Shown: one piece after another, positions 1 to 64,000 of the stretch | How the letters are laid out: the number at the start of each line of letters is the position of its first letter | How positions within the stretch are numbered: the first letter of the stretch is position 1 | From: Squalus acanthias | Taxonomy: Eukaryota | Direction of reading: 5' to 3' | Length of the DNA stretch: 64,000 nucleotides | Assembly (NCBI GenBank): GCA_030390025.1 | Contig: JASTWF010000093.1 | Location: 1,054,001 to 1,118,000, forward strand | The notes under the pieces: generated by a model | Told to the model about the DNA's origin: nothing | Databases searched by the model: none | Seen by the model: only the letters and a program-made list of their open reading frames with translations | Translations under genes and position numbers: made by a program

Positions 1-27
1 AGCTTGGTCAAAGAGGTAGGTTTTAAA

Positions 28-498
28 GAAAGAAAAACTTGCATTTATATCGCACCTTTCACAACCACCAGACATCCCAAAGCGCTTTACAGCCAATGAA
101 GTACTTTTTGAAGTGGAGTCACTGTGGCAATGTGGGAAAAACGGCAGCCAATTTGCGCACAGCAAGCTCCCACAAACAGCAATGTGAAAATGAACAGATA
201 ATCTGTTTTTTTTTAAAGTGATGCCGGTCGAGGGATATATATTTGCCCAGGACACCAGGGAGAACTCCACAACCTTCTTCGAAATATTGCCATGGGATCT
301 TTTACATCCACAGGAGAAAGCAGACGGGACCTCAGTTTAACGTCTCACGCAAAAGACAGCACCTCCAACAGTGCAGCACTCCCTCAGCACTGCACTGGAG
401 CGTCAGCCTAGATTTATGTGCTCAAGTCCCTGGAATGGGACTATGAACCCACAACCTTCTGACTCAGAGGTGAGTGTGCTGCCCACTGAGCCACAGCT
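28..498 (-). mobile_element. Deu-domain tRNA SINE (SacSINE1-like)
   Basis: On -: tRNA-like head TGTGGCTCAGTGGGCAGCAC...GTGGGTTC, Deu core GGATGTAAAAGATCCCATGGCA...TCACATTGCTGTTTGTGGGAGCTTGCTGTGC, tail ATAAATGCAAG; many copies in window. Confidence 0.8.
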
Positions 499-504
499 GA
501 CACT

Positions 505-1000
505 CTCTTTAAGAAGTGTCTTAAAGGAGGAAAGAGAGGTGGAGAGGCAGGGAGGTTTTTGGGAGGGAATTCCAGAGCTTAGGACCTCGGGAACAGAAGG
601 CACGGCCACCAATGGTGGAGCGATTATAATCAGGGATGCTCAAGAGAGCAGAATTAGAAGAGCGCAGATATCTTGAGTGATTGTGGGGCTGAAGGAGATT
701 ACAGAGATAGGGAGGGGCGAAGCCATGGAGGAATTTGAAAACAAGGATGAGAATTTTGAAATTGAAGCGTTGCTTAACCGGGAGCCAGTGTTGGTCAGCG
801 ATGTAGGAAGAGGGCGAAGAGGCAACACTTTGGGATGGAGAAATGTGAAGGACGAAGCAATCAGGCGAGACGGCAGTTGGAGTCGGAGAGAGAGGGAGGA
901 GTTGACGGTTAGTGTTGGGAGGAGGTGCCAGGAAGCAGCATCAGGGACCAGGTGGATTTTGGGGTTGGGGGAGAGGTGGTAGGAGGTGCCAGTCAGGCAG
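505..1000 (-). mobile_element. Decayed L2-like LINE 3' fragment
   Basis: GCTTCGCCCCTCCCTATCTCTGTAATCTCCT...TAAGCTCTGGAATTCCCTCCC motifs typical of L2 3' region; inverted paralog at 26750-27250. Confidence 0.55.
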
Positions 1001-1074
1001 CAGAAAAACAATTTAAAAAATACAACTTCCTGGGAGGGAGAGAGCAACTTCCGAACGGACCTGAGTGACTCAGT

Positions 1075-2764
1075 TGTAAGGGTTTGCGAGCGTGTCTCTC
1101 CGCCTGTGAGATTCGCGTGGCTCTGTGCAGCCTGTATGTCAGTGCGGGTTTAGGCCTTGTTGCCTGTTCTGGTCTCCAGCCAGTCTGGGAACACTAGACA
1201 CACCTGTGAGTGGCTCGAACCACTCGCCCTTACGGTTCTAGACACTGGACTTAGATGCGAGAGCAGTAATGGAGATGAAACTCATGTAGACTCGTTTGAA
1301 TGGTACGAAATGGAAAATCTTTATTGCATGATATTTAAGATTACGAAATACATGTCATAAGCACAGATTAATGACAGTACAATCTTACACGCCGTTATGT
1401 AACTAATTCTAGGGAAACGAGGAACGAACGACACACCGTAAATGGGGGCACACATTACAATTATCCTTAGTACTTAAACCCTCCCCTATCAATATCTGTC
1501 CTAGCTAGATTCGTAGGATTCGAGACTCATGCTCACCACTCGTGATAACTCGGAGAAATTCCGAATAGCTGATCGGATGTTTTCACCGCAGCACCCACGT
1601 GTCGATCAGGGGGTCTCCTGGCCCCACTTGTTTACTTGCTTCTGCTCCGGCTAGCAGGCTGGAACGTCTGTTGTTATGAAGATCTGTGTTTGTGGGTTTC
1701 ACGTACCAGTCAACACTTAAGAGAATAATCTCTCGGTGTCCGTCATGAGGATCTGCCCTGATGGGTTTCACAGACCAGTCAATACCTCAAAGAAGAATCT
1801 TCCGGGGTCCGTTCTTTAAAGTTCAAAGAAGTCTTCCTGGCAAGGAAAAATGTCTATTCGACCTACAGGCGCGGTCGGGGCTTACTGACCGTGGCGATAA
1901 GTATGGTCTTCGTCTCTTCTCATCTCATCTCATCTCTTCTCGGGCCTTTGGTTCCGATGCCGGTTACCAACACAGGTCTTCGTGACACGACACGAGGTAG
2001 ATCAGAACGGATCACAAAGTTCAACAGTCTTTTAAAAGAGACACCAGGCAAACAGGAACAAGACGGCGAGTCAAGAACACAGGAGCAGCCACGAGGATGA
2101 ACACCAGCAAGATAAGAGGATAAGAGCATAAGAGAGAGATGGACGGTTGGAGCTTGTAATTATAGTACAAAATCTTCCGTTTCCCGCCCAACCTTAATGT
2201 CTTTTCTTTTGTTAGGGTTTGGCGCTCAAATGTCTTGTATAGGTGATCTCCGTTTTTAATGGGTTTCGGGGCTACTCGTAAATGTCTGAGTACCTGTTAA
2301 TATTTCTCCTATTGTTTAATCGGTCGGTAGTCTCCCTGGAGGGGTTTTGGGGCCTCCAAGTGTTTTCTGTAACTACCCGCTAACGGCTCTCTCATCGTAG
2401 AGTCGTTGGGATTTTACATATTAATGTCTTTGGATGGGTTCTTGATTACTGGGTACAATAGCCTTTATTCGTACCTGGGAGACCGATTCCAGTATCTATG
2501 TGTATACTGCAAACCCAAGATGTCTCGTGTATTATCTTCGATGTGCTGAATCTTAATCGATCTTGCACAAATGTTTATTGGAACGCCATCTTGTCTGCCT
2601 GTCGAAAAGTCTAGAATGTTCCGCCACGAGGTGCGGCGGCCATTTTACAAGCTGCTTGTGTCCACTTTGAAACCTGACAGCATTCTGCTGAAATAAAAGC
2701 TGTTTGAACGAAACTATGTGTTTTCTCCTTATTAATAAAATCGCGATATATTGCGAATTCTACA
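1075..2764 (-). mobile_element. Solo LTR, 1.69 kb
   Basis: TGTAAG...TTCTACA termini; 4-bp TSD CAGT (1071-1074, 2765-2768); empty site in paralog at about 26680-26695; AATAAA on - near 1320 suggests minus orientation. Confidence 0.85.
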
Positions 2765-2909
2765 CAGTTCAGAGGACGACTTTGGGAGTGAGACACATGG
2801 CAAGAATCAGCCAGTCTGTCGGCGGGAAAGAGAAAAATATGATTTTAAAAAAGCAAGTTTAACTGTGACAGAAAGTCATTACAGACAGGACAGAAATGGA
2901 AAAAATAGA

Positions 2910-3232
2910 AAAAGAAAGACTCGCATTTCTACAGTGTCTTTCACGACCACCTAACGTCCCAAAGCACTTTACAGCCAATGAAGTACTTTTTGAAGTGTAG
3001 TCACTGTTGTAGTGTGGGAAATGCGGCAGCCAATTTGCACACAGCAAGCTCCCACAAACAGCAATGTGATAATGACAAGATAATCTGTTTTTTAGTGATG
3101 TTGATTGAGGGATAAACATTTGCCAAGACACCGGGGATAACTCCCTTGCTCTTCTTCGAAATAGTGCCGTGGGATCTTTTACATCCACCTGAGAGAGCAG
3201 ACGGGGCCTCGGTTTAACGTCTCATCCGAAAG
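2910..3232 (-). mobile_element. 5'-truncated SacSINE1-like Deu-SINE
   Basis: Deu core and tail, no tRNA head. Confidence 0.75.
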
Positions 3233-4329
3233 TGACCGGAAAATGTCCTGCGAAGTCAATGTTACATTTACAAGAAACATGTCACATGACTTTTAGTAAG
3301 CTCAGGATCAAAAAGAGTGAGACCGCTTGTAAACCCAATTAAACTTGTGGGGCTGTCTGTATTCTTAAGAATGAGATGAAGTAGAGTCTGTATTTGAAAG
3401 GGGTGAAACATGAGATAGAAATGGAATGCATTCCAGGGAGCAGCAGATTGCACAACATAAGACATTTGTATCACGATCATCGTAAACCGTGCCTTTGGTG
3501 TTTGTTGGTTTTCTTTGATTTTGTATAACCCACTGGCCTTTGAAATGTAATATAGACGTATACCGATTGTTGATTCTCACTCAGTACTTGCAGTGTTTAA
3601 TCCTTCAGGGAAGAAACTCTCAGCAATGCAGCGTGGAGGGTACATCAGTGTTTTCATCTGTTGGCAAAGAAGTGGACGCTCAAAGAAATAAAAGCACCCC
3701 CTTGAAGTCTGCAGTTCAAATATCACAAAACATACTGGTACATAGGAACGATTTGAAGGCTGAAAGTCATCTCAGAGTTATACACCACTCAAGCTTCACT
3801 CTGGGAGTTTATGACATCATCTGAACCCCTCTATGAGTTTACTGCCATGTAATTACTTCCAGCTCTCCACTACCTAACATGTGCTGGACACAGGACCTCC
3901 CCAGTGCCTCAGTCTCCAAGCACTTTTTGTAGCGCTGAGCTGTGCAAATTAAAGAAGCCCCCAGGGTTGATGGTTTTGAGGTCCTTGCTGAAACAGTCAA
4001 CAGGAATGGATGCAACTGACCTCAGCTTCCTGGGCAATCGGAGCAAAAGAGAAACATCCGAGATTCCCATTCCTGATCCCTCCTGCAGTGCGTGCAGATG
4101 CCCGATAAGGGTAGCGTTGGGCTTACCCCGCAGTCGAATAGTTTACCGACACGTGCTGCACAAAAAGAATAGGCACTTGGACAACAACAACCTGCATTTC
4201 TGTAGTGCCCCTCACATACAGGGTCGGCCGTGGCTCAGTGGGTAGCACTCTTGTGTCTGGGTCAGAAGGTTGTGGGTTCCAAGTCCCTCTCGAGACTTGA
4301 GCACAAAAACTTAGGCTGATGCTTTGATG

Positions 4330-4935
4330 CTGCACTGACACTGCCTTCATTTGGAAACCTTTTTAGCTGATTGCTTGTGCGCGCTCCCTCCCTCTTTCCC
4401 TCTCGCTCTCTCACGCGCTCGCTCTCTTTCCTCGGCTCATTTCCTTGTAGCACGTTCTGCTGCTGGGTCGGCCTGCTGGCCAAATTGGGGCCACGCGGGC
4501 GGCTTTTATCAATGTGCAGAAAGGCCCACATCTTGTTCTGGTCTGAATTGGGCAAAGGCGTCTTGAATTGGGTTGTGGGCTTGAGCCTGTTTTAAGCAGC
4601 CGGGCCTGGGAGAGGAGAAAAAGCTGCTCCCTAATTGTGTGTATTTTGAGGCAGGAAGGAGCAGCGTTTTTACAGCAGTGAGTGAGTGGGTGAGCGAGGT
4701 AAGGAAGGGTGGAGCTAATGGAGTTTTGAAGGTTGAGGCAAGGGGAAGGCAATGAAGGGTAGGGCTTGTAGTTTGTGTGTGTGGGGAAGCCTGAGTATCA
4801 AGAGAGCAAGGTGGGGAAGGTGGGAAAGGAATATAAAAGGAAACACAAGCTAGACGACAGGACTGCAAGTGTTTGGGTAAAGGGAAAGCCAATCAACAGA
4901 TGCCTACCCTACTACTCTGAAAACACCCGATCGTG
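4330..4935 (+). pseudogene. 5S rDNA orphon: non-transcribed spacer plus 5' stub of 5S rRNA
   Basis: 4330-4470 resembles the spacer after the 5S fragment at 8590-8700 (ACACTGCCTTCA...CCTTTTT...CT-rich); 4901-4931 GCCTACCCTACTACTCTGAAAACACCCGATC resembles the 5S 5' end. Inverted copies at about 24050-24655 and 53800-54405. Confidence 0.6.
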
Positions 4936-4967
4936 CCATGAAGGAAAGCTCTGTTTTATAAGGGTAG

Positions 4968-7538
4968 TAATACAGAGGTTGGGGATGGCATTAAATGGGA
5001 AATTAGAGAAGCGTGCAATAAGAGCACAGCAGTTATTATGGGCGACTTTAATCTACATATAGATTGGGCTAACCAAATTAGTAACAATACTGTGGAGGAG
5101 GAATTCCTGGAGTGTATACGGGATGGTTTCCTGGACCAATATGTCGAGGACCCAACTAGAGATCAGGCCATCTTAGACTGGGTATTATGTAATGAGAAAG
5201 GATTAATTAGTAATCTTGTTGTGCGAGGCCCCTTGGGTCGGAGGGATCATAATATGATCGAATTCTTCATTAAGATGGAGAGTGAAGTAGTTGACTTAGA
5301 GACTAGGGTCCTGAATTTAAATAAAGGAAACTGCAATGGTATGAGGCGCGAGTTGGGTAGGATTGATTGGGGAATGTCACTCAAAGGGTTGACGGTGGAG
5401 AGGCAATGGCAAGCATTCAAAGATCGCATGAATGAACTACAGAATTTGTTCATCCCAGTTTGGCATAAAAATAAAACAAAAAAGGTGACTCAACCGTGGC
5501 TAACAAAGGAAATTAGGGATAGCATAAGATCCAAGGAAAGGACATATAAATTGGCCAGAAAAAGCAGAAAACCTGAGGATTGGGAGCAGTATAGGATTCA
5601 GCAAAGAAGGACAAAGGGATTAATTAAGAGGGGGAAAATAGAGTATGAGAGTAAGCTTGCGAGGAACATAAAAACTGACTGTAAAAGCTTTTATAGATAT
5701 GTGAAGAGAAAAAGATTGGTGAAGTCAAGCGTAGGTCCCTTGCAGTCAGAATCAGGGGAATTTATAATGGGGAACAAAGAAATGACAGTCCAATTAAATA
5801 CATACTTTGGTTCTGTCTTCACAAAGGAGGACACAAATAACCTCCCAGAGATGTCGGGGAACATAGGGTCTAATGAGAAGGAGGAACTGAAAGAAATCAG
5901 TATTTGTAGGGAAATAGTGTTAGGGAAATTGACGGGATTGAAGGCCGATAAATCCCCAGGGCCTGATAATCTACATCCTAGGGTACTTAAGGAAGTGGCC
6001 CTAGAAATAGTAGATGCATTGCTGGTCATCTTCCAAAATTCTATAGACTCTGGAACAGTACCCATGGATTGGAGGGTAGCTAATGTTACCCCACTATTCA
6101 AAAAAGGTGGTAGAGAGAAAACGGGGAATGAAAGACCAGTAAGCCTGACATCGGTAGTGGGGAAAATGCTAGAGTCCATTATAAAAGATGTAATAGCAGA
6201 GCACTTGGAAAACAGTGACAGGATCGGACAAAGTCAACATGGATTTACAAAAGGCAAATCGTGCTTGACTAATCTACTGGAATTTTTTGAGGATGTAACT
6301 GGTAAAATGGATAAGGGAGAACCAGTGGATGTGGTGTATTTGGACTTTCAGAAGGCTTTCGATAAGGTCCCGCATAAGAGATTAGTGTGTAAAGTTAAAG
6401 CACATGGGATTGGGGGCAAGGTATTGACTTGGATAGAGAACTGGTTGGCAGACAGAAAGCAAAGAGTTGGAATAAATGGGTCTTTTTCCGAGTGGCAGGC
6501 AGTGACTAGTGGGGTACCGCAGGGATCGGTCCTAGGACCCCAGCTATTCACAATATATATTAATGATCTGGACGATGGAATTGGATGTAATATCTCCAAG
6601 TTTGCAGACGACACAAAGCTGGGTGGGAGTGTGTGCCGTGAGGAGGATGCCGAGAAACTCCAGTATGATTTGGACAGGTTGGGGGATTGGGCAGAAGCAT
6701 GGCAGATGCAATATAATGTGGATAAATGCGAGGTTATCCACTTTGGTGTCAAAAACAGGAAGGAAGATTATTATCTGAATGGCAATAGATTGGGAAAAGG
6801 GGAAGTGCAACGAGACCTGGGTGTCCTTGTGCACCAATCGCTGAAGGTAAGCATGCAGGTGCAGCAGGCGGTTAAGAAGGCAAATGGTATGTTGGCCTTC
6901 GTAGCGAAAGGGATCGAGTACAGGAACAAGGATGTCTTGCTGCAGTTGTACAGGGCCTTGGTGAGACCACACCTTGAGTATTGTGTGCAGTTTTGGTCGC
7001 CTTATCTGAGGAAGGATGTTCTTGCCATGGAGGGAGTGCAGCGAAGATTCACCAGGCTGATACCCGGGATGGCAGGAATGGCATATGAGGAGAGATTGGG
7101 TCGATTGGGCTTATACTCACTGGAGTTTAGAAGAATGAGAGGGGATCTCATTGAAACTTATAAAATTCTAACAGGACTAGACAGATTAGATGCAGGAAGG
7201 ATGTTCCCGATGGCCGGGGAGTCCAGAACCAGGGGTCACAGTCTAAGGATAAGGGGTAAGCCATTTAGGACTGAGATGAGGAGGAATTTCTTCACCCAGA
7301 GAGTGGTAAACCTGTGGAATTCTCTACCACAGAAGGCAGTAGAGGCCAATTCATTAAATATATTCAAGAAGGAGTTAGATATATTTCTTAAAACTAAAGG
7401 GATCAAGGGATATGGAGAGAAGGCAGGGACAGGGTACTGAATTTGGATGATCAGCCATGATCTCATTGAATGGCGGAGCAGGCTCGAGGGGCTGAATGGC
7501 CTACTCCTGTTCCTATCTTCTATGTTTCTATGTTTCTA
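4968..7538 (+). mobile_element. CR1 (HER1-like) LINE, 5'-truncated
   Basis: ORF2 plus 3' UTR ending in (TTCTATGT)n; absent from paralogous sites at about 24015 and 53765. Confidence 0.95.
5038..7440 (+). CDS. CR1 ORF2 (C-terminal APE endonuclease part + reverse transcriptase), uninterrupted 800 aa
   Basis: GDFN, KSPGPD, YLDFQKAFDKVPH, GVPQGSVLGP, KFADD, YRALVRPHLEY motifs. Confidence 0.9.
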   Translation: MGDFNLHIDWANQISNNTVEEEFLECIRDGFLDQYVEDPTRDQAILDWVLCNEKGLISNLVVRGPLGRRDHNMIEFFIKMESEVVDLETRVLNLNKGNCNGMRRELGRIDWGMSLKGLTVERQWQAFKDRMNELQNLFIPVWHKNKTKKVTQPWLTKEIRDSIRSKERTYKLARKSRKPEDWEQYRIQQRRTKGLIKRGKIEYESKLARNIKTDCKSFYRYVKRKRLVKSSVGPLQSESGEFIMGNKEMTVQLNTYFGSVFTKEDTNNLPEMSGNIGSNEKEELKEISICREIVLGKLTGLKADKSPGPDNLHPRVLKEVALEIVDALLVIFQNSIDSGTVPMDWRVANVTPLFKKGGREKTGNERPVSLTSVVGKMLESIIKDVIAEHLENSDRIGQSQHGFTKGKSCLTNLLEFFEDVTGKMDKGEPVDVVYLDFQKAFDKVPHKRLVCKVKAHGIGGKVLTWIENWLADRKQRVGINGSFSEWQAVTSGVPQGSVLGPQLFTIYINDLDDGIGCNISKFADDTKLGGSVCREEDAEKLQYDLDRLGDWAEAWQMQYNVDKCEVIHFGVKNRKEDYYLNGNRLGKGEVQRDLGVLVHQSLKVSMQVQQAVKKANGMLAFVAKGIEYRNKDVLLQLYRALVRPHLEYCVQFWSPYLRKDVLAMEGVQRRFTRLIPGMAGMAYEERLGRLGLYSLEFRRMRGDLIETYKILTGLDRLDAGRMFPMAGESRTRGHSLRIRGKPFRTEMRRNFFTQRVVNLWNSLPQKAVEANSLNIFKKELDIFLKTKGIKGYGEKAGTGY

Positions 7539-7740
7539 TAAATCTGAAAGAGTATTTTAAATATAGACTAAAAGAGCATTATGAGGCTTTGTGGTTCCAT
7601 TATTCTGAAAGGAATTTAAGGATGGTATTTTTTAATCAGTACTTGAAGTTCAATAGATTAATACATGTCGTAGGAGGCGAATTGAACTTTAATTTTTGAA
7701 GCTAATTATGATACAAAGGAATGATCACAATATTGTAACT

Positions 7741-8420
7741 GGCCCAACTTTTTTGGTAAGAATAAAAATGAGGTTGTCAGCGCTCACCGTTATAGAGTAA
7801 ATTGGACAGCAACTTCCAGCCTCCGCACATGTGCAATTAAACACCTCACTGCGAGATTCGGCATTCAAACACGTGAATGGCGTGAAGTTGCAATACTTAC
7901 CCACTAAATACACCAGAAAGTGTTAGGGCTGGTGCATTCAGGTGTAAGTGAATTTTTAACAGCGTAATAAGTCTTAATTACTGCCAAACAACCATTCTGC
8001 CCCATAAAATTTATGTTTACAAGTGTGGAGTCTCATTCCTTCTGATTTTAATTATTGTTGGAGATTTTTTAAAAATTCAAATTTTTAAAACTTTTTCTTT
8101 CTGTCTCTTTTATCTCTCTCTTAATCCCATCTTTTTTTCCCTCTCTTTATTTTGCTTGCTGTGCATAATTTTACATTGAATTAAATATTCTAACTTACAC
8201 TTCTTGGTTTAGACTCGGCCTGAGAATTCTTCAATCTGATTGGTTGAGGAGACACGTTGTTGCTTGCTCTGTTCACACACGCCCCAGATCTCCTGTAGAG
8301 GGCGTCGTGCTGTTTCAGACACCCGATGACCGTAGGTTGCCACTCAAAAGTCTGTCGGTAGCTGCAAGCATAATGAACGGTGAACGCTGCTCTTTTGCCG
8401 CTGAGAGCAAAATCCGCGCC
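7741..8420. mobile_element. Harbinger-like MITE (decayed)
   Basis: Degenerate TIRs GGCCCAACTTTT / AAAATCCGCGCC; related to 17977-18375; inverted paralog at 47575-48312. Confidence 0.5.
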
Positions 8421-8470
8421 AATGTGTTTAACGTTGGTTTAATTTAATAAATAAATATTTTTTAAAAACA

Positions 8471-8559
8471 ATGCCCAATCTCCGATGCTAGGCAGAGGCG
8501 GGCCTGGGTTAGTACCTACTTGGGAGACCTCCTGGGAATACCAGGTGCAGTAGGCTTTT
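8471..8559 (+). pseudogene. 5S rRNA pseudogene (3' about three quarters) followed by spacer to about 8700
   Basis: GGGCCTGGGTTAGTAC...TGGGAGACCTCCTGGGAATACCAGGTGCAGTAGGCTTTT: 5S internal control region and oligo-T terminator. Confidence 0.9.
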
Positions 8560-8702
8560 CTTGCCAGCAGAGGCTGCTCTCAGCTCTGTACATTCACACT
8601 GCCTTCAATCACCAGCCTTTTTGCTGCTCGCTCCTGCACTCACTCTCTCTTTCTCGCTCTCTTTCTCCTTCCTTTGCTGCATATCCTGTTGCTGGCAGAC
8701 AT

Positions 8703-10125
8703 AGGGAAGGGGGCTGAGATAGAGTGGCATCATCAGAACAGATGCGGCGGAGATGGAGAAACTGGGAGAATGGAATAGAATCCTTACAGGAAGCGGGGAG
8801 ACTCAGTGGGTTTGTAGTGGATGTTGGTCAATAGCCTATCCCCAGAAATGGAGACAGAGAAGTCGAGGAAGGGAAAGGAAGATTCGTAGATGGACCATGT
8901 GAAGGTGAGGGAAGGGTGGAAATTGGAAGCAATGTGAATGAAATTTTCCAGTTCAGGGCGAGAGCAGGAAACGGCACCAATACAGTCATCTGTTCTGACG
9001 ATGCCACCTTCCATACTAGTGCATCCGATATGTCTTCCTTTTTCCTCAATCGAGGATTCACCTCTACCGTGGTTGACATGGCCCTTGACCGTGTCTGTTC
9101 CATTTCCCGCACTTCTGCTCTCACCCCTTCCCCTCCCTCCCAGAACCACGATAGGGTTCCCCTTGTCCTCACCTTTCACCCCACCAGCCTCCACATTCAA
9201 CGGGTCATCCTGCACCATTTCCACCACCTCCAGCGTGATCCCACCACCAAACACAGCTTCCCCTTCCCCCCCCCCTTTCATCATTCTGACGGGACCACTC
9301 CCTCTGTGACACCCTGGTCCACTCCTCTGTCACCCCCAACACCCCTTCCCGTGGCACCTTCCCGTGCAAGCGCAGGAGATGCAACACCTGCCCTTTTACC
9401 TCCTCCCTTCACACCGTCCAGGTCCCCAAACACTCCTTCCAGGTGAAGAAGCAATTTACTTGTACTTCTTACAATTTAGTATACTGTATTCGCTGCTCAC
9501 GATGCGGTCTCCTCTACATTGGGGAGACCAAACGAAGATTGGGTGAGCTTCCGGTCACCTGTTACTTTAATTCTCTGCCCCACTCCCACTCTGATCTCTC
9601 CAGCCTCGGCCTCTTACACTGTTCCAACGAAGCTCAACGTAAGCTTGAGGAACAGCACCTCATCTTTCGATTAGGCACTTTACAGCCTTCTGGACTCAAC
9701 ATCGAGTTCAACAATTTCAGACTATAACCTCGACCCCTATATTTTTTCCCCCTTTTTTCTCACATGGTAGCTGTTGATGATTCTACCATCGCCATTTACA
9801 CCTCATCTAGAGTCATCTTTTGTTTCTTAACTTGTCCCATTACCTTCTCCTTTTGTCTTGCACCATCATCCCTTTTGTCAGTCAATCTCTCCTGCCTTCC
9901 AGCCTATCACAGTCCCTCCCTTTGTTCTTTCCTCCCCTCCTCCCTTTCCCTGCCCCTGCTTAAAAATCTGTTACGTCTGTAACCTTTTCCAGTTCTGACG
10001 AAGGGTCCTCGACCCGAAACATTAACTCTGTTTCTCTCTCCTCGATGCTGCCTGACCTGCTGAGTGTTTCCAGCATTTTCTGTTGTTATTTCAGATTGCC
10101 AGCATCCTCAGTATTTTGCTATTGG
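8703..10125 (+). mobile_element. Penelope-like element (family 1), rearranged, with inverted 5' segment
   Basis: GIY-YIG FTCTSYNLVYCIRCSRCGLLYIGETKR...QPSGLN (9443-9727), DRVPLVLTFHP; inverted RT fragment at 8720-8990; pLTR tail with hammerhead. Confidence 0.9.
9995..10040 (+). ncRNA. Minimal type I hammerhead ribozyme motif (Penelope pLTR)
   Basis: CTGACGA-AGGGTC-CTC-GACCC-GAAAC. Confidence 0.75.
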
Positions 10126-10149
10126 ACTGTGTTAAGCCCGGCCGACACT

Positions 10150-11066
10150 TCAAAAGGCTTTTGATAATTAAACTCAAGGCTGAGGGGGTTCAGGGTAAAC
10201 TTTGAGAATGGAGAAGTAACTGGCTGAAGGATAGGAAACAGTAAGTGTTCATCAGAGGAGTTGGTAAATGACCTGGATTCAGAAACTCAATGCAAAGTGG
10301 TCAGATTTATGGGTGATACCAAACTAGGAGAAGCAGTGGATTTGGAAGAGGCAGCTTAGAAATTACAGGGCGAGATGGACAACATATGCAAGTGGGCAGA
10401 GCAATGGCAGATGAAATATAATGCAGACAAATGCTACACACAGGAAGGAAAGATAGACAACATGTATAGTGCATGAATGGTGTTGAAATTGCTAAGAATG
10501 AAACTGAAAGAGAACATGGAGTCTTGCTAGACTCTACGATAAATATGGCCAACCAAGGCAGAGCGGTTAGCAGCAAAGCCGACACAATGTTGAATTATAC
10601 AGCCCAAAAATGGTAGAATATAATGAAGAGGAATGAGCGATCAAAATTTATAGTGTCTTTGTTCACCCAAACCTTGAATACTACATCCCATTCTGGTCAC
10701 CCAGAAGCAAGAGACAGCCAAATGCTGAAGGCGGTGCAGAGAAGAGCCACAAGACTGATTCTGAGGTGTCAGGGCTTTGAACTGAGGGTAAAGACTGGGT
10801 TTTTTCCCCACCTAGAAAGTGGCAGCTGAAAGATCATTTTAGAGGCATATAGATTGCTACGGGTATAGAAAAATTTAACCCAGAATGTGACTTTAAATTA
10901 AGTTGCCGAAGTAGATCTAGAGGACACAGGTTCAGGCTAGTAAAAGGTAGTTTTAGGACAAGTATTAGGAAATTCATCTTCATTGTGATCAACATGTGGA
11001 ATAAACTTCCAGAGAAAGTGAAGGTAAAAATCCTAGAATCGCTTAAAACAATTGGATGGTACAATG
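10150..11066 (+). mobile_element. Old CR1-like LINE 3' fragment
   Basis: Decayed RT C-terminus (AVQRRATRLI; TRGH-like AGAGGACACAGG); inverted paralog at 45130-46130. Confidence 0.65.
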
Positions 11067-11070
11067 GGAG

Positions 11071-12158
11071 TTGCTGTATAAACCGTATTTAACAGATACA
11101 AGGACCCATGAGTCAGTGACACAATGACAGATGTTTGTTGATATTTGCCGGGCACTTAGACTACGAGTAAGCGATATAGGTCTATATGCTCACAAGTAGG
11201 AGGCCCATTGAAGACATACAAATACCCCTCATGTAGTTTGCAGCACTGGGACTCAATGCGCTCTGCTCATGTTGTTACAAGGTATAATGAATAGTTATAC
11301 TACCCAGTTATGCCTTGGGTAAAAGTCACAGTAAGGGTTGTCTGCACCCACTGGCTTGTGCCCAGGCCCATATCCAAGTGTCTCCCCAAATTTGACTCAA
11401 ATCTTCTACCCTTAACCTTTGCTGGGGTCCCCTTCTTATACCATGACTTTCAATTCAAATCTCGGACGTTCCCTTGGACCCATCACTCAACATTCCTTTC
11501 CCTTTCCATAGGGTCTCTCATGTCACCTGACCTGACCCAGTCCTTCCTTTTTGTAAATTTCCACAGCAGATAAGCTATTTCAAGAACTTTGGTTCTGCAT
11601 GTAGGCCCCTTCTCTATGTCTGATTTCTATGGTTCAGCAGATCCCTAACACCACATTCATCTGTGTCCTGTAATTCTCAAACCATTATAACCTCGTGATC
11701 GATCCTACACTACCCTTTCAAGACACTATTGTTTAGCTGTGTGTATATCGTGATAGAAGGTTTCTTCTTCAGTCAAGCTAGCCATTATTTTCCCCATCTA
11801 GCCTTCTGCTAAGTTAGTTACTTTGGCCTGTAATCTAATTATGATTTTATATATACACATGCATGTAGACAAAGGTATTAATATGCAAATTAACTATAAT
11901 CTCACATGTGACAAAATTGTAACTGCCTCTCACCTATAGTGTCCAACCTTTCTTTTTACTGCAGTCTTTCTTGCTTTTATTTTATCAATACTGCTATGCT
12001 CAGCACTTCCTTGAACTCACCTCTCTTGTTCCTCATTAACTGCAAATTCGCTGGCATACAAACTCTTCCTTCTCCTGGCATTGCACTGAAATCAAGATTA
12101 ATTTCACTGTTTTCCAACTCTAACTAGTTATCTGGAGTTTAAAACCCAGCACGAGACA
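11071..12158 (-). mobile_element. LTR-like element, about 1.1 kb
   Basis: Starts TG on -; two segments of about 200 bp shared with 44059-45127 (TGTTG...CAACA); no clear TSD. Confidence 0.5.
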
Positions 12159-12209
12159 CTTCCCCACATGGAGGGAGAGAAATCAAGCTGCATCACTGGC
12201 ATTTTGTTT

Positions 12210-12705
12210 TTTATTCATTCATGGGATGTGGGCATCACGGGCAAGGCCAGCATTTATTGCCCATCCCTAATTGCCCTGGAGAAGCTGGTGGTGAGCCGCC
12301 TTCTTGAACCGTTGCAGTCCGTGTGGTGAAGGTGCTCCCACAGTGCTGTTAGGGAGGGAGTTCCAGGATTTTGACCCAGCGACGATGCAGGAGCAGTGAT
12401 ATATTTCCAAGTCAGGATGCTGTGTGACTTGGAGGGGAACTTGGAGGTAGTGGTGTTACCATGCGCCTACTGCCCTTGTCCTTCCAGGTGGAAGTGGTCG
12501 CGGGTTTGGGAGGTGCTGCCGAAGAAGCCTTGGCCAGTTACTACAGTGCATCTTGTAGATGGTACACACTGCAGCCACGGTATGCCAGTGGTGGAGTGAA
12601 TGTGTAAGGTGGTGGATGGGGTGCCAATCAAGTGGGCTGCTCTGACCTGGATGGTGTCGAGCTTCTTGAGTGTTGTTGGAGCTGCACTCATCCAGGCAAG
12701 TGGAA
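12210..12705 (-). mobile_element. 3' end of second LINE family (CR1/L2-group, 'family B')
   Basis: AWMSAAPTTLKKLDTIQ, tail GGGCAATTAGGGATGGGCAATAAATGC...(ATGA)n. Confidence 0.8.
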
Positions 12706-13541
12706 GTAATGAGGGGATAAACGATAGTGTGAATGCTTACTACTAAAAAGTACAACATCTTCAATCTTAGTCTTTCCATCCCCAGACAAAAACACTTGTC
12801 TCAAAATAGAAGTTATATGAACAATCGCCGCTTAAATTTCACCATTAAAAATCTATTTACATCTACATCACTGTTCCCTAGATAGTCACAAAAAGAATCA
12901 CAAGGGGGGTAGTGTAGAAATGACTTTGAATTATCCTTTGTATGAGTGTCATGGTGCTATCAAATGCAGTAGTGGATTTGTGTGTTTCTATTCATTCACG
13001 TATCCAAGACAAACTCATTGCAGGCTTTTTTTTAAAATTCACAGGGAAATTGCACCACATCCAGAAGTACAGGTAGCAGGCTGTGTCTGGAAGAATTCCA
13101 GATATTTCAATTTTCTACCCAAACTACAATTTTACAATCAGAATCTCCAATTATTCGTACCAACTGCTTGTGCTCTCATTCAAGTTTTATCCATGAGCTA
13201 AATAAATGGAGAGTGCATCCCACGTACCAACCATACATCAGGAGTCTCCACTTACTTTTTAAAATTGTTTCTGGTCTCTATGTAAAACAACATAGCTAAA
13301 TGTCATTTATAAATATATATTATTTCTGTATAACACGAGAGCTGGAAAAATCCCTGGTGTGAAAAAAGTGACAAAAATGCGAGTCACCCTGCCACAGAAA
13401 ATAAATTTTGCACCTTCACTAATTTCCTCTCCCTTCAGAAGCTTATAGATCCACCACTGACAACTGCAAGATGGAGCAAATATGCAGAAAAAGTTAATAA
13501 ATTCTTCAAGTTCATTAATTTATATAAAAAATAATGCTTAC

Positions 13542-13667
13542 CTGTTGCGAAAACAAACAGAAGAACTGATAAATACTGAGGTGTAATAAAACAGACACTC
13601 TCAAACCAATTCAAGAGCAGCATAGGTCGAGGTGCCTGGGAACAGGTCCCCTTCCTGCCATCCTGTT
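13542..13667 (-). pseudogene. Candidate orphan leader (signal peptide) exon
   Basis: TTTCCAG acceptor, ATG at 13623, MLLLNWFESVCFITPQYLSVLLFVFAT, phase-1 G|GTAAG donor; no downstream Ig exon found. Confidence 0.35.
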
Positions 13668-14230
13668 CTGGAAATGCATTTTTATTTTCCCCATTCTATA
13701 CTGTATGAGTGAATTATCATAAGGGAAAGAAAGAGCATTAAAAAGCATCCTGAAAGAAGCAACATTTGTGAAGGTGGCATTGGCAAAAAAACTGCCTTTT
13801 GCCTTGTAGAAATGCCAAATTCTGTGCTCCCGGCAGGAAAGCCACACTGAAAGGGATCAGAAGTTGGGGGAGGAGAGATACTGCACTGTAGCCCCAATTC
13901 TCTGATCGCCCCCCCCCCACAAATTGAACTTTCCAAGTGTTTTTCGTCAGCTCAATTGCTACAGCACTGTGAAGAGCTGTTATAGCATTAAGTCACAGCA
14001 ATGAATATCCCCCCCTGCTGAAACAGGTACGATCCACCCATGGACAGTTTGTTGAAAGACATATCGGCCCGTATTTTGCGAGGCCCACGGGTGCGTACGA
14101 GGTGCCCAGGAGTCCTCAGGATGAAAGCACTAACTCTCCGTGCGCGCAGAGACTGAAGGCAAGTGCGCATCTCTTTTGCTGGTCGGAGGCTTCTGTTCGC
14201 AGGAAGCCTCTGATCGGGATTTCAGGCCCA

Positions 14231-14385
14231 TCAGGTCATGAAGTATAGTTTTGGTGGATCGTACTTTCTGCCCAAGACATTTTTCTTGTAAACCAATGCT
14301 AGAATTAGAATTATGATCATCAATCCAGGTGTTATCAGGGGAGCAAGCAGCATCCATCGCTTTCTTGTAAAATCAGTTTGAATTT
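14231..14385 (-). pseudogene. TM/cytoplasmic exon of minus-strand B7-like gene
   Basis: TTTTACAG acceptor; EIQTDFTRKRWMLLAPLITPGLMIIILILALVYKKNVLGRKYDPPKLYFMT*. Confidence 0.8.
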
Positions 14386-14867
14386 CTGTAAAATAAAAGT
14401 TACAGCAATGCTTTCAGTGCTAGTTTGAATTTCTTTGACAATACATTTTAAATGAACAATTTGACTTCAAAAATGCTGATTGTATGATGCATAAAATGTG
14501 ACATTGAATAAGCTGGTACTAAATTAGAAGTTACAGATGTGGCTGAAAAGGATCAAATATACTTTGTGTGACTAAGTTAGAACTCAATTTGTACATCAAA
14601 TGGGAGGTTAGCAGTGGAAAACATTTCGGGGAGGATTTAGCCCCCCTCTGCTCTGGAGCAGAGTTAAAATGGAGGTGGTGTGCTCACTGCCCCATTCTCA
14701 ATCCACTGGCATTTTGCTGGGGCCTTCTGCTGGGTGCCCCAGGCAACCACCTGAATCAGGTGCACGCCTCATTAGCCTATGCAAATCGGGGTCCTGTGAA
14801 ATACATTCTCACTGGCTTTTTAAACCTGCTTATACATTTTAGGTAATTTACCCGACTGTTTACTACG

Positions 14868-15265
14868 GGAATGGTAGCATTGTGGTTGTTACTGGACTAG
14901 TAATCCAGAGGCCTGGACTAATGATCCAGAGACATGAGTTCAAATCCCACTCATGGCAGCTGGGGAATTTAAATTCAGTTAATTAAATAAATCTGGAATA
15001 AAAAGCTAGTATCAGTACTGGTGACAATGAAGCTACCAGATTGTCATAAAAACCCATTTGGTTCACTAATGTCCTTCAGGGAAGGATATCTGCCGTCCTT
15101 ACCTGGTTTGGCCTATACTCCAGACCCACAGCAATGTGGTTGACTCTTAACTGCCCTCTGAAATGGCCTAGCAAGCCACTCAGTTGCCAAGAAGGTAGCT
15201 CATCAAGGGCAATTAGGGATGGGCAATAAATGCCAGCGATGCCCACATCCCATGAATGAATAAAA
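14868..15265 (+). mobile_element. tRNA SINE (Meta-SINE-like core) with family-B LINE tail
   Basis: GAGTTCAAATCC B box, AAAACCCATTTGGTTCACTAATGTCCTTCAGGGAAGGA core, tail shared with 12210-12280. Confidence 0.7.
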
Positions 15266-15539
15266 ACCAAACATTTTGAACTGCCACCTTGGCAGAGTGT
15301 CTGCTCAGTAAAACTCGGTGGTACAGAAGCAGCCCAAAAAAGGTAAATGATTTTTGTGGCCAGGTGAAGGAGCACTTCTCCCGGCTCCACAAGAATGATG
15401 TGGGCCACTGTCACTACCTCTCCACCCTGCTTCCCATGATCACAACCCCCCTCATGTCAGCTGCCAGATAGTTAATATCTAGGCCTTCTCCTATTTGGGG
15501 AAAAGATTCACTGCATAGGATCCAAATCAATTAACTTAC

Positions 15540-15821
15540 CCAACGAAAGAAATGTCCTGGAAAGGGACTGCTGCAGAACATCATTCCTTAATCTAAATGT
15601 GTAGTTTGAACTCTGACTGGTATCATTGGTTTGCAGAATACTCCGCAGTGAATACAGTCCATCTTCCTTAAGTTGAAACAAGGTCTCAGACAGGGCAGAA
15701 ATATCCTGGTGTTTTTCATTGTACCAGAAAACAGTAGCTTTGGGGAAACCTTGGGATTCAAAGGCGAAAGCTGTTCCATCTGGTGTTCATTTGATTATTA
15801 GGCTGGGTTCTGTGTAGTACG
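15540..15821 (-). pseudogene. IgC-like exon with premature TGA (15787-15789)
   Basis: AYYTEPSLIIK*TPDGTAFAFESQGFPKATVFWYNE...DGLYSLRSILQ...NYTFRLRNDVLQQSLSRTF; AG and GTAAG boundaries. Confidence 0.88.
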
Positions 15822-16873
15822 CTGAGGAATTTATAAAAAAGTAGTCAATAGACAAAGGAAATAAAATTCATCAAATACCATCTAAGATTTTAATCCCTGC
15901 TACCATTTTTGGGGGTGGGGGGAGGCGGAAATTGAAAAGCAACAATTTTCTCCTAAAGGCAGTAACTCATGCCAGAGCATGGTTCCACAAACACCAGCAG
16001 TCCTCCAGTACATCACACAAGTGGTCATTCTTCCCGTGTCATCTTAGATGGAGTGTTTGCGGGCAAATTGACCATTACATCAGAGCCCAATCCAGTCCTC
16101 ACAGGACAGCTACTTCATGTAGCTTCCAGCGGGGATCAATGGATAGCAATCAAAAGCAGGAACCCTACCAGAGTTTTCTCTTCCTAGTTCATGGGCAGAG
16201 GCCAAATGAAGTGTTGCCCTGGTTAAGGTCAGGTAACCTGGGAACAAACTAGCTAAAATCAAACCAGATACTCCTGGCTCTGTATATAGTAAGAATATAG
16301 CCACTACTCCAGCTAATCGAATTAGTAGGTCCATGTGTCCAGTGGCTTTTTAATACTTAAAAAAACCCCAAGATTTAGCTTCTGCCTTATCTTACAATGA
16401 TACATCAATCATAGTAAGCATACAAGTGCCACGTGTCAGTGTACTTAAATAAGTCAGCTTGTTGGATGGAACCTGGAGGTTGTTTCCAGTGTTTTTAATA
16501 TTATTGTCTAAAAATATATATATACACACACTCAGTTGTTGAGTATATTCAACAGATCGATAGATTTTTGGATACTAAGGGAATCAAGGGGTATGGGGAT
16601 AGTGCGGGAAAGTGGAGTAGAAGTAGAGATCAGCCATAATCTTATTGAAGGGCAGAGCAGGCTCGAAGGCATTGTCTTGTTTTTTTAAGGTTGCTCCGCT
16701 ACACTATTGATTTAATAAAAATTTAAACACTCAAAAATAGCAACTGATTTCAATTGCGTGAAAAGGACTTATACCAGTTATACTGAAATGGATACTGAAA
16801 TCATACATTAAACAACGGTTTTAATCTACAACACTGGAAGAAAAAAAAAGTCAAGATGCAAATTAAAACATAC

Positions 16874-17373
16874 CGGCAAAATTTAGAGACACAATTCCTG
16901 TACTATTTTCTATTGGAGTGCTGATAAAGCACATGTACTGTCCAGCATCCTTTGGTCTGACTCCTTCTAATTTTAGGGAAAAAAATGAGAAGTCGCACAA
17001 CACCAGGTTATAGTCCAACAGTTTTATTTAAAATTACGAGCTTTAAATAAAACTGTTGGACTATAACCTGGTGTTGTGCGACTTCTCATTTTTTTCCACC
17101 CCAGTCCAACACCGGCATCTCCGCATCATAATTTTAGGGAAGCATTTCCCCATTTAACCTCCTCTGGGAAAAGGCTCGCTCTCCCCAAATACTGCCGACT
17201 CTGCCGATCTTCTCTGCTGTTGGAACTGAAGATCACCTCTTTGGTCTCGACACGTTGCCAGATGATGATGATTTGGTCTAAGGAGTCACCAACGAGGAAG
17301 TGACACGGCAGGACTGTATTTTGACCATGGATGGCGAGTACGGCTTCTTCCCAAACACTTACTTGTTGTTGAT
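16874..17373 (-). pseudogene. IgV exon interrupted by 161-bp insertion (element plus TSD)
   Basis: DQQQVSVWEEAVLAIHGQNTVLPCHF...IIIWQRVET...YLGRASLFPEEVKWGNASLKL / EGVRPKDAGQYMCFIS...VSLNFA. Confidence 0.9.
16981..17128. mobile_element. Palindromic Penelope (family 2) pLTR insertion
   Basis: 13-bp TSD TAATTTTAGGGAA (16968-16980, 17129-17141); perfect 56-bp inverted arms. Confidence 0.85.
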
Positions 17374-17452
17374 CTGTAAAATTGCAGATGGATTAACTAC
17401 TCTTTTCATAGACAAATAATATATTTTAATCCATCACATTAAAAAACAGCAT

Positions 17453-17645
17453 GGGCCTGAAATTCCTGCGGTATCCACTCCATCAAAGCAAGTGTTAGAG
17501 TGGAACATCCGTCCACCTTTGCAGAATTTAATTGGCCAGTGTAAACAGGGCAGAATTCCAATGTGTAGGTTCTGCCCCAAATTTCTGGCCAAGGGTAGAA
17601 AAATCAGGCTTTCTGCCCTCTCCCTGTCCCAGGAATTTCAGGGCC
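17453..17645. mobile_element. Small Harbinger-like MITE
   Basis: TIRs GGGCCTGAAATTCCTG / CAGGAATTTCAGGGCC. Confidence 0.55.
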
Positions 17646-17976
17646 TTGCTCTTGCAGAAAGATTATGCCTCACTTTTGCAATTTGGAAAATGCACAGCAT
17701 CAATGGGAGACATTTGTCAGACCTCGACAGCAAAATACTATCAGCTATATTACTAATACAGGTCTTGAATTCATGCTCAGCACCAAGCAGACTTCCCAGC
17801 ATTAACCATTGCAAAACAAACATGTTTACCGCGCTGGTAAACCAGGGCATTCTGGTTTGTATTTGTTCTTGTGCAGTACTTTTTCCTCCTATCAGATGAA
17901 CCCAGACTTTAAAAGTACAGAAGGTTGCAAAAGTTACTAACAAGTTATTGAAATTGCAAGAGTTACTAGCAATAAT

Positions 17977-18375
17977 GGCCCGGATTTTGTAGTCAGTGGT
18001 GAAGGAGCGGCGCTCGACCATCATTACGCTTACAGCTGCCCCCACAGGCTTTGTGCAGGCTTTTGAGCAGCAACTTACAGTACTTGGAGATAATTTTCAG
18101 CGTAGACTTATCATGCCATTAAAAATTCACTTACACATGAATGCACCAGCCCTAACTTTTTCGACTGTGTTTAGTGGACAAAAACTGCAACTTCACGCCC
18201 TTAATGCAGAGTCTCTCGGCGAGGTACCAGTGTAGCGCAACTTGTGGAGGAGCAACATCCCGATTTCTCCATTTAACTGCGCATGTGCGGAATCCGAAAG
18301 TTGCTGTCCAATTTACTTCATAATAACGGTGAGCGCGGTTTGCCTCACGTTATTTCTACCGCAAAAATCTGGGCC
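17977..18375. mobile_element. Harbinger-like MITE
   Basis: TIRs GGCCCGGATTTT / AAAATCTGGGCC. Confidence 0.6.
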
Positions 18376-19392
18376 ATGTCTATGAAGCGAAAATCCAAAA
18401 GATCACAACTCGGCCTTCGCAATGCTCAAAATAAGTTATCAAGTTTATACAAAAGATTTTAAACTTAGCAGAAAACAGCACTAATTTTAAAATCATCATC
18501 GTCGTCAGAAAAGCAGAACTCTGAGAACGTTGAGGCATCTTATTAATCGGATTCTGTGAATAAAGTAATGAATTCAAAGTTATCATTCAGTTTGTTACAA
18601 TTTGCAGTTTCCCTTCCTCTCCTGAAGGTGGTGACTCTCCATTTCCCCCAGCAGTGGTTGCCCTGACACTTTACCCGAGTCCCCAATATTCATACGTGAG
18701 CCTCGACAATCGATATCAGCAGACGATCAAACATCACAGCCAAGCACAATCCCCTCCTCAACCAGCATCCATCCACATGATTTTCCACATACAGATCACT
18801 AGATAGCAGTCAGGAGAAGGGAACCCTAACCCATATAATAATGCCCCTACTGTTAGCCTAGCTGAGAATAGCAAGATCTGTATAGGCCAGGAATTGAAGC
18901 AAATAGATTCTTAGCCCGTATGACTGAGGAGTGGAGACTTTACCAAGTCAACATTTTGTTAAATGCAATCCTTTGTACTTTAACAAAGGAAGTAACTCTT
19001 CTCCCCCATGTCAATTTTCCTCTCAATCTCCTTCCCTGAAGTTTGACTCTCTGCAGGGTATGGTTCCACAGGACAGGTCCACCCTCAGCTACCTGACCAA
19101 GTGGCCATTATTCATGTGTAAACCTCGACAGCCTGCTTAACCACAAAACCATCACAGTTCAGTCTGTTCCTGTACCCACCTGATGCACATACCTGCATCC
19201 TGCTGATGGTGGTTCCCGGAGAGGGAATCTTGACCAATTTTCTAACTAACCCAGAGGTCAACGATTACACCACTGGTACAGCCCAGCTGAGGTTAACTAA
19301 ATCAGCAGAGACTGGAGATCTAAGGAGTATGATTTTTATTTGAAGCAGACCATGAACAAGGAACAAAAATGAAAACAGAAATAAGCATGTAC

Positions 19393-19527
19393 CTGCAAAT
19401 ATTAGACACAATGCCCTGGCCACTTCATTTTGCATTACTGACAAAGCACATGTACTGTCCAGCATCCTCTGGTCTCACTCTGTCTAGCTTCATTGAAACG
19501 CTCCTTGTTTTAACTCCTCTGGGAATA
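19393..19527 (-). pseudogene. 3' remnant of a third B7-like IgV exon
   Basis: FPEELKQG..MKLDRVRPEDAGQYMCFVSNAK*SGQGIV..IFAG|GTACAT; highly similar to 33932-34069; truncated by CR1 tail. Confidence 0.85.
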
Positions 19528-19528
19528 T

Positions 19529-21525
19529 CAGAACATAAGAAATAGGAGCAGGAGTCGGCCATTTGGCCATTCCATAAGATCATGGCTGATCTTCTACCTC
19601 ATCTCCATAGACCTCTGGGGTAGGGAATTCCAAAGATTCACCACCCTCTGAGAGAAGAAATGTCTCCTCATCTCAGTCCTAAACGACCGACCCCTTATTC
19701 TGAGACTGTGACCCCTGGTTCTCGACTCCCCAGCCAGGGGAAACATCCTCTCTGCATCTACCTGTCAAGCCCTGTATGAATTTTGTATGTTTCAATGAGA
19801 TCACCTCTCATTCTTCTAAACTCCTGAGAATATAGGCCTAGTCTACTCAATCTGTCCTCATAGGATAATCCCCCCATCCCAGGAATCAGTCTGGTGAACC
19901 TTTGTTGCACTCCCTCTATGGCAAGTATATCCTTCCTTAGGTAAGGAGACCAAAACTGTACACAATACTCCAGGTGTGGTCTCACCAGGGCCCTATATAA
20001 TTGCAGTATGACGTCTTTACTCTTATACTCAAATCCTCTTGTAATAAAGGACAACATACCATTTGCTTTCCTAATTGCTTGCTGTACCTGCATGTTAACT
20101 TTCAGTGATTCGTGCATAAGGACACCCAGGTCTCTCTGAACACCAACATTTCGCAATCTCTCACCATTTACAAAAATACTCTGCTTTTCTGTTTTTCCTA
20201 CCAAAATGGATAACTTCCACATTATATTCCATTTGCCATGTTCTTGCCCACTCACTTAATCGGTCTATATTCCCTTGTAGCCTCCTTGCATCCTCCTCAC
20301 AACTTACATTCCCACCCAGCTTTGTATCATCAGCAAATGTGGATATATTACATTTGATCCCCTCATCCAAATCATTGATGTAGATTGTGAATAGCTGAGG
20401 CCCAAGCACTGATCCTTGCGGTACCCCACTAGTTACAGCCTGCCAACCCGAAAATGACCCGTTTATTCCTACTGTCTGTTTTCTGTCCATTAACCAATCC
20501 ATGCTAGTATATTACCCCCAATCCCATGAGCCTTAATTTTGTTTAATAACCTCTTGTGTGGCACCTTATCTGAAAATCCAAATACACCACATCTACTGGT
20601 TCCCCCTTATCTATTCTGCTAGTTACAGCCTGAAAAAACTAATAGATTTGTCAAACACGATTTCCCTTTCATAAATCCATGTTGACTCTGCTCAATCCTA
20701 TTATTTTCTAAGTGCCCTTTTACCACATCCTTAATAGATTCATGCATTTTCCCTACTACTGATGTCAGGCTAACTGGTCTGTAGTTCCCCGTTTTCTCTC
20801 TCCCTCCTCTCTTAAATAGTGGGGTTACATTTGCTACCTTCCAATCCGCAGGAACCGTTCTAGAATCTGTGGAATTTTGGAAAATGACAACCAATGCATC
20901 CACTATCTCTATAGCCAACTCTTTCAAAACCCTAGGATGTAGGCCATCAGGAACTGGGGATTTATTGGCATTCAGTCCCATTAATTTCTCCAGTACTATT
21001 TTTTTTTACTAATACTAATATCTTTCAGTTCCTCATTCTCGCTAGACCCTTGGTTGTCCAGTATTTCCGGGAAGTTTTTTGTGTCTTCTTCCATGTAAAC
21101 AGACACAAAGTAGTTGTTTAATTTCTCTGCCATTTCCTTATTCCCCATTATAACTTCTCCTGTCTCAGCCTGTAAGGGAACTACATTTACTTTCACTAAT
21201 CTTTTCCTTTTTACATACCTATAAAAGCTTTTACAGTCTGTTTTATGTCTCTCGCTAGTTTACTCTCATTCTATTTTCCTTTTATCAATTTCTTTGTCCT
21301 CCTTTGCTGAATTTTAAAATCCCCCCAATCCTCAGGCTTAATACTCTTTTTGACAGCATTATAAGCCTCTTCCTTTGATCTAATACTATCTTTAACTTCT
21401 CTTGTTAGCCACAGTTGGACCACTTTTCCTGTGAGGTTTTTGTGCCTTAAAGGAATGCATATTTCTTGTAAATTATGTGTTAATTCTTTAAATGCTAGCC
21501 ATTGTTCATCCACTGTCATACCCTT
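19529..21525 (-). mobile_element. CR1 LINE, frameshifted ORF2
   Basis: RT fragments 19758-21519; 3' tail at about 19530. Confidence 0.92.
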
Positions 21526-23248
21526 TAATGGATCACTTTTGATTTTGGGTTTTTATGCCCTAGAGGAATATATGTTTGCTGAAAATTATGCATTATTTCC
21601 TTGAATGTTAGCCATTGTATGTCCACCTTCATACCTTTTAGTGTAGTCTCCCAATCTACCATGGCCAACTTGTCCCTCATACCCTTGTAGTTTCCTCTGT
21701 TTAGATTGACGACCTTAGTTTCAGATTGGACTACATCACTCTGAAAATTAATGTAAAATTCAATCATATTATGGTCACTTGTCCCTAAAGGCCCCTTTAC
21801 CACAAGATTATTGATTAGCCCTTTCTCATTACACAGTACCAGATCCAGAATAGCCTGTTCCCTGGTTGGTTCCTCTACATACTGATCCAGGAAACCATCT
21901 CGCATGCATTCCAAGAATTCGTCCCCCACACCATTAGTGGTAATTTGATTTGCCCAGTCCATATGTAGATTAAAGTCCCCCATGATTACCGTATTGCCCT
22001 TGTTACATGCACTTCTAATTTCTGGATTGATACTGTGCCCTACATTACCATTACTGTTTGGTGGCCTATACACAACTCCCACCAATGTTTTCCGCCCTTT
22101 GCTGTTTCTTAGCTCCAACCAAACTGAATCCAGTTCTACATCACGATCTGCCGAGCCAAGATCTTTTATCTCTACCGTACCGATCTCATCCCTTATTAAC
22201 AGCGCTACGCCACCTCCTTTTCCTTTTTGTCTGTCCTTCCTAAATGTTGAGCACCCTGGAACATTCAGTTCCCAGCTTTGGTTACCCTGCAGCCATGTCT
22301 CTGTAATGGCAATGACATCATATCCATTTACTTCTATTAGTGTCATTAATTTCATCCACCTTGTTGCGAATGCTACGTGCATTTAGATAAAGTGCCTTCA
22401 ACTTTGCCTGTTTAATATTTTTCTGCACTTTGACCCTCTTTACTATTGGCCTTTGTTTCTGCTCCCTACTAGTTTTGCTGACTACTTTTCTAACTTGCAC
22501 TTCCAGCTTTGTTTCTCTCCATTCTGGGCCCTCACTTAGGTTCCCAGCCCCCTGACAAACTAGTTTAAATCATTCCCAACAGCTCTAGCAAACCCCCCTG
22601 CGAGGATATTGGTCCCAGTTCTGCCGAGGTGTAATTCGTCCAGCTTGTACAGGTCCCGCCTTCCCCAGATTCGGTCCCAATGCCTCAGGAATTTAAATCA
22701 CTCCCTCCCACACCATCTCTCCAGCCATGCATTCATCTGGTCTATTCTCCTATTTCTGCTCTCGCTAGCACGTGGCCCTGGGAGTAATCCTGAGATTACT
22801 ACCTTTGAGGTCCTGCTTTTTCATTTATTTCCTAGCTCCCTATATTCTGCTTGCAGGACCTCATCCCTCTTTCTACCTATGGCGTTGGTACCGATATGGA
22901 CCACGACCTCTGGCTGTTCACCATCCCCCTTCAGAATGTCCTGCAGCCGCTCAGTGACATCCTTGACCCTGGCACCAGGGAGGCAACATACCATCCTGGA
23001 GTCACATCTGCGGCCACAGAAACGTCTATCTGTTCCCCTTACGATAGAATCCCCTATCACTATTGCCCTCCCACTCTTTTCCTCCCCTCCTGTGCAGCTG
23101 AGCCACTCGTAGTGCCACGGACTTGGCTCTTGCTGCATTCCCCTGAGAAACCATCTCCCCCAGCAGTATCCAAAATGGAAAATCTGTTGGAGAGGGAGAT
23201 GGACCCAGGGGACTCCTGCACTACCTTCCTACTTCTTTTACTCTGACT
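21526..23248 (-). mobile_element. CR1 LINE 5' half (ORF1 SGNH esterase + APE endonuclease)
   Basis: IVIGDSIVRG, LNARSIRNK, ITETWL, GVVYRPP, GDFN; near-identical to 51281-52998. Confidence 0.92.
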
Positions 23249-23282
23249 GGCAAGGACAGCATTTATTGCCCATCCCTAACTG

Positions 23283-23908
23283 CCATCTTCAGCTGCTTCA
23301 TCAATGACCTTCCCTCCAACATAAATTCAGAAGTGGGGATGTTCGCTGATGACTGCACAGTGTTCAGTGCCATTCACAACTCCTCAGATAATGAAGCAAT
23401 CCATGCCCGCATGCAACAAGACCTGGACGACGTTTAGGCTTGGGCTGATAAGTGGCAGGTAACATTCGCGCCACAGAAGTGCCAGGCAATGACTATCTCC
23501 AAGAAGCGAGAGTCTAACCACCGCCCCTTGACATTCAATGGCATTACCATCGCCGAATCCCCCAGCATTAACATCCTGGGGGTCAGCATTGACCAGAACC
23601 TTAACTGGTCCAGCCACATAAGTACTGTGGCAACAACAGCAGGTCAGAGGCTAGGTATTCTGCGACGAGTGTCTCACCTCCTGACTCCTCAAAGCCTTTC
23701 TACCATCTACAAGGCACAAGTAAGGAGTGTGATGGAATGCTCTCCACTTGCCTGGATGAGTGCAGCTCCAACAACACTCAAGAAGCTCGACACTATCCAG
23801 GACAAACAGCCCGCTTGATTGGCACCTCATCTCCCACCTTAAACAGTCACTCCCTCCACCACTGGCGTACCGTGGCTGCAGTGTGTACCATCTACAAGAT
23901 GCACTGCA
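23283..23908 (+). mobile_element. Family-B LINE RT C-terminal fragment
   Basis: MFADD, IYKAQVRSVME; duplicate of 53033-53658. Confidence 0.85.
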
Positions 23909-25261
23909 AATACTGATTAAGAAATACCATCCTTAAATTCCTTTCAGAATAATGGAACCACAAAGCCTCATAATGCTCTTTTAGTCTATATTTAAAATAC
24001 TCTTTCAGATTTATTCTTCTACCCTTATAAAACAGAGCATTCCTTCATGGCATGATCGGGCGTTTTCAGAGTAGTAGGGTAGGCATCTGCTGATTGGCTT
24101 TCCCTTTACCTAAAGGCTTGCAGTCCTGTCGTCTAGCTTATGTTTCCTTTTATATTCCTTTCTCCCCTTCCCCACCTTGCTCTCTTGACCCTCAGGCTTC
24201 CCCACACACACAAACTACAAGCCCTACCCTTCATTGCCTTCCCCTTGCCTCAACCTTCAAAACTCCATTAGCTCCACCCTTCCTTACCTCGCTCACCCAC
24301 TCACTCACTGCTGTAAAAACGCTGCTCCTTCCTGCCTCAAAATACACACAATTAGGGAGCAGCTTTTTCTCCTCTCCCAGGCCCGGCTGCTTAAAACAGG
24401 CTCAAGCCCACAACCCAATTCAAGACACCTTTGCCCAATTCAGACCAGAACAAGATGTGGGCCTTTCTGCACATTGATAAAAGCCGCCCGCGTGGCCCCA
24501 ATTTGGCCAGCAGGCCGACCCAGCAGCAGAACGTGCTACAAGGAAATGAGCCGAGGAAAGAGAGCGAGCGCGTGAGAGAGCGAGAGGGAAAGAGGGAGGG
24601 AGCGCGCACAAGCAATCAGCTAAAAAGGTTTCCAAATGAAGGCAGTGTCAGTGCAGCATCAAAGCATCAGCCTAAGTTTTTGTGCTCAATCTCTGGAGAG
24701 GGACTTGGAACCCACAACCTTCTGACCCAGACACAAGAGTGCTACCCACTGAGCCACGGCCGACCCTGTATGTGAGGGGCACTACAGAAATGCAGGTTGT
24801 TGTTGTCCAAGTGCCTATTCTTTTTGTGCAGCGACTGCCGGTAAACTATTCGACTGCGGGGTAAGCCCAACGCTACCCTTATCGGGCATCTGCACGCACT
24901 GCAGGAGGGATCAGGAATGGGAATCTCGGATGTTTCTCTTTTGCTCCGATTGCCCAGGAAGCTGAGGTCAGTTGCATCCATTCCTGTTGACTGTTTCAGC
25001 AAGGACCTCGAAACTATCAACCCTGGGGGCTTCTTTAATTTGCACAGCTCAGCGCTACAAAAAGTGCTTGGAGACTGAGGCACTGGGGAGGTCCTGTGTC
25101 CAGCACATGTTAGGTAGTGGAGAGCTGGAAGTGGTTACATGGCAGTAAACTCATAGAGGGGTTCAGATGATGCCATAAACTCCCAGAGTGAAGCTTGAGT
25201 GGTGTATAACTCTGAGATGACATTGCAGCCTTCAAATCGTTCCTATGTACCAGTATGTTTT

Positions 25262-25691
25262 ACATAGAAACATAGAATCTAGGAGCAGGAGTAGGCCATT
25301 CGGCCCGTCGAGCCTGCTCCACCATTCAATACGATCATGGCTGATCATCCAAATCCAGTACCCTGTCCCTGCTTTAATCCCCACAGTACACATATCCCAC
25401 CCTACCCCCGTAACCCCACGTATTTAATTCCCCCTAACATATCCCATCCTATCCCCATAACCCCACATATTTAATCCCCCCCTAACACTAAGGGTCAATT
25501 TATCATAGCCAAATCAACCTAACCCGCACATTTTTGGACTGTGGGAGGAAACCGGAGCACCCGGAGGAAACCCACGCAGACACGGGGAGAATGTGCAAAC
25601 TCCACACAGACAGTCACCCGAGGTCAGATTCGAACCCGGGTCTCTGGCGCTGTGAGGCACCAGTGCTAACCACTATGCCACAGTGTTGCCC
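25262..25691 (-). mobile_element. HE1-type V-SINE with CR1/HER1 tail
   Basis: tRNA head, V-domain CTCCCCGTGTCTGCGTGGGTTTCCTCCGGGTGCTCCGGTTTCCTCCCACAGTCCAAA, CR1 tail; 5-bp TSD GTTTT; absent from the two paralogous blocks. Confidence 0.9.
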
Positions 25692-26223
25692 GTTTTGTGA
25701 TATTCGAACTGCAGACTTCAAGGGGGTGCTTTTATTTCTGTGAGCATCCACTTCTTTGCCAACAGATGAAAACACTGATGTACCCTCCACACTGCATTGC
25801 TGAGAGTTTCTTCCCCGAAGGATTAACCACTGCAAGTACTGAATGAGAATCAACAATCGGTACACGTCTATATTACATTTCAAAGGCCAGTGGGTTATAC
25901 AAAATCCAAGAAAACTTACAAACACCAAAGGCGGGGTTTACGATGATCATGATACAAATGTCTTATGTTGTGCAATCTGCTGCTCCCTGGAATGCATTCC
26001 ATTTCTATCTCATGTTTCACCCCTTTCAAATAATTTTGCTTAGTTTTTTTTGCGATTCTCATACAGACTCTACTTCATCTCATTCTTAAGAATAAAGACA
26101 GCCTCACAAGTTTCATTGGGTTTACAAGCGGTCTCACTCTTTTTGATCCTGAGCATACTAAAAGTCATGTGACATGTTTCTTGTAAATGTAACATTGACT
26201 TCTCAGGACATTTTCCTGTCACT

Positions 26224-26542
26224 TTCGGATGAGACGTTAAACTGAGGCCCCGTCTGCTCTCTCAGGTGGATGTAAAAGATCCCACGGCACTATTTCGAAG
26301 AAGAGCAGGGGAGTTATCCCCGTTGTCCTGGCCAATGTTTATCCCTCAACCAACATCACGAAAACAGATTATCTGGTCATTATCACATTGCTGTTTGTGG
26401 GAGCTTGCTGTGCACCAATTGGCTGCTGTGTTTCCTACACTACAACAGTGACTACACTCCAAAAAGTACTTCATTGGCTGTAAAGTGCTTTGGGACGTCC
26501 GGTGGTCATGAATGGCGCTGTAGAAATGCAAGTCTTTCTTTT
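26224..26542 (+). mobile_element. 5'-truncated SacSINE1-like Deu-SINE
   Basis: Deu core; paralog of 2910-3232. Confidence 0.75.
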
Positions 26543-27262
26543 TCTATTTTTTCCATTTCTGTCCTGTCTGTAATGATTTTCTGTCACAGTTAAACTTGCT
26601 TTTTTAAAATCATATTTTTCTCTTTCCCGCCGCAAGGCTGGTTGATTCTTCCCATGTGTCTCACTCCCAAAGTCGTCCTCTGAACTGACTCACTCAGGTC
26701 CGTTCGGAAGTTGCTCTCTCCCTCCCAGGAAGTTGTATTTTTTAAATTGTTTTTCTGCTGCCTGACTGGCACCTCCTACCACCTCTCCCCGAACCCCAAA
26801 ATCCACCTGGTCCCTAATGCTGCTTCCTGGCACCTCCTCCCAACACTAACCGTCAACTCCTCCCTCTCGCTCCGACTCCAACTGCCGTCTCGCCTGATTG
26901 CTTCGTCCTTCACATTTCTCCATCCCAAAGTGTTGCCTCTTCGCCCTCTTCCTACATCGCTGACCTACACTGGCTCCCGGTTAAGCAACGTTTCAATTTC
27001 AAAATTCTCATCCTTGTTTTCAAATTCCTCCATGGCCTCGCCCCTCCCTATCTCTGTAATCTCCTCCATTCCCACAACCGTCCCCGAGATATCAGCGCTC
27101 CTCTAATTCTGGTCTCTTGAGCATCCCTGATTATAATCGCTCAACCATTGGTGGCCGTGCCTTCTGTTGCCTAGGTCCTAAGCTCTGGAATTCCCTCCCG
27201 AAACCTCACTGCCTCTCTACCTCTCTTTCCTCCTTTAAGATGCTTCTTAAAGAGAGTGTCAG

Positions 27263-27727
27263 CTGTGGCTCAGTTGGCAGCACACTTGCCTTTGAATCAG
27301 AAGGTTGTGGATTTAAGTCCCACTCCAGGGACTTGAGCACATAAATCTAGGCTGACGTTCCAGTGCAGTGCTGAGGGAGTGCTGCACTGTTGGAGGTGCT
27401 GTCTTTTGCGTGAGACGTTAAACTGAGGTCCCGTCTGCTTTCTCCTGTGGATGTAAAAGATCCCATGGCACTATTTTGAAGAAGGTTGCGGAGTTCTCCC
27501 TGATGACCTGGGCAAATATCTATCGCTCGACCAGCATCACTTAAAAAAACCCAGATTATCTGGTCATTTTCACATTGCTGTTTGTGGGAGCTTGCTGTGC
27601 GCAAACTGGCGACCGTTTTCCCCACATTGCCACAGTGACTCCACTTCAAAAAGTACTTCATTGGCTGTAAAGTGCTTTGGGACGTCTGGTGGTTGTGAAA
27701 GGCGCTGTAGAAATGCAAGTCTTTCTT
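27263..27727 (+). mobile_element. SacSINE1-like Deu-SINE nested in L2 fragment (26750-27870)
   Basis: Full head/core/tail; L2 sequence resumes at 27728. Confidence 0.8.
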
Positions 27728-27899
27728 TAAAACCTACCTCTTTGATCAAGCTTTTGGTCACCCACCCTAATTTCTCCTCATGTGGCTCCATGTCAAATTT
27801 TTTGACTCATAACGCTCCTGTGAATCGCCTTAGGACGTTTTACGACGTTTAAGGCGGTGTATAAATGCAAGTTGGGAGCGTCCCAGCGTCATCCCGACA

Positions 27900-30800
27900 C
27901 CGATTGGGGTGAATCTTTTATTCAAACCAATAATACCAATTACATAGTAAAACCATTACATTCATCCATCTCAGTAAATACAGTACAAATACCCCCAAAC
28001 AATACCACACAATATTTTTTTTATTTTTTTTATTTTTTTTTTACATTTAAAGTAATACATCTCAGTTAACTCCACATAAAACAACCCATTTCAACACCAC
28101 AGTGTACAAACACATAGCACCATCACAATCCAACTAAATGCCACAGACAACATCCACTTCAATCACACAAGAAACCTGTTCCACGCCAGACCCACTAGCA
28201 CCGCCCACCCAACCATCCACTCAAATTGTTCGTCCGATCATCCAAGCCTTCGTTCGTTCACACCTCTGCCGACCAGCCGCCCCGCCCTGGGCCCCCCGCC
28301 TGGGGTTCTCCGTGCTGGGCCTCTCGCCCAGGCCACTCTCCTCTGGGTCTTCCACCTTGGGCCTTCTGCACCGGACCCTCTGCACCGGTATTCCCCGCGA
28401 GCAGCTGGGGTGAATCAGCCGCATCTCCTGACTCCACCTCTGCCGACCAGCCGCCCCGCCCTGGGCCCCCCGCCTGGGGTTCTCCGTGCTGGGCCTCCCG
28501 CCGAGGCCACTCCGATTGGGGTGAATCTTTTATTCAAACCAATAATACCAATTACATAGTAAAACCATTACATTCATCCATCACAGTAAATACAGTACAA
28601 ATACCCCCAAACAATACCACACAATTTTTTTTTTTAGATTTAAAATAATACACCGATTGGGGTGAATCTTTTTTATTCAAACCAATAATACCAATTACAT
28701 AGTAAAACCATTACATTCATCCATCACAGTAAATACAGTACAAATACCCCCAAACAATACCACACTTGTTTTTTACATTTAAAATAATACATCTCAGTTA
28801 ACTCCACATAAAACAACGCATTTCAACACCACAGTGTACAAACACATAGCACCATCACAATCCAACTAAATGCCACAGATAACATCCACTCCAATAACCC
28901 AAGAAACTGCGGATGCTGGAAATCCGAAATAACAACAGAAAACGCTGCTGCCTGGCCTGCTGAGTTTTTCCAGCGTTTTCTGTTGTTATTTCGGATTTCC
29001 AGCATCCGCAGTATTTTGCTATCGTATTAGTGTTTGGTTCACTGCCACCTCTCTTCTTGGAATGCCTACCTTGAAGAAGTTCTGCTCTTCTCTTCGACGG
29101 GATTTCCGTTTGGCTCTTCAACCTTGTTCATCTTCATTGATTTCAGTTTCCCTTCTCGTGTTTGCAGCCTTAATCTGTCACATTAACACCACCTCTAGCC
29201 TTGCATATCTCTTAATGTCTCTTAATGTCTCTTCATCTCCACCTTTGTTCCTTTATCCCCTCCCCCTTTTCCCAGCTTTACCCTGGCCTTAAATCTATTT
29301 GATTTCCGGCTCTTCCCAGTTCTGATGAAAGGTCATCGACCTGAAACGTTAACTCTCTTTCTCTCTCCACGGATGCTGCCTGGCCTGCTGAGTTTTTCCA
29401 GCGTTTTCTGTTGTTATACCCAAGAAACCTGTTCCACGCCAGTTCCACTGGCACCGCCCACCCAACCATCCACTCAAATTGTTCGTCCGATCATTCAAGC
29501 GTTCGTTCGTTCACACCTCTGCCGACCAGCCGCCCCGCCCTGGGCCCCCCGCCTGGGGTTCTCCGTGCTGGGCCTCTCGCCCAGGCCACTCTCCTCCGGG
29601 CCTTCCACCTTGGGCCTTCTGCACCGGACCCTCCGCACCGGCATTCCCCGCGAGCAGCCGGGGTGAATCATCCGCATCTCCTGACTCCAACTCTGCCGAC
29701 CAGCCGCCCCGCCCTGGGCCCCCCGCCTGGGGTTCTCCGTGCTGGGCCTCCCGCCCAGGCCACTCCGATTGGGGTGAATCTTTTATTCAAACCAATAATA
29801 CCAATTACATAGTAAAACCATTATATTCATCCATCACAGTAAATACAGTACAAATACCCCCAAACAATACAACACAATTTTTTTTTTTTAGATTTAAAAT
29901 AATACACCGATTGGGGTGAATCTTTTATTCAAACCAATAATACCGATTACATAGTAAAACCATTACATTCATCCATCACAGTAAATACAGTACAAATACC
30001 CCCAAACAATACCACACTTTTTTTTTACATTTAAAATAATACATCTCAGTTAACTCCACATAAAACCCATTTGAACACCACAGCTTACAAACACATAGCA
30101 CCATCACAATCCAACTAAATGCCACAGATAACATCCACTCCAATAACCCAAGAAACCTGTTCCACGCCAGTCCCACTGGCACCGCCCACCCGACCATCCA
30201 CTCAAATTGTTCGTCCGATCATTCAAGCGTTCGTCCGTTCACACCTCTGCCGACCAGCCGCCCCGCCCTGGGCCCCCCGCCTGGGGTTCTCCGTGCTGGG
30301 CCTCCCGCCCAGGCCACTTCGATTGGGGTGAATCTTTTATTCAAACCAATAATACCAATTACATAGTAAAACCATTATATTCATCCATCACAGTAAATAC
30401 AGTACAAATACCCCCAAACAATACAACACAATTTTTTTTTTTTAGATTTAAAATAATACACCGATTGGGGTGAATCTTTTATTCAAACCAATAATACCAT
30501 TCATCAATTACATAGTAAATCCATTACATTCATCCATCACAGTAAAACATAAGCTTTAAAAACAGCCTTATAGTTAATATAATGCAATGATTAATCTTAC
30601 AAACAATCAATAATGTTTACAGTACAAATACCCCCAAACAATACCACACAAATTTTGGTTTTTTACCTTTAAAATAATACATCTCAGTTAACTCCACATA
30701 AAACAACCCATTTCAACACCACAGTGTACAAAGACATAGCACCATCACAATCCAACTAAATGCCACAGATAACATCCACTCCAATAACTCAATAAAACTG

Positions 30801-31109
30801 TTCCACGCCAGTCCCACTGGCACCGCCCACCCGAACATCCACTCAAATTGTTCGTCCGATCATTCAAGCGCTCGTCCGTTCACACCTCTGCCGACCAGCC
30901 GCCCCGCCCTGGGCCCCCCGCCTGGGGTTCTCCGTGCTGGGCCTCCCGCCCAGGCCACTTCGATTGTGGTGAATCTTTTATTCAAACCAATAATACCAAT
31001 TACATAGTAAAACCATTACATTCATCCATCACAGTAAATACAGTACAAATACCCCCAAACAATACCACACAATTTTTTTAGATTTAAAATAATACACCGA
31101 TTGGGGTGA
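27900..31109 (-). repeat. Higher-order tandem array (4 x [long + short] units) punctuated by nine copies of CCGATTGGGGTGA
   Basis: Junction motif at 27900, 28512, 28653, 29765, 29907, 30319, 30461, 30960, 31097 (two degenerate); each unit ends AATAAAAGAT on -. Confidence 0.92.
28908..29417 (+). mobile_element. Internally deleted Penelope (family 1) nested in array
   Basis: TSD ACCCAAGAAAC (28897-28907, 29418-29428); inverted 5' piece, two pLTR pieces, hammerhead CTGATGA-AAGGTC-ATC-GACCT-GAAAC at 29322-29347. Confidence 0.85.
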
Positions 31110-31160
31110 GTGTAGCCCTTAAAGACCCATCCCGACACCGACTGGAGTTGCAAATTGTCC

Positions 31161-31217
31161 GGGGCGTTCCCAGCGGTCAGCCTAATGATAATGACATAGC
31201 AGGCAGGGACTATAAAA
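31161..31217 (+). promoter_or_regulatory. Core promoter of B7-like gene: kappaB-like site and TATA box
   Basis: GGGGCGTTCC (31161-31170) fits GGGRNNYYCC; TATAAAA at 31211-31217 followed by CpG-rich leader. Confidence 0.6.
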
Positions 31218-31420
31218 GAGAGCGGGCTGCGGGCGCCGTCCCATAGAGAGAGCGGAGCTCCGAGGGTTCAGATCTCGGTCATCGAGCTCTGTCCCGGGTG
31301 CCGCCGGAACCCTCCATAAGATGCGGGTCTTTAGCAGCTGTGGAAACCGATAAAGAAACGATTTTCACTGATCGTCGTCTTGTCTTGTCTTGTTTTGACA
31401 GCTGTCGAGGAGAGCAAATT

Positions 31421-31475
31421 ATGGTGAGAAGTCTGCTCGCTGTTTTGGTGGCTGTTCAATTCAGTTTGGCTCGAG
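31421..31475 (+). CDS. Leader exon MVRSLLAVLVAVQFSLAR
   Basis: Acceptor TTTTGACAG ending 31401, ATG 31421, G|GTAAG donor. Confidence 0.85.
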
Positions 31476-31596
31476 GTAAGTCTTTAAATGTAACTGTTTC
31501 CTTGCACACATTAGAATGAACGATCCACACAGTTTGAGGTGGTCTTTTCACCACTGAGCAATGGCCCAAAGCAATAACAGTACTTTCACTTGTAAT

Positions 31597-31718
31597 AGCA
31601 AAATACTGCGGATGCTGCAAATCTGAAATAACAGAAAATGCTGGAAATACTCAGCAAGTCAGGCAGCATCTGTGGAGAGAAAAGCAAGAGTTAACGTTTC
31701 AGGTCTGGGACCGAAGGG
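31597..31718 (-). mobile_element. Penelope (family 1) pLTR remnant
   Basis: 13-bp TSD TTTCACTTGTAAT (31584-31596, 31719-31731); matches the reverse complement of 10020-10120. Confidence 0.8.
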
Positions 31719-31827
31719 TTTCACTTGTAATGTTGGGTCAGTTTAATGGGCAAGATGGATAATTCCCAAGTAAACATTGTTCATGGAGCTGAAAATAATA
31801 TTTCAAAGAAATAGCCCCTGTCTATTT

Positions 31828-33427
31828 ACATAAGAACAGAAGAAATGGGAGCAGGAATAGGCCACTTGGCCCCTCGAGCCTGCTCCGCCATTCAATAAGA
31901 TCATGGCTGATCTTGGGCTCAAAGCCACTTCCCTGCCCGCTCCCCATATCCCTTCACTCCCTTATCTTGTAAAAATCTGTATCTCCACCTTAAATGTATT
32001 TAATGACCCAGCCTCCACGGCTCTCTGGGGCAGAGAATTCCACAGATTTACGACCCTCTGAGAAGAAATTCCTCCTCATCTCACTTCTAAAATGGCGACC
32101 ATTTATTCTGAAACTATGCCCCTGAGTTCTAGATTTCCCCACGAGGGGAAACATCCTCTCTGCATCTACCCTGTCGAGCCCACTCAGTATCTTGTATGTT
32201 TCAATAAGATCACCTCTCATTCATCTAAATTCCAATGAGTATAGGCCCAACCTGCTCAACCTTTCTTCATAAGTCAACCCCCTCATCTCTGGAATCAACT
32301 GTGTGAATCGTCTCTGAACTGCCTCCAATGCAAGTATATCCTTCCTTAAATAAGGAGACCAAAACTGTATGCAGTACTCAAGGTGTGGTCTCACCAATAC
32401 CCTGTACAGTTGTAGCAGGACTTCTCTGCTTTTATACTCCAACCCCCTTGCAATAAAGGCCAACATTCCATTTGCCTTTTTGATTACTTGCTGCACCTGC
32501 ATGCTAACTTTTTGTGTTTCATGCACAAGGACCCCCAGGTCCCTCTGAACTGTAGCATTTTGTAATCTGTCTCCATTTAAAAAATAATTTGCTTTTTTAT
32601 TTTTCCTGGCAAAGTGGATAACCTTGCACTTTCCCACATTATACTCCATCTGCCAAATGTTTGCCCACTCACTTAGCCTGTCTATATCCCTTTGCAGATT
32701 CTTTGAGTCCTCTGTACAACTTGCTTTCCCATCCTTCTTTGTATCATCCGCAAACTTAGCTACAGTACACTCGGTCCCTTCATCCAAGTCATTAATGTAG
32801 ATTGTAAATAGTTGAGGCCCCAGCACTGATTCCTGTGGCACCCCACTAGTTACCGTTTGCCAACTGGAAAATGACCCATTTATCCTGACTCTCTGTTTTC
32901 TGTTAATTAACCAATTCTCTATCCATGCTAATATATTACCCCCAGCTCCGTGAGCTCTTACCTTATGCAGTAACCTTTTACGTGGCACCTTATCGAATGC
33001 CTTCAGGAAATCCAAATACACCACATCCACTGGCTCACCCTTATCCACCCTGCTCGTTACATCCTCAAAGAACTCCAGCAAATTTGTTAAACATGATTTC
33101 CCTTTCATAAAACCATGCTGACTCTGCTTGACTGCATTGATTTTCCAAATGCCCTGCTAATGCTTCCTTCATGAAGGACTCCAGCATTTTCCCAACGACA
33201 GATGTTAGGCTAACTGGTCTATAGTTTCCTGCTTTCTGTCTCCCTCCTTTCTTGAATAGGGGTTTTACATTTGCGGTTTTCCAATCCGCTGGGACCTCTC
33301 CAGAGTCCAGGGAATTTTGGTAGATTACAACCAATGTATCCACTATCTCTGCAGCCACTTCTTTTAAGACCCTGGGATGTAGGCCATCTGGTCCAGGGGA
33401 CCTGTTGTCTTTTAGTCCCATTATTTT
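31828..33427 (-). mobile_element. CR1 LINE, 5'-truncated, intronic
   Basis: RT ORF fragments 31990-33475; tail at about 31830. Confidence 0.92.
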
Positions 33428-33718
33428 GTGGTGTTTACTGATCATGTTGCTGCAGTTACTTTTTTTGATGTCCATTTTGTGAGGTGAGGGAACAAAACTT
33501 TTTCTATTTCAATAGATCACAGAAAATATCAACCCAGGAAATATCAACCCTTCTGGAGAAGAGAAAATACAGCTGTGGGGATAATTACTACTTAGTGCTT
33601 TCCTGTGTTCAAGATTAAATCTCGTATTAATCATCCTTTTAAAGTAAAATATTCTGAAGAGTCAAGATTAAATCTCTTGGAACAATGCTGTTACTAATCT
33701 ATTTGTTTGAATTCACAG

Positions 33719-34069
33719 CTCAGTTTCAAGTCCACACCCCAGAAGCACCAGTGACTGCTGTCTACGGCCAGTACACGGTGCTGAGTTGCAGCTTTACAGC
33801 TCAGGGTGAATCGTCACTGTATCTGCTGTTCATCAGTTGGCACCGTGTCGAGACGGAGGAAGTTGTTTATAGTTATTATGGAAAAGAGCAACTGAGTCGC
33901 CAAAGCCCTCGGTATTCGGGGAGGACAAGCTTATTCCCAGAGGAATTAAAACAAGGGAACGTTTTGGTGAAGCTGGACAGAGTGAGACCAGAGGATGCTG
34001 GACAGTACCTGTGCTTAGTCAGGAACGCAAAAAGAAATGGCCAGGGCATTGTGTCTCTAATATTTGCAG
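33719..34069 (+). CDS. Intact IgV exon (B7-type)
   Basis: AQFQVHTPEAPVTAVYGQYTVLSCSF...ISWHR...YSGRTSLFPEELKQGN...DAGQYLCLV...SLIFA. Confidence 0.92.
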
Positions 34070-34134
34070 GTACATGCTTCTTTCAGTTTTCATTTTTGTT
34101 CTGTCAGTGCTGCAAATTAAAGTCATGCTTCTTG

Positions 34135-34395
34135 GCCTCCCCTGATGGCTCAGTGAGTCTCGCCATTGAGTGCCTGAGCCGTACAGACCATGTTTGATGT
34201 CCAGAATGTGCTGGTGTAGCTCCTCTCCGCTGGAGCAGTGCTATTGGTGCAATCGACACACCTCGGTTAGGGTTGGCACTCCCGTTTGCTATTCAGCAAG
34301 CCCTGCCTGTGGACGGCTCTAGGATCGGGCTGAACTGTGATGGCCTCGCAGGTGAAAAGCCCACTGATATTTACCATCAAGGGTTACGTATGATT
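34135..34395 (+). mobile_element. Decayed LF-SINE-like element
   Basis: TGGCTCAGTGAG...CTGAGCCGTACAGACC...AGGATCGGGCTGAACTGTGATGG; similar relics at about 3970-4125, 18610-19320, 37700-37960, 43690-43870. Confidence 0.4.
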
Positions 34396-34654
34396 TTGGC
34401 TGAACAGCTGCCAGCAGGATATTGTGGGATTTTCACCTTCAACTTGATCACTTGGTACAATGATTTGAATATCTCCAAATTGATCACAAACAGCAATATC
34501 TACTATTCTGTTTGTACTTTGATTTGTTGTTTTTGAGCATTTAAAGCTTTTATTGCATTATTCAATTAGTTATTAACTGGAACAAAATTCCTAGTTGGCA
34601 TTATTTTTATCAAGTTTATTTCTTGTTTCTAATGACCCTTTTTTTAATCTACAG

Positions 34655-34939
34655 CATACTACAAGGAACCTGACTTTTTTATCCAATTAACACCATCCTG
34701 GACAGTGTTCAGATTCGAGTCCCAAGGTTAACCTGAGGCTACTGTTTCCTGGTACAATGAAGAAAATGAGGATATTTCCACACTGTCTGAGACTTCGTAC
34801 CAACAAAGTGGAGATGGTCTATACTCCCTGCAGAGTATTCTGCAAATCAATGACACCAATAGGAGTTCGAACTACACATTCAGATTAAGAAATGATGTTC
34901 TACACCAATCAGTTTCTCGAACATTTGGTCTTTCTGTAG
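34655..34939 (+). pseudogene. IgC-like exon, premature TAA 34729-34731
   Basis: AYYKEPDFFIQLTPSWTVFRFESQG*PEATVSWYNE...DGLYSLQSILQ...NYTFRLRNDVLHQSVSRTFGLSV. Confidence 0.9.
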
Positions 34940-35399
34940 GTAAGTTGTGTCCTACACTCAGTACTCATAACCTCCAGTTGTCTTGCGATACAATGCTGAA
35001 TCACGACATCTTGATCTCCATGCCATTTGAAGTAAAGGAAATCTTCTTTCAGTTCTTCAGAAACTTCTGTTCCAGTCTCTGGTTCCACAAGTATAAACCG
35101 CTGCACCTTTTTAACTTTCATGGGCCTACACTTCTTGACTTATCAATGTTCTTGGCCTCACTATCTCCCAAGACCACAAATGGAGCTGCTGCATTGCTCG
35201 GCTGCTCAAAAGCTGTTTCCTCGTTTGTGCCAAACACTTCTCACCAAATACCTTTAACTCTCTATAGCTCGAGTCCTTTTGTGACTTGGATTCTGCTCCC
35301 ATATTTGGGAAGACTCTCCTTAATGTCTCCCTCGCTCCTTGGAGAGGATATAAGAAGTTCTCTCTCTATGCTGTATTGTACCCTCCACGCTATGTAAAC

Positions 35400-36470
35400 T
35401 TCAGCTCATCCAAATCTCTGCTGCCCTTCTCCTATCCTGCACTACAATCTGCTAACCCTCCCCCTGTGCTCGCTGGCCTACATTAGCACCTGGTTACCAA
35501 CACCTCAAATTTAAAATTCTTATCCTTGTGGTTAAGTCCCTTCATGGCCTCGTCCCTCCTAATCTCTCTGTACCCTTCTCTAGCCCTACAACCCTCTGAG
35601 ACCTCTGCATTGCTTCAACTCTGGCATCTTGTGAATTCCCTACTGCCATCGCCCTGCCACTGGCAGCCATCTATAGTTTGCGCTCCAGAATTCCCTCCCT
35701 AAACCTCTCTCTCTCTTCCCTCCTCCCTTTTTTAAAACCTTCCTTAAAATCAACCTCTTTGACCAAGCTTTTAGTCACCCCTTCTAATATCTCTCTTTAG
35801 GTGTCAGCCTTGCATCAGGTGGGAGAAGGTTGTGGGTTCAAGCCCAACGCCAGAGACTTGAGCACAAAAATCTAGGCTGACACTCCAGCACCGTACTGAG
35901 GGAGTGCTGCACTGTCGGAGGTGCCGCCTTTCAAATGAGACGTTAAACCGAGGCACCGTCTGCTCTCTCAGGTGGACATAAAAGATCCCATGGCACTATT
36001 AGTTGTCTGCAATTGTAAGGTACACATGCATTGTTCTCTATCTATATATGCTTTGTTGAGTCTGTATTTCTTTACTACTTCACCTGAGGAAGGGGCGATC
36101 GATAGCTCCGAAAGCTTGTGATTTCAAATAAAACTGTTGAACTATAACCTGGTGTTGTGCGACCTCTCAACTATTATGAAGAGCAGGGGAGTTCTCCCCG
36201 GTGTCCTGACTATTATTATCCTTCAACCAACATCACTTTAAAATAAACACATTATCTGGTCATTATCTAATTACTGTTTGTGGGAGCTTGCTGTGCACAA
36301 ATTGGCTGCTGCATTTCCTGCATGACCAAAGTGATCACTTAAAGTACTTCATTGGCTGTAAAGCGCTTTGGGGTTGTGAAAGGCGCTGTATAAATACGTT
36401 TTTTTTGGGCAGATTACGCTACTGTGAAGCACCTTGGGATGTTTTTCTACATTAAATGCGCTGTATCAAT
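35400..36470 (+). mobile_element. L2 3' fragment with nested SacSINE1-like SINE (about 35800-36400)
   Basis: L2 motifs at 35450-35790; Deu core at 35970-36310. Confidence 0.65.
36002..36169 (+). mobile_element. Penelope family 2 pLTR with hammerhead
   Basis: TSD ACTATTA; CTGAGGA-AGGGGC-GATCGATA-GCTCC-GAAA at 36084-36113. Confidence 0.75.
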
Positions 36471-36552
36471 GCACTTTGTTTCTGGTTTAGGCTACTACTG
36501 TGTTATCCAACGTTTAAAAATACTTTCACCATACAATTACATTCTTAAATGC

Positions 36553-36948
36553 AAAGTCGCACAACACCAGGTTATAGTCCAACAGTTTTATTTAAAATTA
36601 CGAGCTTTCGGAGCTCCGCTCCTTCTTCAGGTAAAGGTACAGTGAGGGAATGGATTACACAGTATATATAGACAGAGAACAATGTGTCTGCAGAGATACA
36701 ATCTGTTAGGGAGGCATTACATCAAAGACACAGCAGAGTACAGCTAAGACAATGAGGTGGGTCACAGGGGGTCCAACGTGTCAAATGCTGCCGTCTGCAG
36801 TTAAGCTTTTAACTTTTTTTTGTGTTTTTTTTTAAAAACGGGAAGACAGACAACGATGTCGAGTCACGTTCTGTAGCGTGACATGAACCCGAGATCCCTA
36901 TTGAGGCCGTCCTCATGGGTGCGGAACTTGGCTATCAGTTTCTTTAAG
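36553..36948 (-). mobile_element. Penelope family 2 3' end with hammerhead
   Basis: 13-bp TSD CATTCTTAAATGC; ORF end KLIAKFRTHEDGLNRDLGFMSRY; CTGAAGA-AGGAGC-GGA-GCTCC-GAAA at 36630-36606. Confidence 0.85.
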
Positions 36949-37069
36949 CATTCTTAAATGCGGTCGTGCTTTTATGGTGGTTATATTTTAAACTATTAGC
37001 ATAGAAGACCAAACCAGCACTGAAACCACTGCCGTAATGATCAATAGTTTTCTTTCTTTTTTTCACCAG

Positions 37070-37227
37070 AAATGTAAACTGATCACATTCTCACAAGAAA
37101 TCTCTGGATGCTTGCAGTCACTGTCCTTGCTATTGAATTTATAATTTTAATTCTAGTCATAGCCGTGTGCAAGAAACGTGTTTCACTGGCAAATGGAGAG
37201 AAACAAAATGAACACGGCATTACGTGA
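37070..37227 (+). pseudogene. TM/cytoplasmic exon, premature TAA 37075-37077
   Basis: EM*TDHILTRNLWMLAVTVLAIEFIILILVIAVCKKRVSLANGEKQNEHGIT*; paralog reads EIQTD. Confidence 0.85.
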
Positions 37228-37975
37228 TGGATCATTCAAGAAAATACATGTGATTGGACGCTGCCCCTTCAGCCATGAAAACCGATATTTATTGCCGCAA
37301 CATCGTGGGTTACTGCTTATGGCAGCCTTGAGCCAATGTGGACACGTCTTCTTAACCCTCACTACTAAATATCAACACTCAGAATAACAAGTGCCATCTG
37401 AATGGTCCCTTTTCACATTTGTAACTTCCAAACTCTCTCTATTTAATACAATCGTGTTTTTTGTTTATCTTCTGGACCAGGAGTGGTCATCTTCTGCTGG
37501 ATCAGGACAGCTTAATGCAATAAAGCTTTGTATTTAATTCTATTTTCTTCTTTTGTCATTGTCTCCAAGAATTGCTTTAGTTATTTTAGCACCCTGTCCT
37601 CCTTTAGTTTAACACTTGCGCGGTGAATTTCTTCGGGCCTTCTCCCGCTCCACCGCCATCACTTTGGAAACCCTGTTTTCCTACGTAAACTGACTGCTGC
37701 TGAAGTTAAGGCGGCACTGTGTGTGGGGGGCTGAAAAACCCCAAAGAATTTCCTGGCAGTTCTGTGAGCTGAGACACTGACTGAGGGTGTTTTGAGGATC
37801 AGTGTTCCACACACAGTAAACACTGGGAGCCAGAAACCGCATCCGAGGCTGATTCTTCCCCGTCAGTCTGGGGCACTAAGGGAATTGTAGCACGTTACTC
37901 CAATTAGGAATTAAACCTGGGGCCTTCTTAGTATGGCTGTTATATACTGGTTATGTCAGCTGTACCATCAGATGA

Positions 37976-40490
37976 CATAGAAACATAGATAGGAGCAGGA
38001 GTAGGCCATTCGGCCACTCGAGCCTGTTCCGCCATTTAATGAGATCATGGCTGATCATCCAAATTCAGTACCCTGTCCCTGCTTTCTCCCCATATCCCTT
38101 GATCCCTTTAGCCTTAAGAAATATATCTAACTCCTTCTTGAATATATTTAATGAATTGGCCTCAACTGCCTTGTGTGGTAGAGAATTCCACAGGTTCACC
38201 ACTCTCTGGGTGAAGAAATTCCTCCTCATCTCAGTCCTAAATGGCTTACCCCTTATCTTTAGACAGTGACCCCTGGTTCTGGACTCCCCCGCCATCGGGA
38301 ACATCCTCCCTGTCTCTAGTCTGTATAGTCCTGTTAGAATTTTATAAGTTTCAATGAGATCCCCTCTCATTCTTCTAAACTCCAGCGAATATAAGCCTAA
38401 TCGACCCAATCTCTCCTCATACCTCATTCCTGCCATCCCAGGTATCAGCCTAGTGAATCTTTGCTGCACTCTCTCCATGGCAAGAACATCCTTCCTCAGA
38501 TAAGGTGACCAAAACTGCACACAATACTCAAGGTGTGGTCTCACCAAGGCCCTGTACAACTGCAGCAAGACATCCTTGCTCCTGTACTCGAATCCTCTCG
38601 CTATGAAGGCCAACATACCATTTGCCTTCTTAACCTCCTGCTGCACCTGCATGCTTACCTTCAGCGACTGGTGCACAAGGACACCCAGGTCTCGTTGCAC
38701 TTCCCCTTTTCCCAATTTATTGCCGTTCAGATGATAATCTGTCTTCCTGTATTTTGCCACCGAAGTGGTTAACCTCGCATTTATCCACATTATACTGCAT
38801 TTGCCAAGCATCTGCCCAATCACCCAACCTGTCCAAACCTCACAGCACACACACCCACCCAGCTTTGTGTCGTCTGCAAACTTGGAGATATTAAATCTAG
38901 TTCCCTCGTCTAGATCATTTATATATATATTGTGAATAGCTGGGGTCCTAGCACCGATCCCTGCGGTACCCCACTAGTCACTGCCTGCCACTCGGAAAAA
39001 GACCCGTTTATTCCAACTCTTTGCTTCCTGTCTGCCAACCAGTCCTCTATCCAAGACAGTACCTTACCCTCAATCCCGTGTGCTTTAACTTTGCACGCTA
39101 ATCTCTTATGCGGGACCTTATCGAAAGCCTTCTGAAAGTCCAAATACACCACATCCACTGGTTCTCCCTTATCTATTCTACCAGTTACATCCTCAAAAAA
39201 TTCCAGTAGATTAGTCAAGCATGATTTACCTTTTGTAAATCCATGTTGACTTTGTCCGATCCTGTCACTGTTTTCCAAGTGCTCTGCTATTACATCTTTT
39301 ATAATGGACTCTAGCATTTTCCCCACTACCAATGTCAGACTTACCTGTGTATAATTCCCCGTTTTCTCTCTACCACCTTTTTTAAATAGTGGGGTTACAT
39401 TAGCTATCCTCCAATCCATTGGAACTGTTCCAGAGTCTATCGAATTTTAGAAGATGACCAGCAATGCATCTACTATTTCTAGGGCCACTTCCTTACGTAC
39501 CCTAGGATGTAGATTATCAGGCCATGGGGATTTATCGGCCTTCAATCCCATTAATTTCCCTAACACCATTTCCCTACAAATACTGATTTCATTCAGTTCC
39601 TCCCTTTCATTAGACCCTATGTTCCCCGACATCTCTGGGAGGTTATTTGTGTCCTCCTTTGTGAAGACAGAACCAAAGTATGTATTTAATTGGTCTGCTA
39701 TTTCTTTGTTCCCCATTATAAATTCCCCTGATTCTGACTGCAAGGGACATACACTTGACTTCACCAATCTTTTTCTCTTCACATATCTATAGAAGCTTTT
39801 ACAGTCAGTTTTTATGTTCCCTGCAAGCTTACTCTCATAATCTATTTTCCTCCTCTTAATTAATCCCTTTGTCCTCCTTTGCTGAATCCTAAACTGCTCC
39901 CAATCCTCAGGTTTGCTGCTTTTTCTATCCAATTTATATGTCCTCTCCTTGGATCTTATGCTATCCCTAATATTCCTTGTTAGCCACGGTTGAGTCACCT
40001 TTTTTGTTTTATTTTTATGCCAAACAGGGATGAACAAATTCTGTAGCTCATCCATGCGATCTTTAAATGTTTGCCATTGCCTATCCACCGTCAACCCTTT
40101 AAGTAATGTTCCCCAATCCATCCTAGCCAACTTGTGCCTCATACCATCGTAGTTTCCTTTATTTAAATTCAGGACCCTAGTCGCTGAGTCAACTACTTCA
40201 CTCTCTATCTTAATGAAGAATTCTATCATATTATGATCGCTCCTCCCCAAGGGGCCTCGGACAACAAGATTGCTAATTAATCCTTTCTCATTACATAATA
40301 CCCAGTCTAAGATGGCCTGATCTCTAGTTGGTTCCTCGACATATTGGTCCAGGAAACCATCCCGTATACACTCTAGGAATTCCTCCTCCACAGTATTGTT
40401 ACTAATTTGGTTAGCCCAATCTATATGTAGATTAAAGTCACCCATGATAACTGCTGTGCCCTTATTGCACGCGTCTCCAATTTTCCGTTT
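37976..40490 (-). mobile_element. CR1 (HER1-like) LINE, same subfamily as 4968-7538
   Basis: ORF2 broken into 39447-40445, 38919-39419 and 38065-38850. Confidence 0.95.
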
Positions 40491-41964
40491 GTAAAAGTGG
40501 GTGTGCTAGGAATGGCACTAGTGCAGAGTACGGTTTTAAAAAGATTGCATTGTAACACTACACAGAACTGACTTTAAGTTAAGAACCTTATAAGTTTAAG
40601 GGTGAAATGGCACTCTGATGCACCTATAAGATGCAAACCTGCCAGCACTACTTACCCTACCCAGACTAAAGTGGTTACTTCATACCGGTTCCCCAGAACC
40701 ACTACTGGAACCAACAAAAAGTTCAACCTAAAGTCAAGCTTGTCTCATCCTCTTCAATACAAGCCACACAAAGGGTGCACTTATTTGGAAATTTGTGAAT
40801 CTTTGGAATTCTCTACCCCAGAGGGCTGTGGATGCTCAGTCGTTGAGTATAGATTTCTGGACACTAAAGGAACCAAGGGATATGGGGATCGGGCGGGAAT
40901 GTGGAGTTGATGTAGAAGATCGGCCGTGATATTGAATGGCTCGAAGGGCCGTGTGGCCGACTCCTGCTCCTATTTCTTATGTGCTTAAGCTGACAACTTG
41001 GGAGGAGACACGAGAACAATGTGGGTCAAAATAAATCACGAGACGAGCGCCTAATCTCACAAAAAGGATCCTCAGCAACTGAAGTTACAAACCAGGGAGA
41101 GCCGATGGGAGAAGTTTATGAAAGAACAGAAGGAGAGAAAAAACCATGTGATGGGAGCAAGGGGGGGACTGGTCATGGCGTGAAAGAAACCAATGCCCTG
41201 CACTGCCCACTCTACTACTTTCCTGTCATGGTTCCACTTTCTTGTGTGTTGTGGTTGAATATTCACATTTTTTTTTTAAACTCTAGCTTTTCCCTCTGTT
41301 TTTGGCACTGTCCACTCCAAGCTTTGGTTCATGGAATTTCAACCTTGAAACTGAATACATTTTGCAGTTAAATCTGTCTCCTGAAGCAGCACAGACTGAG
41401 GCCAACATACAATCATATCCTCACGCAGCGATGAATATAATTCTTCAAATCCTCTGGGTGGGAGGAGGCTCGCATGGAGCATAAAAGCCGGCATAGAGCA
41501 GTTGGGCCGAATGGCCTGTTTCTGTGCTGTAGACTCGATGTAACTCCGTGAATCCCAATTTCTAACAATACATAGTGTAGAACTCACAGCAGCTAATCAT
41601 GGAAAAGAAAAACACTGGGATCCTCACTGCCAACATTTTCGGTCACAGATCAGCCATGATCTCATTGAATGGCGGAACAGGCTCGAGGGGCTGAATGGCC
41701 TCCTCCTGTTCCTATGTTCCAGACAGTAAAGAGGCAATCTGCTCACGGGTCCTGTCAGTGCTGTTTTGTAAATGACCAGCAGGTGGCGGTTGAGACCAGT
41801 CCAGGGTGACTTGCTCTCTTGCTTTCCATCTGTGCCTGGGGAGCTGTTAACTGTTCGTTCATGGCTTAAAAATTCTTCATGAAACAAAAACAGAAAAAAA
41901 GCAGGACTTACTCAGCAGGTCAGGCAACATCTGTGGAGAAACAGAAGTCAGTCAGTCGCAAATT

Positions 41965-43272
41965 TAAATTTGATACCAGAAATGCGAGGTTATACCTATC
42001 AGGAAAGGATGAACAGGCTGGGTCTCTTTTGAAAAGAGAAGGCTGAGAGGTGACCTAATAGAGGTCTTTAAAATTATGAAAGGTTTTGATAGAATGGACA
42101 CAGAGAGAGTGGGCTGGATTTTCAATGACCCGTGGAGTCGGGTTTGGAGGCGGGGGGCGGGGGGGGGGGGGTGGGGGGCGGTTAAAGTTGCAGATTCGGG
42201 GGTCCCGACCCCATCCCGACTCCAACCCGCCTCCATGCCAGTTTCTCTGGAGGCGGGTACCCGACCTGTTCTGAGACCCGACTCCCCGAGGCGGGAAGGG
42301 ATTAGTGACAATTAACTGCCTGTTAACAGGTAGTTAACAGGCAGTTTTTTGCCTAATCCCTATTTTAAAAAGAAAAGTGTGGGCTTCCCGACAGGTGGCA
42401 ACCACTCCAAGTTATCGGGGCGGGCCGTGGGTCTGCAGGGGTTGGAGGGGTCGATATGTCCGGTGGGCAGGTGAGTGATGGGTGCATGTGTGCAGAGGTA
42501 AGTGTGTAAGGTAAGTGCTAAGTGTTGGAAAAAGTTTTACTTACCTTAACTTCCTCCTGCAGGTGTCAGCCCTTCAGTTCTCGGGAGTTAGAAATCTCAC
42601 TGGCACAGAAAGCAGGAAAGCCGTGGTTCTGTCAAAACCTGCAGCCTTCTGTTTCCTGTGCTGGAATGATTTCTAACTCAGCCTGAAAGGAAGGACTGAA
42701 GTTAGAAATCACAGAGCTGTCAAACGCTGATATTTCATCTGTCAGAAGCTCTTGACAGATGAAATGTCAGTCTGTGACGTCACCTGTTGCCGGGTGGCCC
42801 TTAATTGGCCTGCTGAGCCCACTGGGCGGGCTCAACAAGGTCAATCAAGGGAAAATACAGTGGGTTGGCCACATCTCGATGGAGGCGGATTCACAAGCCA
42901 GAATGTGTGATTCCCGACCCCAACCCGACTCCAACTTCAAAATCCAGCCCAGTGTTTCCACTTGTGGGGAAGAGCAAAGCTCAGGGCCATCAATATAAGA
43001 TAGTCACCAAGCAATCCAATGGGGAATTCAGAAGAAACTTCTTTACCCAGAGAGTGGTGAGAATGTGGAACTTGCCACCACAAGGAGTGGTTGAAGCAAA
43101 TAGTATAGATGCATTTAAGGGGAGGCTGGATAAGCATGAGGGAGAAGGGAATAGAGGGTTATGCTGATAGAGTTAGATGAGGAAAGACAGGAGGAGGCTC
43201 TAGTGGAGCATAAACGCCGGCAATGACTGGTTGGGCCGAATGGCCTGTTCCGTGCTGTATATCCTATGTAAT
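41965..43272 (+). mobile_element. CR1 3' fragment split by a MITE
   Basis: RRLRGDLIEVFKIM...RNFFTQRVVRMWN. Confidence 0.75.
42111..42950. mobile_element. PIF/Harbinger-like MITE
   Basis: 12-bp TIR GGGCTGGATTTT, 3-bp TSD AGT. Confidence 0.85.
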
Positions 43273-43382
43273 CCAAATTTCCATCCTCCTTTACATTATT
43301 AGTGGTGCTGGATCTTCACACTCGCCATCCAGAGCTGCTTAAAACATTAGGAGGAATCATCATTGTACTCCAATAAAAATAT

Positions 43383-43482
43383 TCTCTCACAGTAACTCTA
43401 CCTGAAGAAGGGGCAGGATAGCTCCGAAAGCTTGTAATTTTAAATAAATCTGTTGGACTATAACCTGGTGTTGTGCGACTTC
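43383..43482 (+). mobile_element. Penelope family 2 pLTR with hammerhead
   Basis: TSD CAATAAAAATAT; CTGAAGA-AGGGGC-AGGATA-GCTCC-GAAA at 43402-43429. Confidence 0.8.
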
Positions 43483-44058
43483 TCAATAAAAATATCACAG
43501 TGTTAGAGCAAGGTTCAGTTTAAATATTCAAACAGGCCCCTCGAGCCTGTTCCGCCATTCAATGAGATCATGGCTGATTTGTGACCTAACTCCATATACC
43601 CGCCTTTGCCCCACATCCCTTAACACCCCTGGTTAACAGAAATCTATCAATCTCGGATTTAAAATGAACAATTTAGTACTGACTAGGATGATGCCAGGTC
43701 TATGCTGAGTTAGCTGATCTGAGCAAGGCCAATAGTGGGGCTCTACATTTGGCTCTGGCTGCAAGACGTCAGTCAGGTTTCCCATTCCTGATCACTGCCC
43801 GTCACCCGTGCTGGAAAGAGTGTGTGTGTGTGGATGTTAAATGAGGATCGTGATCCAGGTCAGGTGGATACCCTCAATGTCCAAACATCTCGCTGTCTAG
43901 GCTTAGACATGAAGAAAGGGTAAAAAGAGAAAGAGCTGCAAATGCTGGAAATCTGAAACAAATTCACAAAAACACATGGCAGGTCCATCAACATCTGTAA
44001 AGGGTTTACACTCTGCCTCAGAACTGAAGATTGGACTCTGAGTGATGAACTAGACAGC

Positions 44059-45127
44059 TGTTGGCACCTGTGCACCATACAACACTTGAGTTACCACCTT
44101 CAGGAGAGGAGAAAATTGGAGGTAAAATACCAATAAAAGTGTCCCTTTTAGATTGTGGGCAGAAGAGAAGGCTGAAGTTCGTGAGGAGTTCGACAGGTTT
44201 GAGGCCTGGGGAAAGAATTAGTGTCGGAAAATAGTGAAACCAATCTTGATTTCAACACAATGGAGATGCCGGGAGGAGGAAGAGTTTGCACGACAGTGAA
44301 TTTGCAGTTAATAAGGAACAAGAGAGGTAAATTCGGGGAAGTACTGACCATAGCAGTATTGATAAAATAGAAGCAAGAAAGACTACAGTAGAAAGAGAAG
44401 TTTGAAGCTATAGGTACGAGGGATTACCTATTAGACAACAAGCTTTTAACTTTTTCCTGTCTAGAACGGGTGGAGGGTGTCAGAAGGGAATGCGATTACA
44501 ATTTTCTTCCATACAGCTTGGTTTTTGGTCTTAAATTCCTTATGTTAGGCCCAAATGCAATTTTATCACTCTGAGGTAGTTCCAAAGTCCTTTTTCCTTA
44601 GGTTTTGGGGATCTGCAAATTTTGGAAACCTTACAGTTAGGATACCTCGACATGAGGAGAAAGCATTGAGTGAATGCCTTCAGAATTTCTAGGGTTACTG
44701 TGGGTCAACCTAGTTTAGGGAAAATGGAAAAGTACAACAATGAGCTCATGACGGCCATGTAAGAAAACAAGCAAAAGACGCCTCGGGATCAGTGAACTGG
44801 GACCGTCTGCTACAGATAAGGTTAGAACAAGGGAGGAAAAGACAGCAGTTGAAAGGGAAATACAAAGATGGAACTAACAGAACTCAGTTCAGCTATCCTT
44901 GTTTGCTAATCTGTACAAATGTGTGATTTGTAACACAAGTTGATTCCCAGCGCTGCAAACTACATGAGGGGTATCGTTTATATGTCCTCAATGGGCCACC
45001 TACTTGCGAGCATATAGACATATATCGCTTACTTGTAGTCTCAGTGCCCGGCAAATATCAATAAACATCTGTCATTGTGTCACTGACTCATGGGTCCTTG
45101 AATCTGTTAAATACGGTTCATACAACA
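44059..45127 (+). mobile_element. LTR-like element
   Basis: TGTTG...CAACA termini, AATAAA at 45060; partly homologous to 11071-12158. Confidence 0.55.
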
Positions 45128-46151
45128 CTCCCATTGTAACATCCAATTGTTTAAGCGATTCTAGGATTTTTGCCTCCACTTAGTCTGGAAGTTTATTCCA
45201 CATGTTGATCACTGTGTGAAGATGAGTTTCCTGATACCTGTCCTAAAACTACCTTTTACTAGCCTGAACCTGTGTCCTCTAGATCTACTTCGGCAACTTA
45301 ATTTAAAGTCACATTCTGGGTTAACTTTTTCTATACCCGTAGCAATCTCTATATGCCTCTGAGATCATCTTTCAGCTGCCTCTTTCTAGGTGGGAAAAAA
45401 ACCCAGTCTTTCCCCTCAATTCAGAGCCCTGACACCTGAGAATCAGTCTTGTGGCTCTTCTCTGCACCGCCTTCAGCATTTGGCTGTCTCTTGCTTCTGG
45501 GTGACCAGAATGGGATGTAGTATTCAAGGTTTGGGTGAACAAAGACACTATAAATTTTGATCGCTCATTCCTCTTCATTATATTCTACCATTTTTGGGCT
45601 GTATAATTCAACATTGGGTCAGCTTTGCTGCTAACCGCTCTGCCTTGGTTGGCCATATTTATCGTAGAGTCTAGCAAGACTCCATGTTCTCTTTCAGTTT
45701 CATTCTTAGCAATTTCAACACCATTCATGCAGTATACATGTTGTCTATTTTTCCTTCCTGTGTGTAGCATTTGTCTGCATTATATTTCATCTGCCATTGT
45801 TCTGCCCACTTGCATATGTTGTCCATCTCACCCTGTAATTTCTAAGCTGCCTCTTCCAAATCCACTGCTTCTCCTAGTTTGGTATCACACATAAATCTGA
45901 CCACTTTGCATCGAGTTTCTGAATCCAGGTCATTTATGTAAATTGGAAATAATAGTGCTCCCAGCACCAACCCTGAGGCACCTGACACAGTACTTCCCTC
46001 CAATCTGACCCAGCTCCTCTGATGAACACTTACTGTTTCCTATCCTTCAGCCAGTTACTTCTCCATTCCCAAAGTTTACCCTGAACCCCCTCAGCCTTGA
46101 GTTTAATGATCAAAAGCCTTTTGAGGTGTCGGAAGGGGTTAACACAGTTCA

Positions 46152-47292
46152 ATAGCAAAATACTGTGGATGCTGGAAATCTGAAATAACAACAGAAAATG
46201 CTGGAAACACTCAGCAGGTCAGGCAGCATCGAGGAGAGAGAAACGGAGTTAACGTTTCGGGTCGAGGACCCTTCGTCAGAACTGGAAAAGGTTACAGACG
46301 TAACAGATTTTTAAGCAGGGGCAGGGAAAGGGAGGAGGGGAGGAAAGAACAAAGGGAGGGACTGTGATAGGCTGGAAGGCAGGAGAGATTAAATGACAAA
46401 AGGGATGATGGTGCAAGGCAAAAGGAGAAGGTAATGGGACAAGTTAAGGAACATAAGATGACTCTAGATGGGGTGTAAATGGCAATGGTAGAATCATCAA
46501 CAGCTACCATGTGAGAAAAATTGGAAAAAAATATATAGGGGCCGAGGTTATAGTCTGAAATTGTTGAACTCGATATTAAATCCAGAAGGCTGTAAAGTGC
46601 TTAATCGAAAGATAAGGTGCTGTTCCTCGAGCTTACATTGAGCGAAGGGGAAGGGGTGTTGGGGGTGATAGAGGAGTGGACCAGGGTGTCGCGGAGGGAG
46701 CGGTCCCTTCAGAATGCTGAAAGCGGGGGGGAGGGGAAGATGTGTTTGGTGGTGGGATCACGCTGGAGGTGGCGGAAATGACGTAGGATGATCCGTTGAA
46801 TGTGGAGGCTGGTGGGGTGAAAGGTGAGGACAAGGGGAACCCTATCGTGGTTCTGGGAGGGAGGGGAAGGGGTGAGAGCAGAAGTGCGGGAAATGGAACT
46901 TACAAGGTCAAGGGCCATGTCAACCACGGTAGAGGTGAATCCTCGGTTGAGGAAAAAGGAAGACATATCGGAAGCACTAGTATGGAAGGTGGCATCGTCA
47001 GAACGATGACTGTATTGGTGCCGTTTCCTGCTCTCGCCCTGAACTGGAAAATTTCATTCACTTGGCTTCCAATTTCCACCCTTCCCTCACCTTCACATGG
47101 TCCATCTACGGCTCTTCCCTTCCCTTCCTCAACTTCTCTGTCTCCGTTTCTGGGGATAGGCTATTGACCAAAATCCACTACAAACCCACTGAGTCTTCCC
47201 GCTTCCTGCAAGGATTCTATTCCATTCTCCCAGTTTCTCCATCTCCGCCGCATCTATTCTGACAATGCCACTCTATCTCAGCCCCCTTCCCT
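46152..47292 (-). mobile_element. Penelope family 1 (inverted paralog of 8703-10125) with hammerhead at 46279-46254
   Basis: Same rearranged structure, with an extra deletion of the GIY-YIG core. Confidence 0.88.
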
Positions 47293-47435
47293 ATGTCTGC
47301 CAGCAAGAGAATGTGCAGCAAAGGAAAGAGAAAGAGAGCGAGAAAGAGAGAGTGAGTGCAGGAGCGAGCAGCAAAAAGGCTGGTGATTGAAGGCAGTGTG
47401 AATGTGCAGAGCTGAGAGCAGCCTCTGCTGGCAAG

Positions 47436-47524
47436 AAAAGCCTACTGCACCTGGTATTCCCAGGCGGTCTCCCAAGTAGGTACTAACCCAGGCCCGCCTC
47501 TGCCTAGCATCTGAGATCGGGTGT
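47436..47524 (-). pseudogene. 5S rRNA pseudogene
   Basis: ACACCCGATCTC...GGGAGACCGCCTGGGAATACCAGGTGCAGTAGGCTTTT. Confidence 0.9.
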
Positions 47525-48313
47525 TGTTTTAAAAAAAAATGTATTTATTAAATTAATCCAACATTAAACACACTGGCGTGGAATTTGCTCTCAGCGGCGC
47601 TCGCCGTTCATTACACTTGCAGCTGCCCACAGACTTTTCGTGGGCTTTTGAGTGGCAACTTACGGTCATCGGGTGTCTGAAACAGCACGGCACCCTCTAC
47701 AGGAGATGTGGGGCGTGTGCGAACAGGGAAAGCAACAACGTGTCTCCTCAACCAATCTTATTGAAGAATCCTCACTGAGACACGCAGTCTAAACCAGGAA
47801 GTGTAAGTTAGAATATTTAATTCAATGTAAAATTATGCACAGCAAGCAAAATAAAGAGAGGGAAAAAGGATGGGATTAAGAGAGAGATAAAAGAGACAGA
47901 AAGAAAAAGTTTTTAAAAATTTAATTTTTAATTTTTTTAAATCTCCAACAATAATTAAAATCTGAAGGAATGAGACCCCACACTTGTAAACATAAATTTT
48001 CAGGTGCAGAGTGTTTGTTTGGCAGTAATTAAGACATATTACGCTGTTAAAAATTCACTTACACCTGAATGCATCAGCCCTAACACTTTCTGGTGTATTT
48101 AGTGGGTTAGTATTGCAACTTCACGCCATTCATTGTTTGAATGCCGAATCTCTCAGCGAGGTACCAGTGTAGCGAAGCTTGTGGAGGAGCAGGGCAAATC
48201 AGACAGCAACTTCAGGATTTCTGTGTTTAATTGCACATGTGCGGAGGCTGGAAGTTGCTGTCCAATTTACTCTACAACGGTGAGCGCTAATAGCCTCACC
48301 TTTATTCTTACCA

Positions 48314-51300
48314 CAACGGAAGCAGCATGCTATAGACAGGGCTAAGCAATCCCACAATCAATGGATCAGATCAAAGCTCTACGGTCCTGCCACATCTAGT
48401 TGTGAATGGTGGTAGACCCTTAAACAACTAACGGGTGGAGGAGGCTCCATGAATATCCCCATCCTCAATGATGGTGGAGCCCAGCACGTGAGTGCAAAAG
48501 ACAAGGCTGAAGCGTTTGCAACCATCTTCAGCCAGAAGTGCCGAGTGGATGATCCATATCGGCCTCCTCCTGAGGTCCCCACCATCACAGAAGCCAGTCT
48601 TCAGCCAATTCGATTCACTCCACGTGATATCAAGGAACGGCTCAGCGCACTGGATACAGCAAAGGCTATGGGCCCTGACAACATCCCGGCTATCGTGCTG
48701 AAGACTTGTGCTCCAGAACTAGCTGTGCCTCTAGCCAAGCTGTTCCAGTACAGCTACAACACTGGCATCTATTCGACAATGTGGAAAACTGCCCAGGTAT
48801 GTCCTGTTCACAAAAAGCAGGACAAATCCAATCCAGCCAATTACCGCCCCATCAGTCTACTCTCAATCATCAGCAAAGTGATGGAAGGTGTCATCGACAT
48901 TGCTATCAAGCGGCACTTATTCACCAATAACCTGCTCACTGATGCCCAGTTTGGATTCCGCCAAGACCACTCAGCTCCCGACCTCATTACAGCCTTGGTC
49001 CAAACATGGACAAAGGAGCTGAATTCCAGAGGTGAGGTGAGAGTGACTGCCCTTGACATCAAGGCAGCATTTGACCGAGTGTGGCATGAAGGAGCCCAAG
49101 TAAAATTGAAGTAAATGGGAATCGGGGGGGAAAACTCTCCACTGGCTGGAGTCATACCTAGCACAAAGGAAGATGGTGGTGGTGGTTGAAGGTCAATCAT
49201 CACAGCCCCAGGACATCACTGCAGGAGGTCCTCAGGGCAGTGTCCTAGGCCCAACCATAAGAACATAAGAAATAGGAGCAGGAGTAGGCCATTTGGCCCT
49301 TCCAGCCTGCTCCGCCATTCAATGAGATCATGGCTGATCTTCTGCCTCAACTCCATTTACCGGCCCTATCGCCATATCCCTTAATGCCCTTACTAGTCAG
49401 AAATCTATCGACTTCTGTTTTGAATATACCCAATGACTGAGCCTCCACAGCCCTCTGGGGTAGAGAATTCCAAAGATTCACCACCCTCTGTGTGAAGACA
49501 TTTCTTCTCATTTCAGTCCTGAATGGCCTACCCTTTATCCTGAGGCTGTGGCCCCTGGTTCTAGACTCCCCAGCCAAGGGAAACATTCTGCCAGCATCCA
49601 CCCTATCAAGCCCTGTAATAATTTTGTGTGCGTCAATGAGATCCCCTCTCATTCTTCTGAATTCAAGAGAATACAGGCCTAGTTTACTCAATCTTTTCTC
49701 ATACAACAGTCCCGCCATCCCAGGAATCAATCTCGTGAACCTTTGTTGCACTCTCTCTATGGCAAGTATATCCTTTCTTAGGTAAGGAGACCAAAATTGT
49801 ACACAGTACTCCAGGTGTGGTCTCAGCAAGGCCCTATATAATTGGAGTAAGACTTCTTTACTCCTGTACTCAAATCCACTTGTAATGAAGGCCAGCATAC
49901 CATTTGTCTTCCTAATGGCTTGCTGCACCTGTACATTCACTTTCAGTGACTCATGTACAAGGACACACAGGTCCCTTTTGAGCATCTGCATTCCCCAATC
50001 TTTCACCATTTAGGAAATACTCTGCCTTTCTGTTTTTTTTACCAAAGTGGATAACTTCACATTTATCCACATTATATTCCATCTGCCATGTTCTCGCCCA
50101 CTCACTGAGCCTGTCGAGATCCCCTTGAAACCTCTTCACATCCTCTTCACAACTGACACTGCCACCTAGCTTTGTATCATCAGCAAATTTGGAAATGTGA
50201 CATTTAGTCCCCTCATCCAAATCATTGATATAGATTGTGAATAGCTGGGGCCCAAGCACCGATCCTTGCGGTACCCCACTAGTCACTGCCTGCCATCCCG
50301 AAAAAGACTCGGTTATCCCTACTCTTTGTTTTCTGTCTGTTAACCAATTCTCAATCCATGCTAGTATATTACCCCCAATTCCATGTGCCCTAATTTTGTT
50401 CACCAACCCCTTGTGTGGGACTTTATCGAAGGCCTTCTGAAAATCCAGATACACCACATCTACCGGTTCCCCTTTGTCTACTCCACCAGTTACATCCTCA
50501 AAGAACTCCAATAGGTTTGTTAAACAGGATTTCCCTTTCACAAAACCATGTTGACTCTGCCTAATTAGTTTCTAAGTGCCCAGTTATTGCATCCTTTATA
50601 ATAGATTCCAGCATTTTCCCACCTACTGATGTGAGGCTAACAGGTCTGTAGTTCCCCGTTTTCTCTCTCTCTCCTTTCTTAAATGGCGGGGTTACATTTG
50701 CTATCTACCAATCTGCAGGAACCATTCCAGAATCTATAGAATTTTGGAAGATGACAACCAATGCGTCCACTATCCCGATGGCCACCTCTTTCAAAACCCT
50801 AGGATGTAGGTCATCCGGTCCTTGGGATTTATTGACTTTTAGTCCCATTAATTTTGCTAGTACTGTTTTTTTACTAATAATAATTTCTTTAAGTTCCTCA
50901 TTCTTGCCACACCCTTGGTTTTCTCGTATCTGGGAGGTTTTTTGTGTCTTCCTCCATGAAGACAGAAACAAAGTATTTATTTAATTTCTCAGCCTTTTCC
51001 TCATTCCCCATTATAAATTCTCCCGTCTCTGACTGTAAAGGACCTACATTTACCTTCGCCAGTCTTTTCCTTTTCACAAACCTATAGAAGCTTTTACAAT
51101 CCATTTTTTCGCTAGTTTGAGCTCATAATCCATTTTCCCTTTCTTTATCAATTTCTTGGTCCCCCTTTGCTGATTTCTAAAAAGATCCCAATCCTCAGGC
51201 TGACTGCTTTTTCTGGCAACTTTATAAGCTTCCTCCTTTGACTTAATACTAGCTTTAATTTCTTTTGTTAGCCATGGTTGGATCACTTTTCCTTTTGGGT

Positions 51301-53658
51301 TTTTATGCCTGAGAGGAATATATGTTTGTTGCAAATTATGCATTATTTCCTTGAATGATAGCCATTATATTTCCACCTTCATACCTTTTAGTGTAGTCTC
51401 CCAATCTACCATGGCCAACTTGTCCCTCATACCCTTGTAGTTTCCTCTGTTTAGATTGACGACCTTAGTTTCAGATTAGACTACATCACTCTCAAAATTA
51501 ATGTAAAATTCAATCATATTATGGTCACTTGTCCCTAAAGGCCCCTTTACCACAAGATTATTGATTAGCCCTTTCTCATTACACAGTACCAGATCCAGAA
51601 TAGCCTGTTCCCTGGTTGGTTCCTGTACATACTGATCCAGGAAACCATCTCGCATGCATTCCAAGAATTCGTCCCCCACACCATTAGTGGTAATTTGATT
51701 TGCCCAGTCCATATGTAGATTAAAGTCCCCCATGATTACCGTATTGCCCTTGTTACATGCACTTCTAATTTCTTGATTGATACTGTGCCCTACATTACCA
51801 CTACTGTTTGGTGGCCTATACACAACTCCCAACAATGTTTTCCGCCCTTTGCTGTTTCTTAGCTCCACCCAAACTGATTTCAGTTCTACATCATGATCTG
51901 CCGAGCCAAGATCTTTTATCTCTACCATACCGATCTCATCCCTTATTAACAGCGCTACGCCACCTCCTTTTCCTTTTTATCTGTCCTTCCTAAATGTTGA
52001 GTACCCTGGAACATTCAGTTCCCAGCTTTGGTTACCCTGCAGCCATGTCTCTGTAATGGCAATTACAACATATCCATTTACTTCTATTAGTGCCATTAAT
52101 TCATCCACCTTGTTGCGAATGCTACGTGCATTTAGATAAAGTGCCTTCAACTTTGCCTGTTTAATATTTTTCTGCACTTTGACCCTCTTTACTGTTGGCC
52201 TTTGTTTCTGCTCCCTACTAGTTTTGCTGACTACTTTTCTAACTTGCACTTCCAGCTTTGTTTCTCTCCATTCTGGGCCCACACTGAGGTTCCCAGCCCC
52301 CTGACAAACTAGTTTAAATCATTCCCAACAGCACTAGCAAACCCTCCTGCGAGGATATTGGTCCCGGTTCTGCCGAGGTGTAACCCGTCCAGCTTGTACA
52401 GGTCCCGCCTTCCCCAGAATCGGTCCCAATGCCTCAGGAATTTAAATCCCTCCCTCCTACCCCATCTCTGCAGCCACGCATTCATCTGGTCTATTCTCCT
52501 ATTTCTGCTCTCGCTAGCACGTGGCACTGGGAGTATTCCTGAAATTACTACCTTTGAGGTCCTGCTTTTTAATTTATTTCCTAGCTCCCTATATTCTGCT
52601 TGCAGGACCTCGTCCCTCTTTCTACCTATGTCGTTGGTAACGATATGGACCACGACCTCTAGCTGTTCACCCTCCTCCTTCAGAATGTCCTGCAGCCGCT
52701 CAGTGACATCCTTGACCCTAGCACCAGGGAGGCAACATACCATCCTGGAGTCACATCTGCGGCCACAGAAACATCTATCTGTTCCCCTTACTATAGAATG
52801 CCCTATCACTATTGCTCTCCCACTCTTTTTCCTCCCCTCCTGTGCAGCTAAGCCACTCGTAGTGCCACGGACTTGGCTCTTGCTGCATTTCCCTGAGAAA
52901 CCATCTCCCCCAGCAGTATCCAAAACGGAAAATATGTTGGAGAGGGAGATGGACCCAGGGGACTCCTGCACTACCTTCCTACTTCTTTTACTCTGTCTGG
53001 CAAGGCCAGCATTTATTGCCCGTCCCTAACTGCCATCTTCAGCTGCTTCATCAATGACCTTCCCTCCAACATAAGGTCAGAAGTGGGGATGTTCGCTGAT
53101 GACTGCACAGTGTTCAGTGCCATTCACAACTCCTCAGATAATGAAGCAATCCATGCCCGCATGCAACAAGACCTTGACGATGTTCAGGCTTGGGCTGATA
53201 AGTGGCAGGTAACATTCGCGCCACAGAAGTGCCAGGCAATGACTATCTCCAACAAGCGAGAGTCTAACCACCGCCCCTTGACATTCAATGGCATTACCAT
53301 CGCCGAATCCCCCACCATCAACATCCTGGGGGTCACCATTGACCAGAAACTTATCTGGTCCAGCCACATAAATACTGTGGCAACAAGAGCAGGTCAGAGG
53401 CTAGGTATTCTGCAGCGAGTGTCTCACCTCCTGACTCCCCAAAGCCTTTCTACCATCTACAAGGCACAAGTAAGGATTGTGATGGAATACTCTCCACTTG
53501 CCTGGATGAGTGCAGCTCCAACAACACTCAAGAAGCTCGACATCATCCAGGACAAACAGCCCGCTTGATTGGCACCCCATCTACCACCTTAAACATTCAC
53601 TCCCTCCACCACCGGCGTACCGTGGCTGCAGTGTGTACCAGCTACAAGATGCACTGCA
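48314..53658 (+). mobile_element. Family-B LINE (48314-49258 and 53033-53658) split by a CR1
   Basis: RT motifs KAMGPDNIP, NYRPISLL, ALDIKAAFDRVWH, PQGSVLGPT | IFSCFIND, MFADD; CCAT duplicated at the split. Confidence 0.88.
49259..52998 (-). mobile_element. Near full-length CR1 LINE (ORF1 esterase 52309-52971, fragmented ORF2)
   Basis: SGNH-like IVIGHSIVRG...DGLHL; APE and RT motifs; (TTCTTATG)n tail. Confidence 0.95.
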
Positions 53659-55533
53659 AATACTGATTAAAAAATACCATCCTTAAATTCCTTTCAGAAT
53701 AATGGACCCACAAAGCCTCATAATGCTCTTTTAGTCTATAATTAAAATACTCTTTCAGATTTATTCTTCTACCCTTATAAAACAGAGCATTCCTTCATGG
53801 CACGATCGGGTGTTTTCAGAGTAGTAGGGTAGGCATCTGCTGATTGGCTTTCCCTTTACCCAAAGGCTTGCAGTCCTGTTGTCTAGTTTATGTTTCCTTT
53901 TATATTTCTTTCCCCCCTTCCCCACCTTGCTCTCTTGATCCTCAGGCTTCCCCACACACACAAACTACAAGCCCTACCCTTCATTGCCTTCCCCTTGCCT
54001 CAACCTTCAAAACTCCATCAGCTCCACCCTTCCTTACCTCGCTCACCCACTCACTCACTGCTGTAAAAACGCTGCTCCTTCCTGCCTCAAAATACACACA
54101 ATTAGGGAGCAGCTTTTTCTCCTCTCCCAGGCCCGGCTGCTTAAAACAGGCTCAAGCCCACAACCCAATTCAAGCCGCCTTTGCCCAATTCAGACCAGAA
54201 CAAGATGTGGGCCTTTCTGCACATTGATAAAAGCCGCCCGCGTGGCCCCAATTTGGCCAGCAGGCCGACCCAGCAGCAGAACGTGCTACAAGGAAATGAG
54301 CCGAGGAAAGAGAGCGAGCTCATGAGAGAGTGAGAGGGAAAGAGGGAGGGAGCGCGCACAAGCAATCAGCTAAAAAGGTTTCCAAATGAAGGCAGTGTCA
54401 GTGCAGCACCAAAGCATCAGCCGAATTTTTTGTGCTCAAGTCTCTGGAGAGGGACTTGGAACCCACAACCTTCTGACCCAGACACAAGAGTGCTACCCAC
54501 TGAGCCACGGCCGACCCTGTATGTGAGGGGCACTACAGAAATGCAGGTTGTTGTTGTCCAAGTGCCTATTCTTTTTGTGCAGCAAGTGTCGGTAAACTAT
54601 TCGACTGCGGGGTAAGCCCAACGCTACCCTTATCGGGCATCTGCACTGCAGGAGGGATCAGGAATGGGAATCTCGGATGTTTCTCTTTTGCTCCGATTGC
54701 CCAGGAAGCTGAGGTCAGTTGCATCCATTCCTGTTGACTGTTTCAGCAAGGACCTCGAAACTATCAACCCTGGGGGCTTCTTTAATTTGCACAGCTCAGC
54801 GCTACAAAAAGTGCTTGGAGACTGAGGCACTGGGGAGGTCCTGTGTCCAGCACATGTTAGGTAGTGGAGAGCTGGAAGTAATTACATGGCAGTAAACTCA
54901 TAGAGGGGTTCAGATGATGCCATAAACTCCCAGAATGAAGCTTGAGTGGTGTTTCACTCTGAGATGACATTGCAGCCTTCAAATCGTTCTGATGTACCAG
55001 TATGTTTTGTGATATTCGAACTGCAGACTTCAAGGGGTTGCTTTTATTTCTTTGAGCGTCCACTTCTTTGCTAACAGATGAAAACACTGATGTACCCTCC
55101 ACGCTGCATTGCTGAGAGTTTCTTCCCTGAAGAATTAACCACTGCAAGTACTGAATGAGAATCAACAATCGGTATACGTCTATATTACATTTCAAAGGCC
55201 AGTGGGTTATACAAAATCCAAGAAAACCAACAAACGCCAAAGGCACGGTTTACGATGATCGTGATACAAATGTCTTGTGTTGTGCAATCTGCTGCTCCCT
55301 GGAATGCATTCCATTTCTATCTCATGTTTCACCCCTTTCAAATAATTTTGCTTAGTTTTTTTGCGATTCTCATACAGACTCTACTTCATCTCATTCTTAA
55401 GAATAAAGACAGCCTCACAAGTTTAATTGGGCTTACAAGTGGTCTCACTCTTTTTGATCCTGAGCATACTAAAAGTCATGTGACATGTTTCTTGTAACTG
55501 TAACACTTACTTCTCAGGACATTTTCCTGTCAC

Positions 55534-55850
55534 TTTCGGATGAGATGTTAAACCGAGGCCCCGTCTGCTCTCTCAGGTGGACGTAAAAGATCCCATGGCA
55601 CTATTTTGAAGAGTAAGGGAGTTCTCCCCGGTGTCCTGGCCAATATTTATCCCTCAACCACCATAACAAAAACAGATTATCTGTTCATTTTCACATTGCT
55701 GTTTGTGGGAGCTTGCTGTGCACAAATTGGCTGCCGCATTTCCTACATTACAACAGTGACTCCACTTGAAAAAGTACTTCATTGGCGGCAAAGTGCTTTG
55801 GGACGTCTGGTGGTTGTGAAAGGCGCTATAGAAATGCAAGTCTTTCTTTC
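55534..55850 (+). mobile_element. Hybrid SacSINE1-like SINE
   Basis: 5' flank matches that of the 26224 copy; 3' flank matches that of the 27263-27727 copy. Confidence 0.7.
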
Positions 55851-55999
55851 CTTAAAACCTACCTCTTTGACCAAGCTTTTGGTCACCTGCCCTAATTTCT
55901 CCTCATGTGGCTCGGAGTCAAATTTTTTGTCTCATAACGCTCCTGTGAATCGCCTTGGGACGTTTTACGACATTAAAGGCGCTGTATAAATACAAGTTG

Positions 56000-58322
56000 T
56001 TTTTTATTGGTTAGCGCTTTCAGTGAACTCTTTTTGGTTCGGGTGCTAAAACAAATGATCTGTAACTAATAAAACTTTACAAATTAAATTAAAATTTTGT
56101 TGGCCGGGGTGATGATGCACTCCAGTCCCCGCGGCGCCCACCGGTCGCGGAATGCCTCGAGCGTGCCGGTGGACACCGCGTGCTCCATCTCCAGGGCCAC
56201 CCGGGCGTGAACATAGCCACGGAAGAGAGGCAGGCAATCGGGCCGAACGACCCCCTCGACCACCCACTGCCTGGAACCGTTAATGGCTACTTTGGCCAGG
56301 CCCAGGAACAGTCCCACGAGGAGGTCCTCCGACCTGCCCGCTCCCCTCCGCACCGGGTGACCAAAGATCAGGAGCGTGGGATTGAAGTGCGGCCAAAAAT
56401 CGAGGATCAGCCCCTACAAATACTGGAAGAGGGGCTGCAATCTCGCACATTCCATGTAAATATGGAAGACGGACTCCTCTAGGCCGCAGAAAAGGCAGGT
56501 GGCCTGGGAGTCCATGAACTTGTTTAAAATCTTATTGCACGGGACTGCTCGGTGCAACACCCTCCAGGCCAAGTCCCCAATAGATAAAGGGAGGACTCCC
56601 GCATAGAGAGCCCTCCATTGGGGACCTTCGCCTCCGCCGGACGGCAAGATGGCACGTCAAGGCATGTCCGGACGGCAGGCGAAGATGACAAAGTGGAGAG
56701 GGTGCAGGAGCAGCGCGTACAAGAAACCCCTCCGCGCAGAACTAAAAGGCACGGAGGGCATTTCCCCGAGACGGCTCAAGTTGTGAGGTGCCGGTTCCCG
56801 AGAGGGGTTTTGGGGCCGCGCGCCGATGAGGAATTACGTCCCAGTTCGGATGGGATCACCCCACGTGCTTGAGCCTCCTCGATACACCTAGTGCAATGAG
56901 GGCCTAGTGCCACTTTCAGCGACTCGATGACTTTGGCCGCGAGCCAGACGTCGGCCCAGGAGAGGCGCCGCGCCAACTCCTCCGGCGCCATCCAGCCCGC
57001 TCCTCCGCCATCGAGCAGGTCCCTGATTCTAGTCACCTTGCCAGGCACAGCCCTACCCTCCCGCCAGCCGCCCGAACCAGCGGTCGTGGAGGTGCGGATT
57101 CCTGAACAGCGGCTCCCGAAGGACGGCCACCATTCCTGACGGGGGAGAACGCCGCCTGGAGGCGACGCTGTTCCAGACCCATAGCAGTTCCTGGTAGAAG
57201 ACAGGCAGCTCCCACAGGTAGGCACGTGTACGGCCCAATTCCACAAACAGGAGCTGCGTGTCGTAGTTGAGGCCGTGCAGCTGGCAGAAGAAATATGTCG
57301 CCAGCGCACGCCATCTGGGAGGATTCTCAATGTACAGGTATCTCTGCAGCGTCCGAAGATGGAAAGTCGCCGCCTGGGTGCGAAGGCACACCAGCGCCTG
57401 ACCGCCCTCCCTAAGCGGGAGACTCAGAACTGCGGCAGAGACCCAGTGCTTCCTTTTGTCCCAGAAGAAGTCGATGAGCTTCTTCTGCATCTTGGCGACA
57501 AACGCAGGGGGAGGGATCAAAGTGATCAACCGGTACCACAGCATGGCGGCCACCAGCTGGTTTATGACCAGCGCTCGACCCCTGTAGGACAACACTCGGA
57601 GCAGTCCTGTCCAGCGTCCTAGGCGAGCGGTGACTTTGGCCTCCAGCTCATGCCAGTTCGCCGGCCAGGCGTCTTCGGCGGGGCAGAGGTAGACTCCCAA
57701 GTAGAGGAGGTGCATGGTGCTCCAGGCGAAGGGCCTGAACTCCTCCGGCAGGGAATCCACCTGCCATGGGCCCACCAGGAGTCCAGAACATTTTTCCCAG
57801 TTGATCTTGGCGGAGGATGCGTCCGAGTAAATCTGCTGGCATTCTCGCATCCTCCGCAAGTCGACGGGATCCGTGAACATGAGGAGCACGTCATCGGCGT
57901 AAGCCGAGAGGACGACCTCCACGCCCGGCCCTTGCAGAGACAGTCCCATCAACCTGTTCCGCAAGAGGCGCAGGAAAGGCTCCACGCAGACGGCGTATAA
58001 CTGACCGGACATGGGGCATCCCTGACGTACCCCCCTCCCGAAGCGAAGGGGCGCCGTCAAAGACCCGTTGACTTTTATCAGTCACTCCGCGGCGGCGTAC
58101 AGAAGTCGGATCCGGGCGACGAAATGCTTCGGCAAGTCCTCCCACAAAACTCTGCGCGCATCCTCGCTGGACGGATCCAGCGAGAACAGAGCCCCGTAAT
58201 AGGCCCGGGCCTCCGCGCTGATTCCCTTCGGATCCGAGACCAGAGATCCGTCGTCGGCCAGCAGCCCCAAGAGCTGCTTACGGACCCCCCGTCTTTTTTC
58301 CAGCGAGTAGAAGAAGGGGGAG
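56000..58322 (-). mobile_element. Tx1/L1-clade non-LTR retrotransposon, 5'-truncated, internally deleted
   Basis: RGVRQGCPMSG, SAYADD, AKINWEK, YLG, C-terminal CLFCGLEESVFHIYMEC zinc finger; GC-rich. Confidence 0.9.
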
Positions 58323-59039
58323 CACTCTGAAATCAGGTGTAAGTTAAGAGTCAACCACATTACTGTGTGTCTGGAGTCACATATAGGCCAGACCGGGTAA
58401 GGTCGGCAGATTTCCTTTCCTAAAGGACATTAGTGAACCAGATGGGTTTTTATGACAATCCGACAGTTTCTTGGTTACCATTATTGATACTAGCTTTTTT
58501 ACTCCAGATGTATTTAATTAACTGGAGCTCAATTTACCAGAGAAGGTGAAGAGTATATCAGAGGTCCTTACCACTTTGGGATTTCTACCCTTTACAAACC
58601 AATACAGTATATGGGATGAGGCATGATAATTTGCCTCTTTCCCCCAGTCTATCCCGCCGGGACACAGTGATTTTCTCCCTTAACCGAGCAACAGAACACG
58701 CGACAGTAATGGCAAATTACTACAGGAGAAGGAGTGACCATGCATGCCCTATGCACATTAGTAACTGCATTTCAAGGGATCAAGGGATATGGGGAGAAAG
58801 CAGGGACAGGGTACTGAATTTGGATGATCAGCCATGATCTCATTAAATGGCGGAGCAGGCTCGAGGGGCCGAATGGCCTACTCCTGCTCCTATCTTCTAT
58901 GCTTATATGTTTCTATTTGGCTGCTCAGTGCTTCCTTGGTTTCTTATGGTCCTTACTGTCGTGGTTACTGGTATTTGACACTGAACTTTTTTTTTAAAAA
59001 GGCCACTGACCAAGTGATATTTCATCAATGATTTAATTA

Positions 59040-59452
59040 AAAGAAAGACTTGCATTTATATAGCGCCTTTCACGACCACCAGACATCTCAAAGCACTTTA
59101 CAGTCAATGAAGTACTTTTGAAGTGGAGTTGCTGTTGTAATGTGAGAAAGTTAGTGACAGAGATAAAGACACAGCAGCCAAATTTGCACACAAGCCCCCA
59201 CAAACAGCAATGTGATAATGACCAGATAATTCCCCTGCTCTTCTTCGAAATAGTGCCACGGGATCTTTTACATCCACTTGAGAGAGCAGACGAGGCCTCG
59301 GTTTAACGTCTGATCCGAAAGACAGCACCTCCAACAGTGCAGCACTCCCCTGGGAGTGTCAGTCTAGATTTTTGCGCCCAAGTCTCTGGAGTGGGATTGA
59401 ACCCACAACCTTCTGACGCAGAGGCGAGGGTGCTACATACTGAGCCACAGCT
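59040..59452 (-). mobile_element. SacSINE1-like Deu-SINE
   Basis: Head, core and tail present. Confidence 0.8.
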
Positions 59453-59783
59453 GAGGTATACTTCTCCTATCGGACTGTGTACAATATCAAAGGACAAGTC
59501 CAAAATGACGACAATAGCAACTGGTGTATTACTCAGCACATTGATTAAATCTCACATGCAATAGGCCCCCAGCAATGTCATCCTCTCTCCAAAGCTTGAC
59601 CTGCAGGCCAGCTATCTTTTTCCCCTCCAAAAAACAGAGGGAGCAAGGTGAACAGCTTTATTTCATAATTCTGTATATTATAGGCTACAACAAGTAAACG
59701 ATTAACCACCCCAGGACACAGCTCAACTGGGGATGCCAATTCTGATTTGAAGTATTCCTGGAGATTTGATCACGTGACACACG

Positions 59784-60217
59784 TGTGGCTCAGTTGGTAG
59801 CACCCGCGTCAGAAGGTTGTGGGTTCAAGTCCCACTCCAGAGACTTGAGCGCAAGAATCTAGGCTGACACTCCAGTGCAGTGCTGAGGGAGTGCCGCACT
59901 GTCGGAGGTGCCGTCTTTCAGATGAGACTTTAAACTGAGGCCCCCTCTGCGCTCTCAGCTGGATGTAAAAGATCCCGTGGCACTATTTCGAAGAAGAGCA
60001 GGGGAGTTATCCCCGGTGTCTTGGGGCCAATATTTACCCCTCAATCAACATAACTAAAACAGATTATCTGGTATTATCACATTGCTGTTTGTGGGAGCTT
60101 GCTGTGCACAAATTGGCTGCCACATTCCAACAGTGACTACACTTCAAAAAGTGCTTCATTGGCTGTAAAGCACTCTGGGATGTCCCGAAAGGCGCTATAT
60201 AAATGAAAGTCTTTCTT
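59784..60217 (+). mobile_element. SacSINE1-like Deu-SINE
   Basis: Head, core and tail present. Confidence 0.8.
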
Positions 60218-60599
60218 TTCTCTCGTGATGCTTAACCACATGGCATTTGCCCACTATTTACAAATGTTACTGCATTTCCCTCAGAATCACCAACACCACC
60301 CCCCTCCAATCCCCATCCATCCTCCATAAAATACTTGCAATCCCGGCTCCCAGTGGGGATTTGTGCCTCGCAGGGAGTGAGGGTCAGAGGATTGGGGCTA
60401 CAGTGCAACAGCTCAAATCCCCAACCTCTGCTCCCTTCCAGCGTGGCGTTCCTCCAGGAGCACAGAATCTGCTATTTACACAAGGCAAAGGACATTCTGC
60501 ATGTTTATGCCGATGCCACCTTAACAAATGTGATTACATTCAGGAAGCTTTTTAATGCTCTTTCTTTCACTTCTAATAATTCACTCACAATAAAGACAT

Positions 60600-61738
60600 T
60601 TTTCAAGGCATTCACCCAGCCGCTGGTGGGTGGGGAATTTCAGAAATCCCCACCGAACAAAGCAGAGGAGGTATTTGCCACTGTGCCCTCCGCGCCACCC
60701 AGCTATTCGGCAACCTGGGTAAGGAAGGAAGTGGTAGAAGTAGAGGAAGAGCCCCCTGAGGTAGAAGTGAAGCCGGGACCGTTGTGTCCGGTCACGGGTA
60801 TCAAGAGGGGCCCGAACGGAGCAGGTGGGGCAGAGGGGGATCTCCTCAACCAGCTTGTGTTGCCTCACAGCTCACACCAGCTGAGGGCTATGATCAGTCA
60901 CGTACGGAAGCTGGCCGAGTCAGACGACCCTTCCGTACATTTCAGGGAGGTAGAGCAAACCGCAGCCATTAACGGCTGCGACGATGGGGAAAAAGCAAAA
61001 ATGCTGTTGTTCTCATTAGACAGCTCGATCCTTCAGTGTCTCTCAGACGAGAGCAAGAGGGGAAATAATACCTATGGGGAATTGAGGGACGAGGTCCTGG
61101 AAGTGTTGGGAGCGGACGATGAAGGTCCGTTCGTTAGATTGGGACAAACAGTGCAGATGGAGGGAGAACCCCCGAAGGTTTTCGCCGACAGGCTGTGGCC
61201 AGTATATCAACGTAGCTGCCCAGGCGCGCCAGCGCATCACCGCCTAGACAGTGTCGGTTTAACTCATTGGCTCAGGTGTGTAGTAACCAACAGTTTGCCA
61301 GCCGTCAGGGAGCAGGCCAAAGCGTGGTTTGATCCCACTAACCCCGCCACAACAGAGGAGTCGGTCCTAAATCGACTCACGGTAGGGTACCATAATACCA
61401 GGAGTGCGGGAGCACGTCCCCTTAAGGGAAAGGTGCATGAGGCGCGGCCCACAGCCCCGGCTCAAAAGGAGTGGCATCAGGAGGGAAATCGCGTCCCACA
61501 GGCCAGTAATGCTTGTTTCGGATGCGGAAAGACAGGGCACTGGCGCAAGAACTGCAGGAATCCTTGGAAGGAGTCCAGGGATAAAAATCCCACAGTCCGA
61601 GCCCAGGCGCCTGTCTCTGATAGGGAAGCTGGTGCACCTATCCATCCCGATGCGATAGAATCAATGTTGGGAGCCATGCGGTCTCTTATGATTTCGCACG
61701 GAAAGGTAGCAACAGCCCCGTCCGCCGGTACCCAATGA
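60600..61738 (+). CDS. gag: 5'-truncated Gag (capsid-like region + CCHC nucleocapsid) of an LTR retroelement/ERV
   Basis: PSAPPSY late-domain-like motif, DPSVHFREVEQTAAINGCDDGEKAKMLLFSL, QMEGEPPKVFADRL (MHR-like), CFGCGKTGHWRKNC; the first about 90 codons of ORF 60335 are host DNA. Confidence 0.85.
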
Positions 61739-63127
61739 CTGGAACCGGTGCAGCCTGCCTACCTGTGTCCTTTTAAAAGACACGCACAGGAGGGGGTCTC
61801 CTGTAAGGAGGCCAGGTTAAAAGAGCAGGCATTGCGGGAGGAGAACGCCCGTTTAATGGGAAAAATAGACGTGCTAGAAGGGCAGCTTAGAGAGATAAAA
61901 GCAGCCTACAGGGTAGCCAAAAGCAGGGAGAATGAGGATTTAAATCAGTGCAAACTGTATAAGCCGGGTGCACAAGGGCCAACCACAGGGGCCAAACCTG
62001 CGAGTGGGGACTCGCAGCCCCAGGTAGGGCCTCAGGGCACACAGGCAGGCAAAGCAGCTTGCATCAGGGGAGAGGACATCCTAGCAAAATGTAGGATCCT
62101 TTATTTGGGTTGGGAGTCAGATGAGGAAGAGTTCGAGGAGCTCAACGAAGATAGTGACACAAGCGAAGAGGAGCTGGAATCGGAGGACGAAAGGGTCGCC
62201 CCCGATTCAGGTATAGGGGAGACAGGGGCTGCAGATAGAGATCCACACAGGGTGGAGGCCGAAGCTGCATGTCCCGAACGCAGGGGGGCGGAGCTAGGGG
62301 AGGCGGAGCCAGCCGCTGTGGTGGGACCACAGGGCGTGGCGATGGAAGCCTCAGAGCCCGAGCCACCCGCCTTGAACGTCTTGCCCTCGAGGGAGGTAGG
62401 GACTGCGAGCAAAGGGCCGCCTACTGGGCCAAGTAGGGCGGTGCCACAAGCTGCAGATCCCGAGTTCAGGGAGGCGGAGTCAGGGGAGGCGGAGCCAGCG
62501 ACTGTGGTGGGACCACAGGTCGCCACGGTGGAAGTCTCGGAACCCGGTCCGTCAGTCCTGGAGTTCCTGCCCCCGGTAGTTCCCCGTAGGTCAGGTCGGA
62601 CACCCCAGCCCAGGAAGGCGTGGTCAAGTCCCCCGTACGCCCCAGGCGTAAGTTCAAGGTCAAGGCAGCCCAGGGAGAGCCCAGTCACAGCGCAGCAGCA
62701 ACAGGCTGTGGCAGATCAAAGGGAGGGGTCAATGCCCTCCCACCGTTGGGAGAAGCCTGCGGCAGCAACCGCAGAATTTGGGTGGAGAAGGATCGGGGAG
62801 GAGCATCGTGTGGGGTGTGGGGAAGGATCGGGGAGGAGCATCGTGTGGGGTGGGGGGAAGGATCGGGGAGGAGCATCGTGTGGGGTGGGGAAGGATCGGG
62901 GAGGAGCATCGTGTGGGGTGTGGGGAAGGATCGGTGTGGAGCATCGTGTGGGGTGGGGGGAAGGATCGGTGCGGAGCATCGTGTTGGGTGGGGGGAAGGA
63001 TCGGGGAGGAGCATCGTGTGGGGTGGGCGGTGGGGCACTGGAAGGATTGGAGTACACGTGCACCAATTGGAGTCATCGGGGGTGTGGATTGGGTGTGTGG
63101 GTTGGAGGCCATGTGGGGGGGACTTGA
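61739..63127 (+). CDS. In-frame post-gag ORF: coiled coil, acidic tract, Pro/Glu-rich internal repeat
   Basis: Same frame as gag after a single TGA; no PR/RT/IN motifs; C-terminus extended by a minisatellite. Confidence 0.5.
   Translation: MEPVQPAYLCPFKRHAQEGVSCKEARLKEQALREENARLMGKIDVLEGQLREIKAAYRVAKSRENEDLNQCKLYKPGAQGPTTGAKPASGDSQPQVGPQGTQAGKAACIRGEDILAKCRILYLGWESDEEEFEELNEDSDTSEEELESEDERVAPDSGIGETGAADRDPHRVEAEAACPERRGAELGEAEPAAVVGPQGVAMEASEPEPPALNVLPSREVGTASKGPPTGPSRAVPQAADPEFREAESGEAEPATVVGPQVATVEVSEPGPSVLEFLPPVVPRRSGRTPQPRKAWSSPPYAPGVSSRSRQPRESPVTAQQQQAVADQREGSMPSHRWEKPAAATAEFGWRRIGEEHRVGCGEGSGRSIVWGGGKDRGGASCGVGKDRGGASCGVWGRIGVEHRVGWGEGSVRSIVLGGGKDRGGASCGVGGGALEGLEYTCTNWSHRGCGLGVWVGGHVGGT
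62787..63027 (+). repeat. G-rich minisatellite, 7 x 33-35 bp
   Basis: (GAAGGATCGGGGAGGAGCATCGTGTGGGGTGKGGG)n. Confidence 0.95.
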
Positions 63128-63499
63128 AGGTCTCCGGGTTTGCTCGGGGGTGGAATTGGGGATCTCAGGGTGTGTTTGGAGGTCTCGGGATGGGATTGGA
63201 TTCACTCAATTCATTCACCTGGGAACGGGCGGCACTGTACAGTTATAAGATAAGTGATGAGTTTATAAGTTTATAAGTTTAAGTTCATAGTTTTAAATCA
63301 GGTTAAGTTTGTAGTTTAATTTTTTTAACAGAAAATGGTAAAATGATGGGAGTTAGAAATAGGAATAGTTAAAGTCTATCCAGTGCACATGTCTTCTTAC
63401 GTGAGGCGAGGTCAGGGGACCCGCTCACCCTTCACAAAAGCCAGAGACTCTTGGGAGGCTGGCTACCTCATTCTATCTGATCACAGGAACCAAGGAAGG

Positions 63500-64000
63500 A
63501 TGGAACGAATTCTAGTATTGCTCGTGGCAATCGGATGTGGATTGGCCTATCAAGGCCGCACCAAGGATGTCGTGGTGTTTGGATGCTCCGGGGACACGGC
63601 CCCCATCGCGGTGGATGGGACCGGAAGGCGAGAGGCTGAGGAGACCACCACCTATTTCCACAAGGGAAGGTGGCCAGGATGTCTGGGAACGAATTCCACT
63701 GAGTATTCCAGTACATCGGGTTTTGCCTACAAAGAGACTTCTTTAATGTGCCCCAAAGTGAGGATCATCGCACCCAGAGTCAGCGTCACCGTCGGCAAAC
63801 GGATTTGTTTGACTTGTAATGGGAATGTCCCATTGAGCCGATGGTGGTGGCTGCGAAAGCTGAGCAAAAACATGAGGAACTCTTCGGTCGAGTGGGAGCG
63901 ACTGGGTAATAACACCCATCGGACAATTACGGGGACAAACGGACAAGTGAGAGTCTGTTGGGACAAATGGTGGGAACCGGATGAGGGAATTTATGTATGT
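63500..64000 (+). CDS. Signal peptide + Ig-like domain glycoprotein, intronless, open to window end (env-position ORF)
   Basis: AGGATGG Kozak context; MERILVLLVAIGCGLA...VSVTVGKRICLTC...RWWWLRK...DEGIYVC; 167 codons without a stop; three NxS/T sequons; acceptor-like CTCATTCTATCTGATCACAG ending 63486. Confidence 0.8.
   Translation, partial: MERILVLLVAIGCGLAYQGRTKDVVVFGCSGDTAPIAVDGTGRREAEETTTYFHKGRWPGCLGTNSTEYSSTSGFAYKETSLMCPKVRIIAPRVSVTVGKRICLTCNGNVPLSRWWWLRKLSKNMRNSSVEWERLGNNTHRTITGTNGQVRVCWDKWWEPDEGIYVC

Follow-up and report, generated by a model that had tools for sequence, protein, structure and literature searches.

A young endogenous retrovirus of Squalus acanthias whose envelope protein is predicted to combine an F-type fusion core with an Ig-like N-terminal head

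What kind of gene is an intronless reading frame with immunoglobulin (Ig) hallmarks that lies behind a gag fragment in shark DNA? The window analyzed here, the whole stretch of 64,000 nucleotides from Squalus acanthias, ends inside such a frame. It opens at ATG 63500 in a strong Kozak context (AGG-ATG-G) and stays open for 167 codons to the window edge, with a translation identical to that quoted in a first-pass annotation made from the DNA letters; the ORF track had missed it because the frame runs off the window edge. The features on which that annotation relied are present, including three N-glycosylation sequons in the window part (residues 65, 127 and 137), the V/I-set hallmarks (B-strand Cys, C-strand Trp and D-x-G-x-Y-x-C) and an acceptor-like AG at 63485-63486, separated from the ATG by 13 nt. 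Two alternatives had been proposed, namely an env gene with an Ig-fold surface part or a stand-alone accessory gene or decoy captured from the Ig superfamily (IgSF). The ORF is the env of an endogenous retrovirus, as in the first alternative. The second fails because the Ig domain belongs to a single Env frame of 762 amino acids at this locus and 783 in the common form. Our main reading, to which we assign a probability of about 0.6, is that the env of a young, high-copy cartilaginous-fish retrovirus encodes a predicted paramyxovirus-F-type fusion protein, and that its added, predicted Ig-like N-terminal domain is likely the cell-attachment head.

The identity of the gene follows from its copies. 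A DNA search of the genome gave 2574 first-look candidates, of which 40 were scored (99-100% identical) and 39 of those 40 were examined; the copies were chosen by likeness to the window env, which biases them to young and intact ones. All 39 have the gag or pol of the element upstream of env on the same strand: 18 of them retain RNase H-integrase, 15 have gag and lack pol enzymes, and six are segmental duplicates of the window copy. The 783-codon env is kept in 16. The putative signal peptide and Ig motif of the window part might suggest a gene of the host IgSF, or an accessory gene captured on its own; either is hardly credible against one frame that unites a furin site, an F core and a transmembrane (TM) helix behind gag/pol in 39 of 39 copies.

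The order of the provirus is LTR-PBS-gag-TGA-pol-env-PPT-LTR. Both LTRs were mapped in 9 of the 14 copies read with wide flanks, and perfect 4-bp target-site duplications (TSDs) flank 8 of these 9. Proviruses measure 12.5-12.7 kb in five pol-bearing copies with both LTRs and 9.2-10.3 kb without pol. The primer-binding site (PBS) lies 5 nt past the LTR and is complementary to the 3' end of a genomic tRNA-Arg(TCG). Gag has 601 amino acids with a coiled coil and a single CCHC knuckle and ends in TGA, with pol following in frame, so that the stop would presumably be passed by readthrough; in one copy the first in-frame gag ATG overlaps the primer-binding site (L031:2962-2979, minus strand), and gag may in fact begin at a later Met. 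Pol is organized as PR-RT-tether-RNase H-IN-SH3 with a dual RNase H. Of six pol-bearing copies read over their whole length, not one has all three frames open. The divergence between the LTRs of the nine two-LTR copies is 0.12-1.85%, corresponding to ages of ~0.3-4 My at a yearly rate of 2.2e-9 substitutions per site or 3-42 My at 2.2e-10, both borrowed rates from which the true rate may differ; they are used in the available text of PMC7947760 and PMC4422223. The retroviral LTRs (TG..CA), TSDs, PBS and PPT are found in other copies, and the window copy lacks the 5' LTR and PBS. The element is thus a young, high-copy endogenous retrovirus (Retroviridae) of cartilaginous fish. The pol-less subfamily (15 of 39 copies; for example L017, L022-24 and L027-30) carries a gag-like coiled-coil fragment where pol would be; since the copies read with flanks have LTRs and TSDs, this subfamily was likely mobilized in trans.

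The window holds a damaged copy on the plus strand. The gag upstream of env claimed by the first-pass annotation is there, with the qualification that only its 3' two-thirds remain (codons ~221-601, 60616..61738), covering the capsid region and the CCHC knuckle (zf-CCHC) and ending in TGA. A tblastn search with full gag matched residues 221-587 only, and similarity between the window copy and other copies begins at 60616, leaving no 5' LTR, primer site or first ~220 gag codons. About 10 codons of the start of pol follow the gag stop in frame (61739..61770), with frame and sequence as in pol-bearing copies. A 170-nt gag-like coiled-coil fragment, which aligns as a gap against a pol-bearing copy (61771..61940; 41% identity to gag residues 145-181, E 1e-5), then takes the place of ~3.6 kb of pol, so that PR, RT, RNase H and IN are missing; no pol enzyme match was found within the 64-kb window. 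The acidic, Pro-rich C-terminal tail of pol (61941..62783) is 97% identical to the corresponding end of pol in a pol-bearing copy, and a G-rich tandem-repeat insertion (62784..63217) is shared with the segmental duplicates and absent from the independent copies compared. The candidate env splice acceptor (63460..63486) keeps its AG in 39 of 39 young copies, and another candidate, whose T tract is longer, ends at 63331. Codons 1-167 of env occupy 63500..64000, beginning with a putative signal peptide read from the sequence (residues 1-17, 63500..63550) and including most of the predicted Ig-like domain (residues ~80-185, 63737..64000), which extends ~55 nt past the window edge. Reading beyond 64000, as had been proposed as a check, recovered the furin site, fusion core, TM helix, PPT and 3' LTR: the frame runs on at L011:4001-5788 and is followed by the PPT (L011:6259-6270) and a 1625-bp 3' LTR with TG...CA ends (L011:6271-7895). 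This env has 762 codons and stops 21 codons before the common 783-codon form. The window copy is therefore defective, with no 5' LTR, a deleted pol and a shortened env.

Env would be translated from spliced RNA. Contigs of four runs presumed to be RNA cover all 30 bins of one pol-less copy, and no joint at either env acceptor occurs among the rows shown for them. Four database models (P0005, P0006, P0075 and P0102) join env pieces to Niban-1, CDHR5, a zinc-finger gene and an F-box; such fusions stem either from faulty annotation or from chimeric splicing.

The truncated provirus and its host flanks (window ~60230-64000; L013-L016, L110) exist as six segmental duplicates with 98-99% identity, which suggests that the window copy multiplied passively along with host sequence. 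Host co-option of the env at this locus, as a restriction factor or fusogen kept in a duplicated B7-like gene cluster, could draw on these six duplicates without a 5' LTR, three of which keep the 783-aa frame. We consider it very improbable, because the other three, the window copy included, stop early, the singleton N/S ratio of the duplicates (0.53, 23/13) is not below the 0.42 of independent copies, and the duplicates are merely 1-2% apart. Other features were seen nearby. Long, apparently intronless Maestro/MROH HEAT-repeat frames lie directly after the 3' LTR (L011:7865-9738, minus strand; HEAT_Maestro E 3e-59) and were duplicated jointly with the provirus, with an inverted related stretch in L012. 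At window positions 1117-2764 (minus strand) sits an LTR from a related subfamily, with 79-83% identity to that of the element.

What does the Env frame encode? At the window locus it is an intronless frame of 762 codons in the genome, in which the head is followed by a Pro/Thr linker, a core from residue ~236 and a furin site RQRR at 327-330. After RQRR come a Gly/Ala-rich, fusion-peptide-like stretch, long helices with heptads, a Cys-rich beta region and a single C-terminal TM helix (residues ~734-752). AlphaFold2 modelling of full Env from a 33-row alignment gave a mean pLDDT of 54: residues 236-760 are mostly resolved (pLDDT mostly 60-88 outside 308-392), and values fall below 50 for the head (5-235) and for 308-392. 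Foldseek placed the core with hPIV3 F (5e-11) and then RSV F (5e-10), and the best 39 listed of 242 matches at E<=0.001 were all paramyxovirus or pneumovirus F proteins. Among predicted viral structures (BFVD), it matched lispivirus glycoproteins, baculovirus F and walleye epsilonretrovirus Envs (1.5e-10 and 1.2e-7); F-type matches there also include a fish thamnovirus glycoprotein, an abalone herpesvirus protein and ranid herpesvirus ORF72. No PDB entry matched Env by sequence, and a whole-Env Atlas search gave an unnamed match (0.83). Homologues with a named source belong to skate, sawshark, further sharks and a single frog, in keeping with a cartilaginous-fish host. The modelling strongly supports a fold like that of paramyxovirus and pneumovirus F for residues ~236-760. 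Env has no CX6CC motif and no match to the retroviral TM Pfam family. With the F-type fold, the missing CX6CC points to an F-type (class Ib) rather than a gamma-type Env; a gamma-type Env is rejected on these three grounds. The predicted features of class Ib are all found, namely the F fold, the furin site ahead of a fusion peptide, heptads and a C-terminal TM.

The Ig fold of the head, which the first-pass annotation had read from motifs, came out of the same structural check more faintly than the core. For residues 80-188, AF2 gives a low-confidence sandwich of seven strands (pLDDT 56, pTM 0.49); a fold was assigned to neither residues 18-79 nor residues 186-235. No Foldseek match reached E<=0.001; the best had E 2e-3, and the listed matches seem to be antibody V domains, judged by chain and length. 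VIA ranked a phage domain first (Z 5.9) and chagasin third, with TREM-1 at Z 5.8 (rmsd 3.2, 92 aligned) and VEGFR-2 at Z 5.4; all Z are below 6, and IgSF domains stand level with non-IgSF sandwiches. Pfam Ig_3 matched the window part below cut-off (E 0.057) and likewise all 17 aligned family members, again below cut-off (best E 3.6e-4), and 9 of the 10 best Atlas matches that carry a family label fall in the Ig clan (0.88-0.90). Across the 17 aligned rows, the head has five invariant Cys and seven invariant Trp; the extra Cys of the RIC and RVC motifs, already pointed out as a pair, are invariant in 17 of 17, and four sequons lie within residues 65-213. Faint one by one but in agreement, these signals make a divergent Ig-like fold of residues ~80-185 probable.

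No donor emerged for this head among the 50 matches listed from 1.84 billion proteins. One profile search (A3) gave a single nanobody match, aligned to the wrong region, and no donor; another (A2) was swamped by the zinc-finger prefix of one row. A host B7-like IgV exon lies at 33718-34071 of the window (plus strand; V-set E 6e-11) and is unrelated to the Env head. The lack of visible resemblance noted at first sight was borne out (HMM E 0.48, hhalign probability 0.9%), and local capture from this neighbour is rejected, as neither method gave a signal.

Selection on the head is purifying. A dN/dS comparison, also proposed at the outset, gave 0.08-0.13 for the Ig domain in between-subfamily pairs with finite dS, dS between env subfamilies being near or at saturation. 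Among 33 independent copies, env variants common to more than one comprise 32 N and 72 S, a ratio of 0.13, compared with 0.42 for singletons; a lower ratio in shared variants than in singletons is the pattern expected of spread by reinfection. The shared-variant ratio is 0.11 in the head and 0.12 in the F core, which are thus equally conserved, and the head gives no sign of the fast change expected for an exposed receptor-binding head.

To which retroviral lineage does the element belong? Its RT was placed with fast SH-aLRT trees and a 21-row UFBoot tree, all without ERV-L or class II rows; L071, L075 and P0048 were dropped as too short. The nearest pols are 'NYNRIN-like' models of frogs and coelacanth (43-45% identical). 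The RT groups with foamy, L130 and gamma/epsilon-like rows (92.6/97), apart from Loki-motif and gypsy rows; the retroviral grouping reaches 98.6 in the SH-aLRT tree, and in the 21-row tree the element forms an early branch together with frog and coelacanth rows (95.7/72). Rows bearing Loki motifs stand apart as a clade of their own (99.9/100), and in the accessible part of the Wang and Han supplement the Loki RT motifs occur 35 and 46 times and the motif of the element 0 times. A first reading of the element as a lokiretrovirus was accordingly rejected by RT motifs and trees, and Spumaretrovirinae were rejected because the RT lies outside the foamy clade (100/100) and pol is in frame with gag. 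Foamy-like endogenous elements do occur in the same genome (L078-L082), with 49 spumavirus-protease matches and a best PDB match to foamy Pol (E 2e-146). Monophyly of the RT with L130, a 10,688-nt record that we take as snakehead retrovirus (SnRV) and whose RT reads like the SnRV row, has an SH-aLRT of 23 for it and 97/73 against it in the 21-row tree, and pol scores to L130, Astyanax pol and P0130 are level (322, 318 and 312 bits). By its sequence, the RT is that of an early-branching retrovirus, neither lokiretroviral nor foamy, near SnRV, with which it may or may not form a clade.

Related envelopes place the head in context. Other env families in the same genome have the F core in common (23-37% identity) and differ in their upstream parts, which usually end in a Pro/Thr run. 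Some heads are Ig-like by motif (L064, L070-72 and Chiloscyllium P0079), others are long and Cys-rich (L065-67) or short (L069, L075 and L083), further types exist, and three Envs have no head (P0100, P0116 and P0117). 'Ig-like' for these other heads means motifs judged by eye, a UniRef name (P0079) or a V-set match at E 0.045 (P0101); no Pfam Ig family matched any of eight other genomic heads. With the Ig profile, the head of the frog Env scored 7.1 bits, where the best of 1000 shuffles reached 5.8, and the other 19 heads scored below 4 bits; hhalign between Env families returned F-core matches only, with no head homology. The F-core tree pairs a headless Env with one that has a weak V-set head as sisters (99/100), unites long-headed and short-headed Envs in one clade (100/100), and gives the window Env a nearest group (91/91) whose heads are not Ig-like by eye. 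Two of the loci with F-type env and non-Ig heads, L065 and L069, have pols that group weakly (SH-aLRT 76) with gamma/epsilon-like retroviruses; env and pol histories differ there.

How might such an Env work? Furin would cut it at RQRR, the head would stay tethered to the F2-like piece by the Pro/Thr linker, and the cleaved trimer, judging from the predicted core, would most likely fuse membranes as F does. The tethered head would then bind a surface receptor and so replace a separate attachment protein (H/HN/G), and the family would have spread by reinfection. The same Env could instead carry an immune modulator or decoy for a host IgSF receptor of B7/CD28, TREM or SIRP type, with entry served by another part. 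The best cellular fold matches do include the immune receptors TREM-1, NKp44 and FcmR, although their Z-scores are level with those of titin, VEGFR and phage domains. The headless relatives, together with four Loki Envs seen, imply that entry is possible without a head, and the head is conserved rather than variable; no host donor was found, however, and heads in that position differ between sister lineages, which is what exchange of attachment modules would produce. A decoy head is therefore unlikely in our view, while still the most serious competitor.

Less probable again is that the N-terminal extension is a structural cap, a prefusion-trimer stabilizer or glycan shield made of an Ig-like sandwich of viral origin and binding no ligand. 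The invariant Cys and Trp, the four sequons, the strong purifying selection and the absence of a host homologue would suit such a cap, whereas the flexible Pro/Thr linker and the exchange of heads suit an independent binding module better. Conservation of the head would also suit a decoy or a structural role. The reading of an attachment head on an F-type core remains the one we prefer.

A wider scenario can be drawn only tentatively, at somewhat less than even odds. Within sharks, coelacanth and frogs, a retroviral lineage that branched early and is neither loki nor foamy may have kept a minimal F-type Env that was repeatedly given interchangeable N-terminal attachment heads, several of them host Ig domains; the ancestral retroviral Env would then have been F-type, in common with lokiretroviruses, and later replaced by the orthoretroviral Env. 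What suggests an F-type ancestor is that SnRV Env has the F core too, as do Envs paired with gamma/epsilon-proximal pols. Did loki- and canonical retroviruses acquire env in one event or in two? The text available of PMC7947760 left this open among four scenarios, and Wang and Han, in what is accessible of PMC9040795, preferred two gains. One F-type ancestor is favored by the pairing of an F-type Env with a pol that is neither Loki nor foamy, and by the match of an SnRV-like record to the F core; single versus double gain is now testable by an Env tree. In addition, the family illustrates how a bare fusion protein may acquire its own attachment module, a step proposed for foamy Env and the coronavirus spike, and one genome with so many young, related insertions (2574 first-look candidates) offers natural variation for study.

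F-like retroviral Envs, Ig receptor-binding domains (RBDs) on Env and SnRV-like endogenous retroviruses (ERVs) in sharks have each been published singly. We found no description of an Ig head on an F-type retroviral Env in the literature, where subscription papers, bioRxiv supplements or Repbase may hold one. The Env of this element is not described in the accessible portions of PMC9040795, PMC12690878, PMC12583693, PMC12193657, PMC4977317, PMC11521997 and PMC12440569, nor in those of bioRxiv 2023.10.26.564294, 2023.10.17.562709 and 2021.11.23.469661. New here are a pol that is not Loki, heads that vary over the lineage, and an SnRV-like record that weakly has the same architecture.

Several known systems share parts of this design. 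Paramyxovirus and pneumovirus F has the fold predicted for Env residues ~236-760, at an identity of only 9-14%; it lacks an N-terminal head and relies on a separate protein for attachment (H, HN or G in paramyxoviruses). L130 resembles the element in having gag and pol in frame across a stop, in an Env of ~1100 aa (L130:6131-9532) that matches the F-core profile (E 1.6e-8; 19.5 bits, best shuffle 5.1), and in a weak N-terminal V-set match (E 0.076) with a YxCMW motif. Its RT is only 42% identical, however, and the Ig profile built on the head of the element gives no match to its Env. SnRV also shares the Arg primer site and the Gag coiled coil, whereas its env starts upstream of gag; it has accessory ORFs, unlike the element. 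The element has the tRNA-Arg primer site and the gag-pol frame across a stop that mark the SnRV-like clade Huo. That clade is widespread according to the accessible text of PMC6001957, and SnRV-like ERVs appear in elephant shark as CmiERV lineage I in that of PMC4422223.

Lokiretroviruses, as far as PMC7947760 is available, resemble the element in gag-pol-env order, dual RNase H, an F-like Env and an RxKR-type site; for the Env core, we consider lokiretrovirus Env the closest known counterpart. The F core of four Loki Envs opens, by eye, with the same GP-x-x-G-[IL]-V/I-L as that of the element. In those Envs, however, the core directly follows the signal peptide with no ~220-aa head, the RT motifs differ from those of the element, whose RT lies outside the Loki-motif clade, and 0 of 6 chondrichthyan genomes contained Loki. 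Gamma-type Envs, in the accessible part of bioRxiv 2024.03.17.585361, carry swappable N-terminal IgV RBDs on a Pro-rich linker. The N-terminal IgV-like domain, the Pro-rich linker and the swapping among lineages are as in the element, but those Envs are class Ia with CXXC/CX6CC, and the SIRP case has a recognizable host donor, of which none was found for the head described here. Foamy Env, in what can be seen of PMC11468914, has a novel-fold RBD inserted before the furin site of its F scaffold because there is no separate attachment protein; the head of the element is N-terminal. Common to both is an F-type (class Ib) scaffold into which a receptor-binding module is built; in the element this would be the predicted head.
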